64,000 nt of DNA. It comes from Planctomycetota bacterium. GTDB lineage: Bacteria; Planctomycetota; SZUA-567; H5-PLA8. The DNA is taken from positions 160,001-224,000 of the forward strand of contig JBBRPR010000002.1 of the NCBI GenBank assembly GCA_038227875.1, written 5' to 3'. The position numbers and the translations under genes are program-made. This document shows positions 1 to 64,000 of this stretch, in pieces; the first letter of the stretch is position 1, and every line of letters starts with the position of its first letter. The notes beneath the pieces were generated by a model that was given only the letters and a program-made list of their open reading frames with translations, was not told where the DNA came from and did no database searches.

Positions 1-1
1 C

Positions 2-1321
2 CGGCGCATCCTGCAATCGTTCCGCGATACGGAGCTGGAACCCTACGCCCTGGCCGAAGAGGGCTCGCTGAGTTTCAGGACCGGCGAACGCCGCGTCGCC
101 ATTGAAATCTTCGAAGATCTGTTCCGTCGCTTTCCGGAGAGCAATGCCCGCCACATGGCGCTCCAATACGTCGGCCTGGCACGGAGTCGCGAACTCTGGT
201 TCGATGACACCCGCCGCTCCGACCTGGATTTGCGCGGCAGGTTTAACAAGCTGGCTCAGGACAGTTGCGTCCCGCCCTCGTATGCGCAGAGTCGCGCTGC
301 GATCGAGTGGGCGCGCGTCAACTGGCAGCTCGGCGCCTGGCCGGAGGCGCTTGAAAATCTGCTCCAATTTCAACGCCGCTTGTCGCCGAGCCAGTACGAC
401 GTCGCCGACTTCCGGCAGACGCTGTTTGTTTCCGCGTTGGCCAATGGTCGGGAAGATCTGCTTCCCGCCGACCCGTCCATCTCGCAGACCTGGTCGCTCG
501 ATTGGGCGCCGGATTGGTGCAGCGGGATTCTGCTTCATGCCGTGGTGCGCAAAGGCAATCCGGCCCAATTCATAGAGGAATACCTGGCCGCCGCGAAGGT
601 CTATCCGCAGATCGATCAGCTCCGCGATCTGCGCAAAGGCGTCGTCGCGCTCTACCTGGCGCAGAGCCGCGTGGCGGAGGCCGCGCAGTTCCTGAATACG
701 GAGATCTATCCCAAGTTCAATTTGTCGGCGCCCTTCGAAGATTATTTCTGGTGCTACTGGCTCGGCGGCGTCGTGGTGGAATCCGGCGACGCGGGCCTCT
801 TCAACGATTTCCAGAACGTGATGCGCCCGCTGCTCGCGCAGGCCGGCGCGCGATCGCCCATGGCCAGAGCGCTGTCGATTCTCGACGCGCGCTGGAACGT
901 TGAACACGGCGAGTTTGACGTCGCGGCCGCCGCGCTCGACGGCTGGGACGAGCCGGCCCTCGTGTTTCATTTCTCGGAAGGCCTGGTCCTTCAGGCGCTG
1001 CTGGCGTCGCTCAAGGTGCTGAAGGCGCCGTCACTGGACATGCTGAACGTCAGCTTGGATCACCGACTGGCGGGAGTTGAACTGGAACTGGCGGAAATTT
1101 TCCTGCGCCACAAGGAGCCATTGCCCAACGCGCGCTGGCCTCACGCCAGGTGGCGGCCGGAGTTCCGGGTCTGGCTGGCGCGCTGGCTGCTGGCCAACGG
1201 CAGACCCGACGCCGCTCGCGCCATCGCCGAACCGGCCGTGGATGCACGTTATGGCCTGACCCATTCGCAAGCTGCGCTCGCCGCCGTGCTGCAGGGCAAG
1301 GATAAGCTCGCCGTCGGCTGA
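2..1321 (+). CDS. Hypothetical alpha-helical (TPR-like) protein, 5' end lies outside the window
   Basis: The frame is open from base 2 (RRILQSFRDTELEPYALAEEG...AIEIFEDLFRRFPES) to the stop at 1321. Ala/Leu-rich helical repeat character. Confidence 0.7.
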   Translation, partial: RRILQSFRDTELEPYALAEEGSLSFRTGERRVAIEIFEDLFRRFPESNARHMALQYVGLARSRELWFDDTRRSDLDLRGRFNKLAQDSCVPPSYAQSRAAIEWARVNWQLGAWPEALENLLQFQRRLSPSQYDVADFRQTLFVSALANGREDLLPADPSISQTWSLDWAPDWCSGILLHAVVRKGNPAQFIEEYLAAAKVYPQIDQLRDLRKGVVALYLAQSRVAEAAQFLNTEIYPKFNLSAPFEDYFWCYWLGGVVVESGDAGLFNDFQNVMRPLLAQAGARSPMARALSILDARWNVEHGEFDVAAAALDGWDEPALVFHFSEGLVLQALLASLKVLKAPSLDMLNVSLDHRLAGVELELAEIFLRHKEPLPNARWPHARWRPEFRVWLARWLLANGRPDAARAIAEPAVDARYGLTHSQAALAAVLQGKDKLAVG

Positions 1322-1528
1322 CCTTTGTGCTCAAAGGCACAAAGGTTAGCCGCAAAATTCTTAATTAAAGCATTTACGTCACGCCCATATTTCCCGCCGC
1401 TGACCTATATGAAATTTGCCTGAGACACCTCGGCATAAATTTATCCGGTGGTTAAATTCGGACACTTGGAAGCGAATTTCGCTCCCAGGTCAAACGACAC
1501 ACTGCCATCGTGCAGTGCGGAGGTTTTC

Positions 1529-2518
1529 ATGTTGATCGCCGTGACCGGAGCTACCGGGAAAATTGGCCGCTGGCTGGTGCGCGAACTGCTCGACCGCGGT
1601 TACCGCGTCCGCGCGATGACCCGCGCCACGCGCGACGGACATTGGGGCAACACCGCCGCCGCCGTGGCCGAGCTGCGTGGCTGGGGCGCGGAGATCGCGG
1701 TCGCTGAATTCACCGATTACGATTCAATGGCCCGTTTTTGCGCCGGGACCGACGTGCTGATTCACAACGGTTATCATCACATCAACGAGGACGAATTCCC
1801 CGCCGAATGGACCGAGCTGAACATTCTCTCCTCGGTGAAGCTCTACGATGCGATGTGGAAAGCCGGCGGGCGTCAGATCATCTTCATCAGCTCCGGCGCC
1901 GTCTACGGCCGCGGCCCGCAGTACGAACGCGAGCGCTTTCCCGATTCCAAATTGCCCATCGACGAACGCACCATGACCGCCCCGCGCGGCATGTACGCCG
2001 CGTACAAAAGCTGCATCGAGAACGCGACTGTGGCCTTCAAAACCATTCATGGCATGCCTGCCTCGACGAGCATCCGGCCACTGGGCGATGGCATGGGCGA
2101 ACTGCTAGGCTTCCGGCGCTACGACGACAAGGGCGTCCTCGCGCGCGAGATCAAATCCGCGCTCTCCGGCGAACCGGTTACGTTGAACCTTCCGCCGCGC
2201 CTGATCTGCGTGGACGGCCGCGACATCGCCATCGGCTGCGATCTGATGATCCGCAAGGGACTGCAGGAAAACGCCGCGATCGGAGACTGGTACCTCGTCG
2301 GCAACACGCCCATCACGCCCGCGCAACTCGTCGAAACCGCGCAGGAGGTCTTCGGCAAACTGCCGCTGCGCGTGAACGTGATCGACCAGCCGTTCATCTG
2401 TTCCGACGCCGAAGCCATGCGCCTGGGTTACACGCCCCGCGGCTCGCAGGTGACGCTGAAGGAACATTTCCTCGAACTGGCTGATCGCCTGGGCGTCAAA
2501 GCCGGCTCCAAGCGCTAA
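1529..2518 (+). CDS. NAD-dependent epimerase/dehydratase (extended SDR)
   Basis: N-terminal MLIAVTGATGKIG Rossmann motif, FISSGAVYG and YAAYK (YxxxK). GGAGG lies upstream of the ATG at 1529. Confidence 0.85.
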   Translation: MLIAVTGATGKIGRWLVRELLDRGYRVRAMTRATRDGHWGNTAAAVAELRGWGAEIAVAEFTDYDSMARFCAGTDVLIHNGYHHINEDEFPAEWTELNILSSVKLYDAMWKAGGRQIIFISSGAVYGRGPQYERERFPDSKLPIDERTMTAPRGMYAAYKSCIENATVAFKTIHGMPASTSIRPLGDGMGELLGFRRYDDKGVLAREIKSALSGEPVTLNLPPRLICVDGRDIAIGCDLMIRKGLQENAAIGDWYLVGNTPITPAQLVETAQEVFGKLPLRVNVIDQPFICSDAEAMRLGYTPRGSQVTLKEHFLELADRLGVKAGSKR

Positions 2519-2763
2519 CTCGAATTCTTGCGAAGGCGTCTGCCGAAAGTGTGTGTCAGGGAGCAAGCAAACGGCCGCTAGCTCCGTGGCACACATACGT
2601 GATCACCTAATGCCACTCCTTTCTGCCGTCCCGCCCTCCTACCGTTTCCACATTCCCTTCAGTCCCACCTCTTCCCTGCCGATGCATATTGACGAGTACC
2701 AAAGCTGAGCTGGGGGGGAAGGCCGGTGGCTGCGCTTGCGGCTGCTGGAGAGGGTGCCCAGTC

Positions 2764-4221
2764 ATGCCTGTATTCAAGGACGATGAGCTTGCTTCCGAAA
2801 TTCTAAGCGGCAAACGAAGGAGCACGACCATGGAGAGCGCACCGGCCAATCCCGGTTCGAAACGCCTGGTGCTGTTCGCGTTGGTGGCGACCGCGTTTGC
2901 CGTGGGCGGATTCACGCTCTTCAAACACCGCAGCGGCATCCATCCGGCCTCCGCCGTCTCCACGTCGGCTGCGACTGAGTCTGCAAAGGCGGCAACCCAG
3001 CCTGCAGCACCAGCGCCCCAGAAAGCGGCGCTGCCCAGCGCGGAAGTGGTGACGCTGCCCGCGCCGGAAACTATCCAAGCGCCAGCCAAGCCCATGCCGT
3101 CACTTCCAGCCGCGGCCGCGCCAGTCAGCTCCAGCGAATTCGGCGCGAGCATCACCGCCGCCCGTGAGTTGCTGAAAGCGGGAAAGAACACCGAAGCGCT
3201 CGATCTCCTCCACACCAACGCCAAAGCCGCGCAGAACGCCACGGCCGACGAGAAGAGCGCCGCCGCCGTGATCGAAGGTCGCGTGCTGCTCGCTCAAAAC
3301 AAAGTTGCGGAAGCCAAAGCCAAATTTGAACCGCTGGCCTTCGCGCCGACGAATACGGAACTCGGCGCCGACGCGCTGCTGGGCAACCTGTGGTGCCAGG
3401 CCGGAGCCCTCAGCCGCTGCCGCGACAGCGAACTCGAACAAGTCCGCGGCGGGCCCGATTCGTGGGCCTCCGCCACTGCGTCGCTGGAAGGCGCACGCCG
3501 CGCCGAAGAAAAAGCCGGCACGAGTGTCGACGCGCTCGAAAAGGCCCGCGCGATGTACCAGCAGGCCTTCGAATCCGGGAAGCTCGACGGCGACGAAATG
3601 ACGCAATGCGTCGCGAAGATGACCGCGCTGGCCAACAAGCTGATTCTCGATCCGAAAGCCGCGTGCACGTCGCCCAAGGCCGTCTTTCATAAAGTTGAAG
3701 CCGGCGACAGCGTCGAGAAGATCGCGCGCAAGTACCATGTGAACACCGGCCAGATCAAGCGCATCAACAAGCTCAACGACAAGCTGATCGTGCGCCTGGG
3801 CCAGAACCTGAAGCTCGTCCCCGGCGAAGTCATCTACAAAGTCGACCGCACCAAGCTGACGGGCACGCTTTACATCGACGGCATCTTCATCCGCCAGTAT
3901 CCCGTCGGCATCGGCCCCGGCAATGCGACGCCGGTCGGCGCGTACACGATCGAAAATAAAGTGATGAATCCCGACTGGTGGTACGACGGCAAGAAAGTTC
4001 CGTTCGGCGATCCGTCCAACATTCTCGGCACGCGCTGGATGGGCTTCGCCAACACCAGCGACAACGGCAACGGCAACGGCGCAGGCCTGGGCGTCCACGG
4101 CACGGCGATTCCGTCGAGCGTCCCCGGCCGCGAAAGTAAAGGCTGCGTACGCATGCACAACGCCGATGTCGAAGAGCTCTACGACCTGATGCCTCAGGGC
4201 GGCAAGGTGGAGATTCAGTAG
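2764..4221 (+). CDS. Membrane-anchored L,D-transpeptidase (YkuD family) with LysM domain
   Basis: N-terminal TM, LysM (HKVEAGDSVEKIARKY) and the catalytic HGT...SKGCVRM motif. Confidence 0.9.
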   Translation: MPVFKDDELASEILSGKRRSTTMESAPANPGSKRLVLFALVATAFAVGGFTLFKHRSGIHPASAVSTSAATESAKAATQPAAPAPQKAALPSAEVVTLPAPETIQAPAKPMPSLPAAAAPVSSSEFGASITAARELLKAGKNTEALDLLHTNAKAAQNATADEKSAAAVIEGRVLLAQNKVAEAKAKFEPLAFAPTNTELGADALLGNLWCQAGALSRCRDSELEQVRGGPDSWASATASLEGARRAEEKAGTSVDALEKARAMYQQAFESGKLDGDEMTQCVAKMTALANKLILDPKAACTSPKAVFHKVEAGDSVEKIARKYHVNTGQIKRINKLNDKLIVRLGQNLKLVPGEVIYKVDRTKLTGTLYIDGIFIRQYPVGIGPGNATPVGAYTIENKVMNPDWWYDGKKVPFGDPSNILGTRWMGFANTSDNGNGNGAGLGVHGTAIPSSVPGRESKGCVRMHNADVEELYDLMPQGGKVEIQ

Positions 4222-4403
4222 AGCGCGCTGACGCGCGAGGGGTCAGGGGTCAGAGTTTGGTATGGGCGCGTGCGGGAGCACGCGCTCTGCCGTTGGGGCG
4301 AGTGAGCGTTAACGCTTTAGATAGGCAGTAGAGGACATCTTTGAGTGTTAGAGATCATTGAGGCACCTCAAACTTTCACTGATCCAGAGCGAGCGGTACT
4401 TGA

Positions 4404-5171
4404 TTGAGCATTCAGAGAAGAAAATCACCTTGGCTGAAGCGGCCCATCGGGTGGAAGCCATTCATCAAGAAGCTCAAGCCCAATGTGAAGTTCAACCCGC
4501 CGGCAAAGCTCAAACAAATTGTAGATGCAGAAAAGAAACTGGGCTTACGACTCCCTGCCGATTTGAACAATCTACTGCTGGAAAGTAACGGCATCGAGGA
4601 CTGGTTGCTTCCGGTCGAGGCGATTGTTGAAACCAATTTGGAGTACCGTACCGATCCGAATTACTGCGAAATCTACACGCCCTTGAATGGTCTTCTCTTC
4701 TTTCTTGCGGATGGTACTGGTAGCTACTTTGCTTATCCTATCTGCGGCAATGCCGCCGACACGCGACCTGAAATCTTATATTGGCTCCACGAGACGGATG
4801 AGCGCTCTTTTGCCGGAAACACGCTGGCACACGTCATCCAACGTTATTTGGGCGTTCCAATGAACTCGGTGAAGTGGCCGTCGCTGGAAACGCTCGCGCA
4901 TGTGTCCGGTCGGGTGGCGGTTCCTGCCGATATTAAAAATGGCTCGGCGGCCTTCGCGCTAAATCAAAGTGGTAAACCGACGGCAATTGAAATCGACGTT
5001 CCACAATATGCATTTCAGGTTGATTACATCACTGGCGAGCACATTCCGGTCATTCTGATTCAGGCGGAGAAGATTGGCGACAAGACATTCTTTGGCATTA
5101 GATACGTGAGAGATAACGCTGTTGGAATATGTCTGCGAAACGAATTGAGTTTGCGTGGCAACCAAACGTGA
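4404..5171 (+). CDS. SMI1/KNR4 (SUKH) family protein with extra C-terminal domain
   Basis: PPA..QIVDAEKKLGLRLPADL..LL.ESNG and ADGTGSYFAY...ILYW.HE are typical SMI1/KNR4 motifs. The DNA is more AT-rich than its neighbours. Start uncertain (TTG). Confidence 0.75.
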   Translation: MSIQRRKSPWLKRPIGWKPFIKKLKPNVKFNPPAKLKQIVDAEKKLGLRLPADLNNLLLESNGIEDWLLPVEAIVETNLEYRTDPNYCEIYTPLNGLLFFLADGTGSYFAYPICGNAADTRPEILYWLHETDERSFAGNTLAHVIQRYLGVPMNSVKWPSLETLAHVSGRVAVPADIKNGSAAFALNQSGKPTAIEIDVPQYAFQVDYITGEHIPVILIQAEKIGDKTFFGIRYVRDNAVGICLRNELSLRGNQT

Positions 5172-5323
5172 ACATTGATGCGGATTCCACACCGATTTCT
5201 CGGTTCGATGATCCTGACGGAATTGCCGTATTCGAAGGTGTTCAAAAGCATCGAGCAAGGTGCGTACAATCCAGCAATTCCAATGTTCTTCAAGAATTAA
5301 GACAGTATTACCCCCCGTCACCC

Positions 5324-5353
5324 TTGACGGAGCGAAAGAGGTTGGGGTAAACT
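5324..5353 (+). promoter_or_regulatory. Putative sigma-70-type promoter for the Phd/YefM-like gene
   Basis: TTGACG-N18-TAAACT about 85 nt upstream of the ATG at 5437. Confidence 0.4.
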
Positions 5354-5436
5354 ACCTTTGGTTTGCGTCGCAGTTCAGTCCGTTTTTCGTGGCTCATCAG
5401 ACGCAGTTTTTAAGTCCGCGTGTCGGGAGGTCTTTT

Positions 5437-5715
5437 ATGGCGTCAGGTCGCTTCGTGGGAACCGCTGAACTACAGCAGAATTCCACCACCTTGCTCGAAG
5501 ATATCATTACCTCTGGTGAGACCTGTTTTATCACCGAGAATGGAAGAGCCCGAGCCGTACTGATGGACATCCACCGCTACAACTGCCTGATGGACGTCAT
5601 CGAAGAAGCCGAATCCCTCAAACACCACCGCCCCGGCGACGAAACCAAGAAACACGTCAGCGTCCGCGCCATCCTGAACCGCTCGACCACGGGAAAGTTC
5701 AAGAAAGCCAAGTAG
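5437..5715 (+). CDS. Phd/YefM-family antitoxin-like protein (no adjacent toxin)
   Basis: VGTAELQQNSTTLLEDI...GE..FITENGRARAVLMD fits the Phd/YefM N-terminal pattern. GGGAGG RBS. Confidence 0.75.
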   Translation: MASGRFVGTAELQQNSTTLLEDIITSGETCFITENGRARAVLMDIHRYNCLMDVIEEAESLKHHRPGDETKKHVSVRAILNRSTTGKFKKAK

Positions 5716-5732
5716 GTCGGCGCCTCCACGGA

Positions 5733-6023
5733 TAGTTTTGAGTTTTGAATTATTAGTGTTGAATTACGTTCGCGCGCCAGAGCTATTCTTTTGGCGCGAG
5801 TGGTATGCCGGCTTCACGTAAGACATCATCAAATATTTTTTCTGGCGAGCGGTAGATCACAAAGTCCAGCGTGCGTCCATCGCGCGTGGCGTGAATTCCC
5901 AGCCTCGGTTCAAAACACAACGCAATACTCCCAGCACTCAGAAGTAGCACGAGTATAATTCGTCGACGCATAACACGCCCGCCGCAACATAACTCAAAAC
6001 TTAACACTCAAAACTCAAAACTA
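5733..6023. repeat. Inverted pair of GTTTTGA-type heptamer arrays (5733-5766 and 5990-6023) flanking the small ORF
   Basis: tagttttgagttttgaattattagtgttgaatta vs the reverse complement of the right arm, tagttttgagttttgagtgttaagttttgagtta; 28/34 identical. Confidence 0.8.
5783..5971 (-). CDS. Small hypothetical protein with signal/TM N-terminus
   Basis: MRRRIILVLLLSAGSIALC..., 62 aa, lying between two inverted heptamer arrays. Confidence 0.45.
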   Translation of the reverse strand: MRRRIILVLLLSAGSIALCFEPRLGIHATRDGRTLDFVIYRSPEKIFDDVLREAGIPLAPKE

Positions 6024-6043
6024 CCCACGCGAGACGCCGTCAC

Positions 6044-6071
6044 AAAAAAACTCGCCGCATTTCGCGGCGAG
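6044..6071 (-). terminator. Rho-independent terminator downstream of the dksA-like gene
   Basis: Minus strand reads ctcgccgc-gaaat-gcggcgag followed by T7. Confidence 0.8.
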
Positions 6072-6108
6072 CCTCTCCGTATTCGACATTCAGTTTTCGA
6101 CATTCGCC

Positions 6109-6735
6109 TCAGCCGTTGTCGCTGTCGTCCGTGCCTTCGGCCAGATCGTCGAGCTCGTCGCCGTCTTCGCGCTTGCGGATTTCGGCGAGTTCCTGGCACT
6201 TGATACACATCGTCACGTACGGCAGGAACAGCAGGCGGTCGGAACCGATGGCCTTGTTGCAGACTTCGCAGACGCCATAGGTGCCGTTGTCGACCTTCTC
6301 GATCGCACGTTCGATCTCGCTGGCTTCAACCGTTTCGCTTTCGGCAATGCGCAACGCCAAGTCGCCTTCGGCGGCGTCGGTGGCCATGTCGGACGTGTCG
6401 TTGATGTGCGCGGCGTCGCGGTCGCTGGCGCCGCGGACTTCATGCTCGATGTCTTTGCGCATGTCGGAGAGCATCTGTACGAGACGCCCGCGGATCTGCA
6501 GCATGTCTGCGCTCAAGTTTTTCGGCGGCCCCATCGGCCGCGGCTTGGTCTCTGAACTCGCGTCGTCAACCTCTCGGACCGGCTTGCTCGTTTTGACAAC
6601 TTTCGCGATTTTCGCGATCTTGGCGGGCTTGCTGGCTTTGGGTTCCGGGCGTTTCACCTTTGCGGGCGTGGATTTCTTGGCGGCGCGCTCGGGCTTGGAT
6701 CGCTTGGCCGCCTTCGTTTTCTTCACTTTTGCCAT
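6109..6735 (-). CDS. dksA: DksA/TraR C4-type zinc finger protein with Lys/Ala-rich N-terminal extension
   Basis: DTSDMATD coiled-coil tip, GTYGVCEVC...RL..LPYVTMCIKCQ. Confidence 0.85.
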   Translation of the reverse strand: MAKVKKTKAAKRSKPERAAKKSTPAKVKRPEPKASKPAKIAKIAKVVKTSKPVREVDDASSETKPRPMGPPKNLSADMLQIRGRLVQMLSDMRKDIEHEVRGASDRDAAHINDTSDMATDAAEGDLALRIAESETVEASEIERAIEKVDNGTYGVCEVCNKAIGSDRLLFLPYVTMCIKCQELAEIRKREDGDELDDLAEGTDDSDNG

Positions 6736-6933
6736 TGGCTCTCTACGCTCCCTATTGCACTACGTGCATGAACCCAAGCCGCTCGTTGCAACACCGTATG
6801 TAAAGGGCAGGGACGGTAATAGCTATGACGCTATTTGTCAAGTACGGTGATTTTTCAGGTATGCGCTTCGGTGGGTTCGCAGCGTTCCTGCCCTGACTGT
6901 TTCAGCGGATATAAAACACATTTGGGCGCGAAA

Positions 6934-9915
6934 TTATTTCTTCAGCGCGAAGTTTCCGATGCCTTTTTTAGCCGTGTACGTGGTCGAACCATCGCCGCCA
7001 AAAAGAGTGGCCGGCACAATCACGCTGACGTGCGCATTGAGCGCGGCCGGTGGCGATTGTGTGGCCGTCGCGCTGATTCCCTGTGCGGAAAACAGCGTGT
7101 TCCACGAACCCTTGCTCAAATTGGCCTGAAACACCACCGCGCCAGGCAGCAGGTCCATCTTATGCGTGGTTTTGTTGCGCTTGGTCTTGAGCTTCAATGC
7201 GAACATGCCGTTGGCTGATTTGCCGCGCCCTTTCGCATCCAGTGTGAAATGCACCCGCGCCGATCCCACCGTCAGCGTCAGGGCTGTGCCCAACGGCGTA
7301 AAGTTCGCCGGCAGCGCGGAGAGGGAGCCCTGCACGCGGATCGAATCGCTGTTGGCGCGCGTGAGATTCAATTTGCCCTTCAGCGATTTGATCGTGAGCG
7401 GCAGCACCGTCAGCACGGCGGCGGGATTGGTCGGGTCGAGCCCCGCGTCGATCTTGTCCTGATCGGTGATCCCGGATCCGTCGCCGGGTTGTGACGCTCC
7501 GCCAGGTTGCACGACCAGCGTCAACGTACCCGAACTGGCGTGCGCGAAAGTATCGGTGACCGTGACTGTCACCGCATACGTTCCCGCCGCCGAGTATGTG
7601 TGGCTCACCGCGCCGCTGGTGGTATCCGTGGCGCCGTCGCCAAAATTCCAATTCCACAAAAACGGTCCGGAGCCGCTGGCGACACACGCGAACTGCACGG
7701 CCTGACCCGCGACCGCCGGATTGGGCGTGGCCGTCGGCCCACTGCTCAAGACGGGAGCCGGCGCGGCCTTGAACGTCGCCGTCAGCGCCGTCGACGCGGC
7801 CGGCATGGTGATCACCGTGCTCGCCGACTGCGCGTTACCGACGCTCGCACCTGTCCACTGATCGAAGACCTGGCCGCTGGGCGGCGCGTTGGCCGAGATC
7901 GCGACCGATGTCCCCGCCGCGTAGCTGCCGCTGCCGGAGCCGCCGGTGACCGTCAGCGTGTACAGCACCGCCTTGTACGTGGCCGTGACGGTCACGTTCG
8001 ACGCCGGCATGGTGAGCGTTGTCGATGCCGACGTGGCGCTGGCGACTGTTGCTCCGGTCCACTGATCAAACACCTGGCCGGTCGGCGGCGCATTGGCCAC
8101 GATCGCGACCACGTTTCCTGCGCCAAACGAACCGCCGCCGGAGCCGCTGACGACCGTGAGCGTAAACGTCGGCCCGGCTTTGTAGGTCGCCGTCACCGTC
8201 GTGTTGGCGGCGGGCATGGTGATCGTGGTGGTCGTGGCATTGGCGTTGGCGACTGTTGCGCCGGTCCATTGATTGAAGACCTGCCCGGCCGGCGGCGCGT
8301 TGGCCGTAATCGTTACCACCGCTCCGGCGATGTACGTCCCACCGCCGCTGCCGCTGGTCACCGTGAGCGTGTACGTGTTCTGATACGTCGCGGTCACCGC
8401 GGTGTTGGCTGCGGGCATCGTGATCGTCGTCGTCGAGGCGTTTGCATTCGCGACCGTCGCACCGGTCCACTGCTTGAAGATCTGCCCAGCTGGTGCCGCA
8501 TTGGCGGTGATCGTCACCACTGCTCCGGCGATGTACGTCCCGCCGCCGCTGCCGCTGGTCACCGTCAGCGTGTACGTGTTCTGGTATGTCGCCGTCACCG
8601 TCGTGTTGGCCGCGGGCATCGTGATTGTCGTCGTCGAGGCGTTCGCATTCGCGACCGTCGCGCCGGTCCACTGCTTGAAGATCTGCCCGGCCGGTGCGGC
8701 GTTGGCGGTGATTGTCACCACTGTCCCGGCCGCGTAGGTGCCGCTGCCGGAACCGCTGGTGACGGTGAGCGTGAAGCTCGTCGTCGGTGTCTTGTACGTC
8801 GCCGTGACGCTGGAAGCCGCCGCGCCGGTGGTGATCGTCGTTACCGCGGAAAACGCGTTGGCAACGGTGGCGCCGGTCCACTGGTCGAACACTTTCCCGG
8901 CTGGCGGCGCGTTGGCGGTGATCTTGACCGGCGTGTTCGCAGGGTAGCCGCCGCTGCCCGCTCCATTATTCACGGTCAGAGCATAAGTGACCGGCGGCAC
9001 GAGCACTTCAAACGCCGTCCCGGGCACCGACTTCAGCTGATTGAGGTCGTTGTCGTCCCAGCGCGAATCCGACGTTCCGCTGATGTACCAGCCGCTGCCA
9101 CGGTCGGCGTTGATCATGCCGTAAGTTTTCAGCGCCTGCAGAATGATCCTCGACTGCCCGGTGTAGCCGGTAATATCGAAGCTCGCCTTCAACCGCAGCC
9201 GCGTGCCCATCGGCGGCGCGTTGGTGTTGGCCGATGCGCCTTTGTGCGTCGCGGGATACACATACGCCTGCTGCGTTTCCGGCACTGTGAAGCGCAGCGC
9301 GTGTGTGATCGCGCCGGTCGCGACTTCATCGTAGCGCACCAATCCGGGGAGAATCGGCAATCCGCCGGCATCGGCCGACGTCCATCCCGCCGGCCGCAGC
9401 GTGTTGGCGCTCATGTCCCAGATCGCGCCGCTGTCGCAATTCCACGCCGGATTCTGGTACGACGAATTGAACATCTCGTAGAGCAGCGCGTTGTCTTTAT
9501 CGAGCACGATCACGTGGCGGTCGCCGGTCCCGTTGACGCCACCCTCAATCGGCGCAGTCGGCGGCACGGGATACGGACCCGGATCGCTCTCCGCCGGATA
9601 CGCGACGAAGTTGATCGGGACCTTGGCCTGCGTTCCGGAGACGACGACGAACGGAATTCCATACAGCGGATTGGTGCCAAAGTCGGGGTGCAGATTTTTG
9701 TTGGTGCCCTGATTGATATTGGCGACGTACGTCGAGGTCAGCGCCGTGCTGACCGGATCGCCCGAGACATCGCGATTCCACGGATTTTCCGGCGGCAGAA
9801 TCGTACAGCCCGAAATCTGCACCGCCCACGCCGATGCCGGAGCGCTCAACGCCGCCAGCGTTGCGAGGACGAGCAGGCCGAAATGAGCGCGCCGTTCCAA
9901 CACCGATTTTCGCAT
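6934..9915 (-). CDS. Secreted multidomain protein: uncharacterised N-terminal domain, six InlB-B-repeat-like units, PKD domain, C-terminal beta domain
   Basis: Signal peptide (...APASA); six YTLTVxxGSGxGxY...QWTG...TITMPA..TVTATY units; PKD motif WNFGDG...SHTYSAAGTYAVTVTVTD. Confidence 0.85.
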   Translation of the reverse strand: MRKSVLERRAHFGLLVLATLAALSAPASAWAVQISGCTILPPENPWNRDVSGDPVSTALTSTYVANINQGTNKNLHPDFGTNPLYGIPFVVVSGTQAKVPINFVAYPAESDPGPYPVPPTAPIEGGVNGTGDRHVIVLDKDNALLYEMFNSSYQNPAWNCDSGAIWDMSANTLRPAGWTSADAGGLPILPGLVRYDEVATGAITHALRFTVPETQQAYVYPATHKGASANTNAPPMGTRLRLKASFDITGYTGQSRIILQALKTYGMINADRGSGWYISGTSDSRWDDNDLNQLKSVPGTAFEVLVPPVTYALTVNNGAGSGGYPANTPVKITANAPPAGKVFDQWTGATVANAFSAVTTITTGAAASSVTATYKTPTTSFTLTVTSGSGSGTYAAGTVVTITANAAPAGQIFKQWTGATVANANASTTTITMPAANTTVTATYQNTYTLTVTSGSGGGTYIAGAVVTITANAAPAGQIFKQWTGATVANANASTTTITMPAANTAVTATYQNTYTLTVTSGSGGGTYIAGAVVTITANAPPAGQVFNQWTGATVANANATTTTITMPAANTTVTATYKAGPTFTLTVVSGSGGGSFGAGNVVAIVANAPPTGQVFDQWTGATVASATSASTTLTMPASNVTVTATYKAVLYTLTVTGGSGSGSYAAGTSVAISANAPPSGQVFDQWTGASVGNAQSASTVITMPAASTALTATFKAAPAPVLSSGPTATPNPAVAGQAVQFACVASGSGPFLWNWNFGDGATDTTSGAVSHTYSAAGTYAVTVTVTDTFAHASSGTLTLVVQPGGASQPGDGSGITDQDKIDAGLDPTNPAAVLTVLPLTIKSLKGKLNLTRANSDSIRVQGSLSALPANFTPLGTALTLTVGSARVHFTLDAKGRGKSANGMFALKLKTKRNKTTHKMDLLPGAVVFQANLSKGSWNTLFSAQGISATATQSPPAALNAHVSVIVPATLFGGDGSTTYTAKKGIGNFALKK
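7765..8990 (-). repeat. Intragenic tandem repeat, 6 x ~200 bp (~67 aa)
   Basis: Six aligned units in the translation; units 2-4 are nearly identical at DNA level. Confidence 0.9.
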
Positions 9916-10057
9916 AAAGAGAGTGCCCCCGTTGCAGAGTATTGCGAATTTCACTGCGCAGGGGGACAACGAAAAACTTTACAGGCAAGAAATTCCGGTG
10001 CACGTGTGCAGGAGGGGCCTCGCCTTCTTGAAGAGAGATCGGTGAAACCAAGCGGCT

Positions 10058-10486
10058 TTATCGCTTCACCCGACCAAACTCCCAGCCTTCGCGCTTGCAG
10101 ACTACTTTCACGTGCGAATCCCATGTCGGTTCCTTTTTCGGGCGTCCGCCGACGAAGCAATCGACTACGAGGTACCGCATCGGCGTGCGGCTGGTGCTGA
10201 AGATCCGGTGCCACGTCTTCGGCGGGATGCGGACGACATCGCCGGGCTTCACAGCGAATCGCTGCAGCGACTTGCCGATCTGCAGTTCGCCGCGGCCGCT
10301 CAAGATGTAGAAAATCTGCTCGGTGTCGTCGTGCTGGTGCAAGGGCGGCGCTTCGCCTTTGCCCAGCACGGTGATGAAAACCTCCGAGGTCGCCGCGTCT
10401 TTGCGGTCGAGCACCAGGTCGTTCGTGTGCGTCGGAAAGCGGTACCGTTGCAGTGCGCTGGTTTTAAAGACGTACTTCTTTTTCAA
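10058..10486 (-). CDS. Cupin domain protein
   Basis: PPLHQHDDTEQIFYILSGRG and PGDVVRIPPKTWH cupin motifs. GGAGG precedes the TTG at 10486, which avoids overlap with the upstream gene. Confidence 0.85.
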   Translation of the reverse strand: MKKKYVFKTSALQRYRFPTHTNDLVLDRKDAATSEVFITVLGKGEAPPLHQHDDTEQIFYILSGRGELQIGKSLQRFAVKPGDVVRIPPKTWHRIFSTSRTPMRYLVVDCFVGGRPKKEPTWDSHVKVVCKREGWEFGRVKR

Positions 10487-10508
10487 GATTTCCTCCGCGA
10501 AAAATGAC

Positions 10509-11723
10509 TTACCAACCGAACGCCGAGTATGACGGGTTCCACTCTTTCTCTCCACCGCAGGCCAGCCGCCCGAGCGCCAGGGCGCCGTACGAGGTGCTGC
10601 GCAGCGAGATGAAATCGGCGGCGGTGGAGCCCTGCCGGTAGTGGGTCGCCATGTCTTCGCCGCGGAACGCGCCGGAGACTAGCGGGCGTTCGTCGCGGGT
10701 GATCTGGTGCGCGAAAAACTCCGGCGCGCGTTCGACCAGGTGCTGCAGGTAGCGCTTCTCTCCGGTCGCGCGAGCCACGTCGGCGAGGATCATCGTCAGC
10801 AGCGGCAGCGCCGAGAAGTTTTTCGGCAGCGACGGCCGCGCCAGCCACCAATCGGCGTTGGCTCGCGCCGCGTCCAGAAACGCTTTGCGTCCGGTCTGCT
10901 TGTGGAGCGCGACGAGCGTCAAGACCACGCCATCGTCGTTGTCCAATGTGCCATCGGCGGTGGACGTGTGATGCCCGCTGTTCTTCGCGCAGAGCCGGCC
11001 GTCGGGCTTGAGCAGGTACTCGAGAATATAGCCGCCCAGTTTCTCCGCCGCGGCCGTGTACTTCGCGTCGTTGGTCAGCAGCGCCAATTGCAGCAGCGGC
11101 AGCGCGCAGACGTAATCGCAGAAGCGTTCGGGCACCGTCTGCTTCGGCCACGCCTTGGTGATGAACTGCGAGGGGCTCAGACGCGGCACAACCCAGAGCG
11201 CCACTTCCGGCCAGCTGCCGTTCTCCATCATCGTCAGGAAGCGATCGAGAAACGCCTTCGCGCGGACCAACGAGACCTTGTCCCCGCAGACCAGATGATG
11301 CGCCATCAACGCCTGCGCGCACTCGATGCCATCGCGGATGCCGCAGTGATCGGAGAGCGGCGTTTCCGCCAGGAACAGGCCGTGAGCCTCCGGCGCTTCG
11401 GGGCCGAAGTATTGGATCGACTTCACATACTCCAGCGCGCAGTCAATCGCGTAGAGGTGTTCCGGCTTGCGGAAGACCGTGTACGCCGAGAGCAATCCTT
11501 GAATCATGCGCGCCGTGTTCCACGACGTGGACTGAAAGTGATCGTTCGTCGGCAGGTGAACGTGGTACGGAAAGCGCCCGGTATTCGCTGACCAGCGCGG
11601 CCACGCGTGCCGCCCCTGGTTGCGCGCGGCCCAGTCCGCGACCAGCCCCAAACCCGCGCGCGCCTTGCTTCGCACGTCCTCTCCCACTTCCAACCCCGCT
11701 TCGTTTGACCAGTTCATCGGCAT
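10509..11723 (-). CDS. Hypothetical (alpha/alpha)6-barrel protein, six-hairpin glycosidase-like
   Basis: Repeated helical hairpins with GE/DxxYL..A motifs (NDAKYTAAA, GRKAFLDAA, GEKRYLQ). Divergent from the AraC gene. Confidence 0.65.
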   Translation of the reverse strand: MPMNWSNEAGLEVGEDVRSKARAGLGLVADWAARNQGRHAWPRWSANTGRFPYHVHLPTNDHFQSTSWNTARMIQGLLSAYTVFRKPEHLYAIDCALEYVKSIQYFGPEAPEAHGLFLAETPLSDHCGIRDGIECAQALMAHHLVCGDKVSLVRAKAFLDRFLTMMENGSWPEVALWVVPRLSPSQFITKAWPKQTVPERFCDYVCALPLLQLALLTNDAKYTAAAEKLGGYILEYLLKPDGRLCAKNSGHHTSTADGTLDNDDGVVLTLVALHKQTGRKAFLDAARANADWWLARPSLPKNFSALPLLTMILADVARATGEKRYLQHLVERAPEFFAHQITRDERPLVSGAFRGEDMATHYRQGSTAADFISLRSTSYGALALGRLACGGEKEWNPSYSAFGW

Positions 11724-11846
11724 CTCCAGTTTTGAATTTTTAATGCAGCAAGCCCATTTGCATAAAATACACCGTTCAGACCGATCTGGCTTTGGACTGG
11801 AGCCGCTTCATTTGCACTTTTGACGACTCCGCTCCGGCATTAGACT

Positions 11847-12749
11847 GTGTTCATGACTCACCCACGGCTGGCGAAGTCGGTTCGTTATGTGCGGTTGCCC
11901 AAAGGCATCGCGACCTGTTCGGGAGCCTTCGATCATTATGTCTGGGATTGGCCGGAGCCGCGGCGCATGCTCTTTCCGGATTTTGATCTCTTCTTCATCA
12001 CCGCCGGCAGCATGGCCATCGTCTGGCCCGACGGTCAGCGCTTCGTGGCGAAGACCGGCACGTTCGCGCTGATTCCGCCGCTGGTTCCCGTGCGCATTTC
12101 ACGCGGCGCGGCGACGTTGAAGTACTGGTTCTGTCACTTCAATTTCCGCGTCGGCCCCGGGTCGTACTCCGAACGGATGGAGCGCGATTTCAGCGGTCCG
12201 GCGCCGGACGTGAACGTGCCGTTCCTGTTTTCAGCCGCTCAAGCGCCGGAAGTTCACCGCGCCCACCGCGCGCTGACGCGCCTGCGCTTCGACGCTCCCG
12301 CTCCGCCCTGGCGCTACGAGGCCGCACTGCTGCGCCTGGTCGGCGAGCTCAACTACTTCGGCTGGAAGAACGCGACGCAAGCCGCCGCCGTCGCCCCGGC
12401 CGCGACCGTGCAGGATGCGCGTCTGACCGCCGTGCTCCAGAAAATTCACACCGAACCCGAGCGCCCGTGGACGGTCACTGAACTCGCCGCCAGTGTCGGC
12501 CTTTCGACCGATCGGCTGAACATGATCGCCCGCAGACTGACCAACCGCAGCGTCAAGGAGCTGCAGATCCGCGCCCGCTTCGAGCTGGCCTTCACGCTCC
12601 TGCGCCAGCGCCCGCACGGCGAAACCCCTTCGATCAAGGAAGTCAGCGCGCAATGCGGTTTCAGCTCGCAGCACTTTTTCTGCCGCCAGTTCAAGCAGTA
12701 CTTTCAGATAACGCCGTCGGAGTTCAGGGATGGAGTGGTAGGGACGTGA
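11847..12749 (+). CDS. AraC-family transcriptional regulator
   Basis: Cupin-like N-domain, WTVTELAASVGLS and SIKEVSAQCGFSSQHFFCRQFK...TPSEFR. Confidence 0.9.
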   Translation: MFMTHPRLAKSVRYVRLPKGIATCSGAFDHYVWDWPEPRRMLFPDFDLFFITAGSMAIVWPDGQRFVAKTGTFALIPPLVPVRISRGAATLKYWFCHFNFRVGPGSYSERMERDFSGPAPDVNVPFLFSAAQAPEVHRAHRALTRLRFDAPAPPWRYEAALLRLVGELNYFGWKNATQAAAVAPAATVQDARLTAVLQKIHTEPERPWTVTELAASVGLSTDRLNMIARRLTNRSVKELQIRARFELAFTLLRQRPHGETPSIKEVSAQCGFSSQHFFCRQFKQYFQITPSEFRDGVVGT

Positions 12750-12761
12750 TCGTCGTTTCCA

Positions 12762-12849
12762 TTTGTCCCGATGTGACAACGGAGCTTAGCCGGGGGCCGG
12801 CCTGAAGGGCCGAGCCCCCGGTGAAGCTCCACTGTCCCTTCGGGACAAA
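12762..12849. repeat. Long imperfect inverted repeat (REP-like / bidirectional terminator) between convergent araC and pdhC
   Basis: tttgtcccgatgtgacaacggagcttagccggggg pairs with cccccggtgaagctccactgtcccttcgggacaaa. Confidence 0.7.
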
Positions 12850-12871
12850 AGGCAGTCTAAAGCAATTTCGA

Positions 12872-14143
12872 CTACAGCAACATCTTGGCCGGATTTTCCA
12901 AGAGCCCCGTCAACGTCTTCATAAACACAGCCGCAACCGCGCCGTCGATCACGCGGTGGTCGCAGGAGAGCGTAATGCCCATCACGTTGCCGACGACAAT
13001 CTGTCCGGCCGCGTTGACGACAGGCTTCTTCTTCACGCCGCCGACGGCCAGGATCGCTGCTTCGGGCGGGTTGATGATCGCGAAGAAATGATCGACGCCG
13101 AACATGCCGAGATTGGAAATCGTGAAGCCGGAGCCCTGCAGATCTTCGGCGCGCAGCTTCTTTTCCTTGGTCTTCTTCGCCAAGTCTTTGATGCCTGCAG
13201 AAATGCCGCTCAGGTTGAGCCGGTCGACGTTGCGCAGCACCGGTGTGTAGAGTCCATCTTCGGTCGCGATCGCGATGGCGATGTTGACGTCGCCGTGGCG
13301 GTGAATCTTTGTCGTCTGGAACGTCGCGTTCACTTCCGGATGGCGGCGCAGCGCCGTCGCGACAACTTTGGTCACCAAATCGTTGACGCTGATCTTCACG
13401 CCGGTCTCTTCCGCCGACGCATTCAGTTCTTCGCGCAAAGCCATCAGGCGATCGACAGTGACTTCCGCGACCATGTACCAATGCGGCAGTTCCTGTTTGC
13501 TCTGGAGCAGGCGGCGCGCGATGGTCTGGCGCAGATTGCTGAGCGGAATGTCCACGCCCACGCCGGGAGGACCGTACGATGCAGCAGCCGAAGCGGCGGT
13601 CGCCGCGGGTGCCGGTGCGCTGGTTGGCACGTCGCGTTCAATGATCCGTCCCGCAGGACCGGTGCCCGCGATGCCCTGCAGATCGACGCCGCGTTCCTTG
13701 GCGACTTTCTTCGCGAGGGGACTGGCCTTGATCCGTCCGCCGTTGGTGTGCACTGCTGGCGCTTCCACGACCGCAACAGCAGTCGCCGCAACCGGAGGAG
13801 GCGTCGAAGCGCCGACGGCCTTCGCCGCAGGAGCCGCAGCCGCCGCTTTCGCGGGCGCAGCAGCGGGAGCCGACGCGCCGGCGAGAATCTTGGAGATGTC
13901 TTCGCCCGGCTTGCCGATCACCGCGACCAGGTCGTCGACCTTCACCGTCTGGCCTTCGCCAACGAGCACCTTCAGCAGCACGCCTTCGTCAAACGTTTCC
14001 AGCGGCATGCTGGCCTTGTCGGTCTCGACTTCCGCGAGCTGATCGCCCGAGGAAATCTTGGCGCCCTCTTTCACCAGCCACCGGTTGATCGTCCCCGTTT
14101 CCATCGTCGGAGAAAGCTTCGCCATGCGTACTTCTGTTGCCAT
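12872..14143 (-). CDS. pdhC: Pyruvate dehydrogenase E2, dihydrolipoamide acetyltransferase
   Basis: One lipoyl domain (VETDKA), E3-binding domain (IKASPLAKK) and catalytic DHRVIDG. Confidence 0.95.
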   Translation of the reverse strand: MATEVRMAKLSPTMETGTINRWLVKEGAKISSGDQLAEVETDKASMPLETFDEGVLLKVLVGEGQTVKVDDLVAVIGKPGEDISKILAGASAPAAAPAKAAAAAPAAKAVGASTPPPVAATAVAVVEAPAVHTNGGRIKASPLAKKVAKERGVDLQGIAGTGPAGRIIERDVPTSAPAPAATAASAAASYGPPGVGVDIPLSNLRQTIARRLLQSKQELPHWYMVAEVTVDRLMALREELNASAEETGVKISVNDLVTKVVATALRRHPEVNATFQTTKIHRHGDVNIAIAIATEDGLYTPVLRNVDRLNLSGISAGIKDLAKKTKEKKLRAEDLQGSGFTISNLGMFGVDHFFAIINPPEAAILAVGGVKKKPVVNAAGQIVVGNVMGITLSCDHRVIDGAVAAVFMKTLTGLLENPAKMLL

Positions 14144-14286
14144 TCTTAAATCCTTTAGTCTCTAAAAAAACCACCCCACCGCACGGCGCTCAATCCCGCA
14201 CGCGCCCATCCCCACCTCTGACCCCGTTGGCTCGCTCGCGGCTGTTTGCGAGCGAACTGACCCCTCGCGCTTTAGCGCGCGTAGCG

Positions 14287-15264
14287 CTACGCGTAGCAAA
14301 CTTTCTTCACCGCTGCCAGCACTCGTTCCGTGTTCGGCAGCACTGCATGCTCGAGCTTCGAGGCGTAGGGCATTGGCACGTCCAGCGAGGCCACGCGCAC
14401 GATCGGTGAATCCAATTCGTCGAAGCATTCGGAGTAAATCGACTCGGCGATCTGCGCGCCGACGCCGCCCCAGTACCAGTCTTCTTCCACGATTACGACG
14501 CGGTGCGTCTTGGCCACGCTCGCCTTGATCGTTTCGATGTCGAACGGACGGAGCGTGCGCGGGTCGATCACTTCCGGTTCAATCCCCGCCGCCACGAGCT
14601 GCTCGACGGCGCTCATCGCCGTGTGCCGCGCACGCGAATGAGCCACGATCGTCACGTCCTTGCCGGTGCGCACCACATCGGCCTTGCCGAACGGCACGAG
14701 GTGTTCGCCTTCGGGGACTTCGCCCTTGAACTTATAGAGCACTTCGCTTTCGATGAAGATGATGGGGTCTTCGTCGCGGATGGCCGTCTTGAGCAGCCCC
14801 TTCGCGTCGGCCGGCGTCGCCGGCATCACGACTTTCAGTCCCGGAATGTGCATGTACAGCGCTTCGAGCGACTGGGAATGCTGCGCGCCGAGCTTGCCGG
14901 CCGCGCCGCCGGGTCCGCGGATCACCATCGGAACTTTGAAATGTCCACCGGACATGTAAAGCGTCTTAGCCGCGTTGGAGATGATCTGGTCGATGGCGAC
15001 GAGCGAGAAATTCCACGTCATCATTTCGATCACGGGTTTCAGGCCGTTCATCGCCGCGCCGACGCCGATGCCCGCGAAGCCGTTCTCGGAGATCGGCGTA
15101 TCGATCACGCGCCGCGGTCCGAAGCGCTGCAGCAAGCCCTTGGAGACTTTGTACGCGCCATCGTACTCCGCGACTTCCTCACCCATCAGGAAGACACGGT
15201 CGTCGCGTTCCATTTCCTCTGCAATGGCCTGGTTGAGCGCTTCACGGTACTCGATCAGTTGCAT
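14287..15264 (-). CDS. pdhB: Pyruvate dehydrogenase E1 beta subunit
   Basis: YREALNQAIAEEM, DTPISENGF, AQHSQ. Confidence 0.95.
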   Translation of the reverse strand: MQLIEYREALNQAIAEEMERDDRVFLMGEEVAEYDGAYKVSKGLLQRFGPRRVIDTPISENGFAGIGVGAAMNGLKPVIEMMTWNFSLVAIDQIISNAAKTLYMSGGHFKVPMVIRGPGGAAGKLGAQHSQSLEALYMHIPGLKVVMPATPADAKGLLKTAIRDEDPIIFIESEVLYKFKGEVPEGEHLVPFGKADVVRTGKDVTIVAHSRARHTAMSAVEQLVAAGIEPEVIDPRTLRPFDIETIKASVAKTHRVVIVEEDWYWGGVGAQIAESIYSECFDELDSPIVRVASLDVPMPYASKLEHAVLPNTERVLAAVKKVCYA

Positions 15265-15426
15265 GTTTGCTTTCCGTTCCAGTATCTCAAAAGATCCCTC
15301 GCCCTCCCCCTCGGAGAGCAAGACCGTACACGGAGGCAGTCTGCCTACTTGCCTTCTGCCACCCACGCGCGACGCGCCCGGTCCTGTACGCGCCCGTCCC
15401 CAACTCTGACCCCTGGCCCCTCGCCC

Positions 15427-16497
15427 TTAGAACTCAACGCGCGGCAGCAAGCTCTTGTCCCACGGATTGGCATACACGTCCGTTTCGAGTTCGTGCAGTT
15501 CCGGTTCCGGGGAGGCGTGCGAGAACTCCACCGACTTCGCTGCTTCCGCCTTCGCGTCGTCGTCGATCTGCTGCAGCTTTGCTGCGTCGTAGCCGCGTTC
15601 CATCAGGTCGGCCTTCAGCATCAGGATGGGGTCGTTCTTCTTCTCGCCTTCGATCTCTTCGCGCGTGCGGTACTTTTCCGGATCGGACATCGAGTGTCCG
15701 CGGTAGCGATAGGTCTTGGCTTCCAGCAGGGTGGGGGCGTTGAGCGACTTGGCCATGCTCACGGCCGCGGACGTCTTCTCGACCACGTCGAGCACATCCA
15801 TGCCGTTGCAGGTCACGCCGGCCATGTTGTACGAGGCCGCGCGCTGATGCAGTTCAATGATCGCACTGGAACGTTCCACCGACGTGCCCATGCCGTAGCG
15901 GTTGTTCTCGATGATGAAAATCACCGGCAGGCGCCACAGTCCGGCGATGTTCATCGCTTCGTGGACCGCGCCCTGCTGTGCCGCACCGTCGCCGAAGAAC
16001 ACCAGCGTGCACTTCTTTTCGTTGCGGTACTTTTGAGCGAACGCCGATCCGGTCGCGACGGGGACGTGGCTGCCGACGATGCCGTTGCCGCCCATCATCC
16101 CTTTTTCTTTGTCGAAGAAGTGCATCGAGCCGCCCTTGCCCTTGCTGCAGCCGGTGGCTTTTCCAAAGAGCTCCGCCATCAGCGAATCGGCCGTCAGGCC
16201 CATCGCCAGCGCATGGCCGTGATCGCGGTACGCCGTCAGCACCTTGTCGCCTTTTTCAAGGCAGGAGAGCGCGCCGACGCAGACGGCTTCCTGTCCAATA
16301 TAAAGGTGGCAGAAGCCGCCGATGGCCTGTTTCTGGTACTGAACCAGCGCCGCTTCTTCAAAGCGGCGGATGCGCAGCATCATGGAATAAAGCTCCAGCA
16401 TCTTTTCCGTGCTGGTCACTCGCTTCGAGGCATGCGCCACGCCGTTTTCGTCGGCACGGGCCATCTTTTTGGAAATCGTATTTGCGTCGCTCTTCAC
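15427..16497 (-). CDS. pdhA: Pyruvate dehydrogenase E1 alpha subunit
   Basis: GFCHLYIGQEA, GKGGSMH, the GDGA...ENN TPP motif and YRYRGHSMSDP. Confidence 0.95.
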   Translation of the reverse strand: MKSDANTISKKMARADENGVAHASKRVTSTEKMLELYSMMLRIRRFEEAALVQYQKQAIGGFCHLYIGQEAVCVGALSCLEKGDKVLTAYRDHGHALAMGLTADSLMAELFGKATGCSKGKGGSMHFFDKEKGMMGGNGIVGSHVPVATGSAFAQKYRNEKKCTLVFFGDGAAQQGAVHEAMNIAGLWRLPVIFIIENNRYGMGTSVERSSAIIELHQRAASYNMAGVTCNGMDVLDVVEKTSAAVSMAKSLNAPTLLEAKTYRYRGHSMSDPEKYRTREEIEGEKKNDPILMLKADLMERGYDAAKLQQIDDDAKAEAAKSVEFSHASPEPELHELETDVYANPWDKSLLPRVEF

Positions 16498-16674
16498 GGT
16501 CTTTTCTCCCCCAATCTACGTTGCGTAGATCGTTAAATCTGTGTTTTGCAGCGATAGGTCAGAGCGCGAGACGATCACCGGCTTCAAAACCTGCGGCTAC
16601 AACAAGGGTCCAATTGCAGGGTCCATCTTAACTTGCATCAATGGTAATCAAACAATATGCTTCCTATTGCGTTG

Positions 16675-16689
16675 ATAACAATTCCTTAT
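16675..16689. promoter_or_regulatory. LysR-type T-N11-A dyad between divergent pdhA and lysR
   Basis: ATAA-caattcc-TTAT just upstream of the LysR start codon. Confidence 0.55.
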
Positions 16690-16704
16690 GGATAGTGTAA
16701 TGCC

Positions 16705-17604
16705 ATGGACATCCATCAGTTACGGTACTTCGCTGAGGTCGCGAAGATTAAAAATTTTACGCGCGCGGCGGAAAACTGCCATGTCGCTCAGCCGGCGTTG
16801 AGTCAACAGATTCGCAAACTCGAACAATTGCTCGACCTCAAGCTGCTCAAACGCCTGCCCCGCGGCGCCGAATTGACCTCAGAAGGTGAAGTTCTGCTGC
16901 CGTATGTTCTCAAGGTTTTACACGCCGTCAAGGAAAGCGAACAGGTCGCCGCCGAGCTCCGCGGCCTGTCGCGCGGCTCGGTGAAAATCCTTAGCCTCCC
17001 GTCCGCGTGCGTCTATCTGCTGCCGCCAAAAATCGCCGCCTTCCGCCGCGACCACCCCGGCATCGACATCATCCTCGAAGAAAAAATCGCCACCGACATC
17101 CCCGAGCACGTCCTCAACGGCGACTTCGACCTCGGCGTCACGCAAACGGTCACGCCCGTCACTGGCATGACGCGCGCGCTGATTCACGAGGAAGATCTGC
17201 TCCTGGCCGTGCCCCAAGGCCACGCGCTCTCGCACAAGACCGAATGCGATCTGGCTGAAGCCGCCAACGAACCGTTCGTCTGCACGAAACTGAAAACCGA
17301 ATTCCGCAACCTCGCCGTCGATCTCTGCCGCCGCGCCGGTTTCGAAATGCACGCCGCGTTCGAAGCCGATCATTTCGATTCGCTGCAGGCGTACTGCGCC
17401 GTCGGCATGGGCGTGGCGCTGATCCCGAGCTCCGTGGTCCTGAAAACCCTGACCCCGCGCCCGCACTATCTAAAAATCACGCGCCCCAACGCCAAGCGCC
17501 GCGTCTGGGTCCTCTGGCCCGAAGACGGTCTGCGCAACAAAGCCGCCGAAGCCATGGTCCCGTACCTCACCGGCCACGCCGAAGACGGAAGACCGCGGCG
17601 GTAA
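16705..17604 (+). CDS. LysR-family transcriptional regulator
   Basis: MDIHQLRYF...NFTRAAENCHVAQPALSQQIRKLE HTH plus substrate-binding domain. Confidence 0.95.
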   Translation: MDIHQLRYFAEVAKIKNFTRAAENCHVAQPALSQQIRKLEQLLDLKLLKRLPRGAELTSEGEVLLPYVLKVLHAVKESEQVAAELRGLSRGSVKILSLPSACVYLLPPKIAAFRRDHPGIDIILEEKIATDIPEHVLNGDFDLGVTQTVTPVTGMTRALIHEEDLLLAVPQGHALSHKTECDLAEAANEPFVCTKLKTEFRNLAVDLCRRAGFEMHAAFEADHFDSLQAYCAVGMGVALIPSSVVLKTLTPRPHYLKITRPNAKRRVWVLWPEDGLRNKAAEAMVPYLTGHAEDGRPRR

Positions 17605-17640
17605 ATCCCGTCTCCCTTACTTAAGAGGCCGTGCGAACGC

Positions 17641-17817
17641 TTGCGATACCTTGAGGTTGGCAACTGGGACTGGATTGGCAAAGGTATGCTTGAAGACGTA
17701 GCAGTCGCCGTGCTGATTCTCGTCGCCTCCGCCATCATGATGGAGATGCTCCACGCGCCGCCCGGCCTGCCATCGCCTTGGCTGACACTGCGACGTCGAG
17801 TGAGGCGCAAGGCATGA
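17641..17817 (+). pseudogene. C-terminal remnant of a two-TM 'RIHLSTA'-family gene
   Basis: Reads ...GNWDWIGKGMLEDVAVAVLILVASAIMMEMLH...RRKA*, resembling the C-terminal TM of the adjacent paralogues. Its stop overlaps the next ATG (ATGA). Confidence 0.4.
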
Positions 17818-18320
17818 ACGACTCGGTTGTGAAGCGCCGCGTCTGGCGCATTCACCTTAGCAGCGCGCTGTTGATGACGCTGGCGGCAGGGGCTTTGGTG
17901 GGCATGAATATACGCCAACAACCGTCGGCCGAGATTCACACCCGGCTTAGCGGAGGCAGAAACCCGTGGCAAATCGCGTCCGAAAATCTCTACACTATTG
18001 GCTGGCCAACGCCGTGTCTTGAGATCCACAAGCAAGGCGGATCGCTCTGGGATGAATTGAAACTGAGATACCACGTTGAGCAATGGAGACTCGGCTATGC
18101 TAAGATACTTCCACCATTGGATGACGTGGAAACAGACATATCGGCACGAGGTACTGCGATTTTTGTGCCACCGCCATCTCCGAAACCGTCAACTTTTCAG
18201 TACGGATGGCTTTGGGTCCGCGCCCTCACCCCGCTAGGCATTGATGTGCTCGTCGGCTTCGCCGCAATGCTCCTCGTCGCCATCCCCAACGAATGGCGCA
18301 TCCGGCGGAAACACGCATGA
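17814..18320 (+). CDS. Two-TM membrane protein, 'RIHLS[ST]A' family
   Basis: KRRVWRIHLSSALLMTLAAGALVGMN...GWP...GIDVLVGFAAMLLVAIPNEWRIRR. Confidence 0.75.
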   Translation: MNDSVVKRRVWRIHLSSALLMTLAAGALVGMNIRQQPSAEIHTRLSGGRNPWQIASENLYTIGWPTPCLEIHKQGGSLWDELKLRYHVEQWRLGYAKILPPLDDVETDISARGTAIFVPPPSPKPSTFQYGWLWVRALTPLGIDVLVGFAAMLLVAIPNEWRIRRKHA

Positions 18321-19291
18321 ACTTTGACGATAAATTGGATCGCAGCACGCCCTGCGTGATCCCCGCCACGGAACTCCTCGCCGACGCGCTGAAGCCGTTC
18401 CTGCAGGGACGAAGCGTGACGCGCTTTGAACCGCTGCCGGGCGGATTCGTCAACGTGAATCTCAAGTTCCAGCTCGGCGACACACCGCTGGTCTTGCGCC
18501 TCTCCACAAAGCCGCGCGGGGAAGTCGAAGCCGAAATGGCCGTGATGCAACGCCTTGCTCCAGATGTTCCGATTCCGAAAATTCTGTACTCGGACCTCGA
18601 CCATCCCGTCGTCGGCAGGCACCTGCTGGTTCTCGAATTCATGGACGGCCAGCCGCTCCATCAGGTCGAAGACGCATGGGAGCGCGCGCAGGTCGAAGCC
18701 TTCGCGCGGGAATTGGGCGCGACGCTGGCGGCGATCCATCGCCACGAACTGCCGCAGGCGGGATTGCTGGGACCACACTTAAGTATCGCGGTGCCGTTTC
18801 CCAAATTTGGATCCGCGCTGGTCGCGCAGATGCGCGTGTGCCTGGATGCGGCCGAACAGAAGCGTGGCGTAACCGCAGACGAAGCCGCGCGTATTCGCGC
18901 ATTCATCAACCAGAACGCCGGACTGCTGGAGCCCATCGAGCAGGACCGGCGCATCGTTCACGCCGATTTCAACCAGAAGAATATTCTCGTGCGGCCAACA
19001 GCTCGCGGGTGCACGGTGAGCGCCATTCTGGATTGGGAATTCGCCTGCTCGGGAAGCCCGCTGCTCGACTTCGGCAATTTCTTTCGCTTCGAAGACGAAA
19101 TGCCGGCCGGTTACCAACCGGCGCTGGTGGAGGGCTACCGAGCCGCCGGAGGCACGCTGCCCGACGACTGGCGCCGCATGGCGAAATTCACGGACCTGGT
19201 TAATCAGTTGCAGTTTCTGGCCGAAACGGATCGGCAATCGCGAACCTTTGCCACGGCGCTGAGGGTGATCCGGCGCACGTTGGACGCGTAA
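18317..19291 (+). CDS. Aminoglycoside phosphotransferase (APH)/kinase-like protein
   Basis: LPGGFVN loop, HADFNQKNIL catalytic loop and ILDWE. Translationally coupled (ATGA) to the upstream gene. Confidence 0.9.
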   Translation: MNFDDKLDRSTPCVIPATELLADALKPFLQGRSVTRFEPLPGGFVNVNLKFQLGDTPLVLRLSTKPRGEVEAEMAVMQRLAPDVPIPKILYSDLDHPVVGRHLLVLEFMDGQPLHQVEDAWERAQVEAFARELGATLAAIHRHELPQAGLLGPHLSIAVPFPKFGSALVAQMRVCLDAAEQKRGVTADEAARIRAFINQNAGLLEPIEQDRRIVHADFNQKNILVRPTARGCTVSAILDWEFACSGSPLLDFGNFFRFEDEMPAGYQPALVEGYRAAGGTLPDDWRRMAKFTDLVNQLQFLAETDRQSRTFATALRVIRRTLDA

Positions 19292-19371
19292 TGCTCAACG
19301 GGGAAAAGTCATGAAGCTGGCCGATCGGTCAACGTCCAACGCATATTCGGATTCCGAACCGAGGGTGACCC

Positions 19372-20013
19372 ATGACCAGGCCCAAACGGCGCTTCTGGCG
19401 TATTCACTTAAGCACCGCGCTGGTGCTGATGGTCGAGTCCGCGGTGATTCTATTCCTATTTCTGCGCGCGATGGGATACGTCGATCTTCCCGCGTTCGGG
19501 GCAAACGGCGAGAGCAACGGGGCGAGTGTCAACGAGCCCGTCGCGGTGGTGCATCCTCAACATGTCGATTTGAAACCCAGCGCCAGAGGCTCACCCAGCA
19601 ATTATAGCGACCTGGTGATTCTGGACGGATCGGACAGCAGGGCGAATTCCGCGAATGCGTCGACGACGCTCACTTATCAATGGAGACAGATCCGGGGTGA
19701 CGATCTGAACCTCGACGAAACCCGGCTCGCAAAAACGAGAGTTGGACTTCGTATCTATCAACCGGGCGACTACGCGTTTGAACTGGTTGTGACCGCCAAT
19801 GGTGTAAAGAGCAAACCGGCCGTGATGACTGTCAGCGTGACCGGCAATCCGTGGGACCGCATGCGGCGAATCGGCGCCACCTATTCCGGCATCGCTGCGC
19901 TCGTACTTTTCCTCACCGCTGTCGCCTTGGAATGGCGCATCCAGCGGTCGGAAGAAAGGTGGGATCACTGGGAGGAAATTGTTCGCAGCAATGAATCTGT
20001 ACAAAGTGAGTGA
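19372..20013 (+). CDS. Two-TM 'RIHLSTA' family protein with PKD/Ig-like central domain
   Basis: KRRFWRIHLSTALVLM...; VILDGSDS...LTYQWRQIRG...PGDYAFELVVT; C-terminal TM ending LEWRIQR. Confidence 0.8.
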   Translation: MTRPKRRFWRIHLSTALVLMVESAVILFLFLRAMGYVDLPAFGANGESNGASVNEPVAVVHPQHVDLKPSARGSPSNYSDLVILDGSDSRANSANASTTLTYQWRQIRGDDLNLDETRLAKTRVGLRIYQPGDYAFELVVTANGVKSKPAVMTVSVTGNPWDRMRRIGATYSGIAALVLFLTAVALEWRIQRSEERWDHWEEIVRSNESVQSE

Positions 20014-20153
20014 ACAGAAAACGGGAAGTGATCTCAAAAGAGTTGTAATTTCAGGGGAACGTGCGTCGTAATTGTAGAAAACGATGTTGCACTTCACTCC
20101 AGCCCCGGAAGGCGACCGCTACCATGGCTGGAAAAATCTCCACACCCAACCCG

Positions 20154-20181
20154 TTGACATTCCCAAACCGCAGGATATAGT
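20154..20181 (+). promoter_or_regulatory. Sigma-70-type promoter of the GH116 gene
   Basis: TTGACA-N16-TATAGT, about 50 nt upstream of the ATG at 20232. Confidence 0.6.
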
Positions 20182-20231
20182 CCCCGTGTAGTTACACGGA
20201 AGCCTGAAAGGCCCACTTGGAGACTTTCCTC

Positions 20232-22712
20232 ATGCCCGCCGTTACCGACCCCTTCCATCGCACCTACACTGACAAAAGCCTCGCCTTCGTCGCGTTCCCC
20301 ATGGGCGGCATTGGCTCTGGGACCATCTGCTTGGAGGGCACCGGCGCGCTCTCGCATGTCTCGCTGCGGCACAAGCCAGAGGTCTGGAACGAACCGCAGG
20401 TCTTCTCGGCGCTCTGCATCAAAGGCGCCCCGGGGCAGGAGAACATCGCCCGCGTGCTCGAAGGCCAGGTGCCGCGGCATAAGATTTTTACTCAACAGGG
20501 TTCCGGCAACGGCCTGGGCTCGCGCGCGTACGGGCTGCCGCGCTTTAAGAAAGCCTCGTTCTCTTCGCGCTTCCCGTTTGGAACTGTGCGGCTGGAAGAT
20601 CCGAAAATTCCGCTGCAGGTCATGATCACCGGTTGGAGCCCCTTCATTCCCGGCAACGCGGATGCGTCGAGCCTTCCCTGCGCGGCGCTGGAATTCAATT
20701 TTAAGAACCCAACCAATAAAACCATCGACGCCGTCTACTCCTTCAACGCACGCAATTTTCTCGGGATTCACAAGGACCAGCAGGCGGTGCTCGGCATGCC
20801 CGGCGGATTCCTCCTGCGCGCCACCGGCACGGCCGAGAAGCCCCACGAAGAAGCTTCGTTCGCAGCGGTGACCGACGACAGCGCGGCGAAGACCAGCTAC
20901 TGGTTCCGCGGCGGTTGGTTCGATCCGATGACCGTGGCGTGGAAGCGCGTGCAGGAAGGTTACTGCGACGAGCAGCCACCCGTGACCGGTGCGCCGGCGC
21001 CCGGCGGGATGCTCGCCGTTCCGTTCACGTTGAAGCCCGACGAGCAGAAAACCATCCGGCTGATGCTCAGCTGGTACACGCCCTACACCGATCAGCGTTA
21101 CGGTCCCGAAATTCCTGCGCCGGCTGCCGCTGCGGCCGCGTCGTGCTCCGATGCTTCCTGCGATTGCAAACCCGCAAAGCCGGAAAGCTATCGCGCCTGG
21201 TACACCGGCGCGTTTCCGGACGTCACATCCGTCGCGCAACACTGGCGCACGCAGTATGCGACGTTGCGGGAGAAGACGAAGCAGTTCACCGATTGTTTCC
21301 ACAACACGTCGCTGCCTGAAAGTGTGGTCGACGCGATCGCCGCCAATCTCTGCATCCTGAAATCGCCGACCGTGCTGCGCCAGCGCGACGGACGCATGTG
21401 GGCGTGGGAAGGCTGCGGCGACAACCACGGTTGCTGCACCGGCTCGTGCACCCACGTCTGGAACTACGCGCAGGCCATCCCGCATCTTTTCCCCGATCTG
21501 GAACGCACGCTCCGCGAAACGGAGTTCATTGATTCGCAGAACGAAGCCGGGCATCAGAATTTCCGCGCGTCGCTGCCGATTCGTCAGCCCGATCACAAAT
21601 TTCACGCCGCGGCCGACGGGCAGCTCGGCGGCATCATGAAGATGCACCGCGAGTGGCGCATCAGCGGCGACACCGCGTGGCTGAAGAAACTCTATCCGGC
21701 CGTGAAGCAGAGCTTGAATTACTGCATTGAAACGTGGGATCCGAAAGAGAAAGGCGTACTCGAAGAGCCCCATCACAACACGTACGACATCGAATTCTGG
21801 GGCCCCGACGGCATGTGCTCGAGTTTCTACCTCGGCGCGCTGGCCGCGGCGATCAATATGGGCGCGGCGCTGAACGATGACGTCTCGCGTTACAAAACGC
21901 TGCTGGCGAAGGGCCGCACGTACCTCGAAGAAAAACTGTTCAACGGTGAGTACTTCTTCCAGGACGTCCAGTGGGAAGGCCTGAACGCCAAAAATCCAAT
22001 CGACGGTGGCGCCGGAGCCACGAACACGCCGATTGCGATGAACTCCGATTACTCGCCCGAAGCAGTGGAAATTTTGAAGCGCGAAGGGCCGAAGTACCAG
22101 TACGGCAAAGGCTGTCTGGCCGACGGGGTGCTCGGAATCTGGATCGCGGCGATGTGCGGCATCGACAACGTGCTCGATGAACGCAAAGTCGAAAGCCACC
22201 TGCTCTCTGTCTATAAATACAATCACAAGACGGACGTGAGCGAGATTCCCAATCCGCAGCGGCCGGGTTACACGCAGGGCATCGACGGCGGGCTGCTGAT
22301 CTGCACGTGGCCGAAGGGCGAACGTCTAACGCTGCCGTTTCCGTATTCCGACGAAGCGTGGACGGGCATTGAATACCAAGTCGCCAGCCACCTCATGCTC
22401 GCCGGCCACGTTGAAGAAGCCCTGGAAATCGTCCGCGTCGCGCGCCTGCGCCACGACGGCTCCGTCCGCAATCCGTACAATGAATACGAATGCGGAAGCT
22501 GGTACGCGCGCGCAATGTCCTCCTACGGCATGATCCAGGGAATGACCGGACTGTTCTACGATGCCGTGACGAAAAAGCTGACGTTCCAGCCGCGGATCAA
22601 AGGCGACTTCCGCGCGTTCCTATCAACTGCGACGGGATTCGGCTACGCGGGCATCAAGAACGGCAAGCCCTTCGTCGAAGCCGTCGCGGGTACGATCGAC
22701 GCGAAATTCTGA
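20232..22712 (+). CDS. Glycoside hydrolase family 116 (non-lysosomal glucosylceramidase/beta-glucosidase-like)
   Basis: FPMGGIGSGTI, WEGC...CCTGSCTHVWNYAQA, HNTYDIEF, WTGIEY, RNPYNEYECGSWYARAMSS. Confidence 0.9.
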   Translation: MPAVTDPFHRTYTDKSLAFVAFPMGGIGSGTICLEGTGALSHVSLRHKPEVWNEPQVFSALCIKGAPGQENIARVLEGQVPRHKIFTQQGSGNGLGSRAYGLPRFKKASFSSRFPFGTVRLEDPKIPLQVMITGWSPFIPGNADASSLPCAALEFNFKNPTNKTIDAVYSFNARNFLGIHKDQQAVLGMPGGFLLRATGTAEKPHEEASFAAVTDDSAAKTSYWFRGGWFDPMTVAWKRVQEGYCDEQPPVTGAPAPGGMLAVPFTLKPDEQKTIRLMLSWYTPYTDQRYGPEIPAPAAAAAASCSDASCDCKPAKPESYRAWYTGAFPDVTSVAQHWRTQYATLREKTKQFTDCFHNTSLPESVVDAIAANLCILKSPTVLRQRDGRMWAWEGCGDNHGCCTGSCTHVWNYAQAIPHLFPDLERTLRETEFIDSQNEAGHQNFRASLPIRQPDHKFHAAADGQLGGIMKMHREWRISGDTAWLKKLYPAVKQSLNYCIETWDPKEKGVLEEPHHNTYDIEFWGPDGMCSSFYLGALAAAINMGAALNDDVSRYKTLLAKGRTYLEEKLFNGEYFFQDVQWEGLNAKNPIDGGAGATNTPIAMNSDYSPEAVEILKREGPKYQYGKGCLADGVLGIWIAAMCGIDNVLDERKVESHLLSVYKYNHKTDVSEIPNPQRPGYTQGIDGGLLICTWPKGERLTLPFPYSDEAWTGIEYQVASHLMLAGHVEEALEIVRVARLRHDGSVRNPYNEYECGSWYARAMSSYGMIQGMTGLFYDAVTKKLTFQPRIKGDFRAFLSTATGFGYAGIKNGKPFVEAVAGTIDAKF

Positions 22713-22724
22713 AACAAAATATGA

Positions 22725-22761
22725 GGGTGGAGCGGAGAACCGGCGTTTCTCCGCTTCACCC
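22725..22761. repeat. REP-like hairpin downstream of GH116
   Basis: gggtggagcggagaa...ttctccgcttcaccc, a 15-bp stem with one G-T pair. Confidence 0.6.
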
Positions 22762-22967
22762 GACCCTAATTGTTCGCTCTCAAAACCTACCGAAGATTAA
22801 TTCCTAGTAATCCGCTAGACATTGTGGAAAATATTTGCAATCCGTGGCCCGGATGCAACTTGCTCCCATCGCTCCTTCAGCGATAATCCACTTCATCAAG
22901 ATGGGAATGCGCGGGCCAATTGGCCCGCGTCGTCTTACTGTACCTTAAAGAAGGGAACGGTCGGTTC

Positions 22968-23777
22968 ATGGATCACCTGGAAGAGTTGGAAAATCAGAGC
23001 GTCTTCATCATGCGTGAAGCGTTCAATAAGTTTGAAAATTTGGCGATGCTCTGGTCGATCGGCAAGGATTCGACGGTGCTGTTGTGGCTGGCGCGCAAGG
23101 CGTTCTTCGGCCACGTGCCGTTCCCGCTGGTCCACATCGACACCTCCTACAAAATCCCGTCGATGATTGAGTACCGCGACCGCGTGGCTCAGGAATGGAA
23201 CCTGAACCTGATCGTCGGCAAGAACACCAAGGTGCTGGAAAGCGGCATCACCTATCCCAACGGCAAAGCCACGCGCGTGGAATGCTGCGGCACGTTGAAG
23301 AAAGACGGCCTGAAGAAGGTGCTCGACGAACACAACTACACCGGCGTGATCGTCGGCGTGCGCCGCGACGAGGAACCGACGCGCGCGAAGGAACGCTACT
23401 TCTCGCCGCGCGACAAGAACATGGAATGGAACGTCGAAGACCAGCCGCCGGAGTTGTGGGACCAGTTCAAGACCGACTTCGATCCCGGCACGCACATCCG
23501 CATCCATCCGCTGCTCCACTGGACCGAGCTGAATGTGTGGGAGTACATCCACAAGGAAAACATTCCGATCATCCCGCTCTATTTCGCCAAGAACGGCCGC
23601 CGCTACCGCAGCCTCGGCTGCGCCCCCTGCACCGGCGACATCGCCTCAAACGCGACGACGGTGGCGGAGATCATCGAAGAACTGAAAAACACGAAAACCG
23701 CCGAACGCTCGGGACGCGCGCAGGACCAGGAGAGCGAGGATGCGTTCGAGAAGCTCAGGCGCGATGGGTACATGTAG
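22968..23777 (+). CDS. cysD: Sulfate adenylyltransferase subunit 2
   Basis: [39 protein letters not shown]. Confidence 0.95.
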
Positions 23778-23781
23778 TCGC

Positions 23782-24298
23782 TTTTAATCGCACGCAAAGC
23801 CGCTAAGACGCAAAGAACAGCAACTGCTTTATGACTGAGAATGAGATCGCGAAGGTGGTTGTCGACGCGGCGTTTAAAGTGCATTCAAAGTTGGGGCCGG
23901 GGTTGCTTGAATCGGTGTACAAAGTCGCGCTTGCATATGAACTTCGAAAGCGCGGATTGAAAACTGAACGAGAGGTACCTGTACCGTTCAGGTACGAAGA
24001 CATTGTTTTTGAAGAGGGATTCCGGGCCGATCTCGTCATCGAAGATAAGGTCGTGATCGAGCTGAAGAGTGTCGAGGAAACCGCGTTGGTCCACAAAAAG
24101 CAATTGTTGACCTACCTGCGCCTCATGGACAAGCGATTAGGATTGCTAATCAATTTCGGCGAAGCAATGTTCAAAGACGGAGTTTCCCGAGTCGCAAACA
24201 AACTCGAGGAAGAAAAGAAATAAATGAGAAGCCGGGCCGCAGAACTTAATAGTAATCAGCAGTTCTTTGCGACTTAGCGTCTTTGCGAGAGATTAAAA
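23782..24298. repeat. ~42-bp imperfect inverted repeats flanking the GxxExxY gene
   Basis: Left ttttaatcgcacgcaaagccgctaagacgcaaagaacagc (23782-23821) vs the reverse complement of 24259-24298, ttttaatctctcgcaaagacgctaagtcgcaaagaactgc. Confidence 0.85.
23831..24223 (+). CDS. GxxExxY family protein (PD-(D/E)XK nuclease-like)
   Basis: LGPGLLESVY, RADLVIEDKVVIELK, QLLTYL...GLLINFG. Confidence 0.92.
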   Translation: MTENEIAKVVVDAAFKVHSKLGPGLLESVYKVALAYELRKRGLKTEREVPVPFRYEDIVFEEGFRADLVIEDKVVIELKSVEETALVHKKQLLTYLRLMDKRLGLLINFGEAMFKDGVSRVANKLEEEKK

Positions 24299-24302
24299 AG
24301 CA

Positions 24303-26213
24303 GTGCCTAACGAGGAGAGCTCAAGAGTGTCCGCCAAGACCGAAACCAAGAACGTCGAACAAATGAAGATCGTGATCGTCGGCCATGTCGACCATGGCAA
24401 GTCCACCTTCGTGGGGCGCTTGTTTTACGATACGGGGTCGCTGCCGACGGGGAAGTATGAGCAACTGGTGCGCATCGCCGAACGGCGCGGCGTGCCGTTT
24501 GAGTTTGCGAACTTGATGGACAGTTTGCAGAGCGAACGCGACCAGAATATCACCATCGATACCGCGCAGATCTGGTTCTCCACTCCGCGGCGGCAGTATG
24601 TGATCATCGACGCGCCCGGCCACAAGGAATTCCTCAAGAACATGATCACCGGCGCGGCCAGCGCCGACGCGGCACTGCTCCTCATCGACGCTCACGAAGG
24701 CGTGCAGGAACAGTCGCGCCGCCATGGCTACATGCTCCATCTGCTGGGCATCCGCCAGGTGATCGTGCTCGTGAACAAAATGGACTTGGTCAACTACAGC
24801 GCGGAGACTTTTAAGAAGATCGAAACGGAATACCGCGCGTTCCTGACCCAGTTGGGCGTCGTGCCGAAGCTGTTCATTCCGATCGCAGCGAAAGTCGGCG
24901 ACAACATCGCCAAGAACAGTGAGAAGACGCCGTGGTACGACGGCCCGCCGGTCGTTGGCGCAATCGACACGCTTTTCCAGGTCGCGCCGCCGCCGACGCA
25001 CCTGCCGTTCCGCTTTCCGATTCAGGACATCTACCGCTTCGACCATCGCCGCATCCTCGCCGGGCGTGTGGAATCGGGAACGGTGAAGGTCGGCGATCGC
25101 CTCGTCTTTGGACCGCGCAACAAGGAAGGCATTGTCAAAACGATCGAACGCTGGAGCGCGCCGCAGACGGACACGGCGTCCGCGGGTGAATCCGTGGGCA
25201 TCACGCTGACCGAACAGATCTTCGTCGAACGTGGCCACGTCGCCAGCCACTTGAAAGACGCGCCGATCGTCGGCACGGAATTCAGCGCCAATCTGTTCTG
25301 GCTCGGCCGCCAGCCCATGGAAATGGGCAAGCGCTACAAGCTAAAACTGACCACGCAGGAAGTTGAAGTCGAGATCGCGGCGATCAACAAGATCATCGAC
25401 GCGTCCACGCTGGGCGAAGCTTCGGAGGACCGCAAGTACGTCGCGAAAAATGACGTCGCGCAGATCGTGCTCCGAACCAAGTACCCGGTTGCATTCGACA
25501 ACCACGACCGCGTGCCGGAAGCCGGCCGCTTCGTGATCGTCGATCAGAAAGAAGTCTCCGGCGGCGGCATCATTCTGTACGCCAAGTATCCGGAAGCGCC
25601 GGACAAACCACGCTCCAGCAACGTGACGTGGCACAAGACCAAGATCAGCGTCGATGACCGTGCCATGCGCAACGGCCACAAGGGCGCGGTGATCTGGCTG
25701 ACGGGCCTTTCCGGCTCCGGCAAATCCTCCATCGCGACGGAACTGGAGAACGAGCTCTTCCATCATCAGCTCAACACATACGTGCTCGACGGCGACAACG
25801 TCCGCCACGGCCTCTGCGGCGATCTGGGTTTCACGCCCAAGGACCGCAGCGAGAACATCCGCCGCGTCGGCGAAGTGGCTCATATCATGGTCGACGCCGG
25901 CCTGATCGTGATCACGACCTTCATTTCGCCCTACCGCGAAGATCGCGATCGCGTGCGCAAAATCATCGAAGGCGACTTCATCGAAGTCCACGTGAAGTGC
26001 CCGGTCAACGTCTGTAAGGAGCGCGATCCGAAGGGTCTCTACAAGAAAGCATTGGCTGGCGAGATCAAGGATTTCACAGGCATCGACGCGCCGTACGAGG
26101 AGCCGCTGAAACCGGAGTTGACGATCGAAACCGACAAGCAGAGCCTCGGCGAATCCGTGGCGCAGATCATGGATTACCTGAAGGATTTGATCTACGTCGA
26201 GAAGCACACGTAA
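24303..26213 (+). CDS. cysNC: Bifunctional sulfate adenylyltransferase subunit 1 / adenylylsulfate kinase
   Basis: GTPase motifs [14 protein letters not shown] and NKMD; C-terminal APS kinase [27 protein letters not shown]. Exact start uncertain. Confidence 0.95.
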
Positions 26214-26334
26214 GACGGCATTGTGGATTGCGGATTGGGCGGGGAAGGTGGTCCCGCCCAATTTCGTTTTAATCCGAGCGTTTGTCTGCCGCTCAATGGA
26301 TGACGGTCGGGCATCTGCGTAGTACAATTCTAGA

Positions 26335-27293
26335 ATGCCCAAAGCCGTTTCGAAACGCTGGCTCCGATTCCATCTGTCGACGGCGTTAGCGACGATGTTT
26401 TTTGCCAGCGGGCTGATTTGGTTGAACACGCGAACAACGCTCACGCTGGGCGACGCTGCTCCTGCTATTCATGCGGTTTTCAATGGTAAGATCGATGTCC
26501 TAGCGAACAACACTCCAGCTCAAGAAGTATTTTCAAGTTGCCTCGAGAATACTTCCGTGGAAATCATCTTTGATGGAGAATTCAAAGATTCGGTGACGTT
26601 ATCGCTCACCAATGTAAAGCCATCCGAAGCGCTCAACCTGTTGCGGAAAAGAGCGGATTGGCTTGGGGCGCGCTGGATGAAAATGCAATTCTTGTGGGCA
26701 AGCCGCGAGACGTTTTCAGAATTTGCTCCGCTATGGAGAACATTGTCGACCCGGCGTTGCGTCAAGGCCTGATGCGCAGAGTCGTAGATTTCTGTTCGCC
26801 AGCAGACCTTGCACCTGCCGATGCAGCAGATTTTCTGAGTAGTACTCGTGTGAAGATTATCTCTCAATTTCCAGAGGAACAGGTCGTTCAACGTTATGCA
26901 TTTTGGTTTAGAGACATGCGGCTGAAAACCGCGCTGAAACGGCTCGCAGTCATATTTAACGCCCATATTGTAGTTAAAGATGGAACGATTGCCTTCGTTT
27001 CACGCCAGACGCAAGACAACGCTACAACCTCTCAGCGTCAACCCGTGGAATCGGACTGGGTCACTCGGCGTACGTTTCGCCGAGGTTGGCCGCTTACCTA
27101 TTACGAATCTGTCGAATGGGATTGGGAAATTATAAATCAGGGCAAAATCGGTACGGGTGCGGTCATCGTGAATATCATGCTCAACGGCGTCGCAGTCCTG
27201 ATCTTTGCCCTTTGCTTCGAACTAGTCCTTCGCCGATGTTTTCGCGTTACCTCCAATGAGCCCACGGGTAGTATTGGCGGGATTGGGGGGTGA
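26335..27293 (+). pseudogene. Frameshifted two-TM 'RFHLSTA' family gene with two STN/secretin-N-like domains
   Basis: ORF 26335-26772 supplies the N-terminal RFHLSTA TM. ORF 26658-27293 (frame -1) supplies GWPL...the C-terminal TM ELVLRR. Adding one base near 26640 gives a continuous ...EALNL.AEKSGLAWGALDENAILV. Confidence 0.65.
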
Positions 27294-27296
27294 GCG

Positions 27297-27779
27297 ATGG
27301 ACGTCGACAGTGATGCGAATTCCCGTCCTCTTCAGGGCCTGACCGTCGTCGTCGTCGGGCTGGCCGCTTTTTGCCTGTTGTGGCTGCATTCCCAACACGG
27401 ATACCCGTCGTTCATTCCAGCCGCGGTGCTCTTATTTGTGCTCGGCTTCATCTGTGAATCGCTGCTGCGGCTGCGACACATGGCGTTCACACCGGTTGTA
27501 CGGCCGAAGAATCAATTTGGATTGCGCATGGCCCTGATTTCAGTGCTGCTGGCTGGATGTATGATTCATAATATTGCTACCCTGCAGGTGGAGAGGAACG
27601 ACACGTCATGGCGGATCATGGCAATCCTGGCCACGTTTCTGGCGATGTTCGTTAATTATGCCATTGGCCGCTGGCAGCGTACTCGTGCCATCGCATCTCA
27701 ACGCACGGCGTCGGCGCTGGGGACTCCGCCGATTCCGACCTCGATTTCTGACGCGAGGAATTCCGAGCGGGCGCATTGA
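27297..27779 (+). CDS. Four-TM hypothetical membrane protein, related to the two-TM family motifs
   Basis: Hydrophobic segments; ICESLLRLR and RPKNQFGLRMAL motifs. Confidence 0.6.
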   Translation: MDVDSDANSRPLQGLTVVVVGLAAFCLLWLHSQHGYPSFIPAAVLLFVLGFICESLLRLRHMAFTPVVRPKNQFGLRMALISVLLAGCMIHNIATLQVERNDTSWRIMAILATFLAMFVNYAIGRWQRTRAIASQRTASALGTPPIPTSISDARNSERAH

Positions 27780-27780
27780 T

Positions 27781-29361
27781 TTACCGCACGTTCGCGCCTA
27801 GCCGTCCATTGGTCTGCAGCTGCGTTTCCCAATTCGGTTTGCTCAGCACAGCCGCCGGTACGCTGGCGTGGCGGAGGTACTCGTACTGTTGCCGGTTGAT
27901 GCGGACGTCGCGGACGGTTCCCGACGGCGTCTGCACTTCCAGATGCAGCTCGGAAATCGCCGTCATCTGGCGGAAGACGTAGTCGGCAAACAGCCATGCG
28001 TCCTGATAGCTGTTGCTGTAACGCCGCTCGGCTTCCGGTCCGTCGCCGGGTGCGAGAACGTCGGCGTCGTCGCTGGCGATCAGCGCGACGTTGAGCTCCG
28101 CGCCGTTGGCGTTGATCTTCGTGAAGCGTTCCGTGCTTGAGCCGGGCGCAGGCGGAAACGCATCCATGAACGCCAGCACTAGCTGCCGGCCAATCGCGTT
28201 GGAATCGGGATATTTCTTTTCCAGCCAGCCGTTGATCTGACCACGCGCGCGAGTGACGGATTCTTCGGCCGCCGGCGAGGTATAGCCACCCTGCGGCGTG
28301 GACGCTGCGACCTTCAATTTCTGCAGTTCGGCGAGCGCGTCGCGGATCTGGTTTTCTTGGAGACGCGCGGCGATCTGCTTTTCAAATTGTCCCAGATCGG
28401 TGGAGGTCGCGGCGGCGACGCGGGCTTCGCGCAGCTGCGAAATCTGGTAGATGCCAGCGCCCGCAGCCAGGATTCCCAGCAACGCGGCGCTGAGGCGCAC
28501 GGTCCACGGCCAATCAAGCATGCACAGCGCCAGGGCCGACAAGCTCAGCGCGCCGAGCGTCAGGACCACAAAGATCGCGCCCGGAAAGACGACGGCCGTC
28601 GCCGCCCCCAGCAGCGTGACCACGCCGACGGGCATCAGCCAGCTGAAGGTCGCCTTCTTCGGCGCCGCTTCTTTCGCCAGACAGCTCTTGCAGAAGACAC
28701 TGCCGTTGCGAATCTCTGCCGCGCCGCTGGTCAGGTCTTCCGGCTGCAACGGCAATCCGCAGACCTGGCAGAAGTAATGTTTAGGTTGTCGCGCGGAACT
28801 GGACGACGGTGACGCGCCGGGTTGAATCATCGGCCGCCGCGCTGACGATTGCCGCGCCGCCGGAACCGACGTTATTCCCGAAGCTGGCTTGATCAGTACG
28901 CCTGGCAAGGCAGTACTGGTGGACTTGCTGAGCGTCTGCGGCAGGCCGGTAGGGGAGGGCACTTTGGAAATGGTCTTCAGCGGCGACCCACTCGTGGTGG
29001 GTCGAGCTCCGACGGATGACGGGCGCGCTTGGACCGCGGGCGGCGGCTGTTGCGTGGACGATGCGCGCGCGCCGGGGATCGCGCTGGGAACTTTGATCAT
29101 TCGTGTCGAGGGCGATCCCGCCGAACGCGTTTGAGGCAGGACGGGCACGTTTCTGGATTGCGCGGAGTGCGTGCGTTTGGCGCAGCGCTCGCAACGCGCC
29201 TTGGATGCGGCCAGCAGCTGTGCGCGACCTTCCGCGATGTGATCGGCGGGAATTTCGCAGGAACAGATTTCGCACAGCAACGCTTCCATCCGCTCGACTA
29301 CGCCCTTTCCCCGAGCTGGAAGCTCGGCGGTCGCAACGCCCGTGATTCCGATCTGACTCAT
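27781..29361 (-). CDS. Membrane protein with two CxxC-x21/22-CxxC modules, Ser/Pro-rich linker, ~3 TM helices and a C-terminal domain
   Basis: CEIC...CERC and CQVC...CKSC followed by hydrophobic helices. Start uncertain. Confidence 0.75.
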   Translation of the reverse strand: MSQIGITGVATAELPARGKGVVERMEALLCEICSCEIPADHIAEGRAQLLAASKARCERCAKRTHSAQSRNVPVLPQTRSAGSPSTRMIKVPSAIPGARASSTQQPPPAVQARPSSVGARPTTSGSPLKTISKVPSPTGLPQTLSKSTSTALPGVLIKPASGITSVPAARQSSARRPMIQPGASPSSSSARQPKHYFCQVCGLPLQPEDLTSGAAEIRNGSVFCKSCLAKEAAPKKATFSWLMPVGVVTLLGAATAVVFPGAIFVVLTLGALSLSALALCMLDWPWTVRLSAALLGILAAGAGIYQISQLREARVAAATSTDLGQFEKQIAARLQENQIRDALAELQKLKVAASTPQGGYTSPAAEESVTRARGQINGWLEKKYPDSNAIGRQLVLAFMDAFPPAPGSSTERFTKINANGAELNVALIASDDADVLAPGDGPEAERRYSNSYQDAWLFADYVFRQMTAISELHLEVQTPSGTVRDVRINRQQYEYLRHASVPAAVLSKPNWETQLQTNGRLGANVR

Positions 29362-29422
29362 GCGCGTTGCCTCTCATAAGTTTACGGCAAGGACCATCGA
29401 TTACGAGACTTCACTTCCCGCA

Positions 29423-31987
29423 TTAATCGTTGAAACTGAAATCGGTGACGCGCCGGACGACGATGTGCCTCTTGGTTTGAGCCGGCGAATCATAGAACGT
29501 GTTCTCCTGACCCGCAGCCACGCCGCGGAAATCGAACCAGTCCAGCGCGGCGCTGGTGTCGCTGCCCTTGATCTTCTTGCCCGTGCGGTCGTTGCGCGCC
29601 AGCGGCGGCGTCGCCAGCTTGTCGTCGGTCAGGGTCTTGTCCGTCAGTCGCGCGCGTGGCTGGCCGGTCTTGTAATAGGCCAGTCCGGTTGAGGCCCAAT
29701 CGTTCGCGCCCTTTGTTTCGTTCTCGACATCCGGCGCGAGTTCCACCGTGTACGCGACATGCCGGTTGAAGATCACCGCCGGATTGCTGATGCTCTGCGA
29801 GGTGTCGACCATCTGCGCGGCGACCACGATGACATACGTTGTCGTCGAGGTCGTCAATTCCGTGGAAAAGCAGTCGGGGCTGAACATCAGCTGGCGTTCC
29901 GGCACGTGCGATCGCGCTTCCCAGGGTCCAAGCTCCTTGCCGGCGCTGCCAACGCCGGTGGCGTTTTCGAGCGCGATCGTTTTTCCCATCTGGCGCGGAA
30001 TGGTCTTGGGAAATCCAGAACTGGCCGGCGTCGAAGGACCCACCGGGACCGTGCCGCCGCCTTCGGTCTCCGGCCACTCGTACCAGACTTCCGCGTTCTC
30101 ATCGCGCGCGAGTTTCATGTCGTAGAGCTGCTTGATCGGAAATTTCTCCTCCGCCGTCTGCGGGTATTTGCCGGGAGACGTGGTGTCCCAGAGCGTCTGC
30201 TGGCCCGGCACGATGTTGTCATAGATCGCAGTGGCCAGACGCCGGTCGAGCTTGCCCGGGAAGATTTCGAAATTGCCGTTGTCGTCGATGCTGACGGTCC
30301 CGCTCTCCGATTCGGTGCTGGCCGGCGAGCCGTCGTTGAAGGCCGTGTTGCGCGCGTGGACGGTCATCGCCAGCAGATCGGCCTTTACGTTGGTGCGGAA
30401 CTGATCGAGCCCGAACGGAAAGCGCGGCGAGCCCAGGCGATAGCTCGGGCAGAAGTACTTCACCTGACCCGGCCCCGAATTGGCGCTGCCCAGCAGTGTG
30501 CCGTAGCGCTGCGTGTACGTGCCGTACTTCGAGGTGTATCCCGGCGCGACCCACGGGTAGCAGCCCGGGTACCAGTTGGCGTAGTTGTCATAAAACGCGG
30601 TGAAGTATCGCACCAGCGTTTCCTGATACTGGTACGCGACTTTCACGCGGTATTCTTCGACCTTGCGCCGCGCGTTTTCGATCTCCGTCGCCGACCACGT
30701 GCTCAATGGCGCGCCGACCGGATTGACCGTCGAGAGCGGCGATTCCCAAAGCCAATTGGCCTTGACGTGGTAGGTCGTCGCGCCTTTCTTGAACGGAAAC
30801 GTGCCGATGCGGACCAGGTGTTTCATCGAGTTGATATTGAAGACGCCTTTAAGGACGCGGTCGATTTCCATGTAGCTGTTGTAATTTTCGAAGCCGACGT
30901 TCTGCCACGTGTTCCCGGCCCAATAGTAGCCCGGCGGCACGCCGGTATTCACGTTAACGGGACTGCGGCCGGTATCGGGGTCGGTATAGCAGGTGTGATA
31001 GGTCGCGTAGCGGCCTTCTATAAAAAGGTAGTAGCCGAGATCGTACCCCGCGAATCCGCCTTGCAAGCCCTGCTCGGTCTGGCTTGCGGAGTAAATCGTA
31101 TCGATGGTCGTGCCCTGAGCGCCGCCGGGCTGAGCCAGATCCATGAAGTACGGCTCGTTCAGCGTCGACCACTTGTAGTAATTGATGTAATTTCCCGTCG
31201 CGCCCGAAAACGTGCGCGAGCCGGCGCGCCAGCAATCCATGTAGCGCCGTAGTTTCAACGGATACGAATGATACGGACACCACTGCGCCGGCGCCGCGGG
31301 ATTGTAAGCCGCGTGGCCGTTGCCGGGACAATTGAACGTGGTGTACTTTGCCGCCGGGAGAATGGAACCGCCATTAAACGGCGCGGTGCCGGAGTACGTG
31401 GTGAGCAGCGCAGCGCGCTGGCGTTCAGCGAAATTGTAATCGCAGGTTTCCATCAGCATGTTGCCCATCTGGGCTTGCGTCGGGATGCCGCTGTCGAGCC
31501 AGCCGTTGATGTTGATGTTACCGTTGGTGTCGGAGACCTGGACGCGTACTCGCATCCGCGTAGTGCCGTCGGCGGAGAAATTCGCGGGAAGGTAGCACCA
31601 GTCGGTCTGGTCTTCGATGCTGCCCAAATTCTGGCTGCTCATTTCAACGTTGGGCTTGTACCACCACTTGTAGTTGGGATCCTTGCTGTCCCGGCAGATG
31701 GCGACGAACTTCTTCGGATCCATCTGGTCGCCGCTGGCGTCGAAGGTGTCGTGAATGATCGCGCCGAGCGTAAAGTCGAGCCCCGACTGCAGCGCATTGT
31801 TGCATTCCGTCTGGTTACGGAGCCCGGTGACATACGTGACTTCACTGCGCGTATTGGACAGAAATCCGATGACGACGATGAGCATCACGGCCATGAGGCC
31901 GACCATCACCAATAGAATGAAACCGCGGCGAGGATGACGGCGGCTCTTAGCTCGTGGCTCGTGGCTCTTGGACCTGTCGGGTTGCAT
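29423..31987 (-). CDS. Large PilX/GspK-like minor pilin
   Basis: RRG|FILLVMVGLMAVMLIVVIGF prepilin-like leader lacking Glu+5; SDTNGNININ GspK-like motif; last pilin gene of the cluster. Confidence 0.7.
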   Translation of the reverse strand: MQPDRSKSHEPRAKSRRHPRRGFILLVMVGLMAVMLIVVIGFLSNTRSEVTYVTGLRNQTECNNALQSGLDFTLGAIIHDTFDASGDQMDPKKFVAICRDSKDPNYKWWYKPNVEMSSQNLGSIEDQTDWCYLPANFSADGTTRMRVRVQVSDTNGNININGWLDSGIPTQAQMGNMLMETCDYNFAERQRAALLTTYSGTAPFNGGSILPAAKYTTFNCPGNGHAAYNPAAPAQWCPYHSYPLKLRRYMDCWRAGSRTFSGATGNYINYYKWSTLNEPYFMDLAQPGGAQGTTIDTIYSASQTEQGLQGGFAGYDLGYYLFIEGRYATYHTCYTDPDTGRSPVNVNTGVPPGYYWAGNTWQNVGFENYNSYMEIDRVLKGVFNINSMKHLVRIGTFPFKKGATTYHVKANWLWESPLSTVNPVGAPLSTWSATEIENARRKVEEYRVKVAYQYQETLVRYFTAFYDNYANWYPGCYPWVAPGYTSKYGTYTQRYGTLLGSANSGPGQVKYFCPSYRLGSPRFPFGLDQFRTNVKADLLAMTVHARNTAFNDGSPASTESESGTVSIDDNGNFEIFPGKLDRRLATAIYDNIVPGQQTLWDTTSPGKYPQTAEEKFPIKQLYDMKLARDENAEVWYEWPETEGGGTVPVGPSTPASSGFPKTIPRQMGKTIALENATGVGSAGKELGPWEARSHVPERQLMFSPDCFSTELTTSTTTYVIVVAAQMVDTSQSISNPAVIFNRHVAYTVELAPDVENETKGANDWASTGLAYYKTGQPRARLTDKTLTDDKLATPPLARNDRTGKKIKGSDTSAALDWFDFRGVAAGQENTFYDSPAQTKRHIVVRRVTDFSFND

Positions 31988-32041
31988 AGTTTTCCTCAAG
32001 AATCGTGTCTTATCGCTAGTTTCAAGAGCCAAGAGCCGACC

Positions 32042-32980
32042 TCAATAACTTCTCCACGGGTACAGCACCTTCATGTTTTTCAGCCGGTTGTAGGGCGATG
32101 GATCGAGTAGCGTCGTGTCGGGCGAACCACTGGCGAGCACGCCGCTGCCGGTGCCACCGTTGATGCGCGTGATGCGCGAGAGTGTCAGCGTTTCGCGCTT
32201 GTCGGAATCGCAGACGGTGATCGTGCAGCGGATCGCTTTGGGCGGTGGCGCGAAATAAGCGGACGTCAGGTTCGGCAGATTCTTGAACGTGTGTTCCACG
32301 TCGTCCCAATACGCGACTTCAAAGTCGAGCACGTCCAGTGTCGGGAGCGAGCGGCCGTGGCCGGCTTCGTCGTCGGCGATGTCGCCGCTGCCCCATTCGA
32401 AGCCCGGACACGTGGCCTTCGCGGGCGTATCGTGGCCGGCGCTGGTCACGGCCCAGTGGACCTGCGAGAGATAGCCGGACGTGTTGCCCTTGGTCACGTC
32501 GGCAAGAAATTGCGTGCGCGGCCATGAGCTGTCGGAGCTTAGCGCGTTATGTCCCATCGCGCAAAGATTCACTTCCGCCGCCCAGGTGTAATTGTAGAGA
32601 CACATGTTGAGGTAGTGGCTGCCCATCGTCGTGTTCGACGAGAACGACGGCATGCGCAAGTACGTCAGCTCCCCGCAATGGCGCTGCGAAGCGCCGTAGC
32701 GCGTCGCTGAAACGGCCGGCGTGAACGGATCGGTGTCGTTGAATTGTCCGTGTTTGATGCCAAACTGATTGCCGCGCGTGTCGTAAACGGCCGAATTGAT
32801 TTCCGTCTCGTAGTAATCGAGCATCATGCGCGCCGCTTCGTAGACGGCCAGTTTCCGCTCGATGCGAACGGTGGTCTTCGTGACGAGCCGAAAGACCGGC
32901 ACGACCATTGTCATCAGACCGAGACAGACGGTGACGACGACCATCATCTCTATCAGTGTGAACCCGCGACGCATGTTCAT
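32042..32980 (-). CDS. Prepilin-type protein (GspJ/PilW-like)
   Basis: MRRG|FTLIEMMVVV N-methylation motif. Confidence 0.85.
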   Translation of the reverse strand: MNMRRGFTLIEMMVVVTVCLGLMTMVVPVFRLVTKTTVRIERKLAVYEAARMMLDYYETEINSAVYDTRGNQFGIKHGQFNDTDPFTPAVSATRYGASQRHCGELTYLRMPSFSSNTTMGSHYLNMCLYNYTWAAEVNLCAMGHNALSSDSSWPRTQFLADVTKGNTSGYLSQVHWAVTSAGHDTPAKATCPGFEWGSGDIADDEAGHGRSLPTLDVLDFEVAYWDDVEHTFKNLPNLTSAYFAPPPKAIRCTITVCDSDKRETLTLSRITRINGGTGSGVLASGSPDTTLLDPSPYNRLKNMKVLYPWRSY

Positions 32981-33022
32981 GTCAGAAAAACTCCGCACCA
33001 CCGCCTGGTCCAAGAGCCACGA

Positions 33023-33556
33023 CTAATTCAACTTCAACATGTACTGCGTGTAGCGGAAATGCCGCTTGGAACCTTTCAGATGCAAGTCCAGCGTCACGCG
33101 CGTGACTGGCAGCGCAGTGCCGGCGTTTTCGACGGGCGCGGGGCGGCCGAGGTCATCGGTGCCGACGCCGATGGTCTTGAGCTGCGTGGTGTCGACTTTC
33201 CATTCGTAGCGTTCGATGTCGCCGAAGTTTTCATAGGCATCGCCGGCGGCGTGGGCGAAATCGCGGTAGTTGCCGGTGTTGCCGTTGAGCGGTTCCTGGC
33301 GGGCGGTCATGTATGCGCTGCCGTCGAGCAGATCTGTGGCCGGATCGATCTGGTCGCGCCGAAGTTCCGCGAACTTCGACGCCGATAGATGAATCGATGC
33401 GTCTTGAAAAATCACCAGCGCCGCGGAGTCGATGCCCACCGGCATCGCGGCCATCACGCCAACGATTCCGATCAGGAACACGAACATCGCGATCAAGACT
33501 TCGACCATCGTTAAGCCGGCTCGTGCGCGTCGTCGAAGTGTGGGCAACTTCCGCAT
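33023..33556 (-). CDS. Prepilin-type protein (GspI/PilV-like)
   Basis: RARAG|LTMVEVLIAMFVFLIG. Confidence 0.85.
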   Translation of the reverse strand: MRKLPTLRRRARAGLTMVEVLIAMFVFLIGIVGVMAAMPVGIDSAALVIFQDASIHLSASKFAELRRDQIDPATDLLDGSAYMTARQEPLNGNTGNYRDFAHAAGDAYENFGDIERYEWKVDTTQLKTIGVGTDDLGRPAPVENAGTALPVTRVTLDLHLKGSKRHFRYTQYMLKLN

Positions 33557-33574
33557 AAACTCTCCGGCCGGTCG

Positions 33575-34381
33575 TCAGTTGGTCGACGGGAACGTATCGA
33601 TGCGATTGGGAATATCTTTGGGGCTCGCCAGCGGAACTCCGCCGATCGACTTCATGTTCGTGCAGATGACCTTCGGACGGAAATAGCCGGTGTACCAGCT
33701 CCCCGTCATCTGAATGACGCAGTGATGTCCGGTGGACGTTTCGAAAATCAGCACGTGATCGAAACCGCCGTAACCATTCCACAAAGGCTTGCAGCCGGTC
33801 TGGTCGAAGATGCTCTGATGGCGCAGGATCTCGCCCATCGCATCTTTTTTGTAGCAGGTCCAGCCCGGGCCGCCGTAGTTGAAGTCGAGCTTCGTGTGAT
33901 CGAAGCTGCCCACCACCACGCGTACGCCATCGGGAATCGTCAGCGCTTCCGGCGTCATCGGCACGTCTTTGAAGCGGTACGGATACCAGGCGTTGGCCGC
34001 GCCATAGTGATTGGACGCGGGAATGTCGGGCATGTACGGGACGCCTGCGGTGCCGCCATCGAGCACGGTCCAGATTTCGATATGGCCCTTGTCCGGCAGC
34101 ACGCCGGGCATCGGCTTGGGATTGATGCCGCCGAAGTCGTCGCCGAACATCACCGCGACGAGCCGGCGTTCGTTGATTGCTGTGACGCGCGCCTGCTTCA
34201 GTGCGGAGAGGACCACCTTTGTCGTTTGGTCGAGCTTCGAAGACTTCGCGAACATCGAGAACGATGGCACGGCCATCACCGTCAGCAGCATCATGATGAA
34301 CAGCACCAGCAGCAGCTCGACGACCGTGAAGCCCGCAACGGTTCCGGAGCGGCGGCTATTGTTTGCCGGGCAATAAATCAT
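33575..34381 (-). CDS. Prepilin-type protein (GspH/FimT-like)
   Basis: AG|FTVVELLLVLFI...AVPSF...ALKQARVTAI. Confidence 0.85.
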   Translation of the reverse strand: MIYCPANNSRRSGTVAGFTVVELLLVLFIMMLLTVMAVPSFSMFAKSSKLDQTTKVVLSALKQARVTAINERRLVAVMFGDDFGGINPKPMPGVLPDKGHIEIWTVLDGGTAGVPYMPDIPASNHYGAANAWYPYRFKDVPMTPEALTIPDGVRVVVGSFDHTKLDFNYGGPGWTCYKKDAMGEILRHQSIFDQTGCKPLWNGYGGFDHVLIFETSTGHHCVIQMTGSWYTGYFRPKVICTNMKSIGGVPLASPKDIPNRIDTFPSTN

Positions 34382-34931
34382 CGCCGTTACCTCCGTCGTC
34401 CTTGCGGTTGAGACCGAACGAATACAGTTTGCAGACGTACGAGGAGATCAGCAGGCGCTCGCCGGCCGCCATGGATCGGGTCGGGTCGTAGCCGGGCGGG
34501 ACATCGAGCTTCTGCGCTTTGCTCAAGTCTTCTTGCGCGATGCGCTCGTAATGCAGCGGCTGGCCCCATTCGTCGATGATCAGTCCCTTGCTGGTTTCGG
34601 AGGTGTCGAACTTCAGCAGCGGGCCCATGTCGACGGCGGAGTAGACTTCGCCGTTGGCGGTATTCGGGGTGTTGCGGAAGGTCGTGGTCATGAAAAAATT
34701 CAGCGCGGCGTTGCCGGTCATGGAGCTGTACGAGTCGGGCGGATAGGCGTGGTACTGGAGCTTGTACGACTCCAATCCGTTGAGCACTTTTTCAAGCAGC
34801 GTCTTGGTCTTGTTGCGGCGCGCGCTGTCGCGCAGATGAGCGGCGCCAGCAAAGATCGCGGCCATCAAAAACACCACCACGCCGATCACGATCAGCAGTT
34901 CCATCAGCGTGAAACCTTTCGAATGACGCAT
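34356..34931 (-). CDS. Prepilin-type major pseudopilin (GspG-like)
   Basis: KG|FTLMELLIVI, LESYKLQYHAYP, IDEWGQPLHY, LYSFGLNRKDDGGNGDD. Confidence 0.85.
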   Translation of the reverse strand: MRHSKGFTLMELLIVIGVVVFLMAAIFAGAAHLRDSARRNKTKTLLEKVLNGLESYKLQYHAYPPDSYSSMTGNAALNFFMTTTFRNTPNTANGEVYSAVDMGPLLKFDTSETSKGLIIDEWGQPLHYERIAQEDLSKAQKLDVPPGYDPTRSMAAGERLLISSYVCKLYSFGLNRKDDGGNGDDLLPGKQ

Positions 34932-34980
34932 GGTGCTTTTTCCTTGGCGAGATTGTTCCGCCGCGATGGGCGTAATTAAA

Positions 34981-34997
34981 AGCAACTGATGCACCAG
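34981..34997 (-). promoter_or_regulatory. Sigma-54 (-24/-12) promoter of the pilin cluster
   Basis: Minus strand CTGGTGCATCAGTTGCT (GG-N10-GC, TTGC at -12), 50 nt upstream of the gspG-like ATG and adjacent to a divergent activator gene. Confidence 0.65.
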
Positions 34998-35123
34998 CTT
35001 GGCACCCTAAAGCTGAATTCGGTAGAGTGTTATATATAAAGGGTTTAACGACCATTTCATATTGCCTTGTAAATCCCTCTTGCATTTTGACTCCATTTTG
35101 AGTCTAATTTGCGCTTAACGATT

Positions 35124-36437
35124 ATGTCTGACCAAAGCGTCTCCACCCACTGCGTTATCTGCGATCGGCCGATCGAGGTCGCCGCGCTCCGCCAAGGCAG
35201 TATCGAGCGGACGCCCGATGGCTTCGTCTGTTCGCACTGTTTCGCGCGCAACTCGACGTCAACGCTCGCGCCGAATCTTCCCGCCGAGGCCACTGGCGTG
35301 CGCCGATTGTTTGGCTCCGATGCGATCAAGCACGTGCGCCAGATCCTGCTCCAATACGCGGCCGTCGACGCGCCGGTTTTCATCTCCGGCGAAACCGGTT
35401 GCGGCAAGGAACTCGTCGCCCGCGCGCTTCACGAAGAAGGCCCGCGCCGGCGCCAGCCATTCGTCGCGTTCAATTGCGGCGCGATCAGCGATACGCTGCT
35501 GCAGTCGGAACTGTTCGGCCACCGCAAAGGCGCATTCACCGGCGCGCTGTATGCGCACGACGGTTATTTCATTCAGGCCGGCGGCGGGACGGTGTTGCTC
35601 GATGAAATCGGCGATACGTCGCCGCAGATCCAAGTCGCGCTGCTGCGCGTGCTGGAGACGCGCATGGTCCGTCCGGTCGGCGCCGAACGCGACGTGCCGA
35701 TCCAATGCCGCATCGTCGCGGCCTCCAATGCGAATCTGGAAACGCTCTGCGATCAGAATCGCTTCCGCCGCGATTTGCTTTACCGGCTAAAGCAGCTGGA
35801 AATCCACATCCCGCCGCTGCGCGAACGGGTCGAGGACATCCTGCCGCTGACGCAACATTTCCTTCGTCGCGACCGCGGTGAAAACTACCCGATCTCGATC
35901 AAGGCCGAGCTGGCCGCGCACCTGAAATCGCGCGCGTGGCCCGGCAACGTGCGCGAACTGCGCCACGCGGTGGAGCGCATGGCGCTGCTCTTTCCGCACT
36001 GCGTCAACTTCGGCCTGGCGGAATTCGAAGGCCGTCAGCGTCCCGCCAGCGACGACACGGAAGCTCCCGCCGCGCCGCGCAGGCGCTTGCTGCGCGTGCC
36101 GCAGAATCTCCCGACAACGACGTCGGCTTCCGGAACTCCCGGCGCCTCAAAATCGCAGACGGCGCTGTTGAAAATCGAAACCGCCACCGAATCGGCCGCC
36201 GCCATCGCGCAGATGCTCGAAAACGGCGCGGGCCGCCTGCGGCGCATCGACCGCGTGCGCGCTCTTTTCCGGGAGCACAAAACATTGACGCGTGCCGAAC
36301 TCATCCAGATCGTCGGCGTCGCACCGAATACCGCCAGTACGGATTTGCAGCAGTTGCTCGACGAGGGATTCATTACGCGCGTCGAGCCGACGGCCTCGCC
36401 GCGCACGCATTATTTTACGTTGAAGGAAAAAGAGTAA
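35124..36437 (+). CDS. Sigma-54-dependent enhancer-binding protein with N-terminal CxxC...CxxC module and C-terminal winged HTH
   Basis: GETGCGKE, SELFGHRKGAFTGA, LLDEIGD, FRRDLLYRL, WPGNVREL; no receiver domain. Confidence 0.92.
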   Translation: MSDQSVSTHCVICDRPIEVAALRQGSIERTPDGFVCSHCFARNSTSTLAPNLPAEATGVRRLFGSDAIKHVRQILLQYAAVDAPVFISGETGCGKELVARALHEEGPRRRQPFVAFNCGAISDTLLQSELFGHRKGAFTGALYAHDGYFIQAGGGTVLLDEIGDTSPQIQVALLRVLETRMVRPVGAERDVPIQCRIVAASNANLETLCDQNRFRRDLLYRLKQLEIHIPPLRERVEDILPLTQHFLRRDRGENYPISIKAELAAHLKSRAWPGNVRELRHAVERMALLFPHCVNFGLAEFEGRQRPASDDTEAPAAPRRRLLRVPQNLPTTTSASGTPGASKSQTALLKIETATESAAAIAQMLENGAGRLRRIDRVRALFREHKTLTRAELIQIVGVAPNTASTDLQQLLDEGFITRVEPTASPRTHYFTLKEKE

Positions 36438-36471
36438 TCCCAACTTAAGTGCGCACATCGAGATTCACTTT

Positions 36472-36562
36472 TTCGACATTCGACATTCGACATTCGACAT
36501 TCGACATTCGACATTCGACATTCGACATTCGACATTCGACATTCGACATTCGACATTCGACG
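36472..36562. repeat. Heptamer tandem array (TTCGACA)x12 plus one imperfect unit
   Basis: Counted directly; lies between convergent stop codons. Confidence 0.95.
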
Positions 36563-36568
36563 TTCCCG

Positions 36569-37924
36569 TCATTCCGTCAGCTCAATGAACCCCAACGACA
36601 ACCAGCGGTCGCTGAAATTCTCTTCGACTGAGAAGCTGACGCGCGTCTCGCCGCTTTCGGGATCGACGATGCCGGCGGCCAGTTCCAGCACGCCGGGCTT
36701 GAAGCCCTGCGGCAGCGGAATGTCGCGGGTGATCCAGATGTCGCCGGGCAGCCACGCGCGCGGATCGACGCCGTCCAGGAGGAGAATTTCCTCGCGGTCG
36801 CCCTGGCGCAGGCGCAGCGCGAAATCGTAGTGGCGGTAGAGCGGCGCGACGCCGATGTTCTCAATCCAGCTCGTGAATTTGAACGTGCCGTTGGCCTTCG
36901 CCGTCGACTGGTAGCACGCCTGTCGGAAGACAAAGTTGTAGCCGAGGTGCGCGCAGAACTCTTCGATCTGGTCGAAGACGCGCGGCGGAATCGCGACGTA
37001 CTTCGGGTTGAAATACGAGGCGTGGTACTTCAAGCCCTGCTGCAGCAGAAACGGAATGTCGAAACCGCGTTCGTTCCAGACTTTTGGCGAATGGAACGTT
37101 TCCAGCAGCACCGGCGCGGTTTTCCAGACGTCGGAGGCCTGGCCTTCGGCCACTTCGCGCGGGTAGAGATCGAACATGTGGTTCCAGCTCACGTCTTTGG
37201 TCACGGCCGGGCTGCCGCGCTTGCTGATGTCGCCGAACGCGTCCGCGCGCCAGCCGGCGCCGGTGGGAATCGCCGTCGTCAGCAGGTTGAAGTCGGTCAG
37301 GCTGAAGCGGAACGAATTGGGAAACGCCTGCTGGTAAACAGCGGCGAATTGTGCGGCCTGTTCGACGCTGCACGGCAAACCGCCTTCGCCCCACGGACCG
37401 ACGAAGGACATGTCGAGTCCTTCGAACTGCGGATGCCGATCGAAGCGGCTGCCGAGTTCGCGCAACAGTGTGCCGAAGCACTGCAGGTATTCGGCGCTGT
37501 CGTGGTTGGGCCGCAACGTGTCCGGATGGCGCGGCACACCGCGTTCGACGGGGTATTTGCTCGCGTACCACGCCGGCAGTTGCGGTGCGCCGCGGCCGCC
37601 GTAGGGCATGATGCGCACGATCAGCGTCTGTCCAGTGCGGCGGCAGGTATCGAGCGACTTCTCAATCGGCGTGAAGTCGAAGCGATCTTCCTCGGGCTGC
37701 AGCTCCGCCCAGAACCAGCGGAAGTAGGCGACGGTACAGGGGAGATAACCCTCCGCGACGTAAAGATCCGCGGCGGAAATATGAGCGTGAATCGAATCCA
37801 GTTCCTGCGAGAGGACGAAGAGCGGATCGCCATTGAACGCGTGGAACGTACAGCAGCCCCGATGCGGGTTGGCCAGGAACTGCTTCGTCGGCGTGAGTCG
37901 AACCTTGCGAAATGGCTCGGACAT
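36569..37924 (-). CDS. DUF4832/GH42-like glycoside hydrolase-fold protein
   Basis: YFRWFWAELQPEEDRFDF, VGPWGE and C-terminal WIENIGVAPLY...WLPG. Confidence 0.75.
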   Translation of the reverse strand: MSEPFRKVRLTPTKQFLANPHRGCCTFHAFNGDPLFVLSQELDSIHAHISAADLYVAEGYLPCTVAYFRWFWAELQPEEDRFDFTPIEKSLDTCRRTGQTLIVRIMPYGGRGAPQLPAWYASKYPVERGVPRHPDTLRPNHDSAEYLQCFGTLLRELGSRFDRHPQFEGLDMSFVGPWGEGGLPCSVEQAAQFAAVYQQAFPNSFRFSLTDFNLLTTAIPTGAGWRADAFGDISKRGSPAVTKDVSWNHMFDLYPREVAEGQASDVWKTAPVLLETFHSPKVWNERGFDIPFLLQQGLKYHASYFNPKYVAIPPRVFDQIEEFCAHLGYNFVFRQACYQSTAKANGTFKFTSWIENIGVAPLYRHYDFALRLRQGDREEILLLDGVDPRAWLPGDIWITRDIPLPQGFKPGVLELAAGIVDPESGETRVSFSVEENFSDRWLSLGFIELTE

Positions 37925-37974
37925 GCTGGTTTCCCCTTAGAGATACGTTCCGTACGCAGGATATCACGCTAACG

Positions 37975-37992
37975 TGGCAAACATTATGCCAA
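37975..37992 (-). promoter_or_regulatory. Sigma-54 (-24/-12) promoter of the DUF4832-like gene
   Basis: Minus strand TTGGCATAATGTTTGCCA (TGGCA-N6-TTGC), about 50 nt upstream of the ATG at 37924. Confidence 0.65.
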
Positions 37993-38020
37993 GTTTCTCA
38001 AACGTGAACAGACGGGATCG

Positions 38021-38179
38021 GGGACCGGGCATCAGGCATCGGTCGTTAGGTGCGCGCGATTAGAGAAGGGTGCGGCCTTTCGAAGATAATTTTTACACTA
38101 CTTCAAAAAATAACTCAATGCATCGGCGCACATGTTCAAGCCGTCTGCACTCACTGACCGATGCCAGATGCCCGATCCC
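38021..38179. repeat. 24-bp inverted repeat with 7-nt internal period flanking a ~110-bp AT-rich core
   Basis: gggaccgggcatcaggcatcggtc vs the reverse complement of 38156-38179, gggatcgggcatctggcatcggtc (22/24). Confidence 0.75.
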
Positions 38180-38204
38180 ATCCGTTCGTTCGTACGTCCG
38201 TTCG

Positions 38205-39293
38205 TCACTTCGCCGGCATCGTGGTATTCGTGGGCTTCGTGTCCTTGTTGAACAGCGGCTGTAGCTCCTTGACCATGCCGTCGATTTTGTCGAGCGTGTC
38301 GAGATAGGTCTTGCGCTTCTCCGGATCGACGTACTTCATGCCGTCGAGCTGCGAGCGGCCATTGGAAGCTTCGTCCTGCGCTTCCTTCATGAAGCCGAGC
38401 ATGCGGGCGCGCTGGGTTTCGAGGCTGTGGAGCGTGTATTCGGCGTTGCGGCGCAGGTCGTCGAAGGAATTCTCTTCCTTCTGCTTCATGATCTCGGCGC
38501 GCTTGGTGGGATCTTCCGGGAGCTTCTCGGGCTCGGCTTCAATCTGGCGCAGAGCCGACGCCGCGCGGAGCATCACCTCCGGGCGGTCGTCTTCTTCGAT
38601 CTGGTAGAGCGCTTCGGTGGCGGGGCGTCCGAAGGCGACCACGGCCTTTTCGGCCGCGCCGCGCTTTTCGATGTCTTCGCTCTGCAGATCGACCATCGCG
38701 GCGGCGATCTTCTTGCCGACATCGTTGGGATCGTAAGTCATACCCTGAATGTAAACGGCGCCTTGCTGCTTCTCGCCGGAGAAAAGCAGCACGTCAACGG
38801 CGCGAATGTCTTCGACCGAAGCGACGGGCACTTCGAACTTCCAGCCGCTGGCTTCCGTCTTCCAGACTTTCTCGCCGACGGCGAATTCGACTTTGTTCCA
38901 GCCTTTTTTGAGCGTCAGGATTTTCGATTCGTGCCACTGGTACGACGCGGTGGTGCAGAGCGCCAGGCCCAGCTGCGGCGGTTTCTCGTCGTCGCTATAG
39001 ATGGAGAAGGAAATTTTGCCTTTCGGATCGATGCCGAAGCAGGTCATGTGCTTGAACGCGGTCTTGTCCTTGGTGCCGCCGCCGAAGACCAGCTTGAGCA
39101 GCTTGCGCGCGTCGGTGGAGCCGCGTTCGACGGTGCCGGTGTTGCCCCAGCCTTCCAGCGACCAGGCGCAGCGTTCCATGCCCGGTTTTGGATTGTCCGG
39201 ATTCTGCGGCACGTCGAGTCCGAAAACCGGCGCGGCCAGTACGAGCGCCGTGATGAGCAAGGCAGTGCGGGGGATATGGGCATGTGTTTTCAC
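38205..39293 (-). CDS. Secreted hypothetical protein: galactose-binding-like beta domain, HEAT-like unit and coiled coil
   Basis: Signal peptide; LKKGWNKVEF beta-sandwich pattern; DLQSEDIEKRGAAEKAVVAFG HEAT-like helix pair. AGGAGG precedes the GTG. Confidence 0.75.
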   Translation of the reverse strand: MKTHAHIPRTALLITALVLAAPVFGLDVPQNPDNPKPGMERCAWSLEGWGNTGTVERGSTDARKLLKLVFGGGTKDKTAFKHMTCFGIDPKGKISFSIYSDDEKPPQLGLALCTTASYQWHESKILTLKKGWNKVEFAVGEKVWKTEASGWKFEVPVASVEDIRAVDVLLFSGEKQQGAVYIQGMTYDPNDVGKKIAAAMVDLQSEDIEKRGAAEKAVVAFGRPATEALYQIEEDDRPEVMLRAASALRQIEAEPEKLPEDPTKRAEIMKQKEENSFDDLRRNAEYTLHSLETQRARMLGFMKEAQDEASNGRSQLDGMKYVDPEKRKTYLDTLDKIDGMVKELQPLFNKDTKPTNTTMPAK

Positions 39294-39416
39294 AAAGGAC
39301 CTCCTGTAACTAATACTCCCCGGACCTGCTTCCGTTTAAACCGCAATCGTGCAGGGCACGTCACCGTGCGAATCGTCCCGTAGTGAACCGTCCGGGTTCA
39401 AAACTCGGTCCAGATC

Positions 39417-40493
39417 TTACGAGCGCATCAACCCGAACTTGCCTTCCGTCCACCCTTTAAGCACATGCTTCAAGAGCAGCTCGCGAGCAGGCGCGGCGGA
39501 TTTTTCGGTCAGGCGCGCCAGCGCCGTCTTCACCTCCGCGGCGACTTCGCGTTCGAGGGATGCGGCGGCGGCGTCATCCATCAGCGAGGCTTCCGTGAGC
39601 AGGCTGCGGAAAATGCGCAGCGGATCGCGCATATTTTTGATCTCCGCGGCGGCGTCGCTCGACGGTGCGGTGCCGGTGGCCAGCGCCTTGCTCGCTTTCG
39701 GTGCGGCGGGGACTGCCGCTTCGATCAGCGTCGCGCCTTTGCTCTCGCGGGCGCGGTTGAGCGCGGCGGTCACAGCCATGCGCACGTCGGAGACGTTCGA
39801 GCCGTCGACGAGCACGCCGTCGACGCCGTAGTGCTGCGCCTGATTCAAGACGCGCCCGCGGTTGCTGCTGCGCGGCGTTTCGATTTCGGGAAAGACGTAG
39901 ACGATCGGCAGCTTCCACGCCGTGGTGAGATTCAGCGACTCGTGGAACGAACCTTTCGCCAGATCGTTGGGCGTGCAGAAACAGAGCACCGCCTGAGTCT
40001 GGCGGTTCAAACGCGACGCCAGTCCCGCACCGATGGCCAGCGCCATGCCGCCATTGAGGACCGCGCTGGCCGTGGACGGGGCCGGGATTGTGGAGGGCGG
40101 GGGAGTTGCGCCATTCGTGTGCGCTTCGGAACGCGCCGGCGGCAGCCATTCAGAAACGGCGGCGGCGACCGAGCCGGTGCGCGCGATGATCAGGCCGTGG
40201 CGCCATTCATCGCTGAAGACGAAATCATCGGGCTTCAACACGGAGCACGCGGCGACGGCGATGGCTTCGCGGCCGGGCGCGGGCGGCACGGGCGCGCCGT
40301 CCTTGCGCGTGAGACGGATCAGCGCTTCGTCGAGGCGGCGGATCGTGAGCATGCGGCGGAAGATCAGCGCCGCTTCATCGTCGGAAAAGTCGAGCGCCGT
40401 GACGAAGAGGCTGCCCACGGCTTTCGCACGCGAGACGCGGCTGGGCAGCCGCGGTTTGCGTGGAGACTTTTTCTTTGAGCTCGCGGCCGCCAT
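39417..40493 (-). CDS. Degenerate 2-oxoacid dehydrogenase E1-alpha-like protein
   Basis: RRMLTIRRLDE, GREAIAVA, FHESLNLTTAWKLPIVYV, VDGSNVSDV...GATLIEA and RDPL align with PdhA, but the GDG/NN and YRxxGH motifs are absent. Confidence 0.8.
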   Translation of the reverse strand: MAAASSKKKSPRKPRLPSRVSRAKAVGSLFVTALDFSDDEAALIFRRMLTIRRLDEALIRLTRKDGAPVPPAPGREAIAVAACSVLKPDDFVFSDEWRHGLIIARTGSVAAAVSEWLPPARSEAHTNGATPPPSTIPAPSTASAVLNGGMALAIGAGLASRLNRQTQAVLCFCTPNDLAKGSFHESLNLTTAWKLPIVYVFPEIETPRSSNRGRVLNQAQHYGVDGVLVDGSNVSDVRMAVTAALNRARESKGATLIEAAVPAAPKASKALATGTAPSSDAAAEIKNMRDPLRIFRSLLTEASLMDDAAAASLEREVAAEVKTALARLTEKSAAPARELLLKHVLKGWTEGKFGLMRS

Positions 40494-40516
40494 CGAAAAA
40501 TTCCTGTTCTGCTGAC

Positions 40517-41431
40517 TTACAATCGAATCGTCTGTCTCGACTTCTTTGCCGCGTGGTGCGTGAAGGCTTTCGGCAGTTCGTTGATCAGGTCGCTGGCGAT
40601 CAGCGACCACACGCCCAGCTTCGACGCCACAACGTCGCCGGCAAAGCCATGAAGATACACGCCCAGGCACGCGGCTTCGAATGTTTTCAAGCCCTGCCCG
40701 ATCAGCGCGGCAATTATCCCGGTCAGCACATCGCCGGTGCCGCCGGTGGCCATGCCGGGATTGCCGGTGGAATTTTGATACAGGCGCTCGCCGTCGCAGA
40801 CGAGTGTAATCGCGCCTTTCAGCACGACCACCGCGCCGGACAGCCTGGCGCATTCCAGCGCCGCTTTGGCGCGATCGGCTTGCACGGCGGCGATGCTCGT
40901 TTTCAGCAGCCGCGCCATTTCACCGGGATGGGGCGTCAGCACGAATTGCGCGTTCGGGCGCTTGAGCTTCTCGACGCGGCCGTCGGCGAAGGCGTTCAGT
41001 CCATCGGCGTCGAGCACCGTTGGCTGCAGCACGCGGGTCGCGAACTCGCGTATCTCCTCGAGCGTGTCGGCGTGGCTGGCCATCCCCGGCCCGCAGACGA
41101 AGACGTCGGCCCACTCGTCGGCGCCGCCCAATTTTCGCAGCGACTTCTTGGTGATCGCGCCGGAGGCGTTTTCGTTCAGACCGTTGGTCACGCATTCGTA
41201 GGTCTTGATCGCGACGATATCCCAGATCGAGGCTGGCACGGCGATGCGCACCAATCCCGCGCCGGAACGGTACGCGGCGCGAGCCGAAAGGCACGGCGCA
41301 CCGGACATGCCGCGCGAGCCGCCGATAATCGTGATTTTGCCGCAGTCGCCCTTGTTCGCGTCGTCCGCGCGCATGGGTAGCGGCGGAACGGACACGACTT
41401 TCTTGAGGCTGGCGACGTCGGCCGCGGGCAT
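40517..41431 (-). CDS. nnrD: ADP-dependent NAD(P)H-hydrate dehydratase (stand-alone)
   Basis: NKGDCG..IIGGS, GAGLV, VLDADGLN, LTPHPGEMARL, MATGGTGDVLTG. Confidence 0.92.
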   Translation of the reverse strand: MPAADVASLKKVVSVPPLPMRADDANKGDCGKITIIGGSRGMSGAPCLSARAAYRSGAGLVRIAVPASIWDIVAIKTYECVTNGLNENASGAITKKSLRKLGGADEWADVFVCGPGMASHADTLEEIREFATRVLQPTVLDADGLNAFADGRVEKLKRPNAQFVLTPHPGEMARLLKTSIAAVQADRAKAALECARLSGAVVVLKGAITLVCDGERLYQNSTGNPGMATGGTGDVLTGIIAALIGQGLKTFEAACLGVYLHGFAGDVVASKLGVWSLIASDLINELPKAFTHHAAKKSRQTIRL

Positions 41432-41437
41432 GGTCGG

Positions 41438-42091
41438 TTAGACGCCGCGCGCCGCGCGGATGGCGGCGGTGAAGTGCTTGGCGACTTCCGTCATGCCGGC
41501 CCAGTCCTTGGCCTGCAGGCGTTTCTGATCGAAGAGCGCGCCGCCGGCTCCGACCGCGAAGGCGCCGGCCTTCAGGAATTCCCCGACGTTGCGTTCATCG
41601 ACGCCGCCGGTCGGCATCAGCGGGATGCTCGGGTACGGTCCGCGCAGGCTGCGGATGTACGCCGGGCCGCCCACGTTGGCCGGGAAAATTTTGACTGCAT
41701 CCGCGCCCATGTCCCACGCGCGCAGCACTTCCGTCGGCGTCAGCGCGCCGGGGAGCATCGGGACGCCCAGCCGCTTGGCCGCGCCGATCACCTTTTCATC
41801 GGTGTTCGGAGCGATCAGGTAGGTCGCGCCCGCGTCGACGGCATCTTCGGCCTGTTCGGGGGTCAGGACAGTGCCGGCGCCCAGCAGCACGCTTTCGCCC
41901 AGATCGTGTTTGACGCGGCGAATCACACTCGGCGCACCGGGCACGGTGAAGGTTACTTCGACGGCGCGAATGCCGCCTTCGACGACCGCGCGAATGCCGT
42001 TGACGGCCTCGTCTTCCGTCTCGCAGCGGACGACCAGGACGCAGCCAAGTTCGCCAATCCGTTTGAGAATCGCTTTACCGTTTCCGCTCAT
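41438..42091 (-). CDS. eda: KDPG/KHG aldolase
   Basis: VEVTF, LGAGTVL, PGALTPTE, VKIFPA, MPTGGV. Confidence 0.92.
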   Translation of the reverse strand: MSGNGKAILKRIGELGCVLVVRCETEDEAVNGIRAVVEGGIRAVEVTFTVPGAPSVIRRVKHDLGESVLLGAGTVLTPEQAEDAVDAGATYLIAPNTDEKVIGAAKRLGVPMLPGALTPTEVLRAWDMGADAVKIFPANVGGPAYIRSLRGPYPSIPLMPTGGVDERNVGEFLKAGAFAVGAGGALFDQKRLQAKDWAGMTEVAKHFTAAIRAARGV

Positions 42092-42212
42092 GGGCGTCTC
42101 CTCGTGGGGTGGGGTGCAGGCGGTACTTTTACCACAGGGCTGACGCTGTGAGTAGCGTTGAATTTTCGCGATCCTGCGACAGCGCATGAGCAAGGAAATT
42201 CAGCCCAACCAC

Positions 42213-42241
42213 TTGACTTAGTGTCAATAATACACTATAGT
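42213..42241 (+). promoter_or_regulatory. Sigma-70 promoter overlapped by two palindromes
   Basis: TTGACT-N17-TATAGT; TTGAC-N5-GTCAA covers the -35 and CACTATAGTG covers the -10; AAGGAG RBS follows. Confidence 0.7.
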
Positions 42242-42270
42242 GAAAGTGGATACTTAAGGAGACGAAGATC

Positions 42271-43524
42271 ATGCTTGGACTACGAACGATCAAACAAGGC
42301 GACAAGGTCATGGTGTGGAGCAAATCGGGGCGCGCGGAGATTGTCGACGGGCCGCGGCGCATGCTGCTGATCGGCCAGACGGTCGAACCCCTGCGGCGCG
42401 TCTCGGCGACGCCGTCTCAATACCTGGTCGTGCGCTTTAAAGATGGGCGCAAGGAACACGTCCGCGGACCGGCTTCGGTCTGGTTCGATCCGATTCAACA
42501 CGACGCCATTGCCGTGGAAGAGGCCATTGCCATTGACGGCAACGAAGCGCTGGTGGTCTACCGCCAGGATGCGCAGACCGTCGCCCGCCGCGTGGTGAAA
42601 GGGCCAGAATTATTTGTGCCGCAGGCGAACGAGTGGTTGCATCAGTTCTCCTGGCACGGCACTGCGCCGGTGGCAGCGGGAGTGGGAGGCACGCGCGGCG
42701 GCACCGCCGGCGGCGTGATCCACCGCAAGATTCCCTCGGCGCTCAAGTTTTTCAAACTGCGCGTCATTCCCGATCAGCTCTACTTCGACGTGGAAGACGT
42801 ACGCACGGCCGACGACGCCCTGCTGCTGGTCAAGCTGATGCTCTTCTTTGAGCTCACCGACTTCGACGTGATGCTCGACCAGACGCACGACCCGATCGCC
42901 GACTTCATCAACGCGGTCAACGCGGACATCGTCGATTTCGTCGCGGCGCATACGTTCGACGCGTTCAAAGAGCAGACCGAGCGGCTGAACGACCTGGCCA
43001 CGTACCCGCAACTGGCGCAGCGCGCGGAGCGGATCGGGTATCGCATCAACAAGGTGATCTACCGCGGTTACCACGCCAGCGAAAAGCTGCAGACCATGCA
43101 CGACGATGCGATCGAGATGCGCACCAAGCTGCGTCTGGAAGCGGAGACGGAAAATCAGGCGCAGACGCTCGCTGACCTGAAACTGCAGCGCGAAACCGTC
43201 CGCTCAGTCCAGCGCCGCGAGTTGGAGACCGAAGACGCCGCACATGCCAATCACATGCTCAAACTCAAGCACGACGAACTCCTCCGCCAGCGCGAATCGG
43301 ATCGCGAACAGGAATTGAAAACCAAACGCCTGAGCTACGAACTGGAGACCGAGCACCAGCGGGCGCTCAACGGCGAGCGCGCGGCATTTCTGACCACGAT
43401 GAAGACAATGCAGGTGGACCTCACGAAGTACCTGGTCGCTCAGTATCAGAACCCCGATCGTGTTATCCGCGTGGATAGCAACGGAAACGGAAAGACGCCA
43501 CCGCAGTTGCATCTGCATGAGTGA
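42271..43524 (+). CDS. Compact major-vault-protein-like protein (beta repeats, SPFH-type shoulder, coiled coil)
   Basis: Three G.....V.GP repeat units, then IDGNEALVVY...RRVVKGPELF, IPDQLYFDVEDVRTADDALL, DPIADFINAV...TFDAFK and a long charged helix. No TM. Confidence 0.7.
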   Translation: MLGLRTIKQGDKVMVWSKSGRAEIVDGPRRMLLIGQTVEPLRRVSATPSQYLVVRFKDGRKEHVRGPASVWFDPIQHDAIAVEEAIAIDGNEALVVYRQDAQTVARRVVKGPELFVPQANEWLHQFSWHGTAPVAAGVGGTRGGTAGGVIHRKIPSALKFFKLRVIPDQLYFDVEDVRTADDALLLVKLMLFFELTDFDVMLDQTHDPIADFINAVNADIVDFVAAHTFDAFKEQTERLNDLATYPQLAQRAERIGYRINKVIYRGYHASEKLQTMHDDAIEMRTKLRLEAETENQAQTLADLKLQRETVRSVQRRELETEDAAHANHMLKLKHDELLRQRESDREQELKTKRLSYELETEHQRALNGERAAFLTTMKTMQVDLTKYLVAQYQNPDRVIRVDSNGNGKTPPQLHLHE

Positions 43525-43554
43525 GTTGGGTGACGACGGCGCACGCTCGCGGAA

Positions 43555-45339
43555 TCAGGACGCGCCTTTGGATTGCAACACGAGGTCGTCGCAAAACAAT
43601 TTTTGCAGCCCTGCATAGCCCACGGGCGGATCCTTCTGCCAGGGGATCAGCGCGGTACGATGGGCCTGATCGTGGCTGACTTCAAGAATATAGGGATGTT
43701 CACACTGCTGGCGCTCCACCAGCAGCGGATCGGTCAGTTGCAGCGGGGCGAGGCTTTGGTTGACGACCCAGGCGTACGGTTCAATGCCCGCCCGGCGCAG
43801 ATCTTTTTGAAGCTGCGCGGCTTCGTGAACTGGCGTGGCCTCGGGCAGGGTCACAATCAAGACACGCGTGAATTCAGGATCGCGCAGCCGTGGCAGCAGT
43901 TGCTCCACCGATTCGGGCATCTTGCTAGCCTGGCGCGTGACTTCCCGGTGATACGCCAGCGCCGCATCCAGCAGCAGCACGGTGTGGCCCGTCGGCGCGG
44001 TATCGAGCACGACAAACCGATCTTTTCCAGCGGCCACCGCATCGGCGAAGGCGCGAAAGACGGCGATTTCCTCCGTGCAGGGCGAGCGCAGATCTTCAGC
44101 GAGCAGCGCCTGGCCCTGCTCGTCCAAACCGGCTCCCGCCGTTTGCATGACTTCGGCCGAATAGCGTGCTGTCTCCGCCTTCGGATCGATGCGGCTGACG
44201 GAGATGTTGGGATGAACATCACTGGCGATCGTAGCGACCACGTGCGCGGCGGGATCGGTGGTAGTCAGCAGGACGTGATGCCCCAGACGCGCGAGTTCGA
44301 TGGCGATGCCGGCGGCCACCGTGGTTTTTCCCACGCCGCCTTTTCCCATGGTGAGGATCACCCCGTGCCGATGCGCCGTCAGGCCGCCCATAAGCGCGCT
44401 CAGTCCGGCCGGCAGGTGAATTGCAGTCGTTTGAATCGTCTGATCACTTCCAAGGGGTGAAATTTCCCCAATGGTGCGAAGGGCCGCGATGCCGAGGAGT
44501 CCGTGCCTGGATAAAGGAATCAGCGTTCGTGGAAGATCGCGGAGCGCGTCCGGGAGATTGGCTAACGCCAATGCACCCCGCCGCTCCATCGCCACGGCCA
44601 CGGCGTCATTCTGATCGGTCGCATGAAAGACGGCGTTGACCAGCAGATGTTGATTCGTGACGTGAAGTGCAGACAGTTCCGCGCTGGTTCGTGCCGCCTC
44701 GCGCAGCGCGCTGGCCTCCGGGCGGGCGACCAGCACCAGTGTCGTCGACTTTGGATTGGCCAAGGCCTCGACGGTCTGACGGTACAGCGTCTGCTCCGCC
44801 TGCAACCCCGCCAGCGGTCCAAGACAGGATGTCCCGGTGGTATTGGTTTTCATGAACCCGGACCATGCAGAAGGCAGGGTCAGGAGCCGCAGCGTGTGTC
44901 CGGTGGGAGCCGTATCAAACAAGACGTGATCAAAGTTTGCTGTCGCAGACGGATCGCCGAGCAGGTGCGAGAACTCGTCGAACGCCGCAATTTCCAGCGT
45001 GCACGATCCTGAGAATTGCTCCTCCATGCTTTTCACGGCTGCAGCCGGAAGGAGCGCGCGGTATGGGCCGACCATCTTTTCCCGATACGCAGCCGCGGAT
45101 GCTTCGGGATCGAGATTCATCGCAAAGAGTCGCGGCACCGCTGCGATGGGCGTGGGTTGGGGACCGAGTTTCACGCCCAGCACTTCATCCAGGTTGGACG
45201 CCGGATCGGTGGAGACCAGCAGCACGCGCTTTCCCGCGTCGGCCAATCGCACCGCGCTGGCACAGGCCAGGGAGGTCTTGCCGACTCCGCCTTTGCCGGT
45301 GAAAAATAAATGACGCGTGGGATTCTGAATCAAGTCCAT
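43555..45339 (-). CDS. arsA: Arsenical pump-driving ATPase
   Basis: Two GKGGVGKT Walker A motifs, two DTAPTGH motifs, and metalloid-binding Cys in SGSCT, SCLGP and RSPCTEE. Confidence 0.95.
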   Translation of the reverse strand: MDLIQNPTRHLFFTGKGGVGKTSLACASAVRLADAGKRVLLVSTDPASNLDEVLGVKLGPQPTPIAAVPRLFAMNLDPEASAAAYREKMVGPYRALLPAAAVKSMEEQFSGSCTLEIAAFDEFSHLLGDPSATANFDHVLFDTAPTGHTLRLLTLPSAWSGFMKTNTTGTSCLGPLAGLQAEQTLYRQTVEALANPKSTTLVLVARPEASALREAARTSAELSALHVTNQHLLVNAVFHATDQNDAVAVAMERRGALALANLPDALRDLPRTLIPLSRHGLLGIAALRTIGEISPLGSDQTIQTTAIHLPAGLSALMGGLTAHRHGVILTMGKGGVGKTTVAAGIAIELARLGHHVLLTTTDPAAHVVATIASDVHPNISVSRIDPKAETARYSAEVMQTAGAGLDEQGQALLAEDLRSPCTEEIAVFRAFADAVAAGKDRFVVLDTAPTGHTVLLLDAALAYHREVTRQASKMPESVEQLLPRLRDPEFTRVLIVTLPEATPVHEAAQLQKDLRRAGIEPYAWVVNQSLAPLQLTDPLLVERQQCEHPYILEVSHDQAHRTALIPWQKDPPVGYAGLQKLFCDDLVLQSKGAS

Positions 45340-45364
45340 GGTGATTGCCCTCGAGCGGGTGCGT

Positions 45365-45727
45365 TCAAGCGCAGCTGGACCCGCCACAGCAGGGACTTGG
45401 TTTCACTGCAGCCGCGGCGTAGACGTTGCCGGTAGTCCACAGTTGCAGTGTTTCGCGCGATGGATACGTGCTCTTACTGACCAGCTCTCCATTTAGAATA
45501 ATCAACGGCAGGCAATCGATGCCTTCCGTCTCCAACAGACGATGAACGGCAGGGTTCCCGGTGAAGGCTGTGGGATTCTGAGCCAGATTGTAACGTTCAA
45601 CCGTGTGCCCTTGAGCTTTGAGCCATTCCAAATCAGCTGCGAAGCGGGGCAGCACAGGATCGACCTGGGGCCCGCAGACGCCGCTCGAACAGCACATGGG
45701 CTTGTCATAAATCTGAAGAGTGATCAT
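45365..45727 (-). CDS. arsD: Arsenite metallochaperone
   Basis: YDKPMCCSSGVCGP..DP.L.RF, RYNLAQNP.AF, C-terminal CC. Confidence 0.95.
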   Translation of the reverse strand: MITLQIYDKPMCCSSGVCGPQVDPVLPRFAADLEWLKAQGHTVERYNLAQNPTAFTGNPAVHRLLETEGIDCLPLIILNGELVSKSTYPSRETLQLWTTGNVYAAAAVKPSPCCGGSSCA

Positions 45728-46889
45728 GGGCGGTCTCCTCAACATTCGAATCGTCGTTCAACTGATTAAACGGATGCGCGGCATCCGTCGAAACAGCAGA
45801 CTGCGGCATGCGGCCAGCGAAGGATTGATTCTGGTACGAATGCATTTTCAGCACCAGGGTGCTGCGGGCGATTTTCAGAATCTTGGCCGCCTCCGTTTTA
45901 TTCTGGTAGCACTTCTTCATCACGCCCAGGATGTGCCGCATTTCCACGTCCTGCAGCGAGTCCGACTTTTCGTCGGGCAGATTACAGACGAAGGGAATGC
46001 CCAGTTCCTCGGCTTGAATTTCACGGCCCTCGGCGAAGATCAACGCCTGTTCAATCAACGCGCGCAATTCACGGACATTCCCCGGCCAATTGTAGGCCAG
46101 TAAGACGCGTTCGGCCGCGGGCGAAAACGTATGCATGGCCTTGCCTTGCGGATTCAGAAAGTGATGCGCCAGCGGCAGGATATCTTCATGCCGTTGGCGT
46201 AGAGGTGGAACGTTCAGCGTGATGGTGGCGACCCGGTAGAACAGATCTTCGCGGAAGGTCTTGGCCCTGATGCATTCGCGGAGATCCTTGTTGGAAGCGC
46301 AGATGATCCGCGGGCTGACCTGCACATCCCGGTCGCAGCCCACGGGATGAATGATTTTTTCCTGGATCGCGCGCAACAGTTTCGTCTGCAGGTCGAATTC
46401 CAGATCGGCAATCTCGTCGAGGAAAAGCGTGCCCTGGTCGGCTTCGACAAACGAGCCATGGCGTTCGTGGTCGGCGCCCGTGAATGCACCGCGTTTGTGC
46501 CCGAACATCTCCGATTCAAAGAGATTGGCGGGTATCGCCGAGCAGTTTCGCGCGACGAAGGCCTTGCCCGCGCGCGCCGATTCCCGATGCAGCAGCAGTG
46601 CGATGCACTCCTTGCCGCTACCGGTTTCGCCTTGAATGAGAATCGACGCATCGCTGGCCGCGGCTTTCTTCGCGCGCTCAATTAAATTCAGCATGCAGGG
46701 GGAGACGGCGATCAGCTCCCCGCTGGATTGTGCACCTGGATTGACCGGCAGTCGCGGTTCGGACTTGGAATGCCGGTGGGTGGCGGGCTCCACGTCCACG
46801 CGCTGCACCGGCGAATTTCGTTCCACGTCGGGCTTAAAATCGGGTAATCGCCGTGTCCGTGGTGTGGCGATCGACTGTGTAGGCAACAT
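45705..46889 (-). CDS. Sigma-54-dependent enhancer-binding protein without recognisable sensory domain
   Basis: GETGSGKE, SEMFGHKRGAFTGA, FLDEIAD, FREDLFYR, WPGNVREL and a Fis-type HTH (NKTEAAKILKIARSTL). GGAGG RBS. Confidence 0.9.
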   Translation of the reverse strand: MLPTQSIATPRTRRLPDFKPDVERNSPVQRVDVEPATHRHSKSEPRLPVNPGAQSSGELIAVSPCMLNLIERAKKAAASDASILIQGETGSGKECIALLLHRESARAGKAFVARNCSAIPANLFESEMFGHKRGAFTGADHERHGSFVEADQGTLFLDEIADLEFDLQTKLLRAIQEKIIHPVGCDRDVQVSPRIICASNKDLRECIRAKTFREDLFYRVATITLNVPPLRQRHEDILPLAHHFLNPQGKAMHTFSPAAERVLLAYNWPGNVRELRALIEQALIFAEGREIQAEELGIPFVCNLPDEKSDSLQDVEMRHILGVMKKCYQNKTEAAKILKIARSTLVLKMHSYQNQSFAGRMPQSAVSTDAAHPFNQLNDDSNVEETAHDHSSDL

Positions 46890-46977
46890 CGCTGCCTCCC
46901 TCCGCCTTTGGCGCTCATAAGATCGACGATTCGATAGACGTACACATCTGCAATCACAATGTAACGGAAATAAATGC

Positions 46978-46993
46978 CGCATCGGCCATGCCA
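46978..46993 (-). promoter_or_regulatory. Possible sigma-54 promoter for the activator-arsD-arsA unit
   Basis: Minus strand TGGCATGGCCGATGCG (GG-N10-GC), about 90 nt upstream of the ATG at 46889. Confidence 0.45.
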
Positions 46994-47143
46994 CGATCGC
47001 AAAGATTGTGGAATCGCACAAGTGGCGTAGTCGTTCAGTCTTGTGTCTTAACAGGTTTTCATTCTAGAAGAGTACTTGTACTAATTCTGGAATTTCATTC
47101 CACGATATGCGAATTTTGACTCTGTTTTACGGGTAATCCCGCA

Positions 47144-48454
47144 TTAAAAGTCGAGGCGGAAGTCGTGGCCGAGGTAGCGGGCGCGAGCGTCAGGATTTGC
47201 CACGATTTCGCGCGGCGGGCCGTGAATCCAGATGGTGCCTTCGTCCATAATATAGGTGCGGTCAGTGATCGTCAGCGTTTCACGCACATTATGGTCGGTC
47301 AGCAGCACACCGACGCCCTGGCTCTTCAGGTCTCGCAAAATGCCCTGAATTTCGCTCACCGCGATCGGGTCGATGCCGGCGAAGGGTTCGTCGAAAAGCA
47401 CCACGCGTGGCCGCAGGGACATGGCGCGCGCGATTTCCAGGCGGCGGCGTTCACCGCCGGAGAGCACCGACGCCATGCTCTTGCGGACGGTGTTCAAGCC
47501 GAGGTCGGAGATCAGCGATTCGAGGCGATCCAGGCGCTTTTTCTTGTCGCGTTCCTGCAGTTCCAAAATGGCGAGCAGATTTTCTTCGACCGTCAGCCGC
47601 TGAAAAATACTGGGCTGCTGCGCGAGGTAACCGATGCCGCGGTTGGCGCGTTCGTACATCGGAATGCGCGAGATGTCGCGGTTTTCGTACATGACCTTGC
47701 CCTGGTCCGGGTGGAGCAGGCCCATGATCATGCGGAACGTCGTCGTCTTTCCGGCTCCGTTGCGGCCCAGCAGTCCCACGATTTCACCCGCGCCGACTTC
47801 GATGTCCACGCCACGCACGACTTCGCGCTTGCCGAATTTCTTGCGCAACCCCGTCGCCGACAGCACGGCCTGCGGCGGAGCCGAAGGAATCTGCGCGTTG
47901 ATCTTCTGCCAGTTCATGCCCGACGGCATCGGGATGATTCCCGAGGCCAGCGGCATGTACGTCGACGGAATGCGGTTGAGCTGGCCGGACCCGGACGCCG
48001 ACAGCGTCGCCGGCATCGATCCAGACAGCGCCGGCAGATGAGAAGCCGACGCGACCGCTCCGCCGCTGGCGAAAGTGGCCATCGGGATGCCATCGGAAGG
48101 AAGCGGAGCCGACGGCCCGCCAAACGGAGAATCGGGTTCCGGCGCGAGGCGGCGCGACGACGCGGGATTCGCCGAGACCTGTGCAGCCGGCGCCGGCGGA
48201 ATCTGGATGACGGTAACCGGAGGTTCTTCCACCGGAGGGATTGGCGCGGGCGCAGGAGTCGTCACCGCGGCGTGAGTGCCATTGCCGTTTTTCGGCTCAG
48301 TCGGATCTGACGATGCCGGCGGTTCGGGCGTGAGCGGAACGGCAGTGGGCAAAGGCTCCCCAACGGGCAGCGTCTCCCCGGCCGGCGACGTCTCCCCAAC
48401 GGGCGCTTGCGCGTCCGATGGCACTGTCGTTTCCGAGGCCGATGAATCTGCCAA
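47144..48454 (-). CDS. lptB: LPS export ABC transporter ATP-binding protein with long Pro-rich N-terminal extension
   Basis: GLLGRNGAGKTTTF, GIGYLAQQPSIF, LSGGERRRLEIAR, DEPFAGIDPIAV, LLTDHNVRETL, YLG.DF. Confidence 0.9.
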   Translation of the reverse strand: MADSSASETTVPSDAQAPVGETSPAGETLPVGEPLPTAVPLTPEPPASSDPTEPKNGNGTHAAVTTPAPAPIPPVEEPPVTVIQIPPAPAAQVSANPASSRRLAPEPDSPFGGPSAPLPSDGIPMATFASGGAVASASHLPALSGSMPATLSASGSGQLNRIPSTYMPLASGIIPMPSGMNWQKINAQIPSAPPQAVLSATGLRKKFGKREVVRGVDIEVGAGEIVGLLGRNGAGKTTTFRMIMGLLHPDQGKVMYENRDISRIPMYERANRGIGYLAQQPSIFQRLTVEENLLAILELQERDKKKRLDRLESLISDLGLNTVRKSMASVLSGGERRRLEIARAMSLRPRVVLFDEPFAGIDPIAVSEIQGILRDLKSQGVGVLLTDHNVRETLTITDRTYIMDEGTIWIHGPPREIVANPDARARYLGHDFRLDF

Positions 48455-48488
48455 ACCCGTTACGCTCCCTTAGGTTCCCGAATTGACC

Positions 48489-50207
48489 TTACCTTATAAT
48501 CCGGGCGCGGGACGGTGGCCATGCAATAAATGAGGCCCGCCCCACTAAATTCTCGCGCGGCACAAACCCCCACACGCGCCCATCAGAGGAAGACGGCGAA
48601 TTGTCGCCGAGCATCAAATAATATCCCTTCGGAACCGTGGCGTCGTAGCGCCCGTCCTCGTCAATGCTGCGCAAGTTCTGCTGGTTGCTGGTGATGGAGT
48701 TTCGATCCGTGCGCCAGCGGTCTTCGCGTTTGAGCTGCATCCACTTCGTATTTTCGAACTGCGGCTTGATCATCGAGGTGTGATGAAGGTCGCGATAAAG
48801 ATCCAGTTTCGTCACGCTGCCCTTGAAGCCGTCGAAGCGGACATGCGCCACGTTGTCGATGCCTTCGACCACCGCGCCGGGAATTTCGAAGTCGATCAGC
48901 CGCCGCTCGACTTCAACGCCGTCGAGCGATGCGATCACCGTCGCATCAACATAAGCCAGCGACAGCTTGTGTGCGCCCGGGCTGAGCGTCGTGGCTTTGG
49001 TCACCGGATGCACGGACGCCGTTTCCGCCGCAGCCGCGCCGCCGATCGTCCAGGACGCGCAGTGCAGCGAGTTGCCCGCTTCGATCGTGATCGTGCCGGG
49101 CGTCTGGACGTCGAGGTCCATGTCGATGCGCAGGTCGCCGACGGTCTTGTCGCCGCCATAGAAAAACTTCGCGCTGCCGGCCGTCATGATTGGACCGGAA
49201 GTGGCGTCGATGGAAATGGGAAACATCACCTGCTTGCAATTGGGACACTGCACGCCTTCCCACGTATGGAAAATGTAGGAAGTGATGTTCTCCGACTTTT
49301 CGTTGGGGTCGCGGAAGAGCGTGCCGTCGTGGCTTTTCAATTCGGGCAGATGCGCCGCGGGACAATCCTTGTGCGTGAACGGCCAGCGCCCCTGTTTCAA
49401 ATAAACGTTGCTGACGCGGTAGAGGTAATTCAAATCCACTTTGGCCGTGCCGTCGAGCACCACGGACTTCGCTTTCCGCTCGATCCCCGGCGTGCCCGTG
49501 TTCGCGCCGCTCCACGGAAACGAAATCCGCGCGCGCTCGTCTTCCGGCGCATCCTTGTAGACATCGCCGGCCCAGGCCATCGCCACGGGATACCACAAGA
49601 TCTCCTGCACTTCCGGATCGACCTGCCATTTGCGGATGATCTTGTAGACGTCCTTGCCTTCAGCCTCGGTCGCTTTCTCGTCGCGCAGCCAGAGGTCTCC
49701 GCCGGCGATCTTGATGTGATCGCCCGGCAGTCCGCAGAGGCGTTTGATGTAATTGATCTTCTCCGATTTTCCCGACGCCGAGCCGCCGGCCCAATCGGTA
49801 TCGTATTGAAATACGACGACGTCGAAACGCTGCGGCTCACCCGCGACCGCAGTGCGCGCGTACGCCAGTCCAAATGCCAACGCAACACCAAAGAAGATCA
49901 GCCCGCCAATAATCCGCGAGCGCCAGCGCAAGTACGACCGCGAAGCGAAGAACCCCACGAGAATAATAACCAGCGCGCCCGCGCCAATCGCCAGAGTCAT
50001 TCCCGGCGCCGCGTAGGCGAGCTTGTTGGTGAGGATGCGATCGCCGTAATCTTCGTGCCCAAACAGCGTCGGCTCCATCGACCCCGACGGAATCTTGAAC
50101 GGCTCAGCGATCAGGAACCGCCCATAAAGAATCGCCGCAATCAGGAGCACCAACGCAAACGTGGAGTCCCAGAAAGGCGCGGATTTGGAGTCATTATTGT
50201 CGGTCAC
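48489..50207 (-). CDS. lepB: Signal peptidase I with large insertions
   Basis: PFKIPSGSMEPTL, RFDVVVF, NYIKRLCGLPGD, GDNSPSSSDGRVWGFVP; follows lepA. Confidence 0.92.
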   Translation of the reverse strand: MTDNNDSKSAPFWDSTFALVLLIAAILYGRFLIAEPFKIPSGSMEPTLFGHEDYGDRILTNKLAYAAPGMTLAIGAGALVIILVGFFASRSYLRWRSRIIGGLIFFGVALAFGLAYARTAVAGEPQRFDVVVFQYDTDWAGGSASGKSEKINYIKRLCGLPGDHIKIAGGDLWLRDEKATEAEGKDVYKIIRKWQVDPEVQEILWYPVAMAWAGDVYKDAPEDERARISFPWSGANTGTPGIERKAKSVVLDGTAKVDLNYLYRVSNVYLKQGRWPFTHKDCPAAHLPELKSHDGTLFRDPNEKSENITSYIFHTWEGVQCPNCKQVMFPISIDATSGPIMTAGSAKFFYGGDKTVGDLRIDMDLDVQTPGTITIEAGNSLHCASWTIGGAAAAETASVHPVTKATTLSPGAHKLSLAYVDATVIASLDGVEVERRLIDFEIPGAVVEGIDNVAHVRFDGFKGSVTKLDLYRDLHHTSMIKPQFENTKWMQLKREDRWRTDRNSITSNQQNLRSIDEDGRYDATVPKGYYLMLGDNSPSSSDGRVWGFVPRENLVGRASFIAWPPSRARIIR

Positions 50208-50225
50208 TGAGTGGCTCCGAACAAA

Positions 50226-50327
50226 TCATCACTCATCATTCATCACTCGTCATTCAGTATTCAGTATTCAGAATTCAGTTTTCGACATTCGACATTCGAC
50301 ATTCGACATTCGACATTCGACATTCGC
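50226..50327. repeat. Composite heptamer ladder ending in (TTCGACA)x6, between lepA and lepB
   Basis: Continuous 7-nt period: tcatcac tcatcat tcatcac tcgtcat tcagtat tcagtat tcagaat tcagttt tcgacat... Confidence 0.9.
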
Positions 50328-50328
50328 G

Positions 50329-52152
<1,824 letters not shown>

Positions 52153-52948
52153 TTGGATTTCTGTTTTTCTGCGTTTAATGAAACGCGCCCGGCCAACAGC
52201 CGGGCGCAACGGAAAACATTAACTCTACCCGAAGACCCACCGGAATGCCATAGCGCGTCTTGCGATTGCGTCCTCTCCCCCTGTGCGAATCACAAAGAAG
52301 AACTAGTGTCCCCCTCGTTTGAAGTCTGCGCCCATCGGCAGATGTCGTCCATGCAGCTTGCACTCAAGAGAGGGTGCCACTTCGTCTCGCCGTTGAGACC
52401 CGTGCGAGAGAGACCGGGGTGAGGGGATCTGCGTGGATCGTCAAAAGGCCCACTGCGTTTGCAATTTGGACCCCTGACGTACGTCTTGCAATCCAACCGC
52501 TGGAGTGTGCCACTGGTGGCTCGACCACCAGTGTCGACTTCACGAAGGAGGCTGCCAGTTCGATGCGCTCCGATCACGCGACTTCTCTCCTTTGGTGGAG
52601 AGAAGGGAAGCCGAGCGATTTTGAGTCCCGGCGTCAGACCGTCCGCCCCAACCGGGGCAAAATCTGAAAGCCAGGGGCAACGCCCCTGGAATTGACACCC
52701 GTGATTTTCAAAAGCTCTGAAAGAGCGAAATGCCGCCACCGATCCGCGAAACAGGACGATGTCTAATAAGGGTTGCGCCCCAGTCTGGAGCACCGCGCCA
52801 AACCAACCCGCACGGCCCCCGCCCGCCAACCATCGCTCTCGTCTTGCTCCGGAAGTTGGGTGCCATGCGTCTGAGGCCGTTTTCAGACGCATGCGTCGCG
52901 AATTGCACTTTAAGCGCGACTGTGGTCACGCCAGTATACAAATTTGAG

Positions 52949-55900
52949 TCAATAGTATTGCATGACTACATTGAAGCCGTCTTTAGGATTTCCCATTACA
53001 TAGAGCCTTCCAGAGTCCCCGAACATCCATCCAGCTTGATCGTTGGAAGGTATTTGAACAACCAAGGCCTCTTCGCTCTCCACATTTTGAATCCAATTCG
53101 CCCAGCCACCAAGCTTCAAGCCAGGCGACGGTTCCGCTCCCCAAATACAGGTTTCGTTTCTCACAGGCGCTTGCGGTAGTCGCGCGTCAAATTCCAAGTG
53201 CAGTAAGTCCCGCAGTTCGGACCATATTGGTAATTCGTCATGGATTACCGGCTTCAAAGTTAGCCTGCGTCGAGATTGGCTTGGTTCGGGTGCTCGGCCG
53301 GTCTGTTCACAAAACTGTTCGAGGCCGTCCGCAATATTTAACAATTGTACGATCGGACGTGTCGCGGAGTGTTGTTCCCACCAATCGTCACTCCAGAAAA
53401 TGGTCAGCAGCGATCCCGGCGGCGCGTCAAATGGAGCGGCACCGGCGGCCACGGCAGGATCAAGCGGGAGCTGCGCGACAAATCGAAGTCGCACATCGTC
53501 GCTGCACGGCCATTCGAAACCTATGGGAAGCCATGGCAATTTTCCCCATGCGCCTTCGGTGGGTGAAGGTGGGTCTGTAGTCCATACTGGTTCAAATATG
53601 CACGCTTTTCGCCTGCACGATTGGACCGCTAAGTTGATTTCCTGCTCCGCGTCCTTTGTGCTGCCACCTGGTGCCGAAGGCGCTGGGACTAACTTGTATT
53701 TCTCTTCAAGACACGACTCGCCACTCTCAAGCTGGACCAATTCCGCGGGTGGTAATTCTTCCGTCCGCCGGAGCGACCCGCTTCCGCCAACGAGCAGTCC
53801 TCGCGGTGTTTCAAAGTGCGCCGTTTCGGCGTTTACCACCGACCGGGCTAGAGACGATAAAATCTCGCTTTCGCCCGCGTCGAGCCACGACGGACGCGGA
53901 TTGTACGGAACGACGCGCACGTTGCTCCGACAAAGTTCTTCTGCTTCACCACAGGCCGCCTCGGTAAGCGGCCGGTGAATGACGACCGCCTGCGGAATTG
54001 CCTTCTGTACTTCCAGTGTATGAAATGCCAGCGGCGGCAAGCTTACGACATCGCCTTCGCACGGGCGCGGTAACAACGCGACGAAGCCAGACGCCTTTTC
54101 GGCGGTGATCAGCAAAGGCCTGCCGGGCGGTGCTTTCAACTTGGTGAGGATTCTGGAGGGAATCAGCGCTGTTCGTTCTTCAATTCGCTCCGACATGACG
54201 ACTGCAGATCGCGCGCTAAAATCGACACGCTTTTCCTGCCAATCATTTCCTGCATGCCCGCACAGAAGACGGCTTATATCGACCAGTCGTCGTCCCTCAC
54301 TGAGCTGCATGGTTTTTTCGCTGAGCAACGAGTTTGCAAACAATCCGTCGCATACCAACTGCAATTCACGCTGTTCATTGATCAGAATGACCTGTGGTGC
54401 TTTGAGCTCAATCAATTTCTTCAGGCGATTGTTGCGATTGATGACAATTCGGTAGAGCTCATTCAAGTCGGAGGTCGCCCAATTGCCGCTCTGAAGTTGT
54501 ACCAGCGGTCGAAAGTCGGGTGGAATCACCAGCACATGTTGTTGAATGATGCCGAGCAGCCCCTTGCGGACCCCGAGATCTACGCCCTCAAGCAAAGCAC
54601 GAATCGCAACTGCCCCGATTCCCAAATCTTGAATACCAACGCCGGTAACAGGGTTCTTCGCATCTGCAAATTCGAACGCTCCTGATTGCGTGCGAATCAC
54701 CCGCTGTTTGCATTGCACTACATTTTCGATGTCGGCTTTCGAAAATTTCAAGGGCGCCAGAAGTTCTTCAAGAACGGAGGGTGTATCCATGCGCCAGAAG
54801 AATGGCACAATCGGTTGAGCGAGCGCAATATGGCCGAATCGATTGCGTCGCGCGCCGCGCTCAGGCCCAAATATACGTTCACAAAACAATGCGTCTGGAG
54901 TTGGTTTGAGTGTGGCATAGTTGAGCGTTTCCGGCCGCCAAACTTCGCCCGATGAACGCGCCAGCAATTCGTCCCGAGTCGCGACTCGAACCGTGACTTC
55001 CACGTGATCGCCGTCGCGCTCCAGCGAGGGGTATAGGCCCATGCCCCACAGGTACACTTCCACCTGCCTCAGACTCTCAGGCATTCCTGCTTCGGGAAAT
55101 CCTACATTGCTGCGATAGGCCCCGCGTAAGAGTTTGCGGCTACTCATATCATCGCATTTCAAGCTAGTGAATTCGGTCACGTTGGCCATCATTCCGCGCT
55201 CGCGCAGCCAGCGGATTTGGCTCACTGACACTTCAAGTCCACCACTGCGCGACTTGCCGCCCAATGGTCGGCAACTGATCAATGAATATGGGCCGATTCC
55301 CCGTGCATGCAAGAATTCACTCGCCGTGGTTTCGGCTTTGCCAATCGCCAGGCGTCGGACCTCACCTGCTTTCAGGCCGGCAAGTCGTGTTCCCAGTGCG
55401 TCAAGTTCAATGTCAACGCCGTCACCGAGCGATACGTCAACGCGAGACACAATGCCCAATTCTGATTCACCCCAGATCAGGACATCGCCAGGATTGATTT
55501 CGCGCTCCAGAACGAGACGAACTTTCACTTTGCCGCGAATCTTCGCCGAAGTAGTGCGCGGAAGATCGCGGCGCGAGAGCACCTCCACGGTGTCAATCTT
55601 GGAGCCGTTTGATCCGGGAGGAGCTTCCAGACTATCGCTGCATACCCGCTGCATGCCTGACGGAACCTTATCCTCTCCCTTGAGGGCGTGGCGGACGTAT
55701 ACCACGCTGGCGAGCACGTCGCCTTCATTGACGAGTGCGCCCTGCGGCATACAGCCCCGGTCATCCAGTTTTGCAAGCTGCGCGGCGGTGAGAAAAGGAT
55801 TGTCCTTTGCCAGACGATGAAATCCATATTCCGTCTTCGCCAGCTCCACTTCGCAATCAAACTCATGCTTGGACGCAAAAATTCGGGCGTCAGTGATATG

Positions 55901-56011
55901 CGGCGACAGATGAATTCCCGTTCCTGCGGCTCGCGTCGATCCACGAACATTCAAGTAGGGGCAACCATTCAGAGAGTTGTTTGACAAGTTTACTAAGCTG
56001 GCGATTCGCAT
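52949..56011 (-). CDS. Divergent RNA polymerase beta(C-terminal)/beta-prime(N-terminal) fusion lacking the catalytic motif, with C-terminal DUF1963/YwqG-like domain
   Basis: RpoB-like AQLAKLDDRG...VNEGDVL, HARGIGPYSLISCRPLGGK, GMPES. RpoC-like SSGEVWRPETLNY.TLKP..DALFCERIFGP, PPDFRPLVQL..G.WATSDLNELYR.VINRNNRLKKL, KRVDFSARS. C-terminal FVAQL, KLGGWANWIQ, WMFGDSG.LY. Start set at the ATG after GAGGG; the frame is open to 56119. Confidence 0.85.
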   Translation of the reverse strand: MRIASLVNLSNNSLNGCPYLNVRGSTRAAGTGIHLSPHITDARIFASKHEFDCEVELAKTEYGFHRLAKDNPFLTAAQLAKLDDRGCMPQGALVNEGDVLASVVYVRHALKGEDKVPSGMQRVCSDSLEAPPGSNGSKIDTVEVLSRRDLPRTTSAKIRGKVKVRLVLEREINPGDVLIWGESELGIVSRVDVSLGDGVDIELDALGTRLAGLKAGEVRRLAIGKAETTASEFLHARGIGPYSLISCRPLGGKSRSGGLEVSVSQIRWLRERGMMANVTEFTSLKCDDMSSRKLLRGAYRSNVGFPEAGMPESLRQVEVYLWGMGLYPSLERDGDHVEVTVRVATRDELLARSSGEVWRPETLNYATLKPTPDALFCERIFGPERGARRNRFGHIALAQPIVPFFWRMDTPSVLEELLAPLKFSKADIENVVQCKQRVIRTQSGAFEFADAKNPVTGVGIQDLGIGAVAIRALLEGVDLGVRKGLLGIIQQHVLVIPPDFRPLVQLQSGNWATSDLNELYRIVINRNNRLKKLIELKAPQVILINEQRELQLVCDGLFANSLLSEKTMQLSEGRRLVDISRLLCGHAGNDWQEKRVDFSARSAVVMSERIEERTALIPSRILTKLKAPPGRPLLITAEKASGFVALLPRPCEGDVVSLPPLAFHTLEVQKAIPQAVVIHRPLTEAACGEAEELCRSNVRVVPYNPRPSWLDAGESEILSSLARSVVNAETAHFETPRGLLVGGSGSLRRTEELPPAELVQLESGESCLEEKYKLVPAPSAPGGSTKDAEQEINLAVQSCRRKACIFEPVWTTDPPSPTEGAWGKLPWLPIGFEWPCSDDVRLRFVAQLPLDPAVAAGAAPFDAPPGSLLTIFWSDDWWEQHSATRPIVQLLNIADGLEQFCEQTGRAPEPSQSRRRLTLKPVIHDELPIWSELRDLLHLEFDARLPQAPVRNETCIWGAEPSPGLKLGGWANWIQNVESEEALVVQIPSNDQAGWMFGDSGRLYVMGNPKDGFNVVMQYY

Positions 56012-56224
56012 AGAGCCCTCTTCGCGCAATAGTCCCATCGTGCGTTGAAGATGGGCTAGTCGATATTGACTTGCTACGCTGTTGTCGCCCACTTTTAGCT
56101 TAAAATTATGAACTCGCAACCCCGCAGCGTTCGCGAAGTCTCTCAGGCCGACTGAAGTGTGTCGATCCTACTTCAGACCATAGGCAAGCCCCGACACGCG
56201 CCCCCGTACCTTTCTGCACATCAT

Positions 56225-56600
56225 GTATTATAAAATCTTTTTTACTAAAAGTACAGAAAACACTTGACTTTTGCGTTTCTCGACCGCTTATATACTATAG
56301 AGAAATATGAAAATCGTCCGTTACGGCCTCGCTTCGCTACCTGCACATAAAGCCCCGGCCACCTAATCTTGGGCCTGCCCTCAAACGCGTTCCAGCGGCT
56401 CCTGAGCGCCTCCACAGTCCAAACCCGAATCCAATGGCCACCCGCACGCGGAATGCTCCACAGCCCCGAGAAACGCGAGGAAACGGCTGCCACCTAGTGC
56501 ATCTACTGAGAATCCAGTATTATAAAATCTTTTTAACTAAATTCAAAGAAAACACTTGACTTTTGGGTTCGAGAGTTGCTTTATATTATAGGAAAATATG
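56225..56600. repeat. Two direct copies (56225-56309 and 56517-56600) of an ~85-bp AT-rich promoter-like unit
   Basis: Both read gtattataaaatcttttt.actaaa...agaaaacacttgacttttg...tata.tatag..aaatatg; 292 bp apart. Confidence 0.85.
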
Positions 56601-56897
56601 CGATGCCCCGTCTCATGCCAAACCGCGCTCTCTTTACGTATTGGCGCCCTTGGTGCCATGTGATCGCAGCACCGACCAAGCCTCGCTCTACCACCACAAC
56701 CCTACTCAATGTGCACCCAGGAAGGAGACCCCAACCCTGTAACATTTGGTAACATTCTGTAACAGTGCACGGAGAATATCCCATCACGCCAAATCACAAT
56801 TCCGCACGCGCCGGTGCCCAACTAATCCGCAATCCGCAATCCGCAATGCAGTTAATCCCCGTCCGCGTATAATCGAAAGCCTCTGCGAGGAGAATCT

Positions 56898-58031
56898 ATG
56901 CGCCCGTTTGCCCTTCTACTGCTGAGTCTACTCTCCCTGTCCCCGGCCTGGTCAGCGGACACCGAACCCAACACGCCTGAAGTTGCCGCAAAAGTCGCCG
57001 AGGCGGCGAAACAACTTCCAGAACAGTACACCAATCGCCCGCTGCTTTTCCTGCCGATGCTCGACGCCCCGAAACAATTGAAGGGCGATCTCTCCGATCC
57101 GATCTGGGAGAAGGCCACGCCGTTCAATCTGCAGAGCATGGTCAAAGGCGAACTGGTGCCGCCGAAGTTCGTGACCGCGGCGCGGATGTTCTGCACCAGC
57201 GACGCCATCTACCTCGGTGTGAAGTGTGAAGACCCCGACCCCGCCAACGCCACCGTCAGCAATCCGGCCGCGTGGCAGAACGACTCACTGGAATTCTTCC
57301 TCTTCCCCGGCGAGAGCTGCAAAGGCGGGAAGCTTTACTACCAGATCTGCGTGGATGCCTCGAAGAAGATCGAGTTCTACCACACGCACCTCTACCCGAA
57401 GAATACGTTCGGCGGCCGCAGCGAACCGTGGAAGCCGGCGGGGGTCGAATGTGAAATCACCAAGGACGCCAAAAGCTGGACGCTCGAATTGAAGATCAAG
57501 TATTCCGACATGGTGCTGCCTGATGAAGTGAAAGAGAAGCGCGCGATCTGGCGCATGGACCTCTTCCGCAACCGCGTCGCGCGCGGCAACATTTCCGCGC
57601 AGAGCATGGCCTGGGCGCCGACGGACGCGACCGGCAGCTACCATCTCTGCGGACGCTACGGCTACCTGCTTCCCGCCGCGCTGGTGAGCACCGACGTGAT
57701 CGGCACGGTGCTGGCCAACGCCAAGGGCGCCACGACGACCGACACGCCGCCGGCGCAGGAACTCTCGCGCGAAGTCACCGAACTGATCGGGCGGCTGGGC
57801 AACGACGACTACAATGTCCGCAACACCGCGATGCTCAACCTCAACACGATGGTCGAAGAGAAGAAGCTCGGCCGCTTCATCCAGACGCAGTTAAAGAAAA
57901 CACTCTCGGAAACGGAGGACTCGGAAGTAAAAATGCGCTCGATCAAGGTCTTGAAGACCTGCTATTCGTGGCTCAATCCCGACGACGACACGCCGCCGGT
58001 CAACAACAACGACTGGCAGGCCAAAGAATAG
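56898..58031 (+). CDS. Secreted protein with CBM9-like sugar-binding domain and HEAT-like C-terminus
   Basis: Signal peptide; LKGDLSDPIWEKA, DAIYLGVKCED, WQNDSLEFFL, WTLELKI. Confidence 0.8.
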   Translation: MRPFALLLLSLLSLSPAWSADTEPNTPEVAAKVAEAAKQLPEQYTNRPLLFLPMLDAPKQLKGDLSDPIWEKATPFNLQSMVKGELVPPKFVTAARMFCTSDAIYLGVKCEDPDPANATVSNPAAWQNDSLEFFLFPGESCKGGKLYYQICVDASKKIEFYHTHLYPKNTFGGRSEPWKPAGVECEITKDAKSWTLELKIKYSDMVLPDEVKEKRAIWRMDLFRNRVARGNISAQSMAWAPTDATGSYHLCGRYGYLLPAALVSTDVIGTVLANAKGATTTDTPPAQELSREVTELIGRLGNDDYNVRNTAMLNLNTMVEEKKLGRFIQTQLKKTLSETEDSEVKMRSIKVLKTCYSWLNPDDDTPPVNNNDWQAKE

Positions 58032-58037
58032 TCCGGT

Positions 58038-58967
58038 TTAAGACTTGAGTGCGTCGGCGCCGATCCCCACGGCGCCCATCAGCGCCGCGTAATCTCCCAA
58101 CGCCGCCGGAACCACGCTGCTTTTGCCTTCCAGAAAATGCGGCAGGAACTGTTCGACCTTTTTCCGCAGTGGCACGAATAACACGTCTCCCGCCAGCGAA
58201 ACACCACCGCCAATGACCACACGTTGCAGATCGTACGCACAAATCGCCATTCCCACGCCGCGCGCCAGATGGCTGGCGGCCGTGTCGCGGACGGCCACCG
58301 CCCAGGCTTCGTTATTCCGCGCCGCATCGAAGACGGTCTTGGCGGTGAAGTTCTCGGGAATCGGCTTCCCCAGCTTTTGCAGCGCCCGTTTGCCTTCGCG
58401 CGCGATCCCCGGGCCGCAGGCGAGCGCTTCGAGATTGCCGGGCTTCCCCGCCGCGTACTGCGGCGCGTCCGGGGAGTCATCGAGCACGAACTGGCCGAAC
58501 TCCGCGGCCATGCCGTGCGCGCCGCGGAAGAGTTTCCCATCGAGGATCACGCCGCCGCCGATCCCGGTACTGACGGTGAAGTACGCCATGGTCGGAAACC
58601 CGCGCCCGGCGCCGTACCGGAATTCGCCGACCGCGCCGGCATTGGCGTCGTTTTCCACGCGCACGGGAACGCCAAACGCCTTCTGGAGCTCCGCCGAAAG
58701 ATTGATCGATTCCCACCCGGAGACATGCATGGAAAGAATCTTCCCAGCGTTGTCCACAGGCCCGCCAAACGAGACCGCGACCACGCGAATCGGCGTGGCG
58801 CTCCTGGCGACGCAGGCCTGTCCCGCGGCGACGAGATGCGCGAGCCATTCCTGCCCGCCCTTCGAACCGCCGCGCTGCAAGGTTGTGACTTCGCCCCGCG
58901 TGCCGTCGGCCTGAGCCAGACAGCAGCGCCCCTGAGTGCCACCGATATCGAACGCGAGAATTTCCAT
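58038..58967 (-). CDS. ROK family sugar kinase (glucokinase-like)
   Basis: FDIGGT, VENDANAGAVGE..YGAG, STGIGGG; the usual CxCGxxGC zinc motif is replaced by YAAGKPGN. Confidence 0.9.
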   Translation of the reverse strand: MEILAFDIGGTQGRCCLAQADGTRGEVTTLQRGGSKGGQEWLAHLVAAGQACVARSATPIRVVAVSFGGPVDNAGKILSMHVSGWESINLSAELQKAFGVPVRVENDANAGAVGEFRYGAGRGFPTMAYFTVSTGIGGGVILDGKLFRGAHGMAAEFGQFVLDDSPDAPQYAAGKPGNLEALACGPGIAREGKRALQKLGKPIPENFTAKTVFDAARNNEAWAVAVRDTAASHLARGVGMAICAYDLQRVVIGGGVSLAGDVLFVPLRKKVEQFLPHFLEGKSSVVPAALGDYAALMGAVGIGADALKS

Positions 58968-59056
58968 GGTTTCAAATGGCAATTAAACGCGCTGGTTTCA
59001 AAATGGCAAGTGTCGGAGCAGGCGGACAGCGGGATTCGGGAATCGGGATTCGACGT

Positions 59057-59437
59057 ATGGCGCACTTCAATGTTCCTCTGAACTTACCTCACGCCGCGAC
59101 GGTGGCGACGCGGTTGCTCTACCATATCAATCGTGTCCAGCCGGATGCCGCCAAGGCGAAGCCCGCCGCGGAACTCGCAATGGATCTGAGCGACTGCCTG
59201 CGCCCGTACAAGATGCAGGACGAGAACCCGCCCGAAGCCGAAGGGAAGAAAGTCGCGCAGGAAGCCGCGCGCATCGCCCGCTTGCTCGTCGACGAAATCG
59301 CGCGCGGCGGCTACGGCGACGACCGCCTCGGCCAGGCGATTCGTAATCTGTTCGAATGCCTGGAACTCGGCGAGGAAGGAGCGAAGCAGTCCCTGCGCGC
59401 TGGAGAGAATCCCGACTCAGCGCTGCGGGCCGTCTAA
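59057..59437 (+). CDS. Hypothetical protein
   Basis: 126-aa ORF with host-like codon usage, convergent with atpD. Confidence 0.65.
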   Translation: MAHFNVPLNLPHAATVATRLLYHINRVQPDAAKAKPAAELAMDLSDCLRPYKMQDENPPEAEGKKVAQEAARIARLLVDEIARGGYGDDRLGQAIRNLFECLELGEEGAKQSLRAGENPDSALRAV

Positions 59438-59468
59438 AACGAAACTGCCTCGCGCAAGGCGAGGCAGT
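59436..59468 (-). terminator. Terminator of the atp operon
   Basis: 10-bp stem actgcctcgc/gcgaggcagt followed by ttcgtttt on the minus strand. Confidence 0.7.
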
Positions 59469-59492
59469 CTCGGAACAGAATGAACAAGGACT

Positions 59493-60947
<1,455 letters not shown>

Positions 60948-60966
60948 TCATTCAGTTGCGTTGACT

Positions 60967-61455
60967 CTACTTCGCCGGCTGCGCAGGTTGCGCGGGTTGT
61001 GCCGGTTGACCTTGTTGCGCCGCCTTGGCCGCCGCTTCCAACTCCGCCAGAAACCGCTTTCCGTCCGTGGAGTCGATGTCCAGAAACTTGAAATCGCCTT
61101 CGGTCTTCGCGATGGTGACAACGTGGTTCGGATAGGTCGTCTTCGTTCCGCCAGCGCCGCCTTCGGGAGCGGCCTCCTGGTACAGCACCACCACCCGCTT
61201 GCCCTTTTCTTCCTTGATGATCTGCTGAATCTTGATCTTGTATCCCGACCCGTTCTTCGGTCCGGCGAACACCGCCACCACCGTTTCCTTCTCGAAGTTC
61301 ACGCCCGGCATCTGGTCTTCGCGACCGCCGTCGGCCGTCCACACGTTCACCATTTCCCCGCGCGACTGAAAGACCAACTCCGCCGGCGACTGATGATTAC
61401 CCCACGAGACCGCATGAACGATACTGACCAGCACCCAGACGATTGCCATGGCCAT
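60967..61455 (-). CDS. Secreted PrcB C-terminal-domain-like protein inside the atp operon
   Basis: Signal peptide; P.VNFEKETVVAVFAG.K..SGY.I.I..I...TYP..VV.I pattern. Confidence 0.75.
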   Translation of the reverse strand: MAMAIVWVLVSIVHAVSWGNHQSPAELVFQSRGEMVNVWTADGGREDQMPGVNFEKETVVAVFAGPKNGSGYKIKIQQIIKEEKGKRVVVLYQEAAPEGGAGGTKTTYPNHVVTIAKTEGDFKFLDIDSTDGKRFLAELEAAAKAAQQGQPAQPAQPAQPAK

Positions 61456-61479
61456 GCTCCTTTTCCCTTGGGGAAAGTG

Positions 61480-62400
61480 TTACAGGGCGTTGGCTCCGCC
61501 GACAATTTCGGCGATTTCCTGCGTGATCTTGCCCTGTCGAGCACGATTATACTCGCGGCTGAGATTTTTAATCATGTCATCCGCGCTATCCGTCGCATTT
61601 TTCATTGCCAGGCGGCGCGCCGCGTGTTCGCTGGCCGTACTTTCCAGCATTGCCGTAAAGAGGGACATCTTGACCACCAGCGGAAGCACTTGTGCAAGAA
61701 TCGTCTGCGGATCCGGATGGAACAGATATCCCGCTCCCGTTGCAGGACCCGCTTTCGCTTCCACCGCGACGGCCTTCTTCGCGTTCCTGTCGCCGTCGGA
61801 ATCGCTGTTGCCCTTCAGCGACGAGAGCGGCAGCACCATCTCTTCCTTCGGCGCCTGCGTCGCGGCGCTCTTGAACGACGAGTAGACGAGATAGACTTCG
61901 TCGAGTTCGTTCTTTTCGTACGCGGCGATCAGCTTGTCGGCAATCGCTTCGGCGCGCGAGTAGGCCGGCTTGTCAGAGACGCCGATGAGCCGTTCGGCGA
62001 TCGGCAGGTTCATGTATTTGAACGCGCCGATGCCCTTCTTGCCCTGCACGATGAATTCGAGATCGCGGCCCTTGGCTTTCAGATCGGTGATCAGATTCCT
62101 GGCCACGCGCAGCAAGTTGGAATTGAACGCGCCGCACAGTCCGCGGTCGGCGGTGAGGACGATGACGACGGCCTTCTTGGGCTGGGCATGCGGCACCAGC
62201 AGCGGGTGCTGCATCGCGCCGCCAGCGGAGGCGACGCTGCCGATGATCTCTTTGAGCTTGCTGGAATACGGCCGGGCAGCCAGTGCGGCGCCCTGAGCCT
62301 TGGCCAGCTTGGCCGTCGAGATCTTTTCCATCGTCTTCGTAATCTTCCGCGTGTTGCGGACCGATTTACGACGGCGAACGAGTACGCGTGTATTGGCCAT
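61480..62400 (-). CDS. atpG: F1 ATP synthase gamma subunit
   Basis: KITKTMEKIS, DRGLCGAFN, ASEHAARRLAMKNATD, RARQGKITQEIAEIVGGA. Confidence 0.97.
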   Translation of the reverse strand: MANTRVLVRRRKSVRNTRKITKTMEKISTAKLAKAQGAALAARPYSSKLKEIIGSVASAGGAMQHPLLVPHAQPKKAVVIVLTADRGLCGAFNSNLLRVARNLITDLKAKGRDLEFIVQGKKGIGAFKYMNLPIAERLIGVSDKPAYSRAEAIADKLIAAYEKNELDEVYLVYSSFKSAATQAPKEEMVLPLSSLKGNSDSDGDRNAKKAVAVEAKAGPATGAGYLFHPDPQTILAQVLPLVVKMSLFTAMLESTASEHAARRLAMKNATDSADDMIKNLSREYNRARQGKITQEIAEIVGGANAL

Positions 62401-62511
62401 TGGTTATTTCAACGTCCTGTTTTGTATCGCCCCACTTACTGCTTGAGTCCCGCCAGAATCTGCAGCGGAACTCTCCCTCTTTGCACACACTCCATTCGAA
62501 ATTGCATTACT

Positions 62512-64000
<1,489 letters not shown>

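What the first reader, a model, noticed from the sequence alone, without database searches (positions are those of the whole stretch)
52949..56011. Catalytically dead RNA polymerase beta/beta-prime mimic in one polypeptide
Seen: one uninterrupted ~1020-aa ORF. Its first third tracks the RpoB C-terminal region: flap (IFASKHEFDCEVELAKTEYG...AQLAKLDDRG...VNEGDVL), HARGIGPYSL...PLGGK..GG, TSLKCDD and GMPES. Near 55010 it runs directly into the RpoC N-terminus: SSGEV..PETLNY, LFCERIFGP, GHI.LA.P, GAVAIRALL, PPDFRPLVQL, ATSDLNELYR.VINRNNRLKKL, KRVDFSARS. The loss pattern is selective. The beta-prime zinc-binding domain is excised (RIFGP-ERGA-RRNRFGHI). The beta flap-tip helix is replaced. The catalytic NADFDGD is replaced by TLEVQKAIPQ just before V.IHRPL (about 54020-53965). 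The GDK/RHGNKG catalytic-barrel residues of beta are also eroded. Established: the best-preserved block here corresponds to the beta-prime lid and clamp coiled coil, the main docking site for sigma region 2 and for NusG/RfaH. Inference: this is not a polymerase but a structural mimic. It could titrate sigma factors or NusG, or act as bait for phage or competitor proteins that target RNAP. An intact frame with such uneven divergence argues for selection rather than decay.
Basis: partly seen in the sequence, partly recalled or inferred. Interest (0 to 1): 0.93.

Follow-up and report, generated by a model that had tools for sequence, protein, structure and literature searches.

The report
Dead mini RNA polymerase clamp protein
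An uncultured planctomycete carries, beside its normal RNA polymerase genes, one intact gene that fuses the flap, clamp and two barrel domains of the polymerase without any catalytic residues and adds a peptide-binding tail; it belongs to an apparently undescribed protein family that probably binds polymerase partners such as sigma factors rather than making RNA.

Summary
Window 52949-56011 (-) is an intact 1020-aa ORF.

NADFDGD, the beta NFED pair, GDK/RHGNKG, the zinc-binding domain, the flap-tip helix and most of switch-2 are lost. The lid and clamp coiled-coil stay near-canonical. Separate canonical rpoB and rpoC lie on another contig.

This is not decay or a chimera. At least 64 retrieved proteins share the build down to about 25-30% identity, with or without the TYPP tail. 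A less reduced sister group keeps the zinc finger and flap tip, and 4 of 37 of its members add an alpha-CTD. The AF2 model is confident (pLDDT 88.8) and its clamp best matches the clamp domain crystallised with Spt4/5.

Distribution is patchy: 1 of 62 genomes in its class, 2 of 401 in its phylum. No operon partner is conserved.

The most likely function is non-catalytic docking of a clamp-helix ligand, with sigma region 2 favoured over NusG. This is inferred and untested.

The parts
52949..56011 (-). Whole gene (ATG start; stop codon at 52949-52951), 1020 aa = P0001. An upstream in-frame TTG at 56119 would give 1056 aa.
   Evidence: start column shared by 5 of 7 homologues
55022..56011 (-). 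Beta-derived third (residues 1-330): first strands of the beta barrel, flap, degenerate beta double-psi barrel, beta C-terminal clamp piece
   Evidence: model 1-331 ~ beta chain 6j9e_C 715-1382, Z 13.3, 322 aligned
55502..55882 (-). Beta flap domain (residues 44-170); the flap-tip helix position (about residues 105-122, nt 55646-55699) is deleted or unconserved
   Evidence: 3tbi_B Z 14.2 and 3woe_A Z 13.5; no helix there in the model
55454..55489 (-). Eroded beta barrel motif: GDVLIWGESELG in place of GDKMAGRHGNKG (residues 175-186)
   Evidence: alignment against 26 canonical beta sequences
54200..55021 (-). Beta' N-terminal clamp region (residues 331-604). The zinc-binding domain is missing at about residues 385-387 (nt 54851-54859).
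   Evidence: VIA Z 27.9 to beta'; 3qqc_A clamp domain Z 22.8
54326..54547 (-). Lid plus clamp coiled-coil (residues 489-562), the best conserved block. It is the sigma region 2 / NusG docking site in canonical RNAP.
   Evidence: short rpoC-like contigs of other organisms even cross-match here at the DNA level
53912..54223 (-). Beta' double-psi beta-barrel (residues 597-700) with the dead catalytic loop (residues 665-682, nt 53966-54019)
   Evidence: DPBB matches at Z about 10-11 over 597-695
53762..53911 (-). Analogue of the extreme C-terminal clamp strand of beta' (residues 701-750; PRGLLVGGSGS compared with IIPAGTG of own beta')
   Evidence: VIA alignments run from beta' residue 16 to 1356
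53657..53761 (-). Poorly conserved linker (residues 751-785), disordered in the model at 753-770
52952..53656 (-). TYPP / DUF1963 (YwqG-like) domain (residues 786-1020)
   Evidence: Pfam PF09234 35.7 bits against a cut-off of 23; 1pv5_A Z 13.6, 213 aligned; 23 of 47 group A members carry it

Best explanation
The gene encodes a non-catalytic pseudo-core of bacterial RNA polymerase in a single chain.

Shown: it derives from the 3' third of rpoB, the 5' third of rpoC and the very end of rpoC. It folds (in a confident model) into the flap, two juxtaposed double-psi barrels and a complete clamp. Every catalytic residue set, the bridge helix, the trigger loop and most nucleic-acid-contacting loops are gone. 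It belongs to a conserved, fast-evolving family.

Inferred: it works as a protein-docking module. The near-canonical lid and clamp coiled-coil hold a factor that normally docks there on real polymerase. A sigma-70-family sigma factor, through its region 2, is the most likely such factor, and a NusG-type NGN domain is the alternative. The TYPP domain on its flexible linker grips an extended peptide of the same or a second protein. The net effect would be to sequester, buffer or chaperone that factor away from core polymerase, in an organism with well over a hundred sigma factors.
For: - Homology and fold. Clamp ~ beta' at Z 27.9 with about 400 aligned residues at 2.8 A. The best wide-search match is the clamp domain crystallised with Spt4/5, 3qqc_A, Z 22.8.
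- Two barrels side by side: single-chain two-barrel polymerases align across model 1-~700 at Z 9-10.
- Dead: the NADFDGD string is absent in all 47 group A and all 37 group B proteins. NFED and GDK/RHGNKG are lost. Switch-2 KGKQGRFRQNLLG and NRAPTLHR are lost.
- Selection: the 64 best-scoring retrieved proteins share the build. Six DNA loci hold stop-free frames of 784-1020 codons at 30-43.5% identity.
- Conservation peaks on the lid and coiled-coil: 56% mean pairwise identity, 32 of 74 columns. Coiled-coil tip and face positions R529, A538, P539, I542, E546 and Q551 are at least 90% conserved. By my recalled E. coli numbering these are R278, the A287-P288 tip, I291, E295 and Q300, positions implicated in sigma-70 and NusG/RfaH binding.
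- TYPP is a predicted peptide-binding, chaperone-like domain (PMC4275035: abstract, passages and section 9 read). Its eukaryotic relatives are dedicated chaperones of uS5 (PMC7736825, PMC6648895: listing and abstract starts only).
- The sister group keeps the zinc finger and flap tip, and 4 of 37 add an alpha-CTD. This ties the family to transcription-initiation partners.
- The genome has 136 sigma region-2 matches.
Against: - Group A, including this protein, has lost the flap-tip helix and the zinc-binding domain. Both contact sigma in holoenzyme (recalled), so full sigma docking is impossible and only the region 2 / coiled-coil contact could remain.
- No sigma, anti-sigma or NusG gene is consistently adjacent in the five group A loci with usable flanks. 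L094 is too short to judge, and L008 is a group B locus.
- Coiled-coil conservation could partly reflect folding constraints inherited from beta'.
- The patchy distribution (2 of 401 genomes in the phylum sample, 1 of 62 in the class) and the locally lower G+C (0.547-0.564 against about 0.60 for the window as a whole) look like an accessory, possibly transferred gene. That also fits conflict systems.
- There are no expression or binding data.
Confidence: 0.45

Rival explanations
1. It docks a NusG/Spt5-family elongation factor (or a specialised NusG paralogue) rather than sigma, titrating or delivering it.
For: The best wide-search structural match is the clamp domain solved in complex with Spt4/5 (3qqc_A, Z 22.8). 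The coiled-coil tip (A538, P539, I542) is at least 90% conserved. Loss of the flap tip and zinc finger would not matter for an NGN contact (recalled structural knowledge).
Against: In bacteria NusG also contacts the beta lobe / gate loop (recalled), which is absent here. No NusG-like gene was seen next to any member. The alpha-CTD fusions in the sister group point to initiation rather than elongation.
Confidence: 0.15
2. It is a decoy or sensor for phage or competitor proteins that attack the host polymerase flap or clamp, acting in defence.
For: Patchy distribution, lower local G+C, variable neighbourhoods and fast evolution are typical of conflict genes. Solved complexes of phage proteins with the beta flap are among the fold matches (3tbi T4 gp33, 3woe P23-45 gp39, 6j9e P7).
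Against: No effector domain is present. There were 0 PADLOC matches for the protein, four relatives and five neighbours, and no defence-island context. The most conserved surface is the sigma/NusG site, not the flap.
Confidence: 0.12
3. It has been re-used for something unrelated to polymerase ligands. For example it could be a nucleic-acid-binding or scaffolding protein whose conserved coiled-coil is only structural.
For: Most of the protein has diverged strongly (22-46% pairwise identity outside the coiled-coil). Half of group A lacks the TYPP tail and other members carry other additions, so the core may be a generic platform.
Against: Basic nucleic-acid-contacting motifs (switch 2, rudder, NRAPTLHR) are the parts that were lost. 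Solvent-exposed coiled-coil positions stay canonical.
Confidence: 0.2
4. It is a decaying duplicate of the rpoB-rpoC junction, or an assembly chimera.
For: It is derived from adjacent genes and has lost all catalytic motifs.
Against: The 3060-nt frame is intact. The 64 best-scoring retrieved proteins from independent assemblies have the same build. In-frame deletions occur at domain boundaries. The model is confident. An independent contig assembly of the probable source run covers the whole gene with 0 differences and no joints.
Confidence: 0.02

Closest known systems
Canonical bacterial RNAP beta and beta' subunits (own copies: G000 contig C15, P0268 and P0269)
   Same: Homologous flap, both double-psi barrels, and the clamp with lid and coiled-coil. 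30-34% identity over the aligned blocks. Fold Z 27.9.
   Different: One chain. About 770 N-terminal residues of beta and about 800 internal residues of beta' (bridge helix, trigger loop, funnel, jaw) are missing. All catalytic motifs, the zinc-binding domain, the flap tip and most of switch 2 are lost. A TYPP domain is added.
RNAP clamp domain crystallised with archaeal Spt4/5 (PDB 3QQC)
   Same: Best wide-search fold match (Z 22.8, 279 of 381 residues, model 287-744). As I recall the publication, that construct likewise joins the large-subunit N-terminal clamp with the C-terminal clamp pieces and suffices to bind the NusG homologue.
   Different: It is a laboratory construct from an archaeon. 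It has no flap, no barrels and no TYPP domain.
Natural full-length beta-beta' fusions (NCBIfam NF007172 / NF011417 type)
   Same: rpoB and rpoC are read as one polypeptide with the same junction order. True fused proteins of 2246-2812 aa appeared in the search.
   Different: Those are complete, carry NADFDGD and are the cell's working polymerase. This protein scores 163 bits against a cut-off of 5372.
Single-chain two-barrel polymerases (phage P23-45 gp96, P74 gp62, QDE-1; YonO recalled)
   Same: Two double-psi barrels side by side in one chain (Z 9-10 across model 1-~700).
   Different: They are active enzymes with the aspartate triad and lack a bacterial-type clamp coiled-coil and flap.
TYPP domain proteins (YwqG, Tsr4, PDCD2)
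   Same: The C-terminal 235 residues match PF09234 and YwqG 1pv5. GG.P-like and conserved-Q motifs are visible in the family alignment.
   Different: No RNAP-derived fusion partner is listed in the section of PMC4275035 that I read (section 9). It does report fusions to the DksA/TraR zinc finger in another TYPP family.
Anti-sigma factors
   Same: Proposed outcome: holding a sigma factor off core polymerase.
   Different: Known anti-sigma factors are unrelated folds that cover sigma's core-binding surfaces. Here the binder would be a copy of the core surface itself. Binding has not been shown.

Membership tests
RNAP beta' (TIGR02386 rpoC) | Full-length match above the curated cut-off | tested here: not met
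   169.4 bits against a cut-off of 963.5
RNAP beta' (TIGR02386 rpoC) | Catalytic NADFDGD aspartate triad | tested here: not met
   TLEVQKAIPQ in its place. The NADFDGD string is absent in 47 of 47 group A proteins.
RNAP beta' (TIGR02386 rpoC) | Bridge helix, trigger loop and the other C-terminal modules | tested here: not met
   No Rpb1_3/4/5 match. The structural alignment jumps from about beta' 500 to about 1320-1356.
RNAP beta' (TIGR02386 rpoC) | Clamp fold with lid and coiled-coil | tested here: met
   Z 27.9, about 400 aligned residues, rmsd 2.8 A; motif conservation
RNAP beta (TIGR02013 rpoB) | Full-length match above the cut-off; NFED and GDK..RHGNKG active-centre motifs | tested here: not met
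   57.1 bits against 801.15; motifs replaced
RNAP beta (TIGR02013 rpoB) | Flap domain fold | tested here: met
   3tbi_B Z 14.2 and 3woe_A Z 13.5, but the flap-tip helix is missing
Fused beta/beta' polymerase (NF007172) | Complete beta plus complete beta' in one chain | tested here: not met
   163.3 bits against a cut-off of 5372; 1020 aa instead of about 2900
TYPP / DUF1963 (PF09234) | Profile match above the gathering score and YwqG fold | tested here: met
   35.7 bits against 23; 1pv5_A Z 13.6, 213 aligned
TYPP / DUF1963 (PF09234) | GGxP motifs and conserved glutamine (as defined in PMC4275035) | tested here: inconclusive
   Relatives show GGLP / GGWP..WIQ and AQLPLD. This protein has KLP and GGWA at the two GGxP positions, with Q retained.
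Anti-sigma factor (functional class) | Direct binding to a sigma factor that blocks its association with core | not testable with these tools
   Needs a binding assay
Known anti-phage defence systems (PADLOC) | Match to a defence-system protein model | tested here: not met
   0 families for 10 proteins, including P0001 and its neighbours

The most novel reading that the evidence does not exclude
These proteins are natural 'dead mini-polymerases' that still accept sigma factors. With sigma bound on the retained clamp coiled-coil they would form pseudo-holoenzymes. In the less reduced relatives the flap tip, the zinc finger and a fused alpha-CTD would also contribute. Such complexes would store sigma factors or occupy promoters without transcribing. 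This would be an unknown layer of sigma-competition control in bacteria with a hundred or more sigma factors, and the first pseudoenzyme derived from a cellular multisubunit RNA polymerase.
Probability: 0.2. Interest if true: 0.92.

Novelty: new variant of a known kind. Interest (0 to 1): 0.78.

Why it matters
No non-catalytic paralogue of the large subunits of cellular RNA polymerase turned up in the three literature searches aimed at one, and I know of none. Here nature has cut out the module that structural biologists isolate to study sigma and NusG/Spt5 docking, kept its docking surface, removed its chemistry, and combined it with a peptide-binding domain or an alpha-CTD.

If it binds sigma, it would be an anti-sigma or sigma-buffering principle based on mimicry of the core enzyme. 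That is relevant to how organisms with over 100 sigma factors manage competition for core.

If it binds something else, it is still a compact, soluble, naturally evolved clamp-flap scaffold, useful for structural work and as a probe for clamp ligands.

Tried and rejected
- **Complex prediction.** Clamp part (residues 280-750, alignment A2) with region 2 of the genome's primary sigma (alignment A6, residues 1-100). No verdict: runs scored 0.02, 0.41 and 0.18 against a mark of 0.32, and the controls were not run. It counts neither way.
- **Expression.** No RNA holder is listed for the gene.
- **dN/dS.** The six members with DNA in hand are only 30-43.5% identical, so synonymous sites are saturated. 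DNA of the closer relatives P0002 (54%) and P0003 (60%) could not be fetched because the look-up tool for encoding contigs is closed.
- **Conserved operon partner.** None found. Neighbours differ at every locus (window, L007, L093, L095, L096, L008). The DUF6940 gene directly upstream of the G104 member has no counterpart in this genome, but that search also matched none of the 14 control genomes, so it says little.
- **Origin within planctomycetal rpoC.** The FastTree tree puts all canonical beta' in one clade (support 98) that excludes the dead fusions. The donor lineage therefore cannot be read from it, and long branches make placement unsafe. Rows left out: 8 of 47 group A and 10 of 37 group B members that lacked the anchor motif, and 48 of 70 locus-derived canonical rpoC.
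- **Other dead ends.** The first alignment for the metagenome scan had no stretch conserved enough. The ESM Atlas gave nothing for the ~420-aa N-terminal extension of P0224. Rfam found no RNA family in 49500-57500. Earlier scan notes had nothing on this protein.
- **Literature.** Searches were aimed at such a fusion and found no description of it. Searches concerned DUF1963 and TYPP proteins and did not mention it either.
Full report
**What is there**

Window 52949..56119 on the minus strand is one open frame of 1056 codons from a TTG. The ATG at 56011 gives 1020 aa (P0001) and is the likely start, because 5 of 7 aligned homologues begin at that column.

All three are above their gathering scores.

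NCBIfam matches rpoC, rpoB and the fused beta/beta' models, but far below their cut-offs: 169 against 963.5, 57 against 801, and 163 against 5372 bits. Against PDB sequences, residues 338-385 align to beta' 8-55 and residues 486-628 to beta' 309-453.

The genome has ordinary, separate rpoB and rpoC on contig C15, at 1568 and 1673 bits. The window's gene is therefore an extra copy.

**Anatomy, mapped on the genome's own beta (P0268) and beta' (P0269)**

| P0001 residues | Matches | Identity |
|---|---|---|
| 44-139 | beta 796-898 (start of the flap) | 30% |
| 234-332 | beta 1171-1269 (to the C-terminus) | 34% |
| 329-643 | beta' 40-420 | 34% |

The beta' alignment has a 29-residue gap exactly where beta' has its four-cysteine zinc-binding domain, and a second large gap in the beta' 165-270 insert.

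I aligned the family against 26 canonical beta and 114 canonical beta' sequences. These alignments show the following losses:

- The beta NFED acidic pair is lost.
- GDKMAGRHGNKG becomes GDVLIWGESELG.
- The flap-tip helix (PEEKLLHAIFG) is deleted.
- Two beta segments (own numbering about 907-1018 and 1093-1150) are deleted.
- The rudder/switch-2 motif KGKQGRFRQNLLG is gone, although KRVD.S remains.
- A dock segment (beta' about 407-443) and NRAPTLHR are gone.
- NADFDGD is replaced by TLEVQKAIPQ (residues 665-674, nt 54019-53990) just before a conserved HRPL.

**Structure**

An AlphaFold2 model built on a 47-sequence family alignment is confident: mean pLDDT 88.8 and pTM 0.79, with only residues 753-770 disordered.

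Residues 331-747 superpose on bacterial beta' with about 400 aligned residues at 2.8 A (Z 27.9). The aligned range in the E. coli chain runs from residue 16 to 1356. So the end of the core (about 701-747, PRGLLVGGSGS) stands in for the extreme C-terminal clamp strand of beta' (IIPAGTG in own beta'). In other words, about 800 internal residues of beta' were removed but every piece of the clamp was kept.

A Foldseek-independent search of 48,161 chains gives:

| Model residues | Match | Z | Aligned |
|---|---|---|---|
| 287-744 | 3qqc_A, "archaeal Spt4/5 bound to the RNAP clamp domain" | 22.8 | 279 of 381 |
| 47-169 | isolated beta-flap domains 3tbi_B / 3woe_A | 14.2 / 13.5 | 120 / 123 |
| 1-331 | beta chain 6j9e_C, residues 715-1382 | 13.3 | 322 |
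| 597-695 | double-psi beta-barrels | about 10-11 | about 80 |
| 786-1020 | YwqG, 1pv5_A | 13.6 | 213 |

Single-chain two-barrel polymerases (P23-45 gp96, QDE-1, P74 gp62) align across model 1-~700 at Z 9-10. This indicates that the two barrels sit side by side as they do in a polymerase.

The protein is thus flap, two dead barrels and a whole clamp, followed by a flexible linker and a TYPP domain.

**It is a family, not an accident**

A word-indexed search found six relatives with the same architecture (54% to 34% identity, E from 0 to 6e-109) before the first canonical beta' at about 1e-40. The exhaustive HMMER search of 1.84 billion representatives gave 257 proteins at E <= 1e-30.

I scored all 271 stored proteins with a family HMM. 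The 64 best (above 500 bits) all lack both NADFDGD and the zinc-finger pattern. I call these group A. They come in a long form (about 960-1056 aa) and a short form (about 710-820 aa) that ends just after the clamp strand. 23 of 47 aligned members have DUF1963, and long and short forms are interspersed on the tree.

A second set, group B (37 aligned, about 700-960 aa, with a few near 1270 aa that carry an unexplained N-terminal extension), also spans the beta/beta' junction and also lacks NADFDGD. Most of group B retain the zinc finger, a recognisable flap tip (EE.L....FG) and more of the dock. Four of 37 end in an RNA polymerase alpha-subunit C-terminal domain.

Names given by the sources are only "hypothetical protein". 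The three literature searches aimed at such a fusion found no description of it.

**Selection**

dN/dS could not be estimated: the six members whose DNA I hold are 30-43.5% identical. The case for selection rests on four points:

- Stop-free frames of 784-1020 codons occur in six independent loci.
- The deletions are in-frame and fall at domain boundaries.
- The model is confident.
- Conservation is very uneven.

| Segment | Mean pairwise identity | Columns at least 80% conserved |
|---|---|---|
| Lid + clamp helices | 56.0% | 32 of 74 |
| Post-zinc-finger segment | 45.9% | 9 of 35 |
| Beta' N-terminus | 40.3% | 12 of 55 |
| Beta C-terminus | 36.7% | 19 of 97 |
| Flap | 29.9% | 14 of 127 |
| Beta barrel | 27.1% | 6 of 63 |
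| Beta' barrel | 31.2% | 15 of 96 |
| Linker | 18.4% | 1 of 35 |

Nearly invariant positions (at least 90%) include R529, A538, P539, I542, E546 and Q551. By my recalled E. coli numbering these correspond to beta' R278, the A287-P288 tip, I291, E295 and Q300. These are exposed positions on the coiled-coil that bind sigma-70 region 2.2 and NusG/RfaH. The residue numbers and roles are recalled, not tested here.

An independent contig assembly of the probable source run covers the whole gene with no difference and no joint. Three other metagenomes hold short identical pieces.

**Organism, distribution, context**

- Organism: the own beta' falls inside a Planctomycetota clade (support 99). Earlier notes of this scan also call the genome an uncultured planctomycete.
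- Distribution: in a sample of 401 genomes of the phylum, 5 matched at E <= 1e-70. Only 2 of these (this genome and G104) are family members; the other 3 are rpoC-length frames (only 2 candidates were scored per genome). In its own class it is the only holder among 62 genomes, with 0 of 16 others in its family.
- Composition: the gene region has lower G+C (0.547-0.564) than most of the window (about 0.59-0.64).
- Window neighbours: lepA and lepB downstream on the same strand, and a CBM9-like secreted protein, a ROK kinase and atpD on the other side.
- Neighbours elsewhere:
  - S49 peptidase, PFK and a convergent ECF sigma (L007).
  - A DUF6940 gene whose stop abuts the start of a short-form member, flanked by Ser/Thr kinases (G104).
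  - A convergent LRR protein (L095).
  - A tad/cpa pilus cluster and a sigma-54 activator (L096).
- Nothing recurs across these loci. PADLOC found nothing for ten proteins.
- Sigma repertoire: the genome holds 136 sigma-70 region-2 matches, none of them in the window.

**How it most likely works**

Shown: it cannot polymerise, and it keeps a folded clamp, flap and two-barrel scaffold.

Inferred: it acts by binding. The surface kept closest to canonical is the one that sigma region 2 and NusG-type NGN domains use on real polymerase. The parts that touch nucleic acid or perform catalysis were the ones discarded.

The TYPP domain is a predicted chaperone-like module with a channel for extended peptides (PMC4275035: abstract, passages and section 9 read). 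Its eukaryotic members are dedicated chaperones of ribosomal protein uS5 (PMC7736825, PMC6648895: listing and abstract starts only).

I therefore favour a sigma-holding (or NusG-holding) pseudo-core that buffers, sequesters or chaperones its ligand, at about 0.45 for this class of mechanism.

Against it: group A has lost the flap tip and the zinc finger, there is no linked sigma gene, the distribution is patchy, and there are no binding or expression data.

Rivals:

- A NusG-family ligand (0.15).
- A decoy for anti-polymerase proteins of phages (0.12).
- An unrelated new role (0.2).
- Decay or chimera (0.02; refuted by the homologues).

**Comparison and novelty**

It works like the isolated clamp domain used to crystallise Spt4/5, and possibly like an anti-sigma factor. 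It is not a member of the rpoB, rpoC or fused rpoBC families, because the defining features were tested and not met. It is a member of the TYPP family in its tail.

I rate it a new variant of a known kind: a pseudoenzyme offshoot of the two-barrel multisubunit polymerases, apparently undescribed. The boldest reading still open is a sigma-accepting "dead mini-polymerase", or pseudo-holoenzyme.

Noticed in passing
window 50226-50326: Block of 7-nt tandem repeats between the lepB start and the lepA stop. It ends in TTCGACA x 6.6 with 100% matches (50281-50326) and follows TCATCAC and ATTCAGT heptamer runs.
   Followed up: no
window 48489-50207 (-): Signal peptidase I homologue of 572 aa. Its Peptidase_S26 match is split into two stretches, so it carries a large insertion.
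   Followed up: no
window 52184-52208 (-) and 52210-52948: Strong terminator-like hairpin (11 pairs, 9 G-C, then a T-rich tail) just upstream of the probable true lepA start. The ~740-nt gap between the fusion gene and lepA holds only a 200-aa ORF with no family match and no Rfam match.
   Followed up: partly
proteins P0223, P0208, P0242 (and one more of alignment A5): Dead beta-beta' mini-fusions that keep the zinc finger and flap tip and end in an RNA polymerase alpha C-terminal domain.
   Followed up: partly
L093 9783-13561 (G104 contig C94): A short-form family member (821 aa) starts directly after the stop of a DUF6940 gene. The pair is flanked by two Ser/Thr protein kinase genes, one with an FHA domain.
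   Followed up: partly
L008 9791-12492: A zinc-finger-retaining dead fusion is split into two overlapping frames (841 aa plus 170 aa). This is either a frameshift or an assembly error. It also lacks the aspartate triad.
   Followed up: partly
whole genome G000: 136 sigma-70 region-2 matches at E <= 1e-5, many in open frames of 500-1300 aa, which suggests fused sigma factors. Earlier notes of this scan describe unusual sigma fusions in the same genome.
   Followed up: no
proteins P0224, P0235, P0267: Relatives of about 1270 aa with an N-terminal extension of about 420 aa that matches no Pfam family and gave no Atlas hit. P0224 and P0235 branch as sister to group A.
   Followed up: partly
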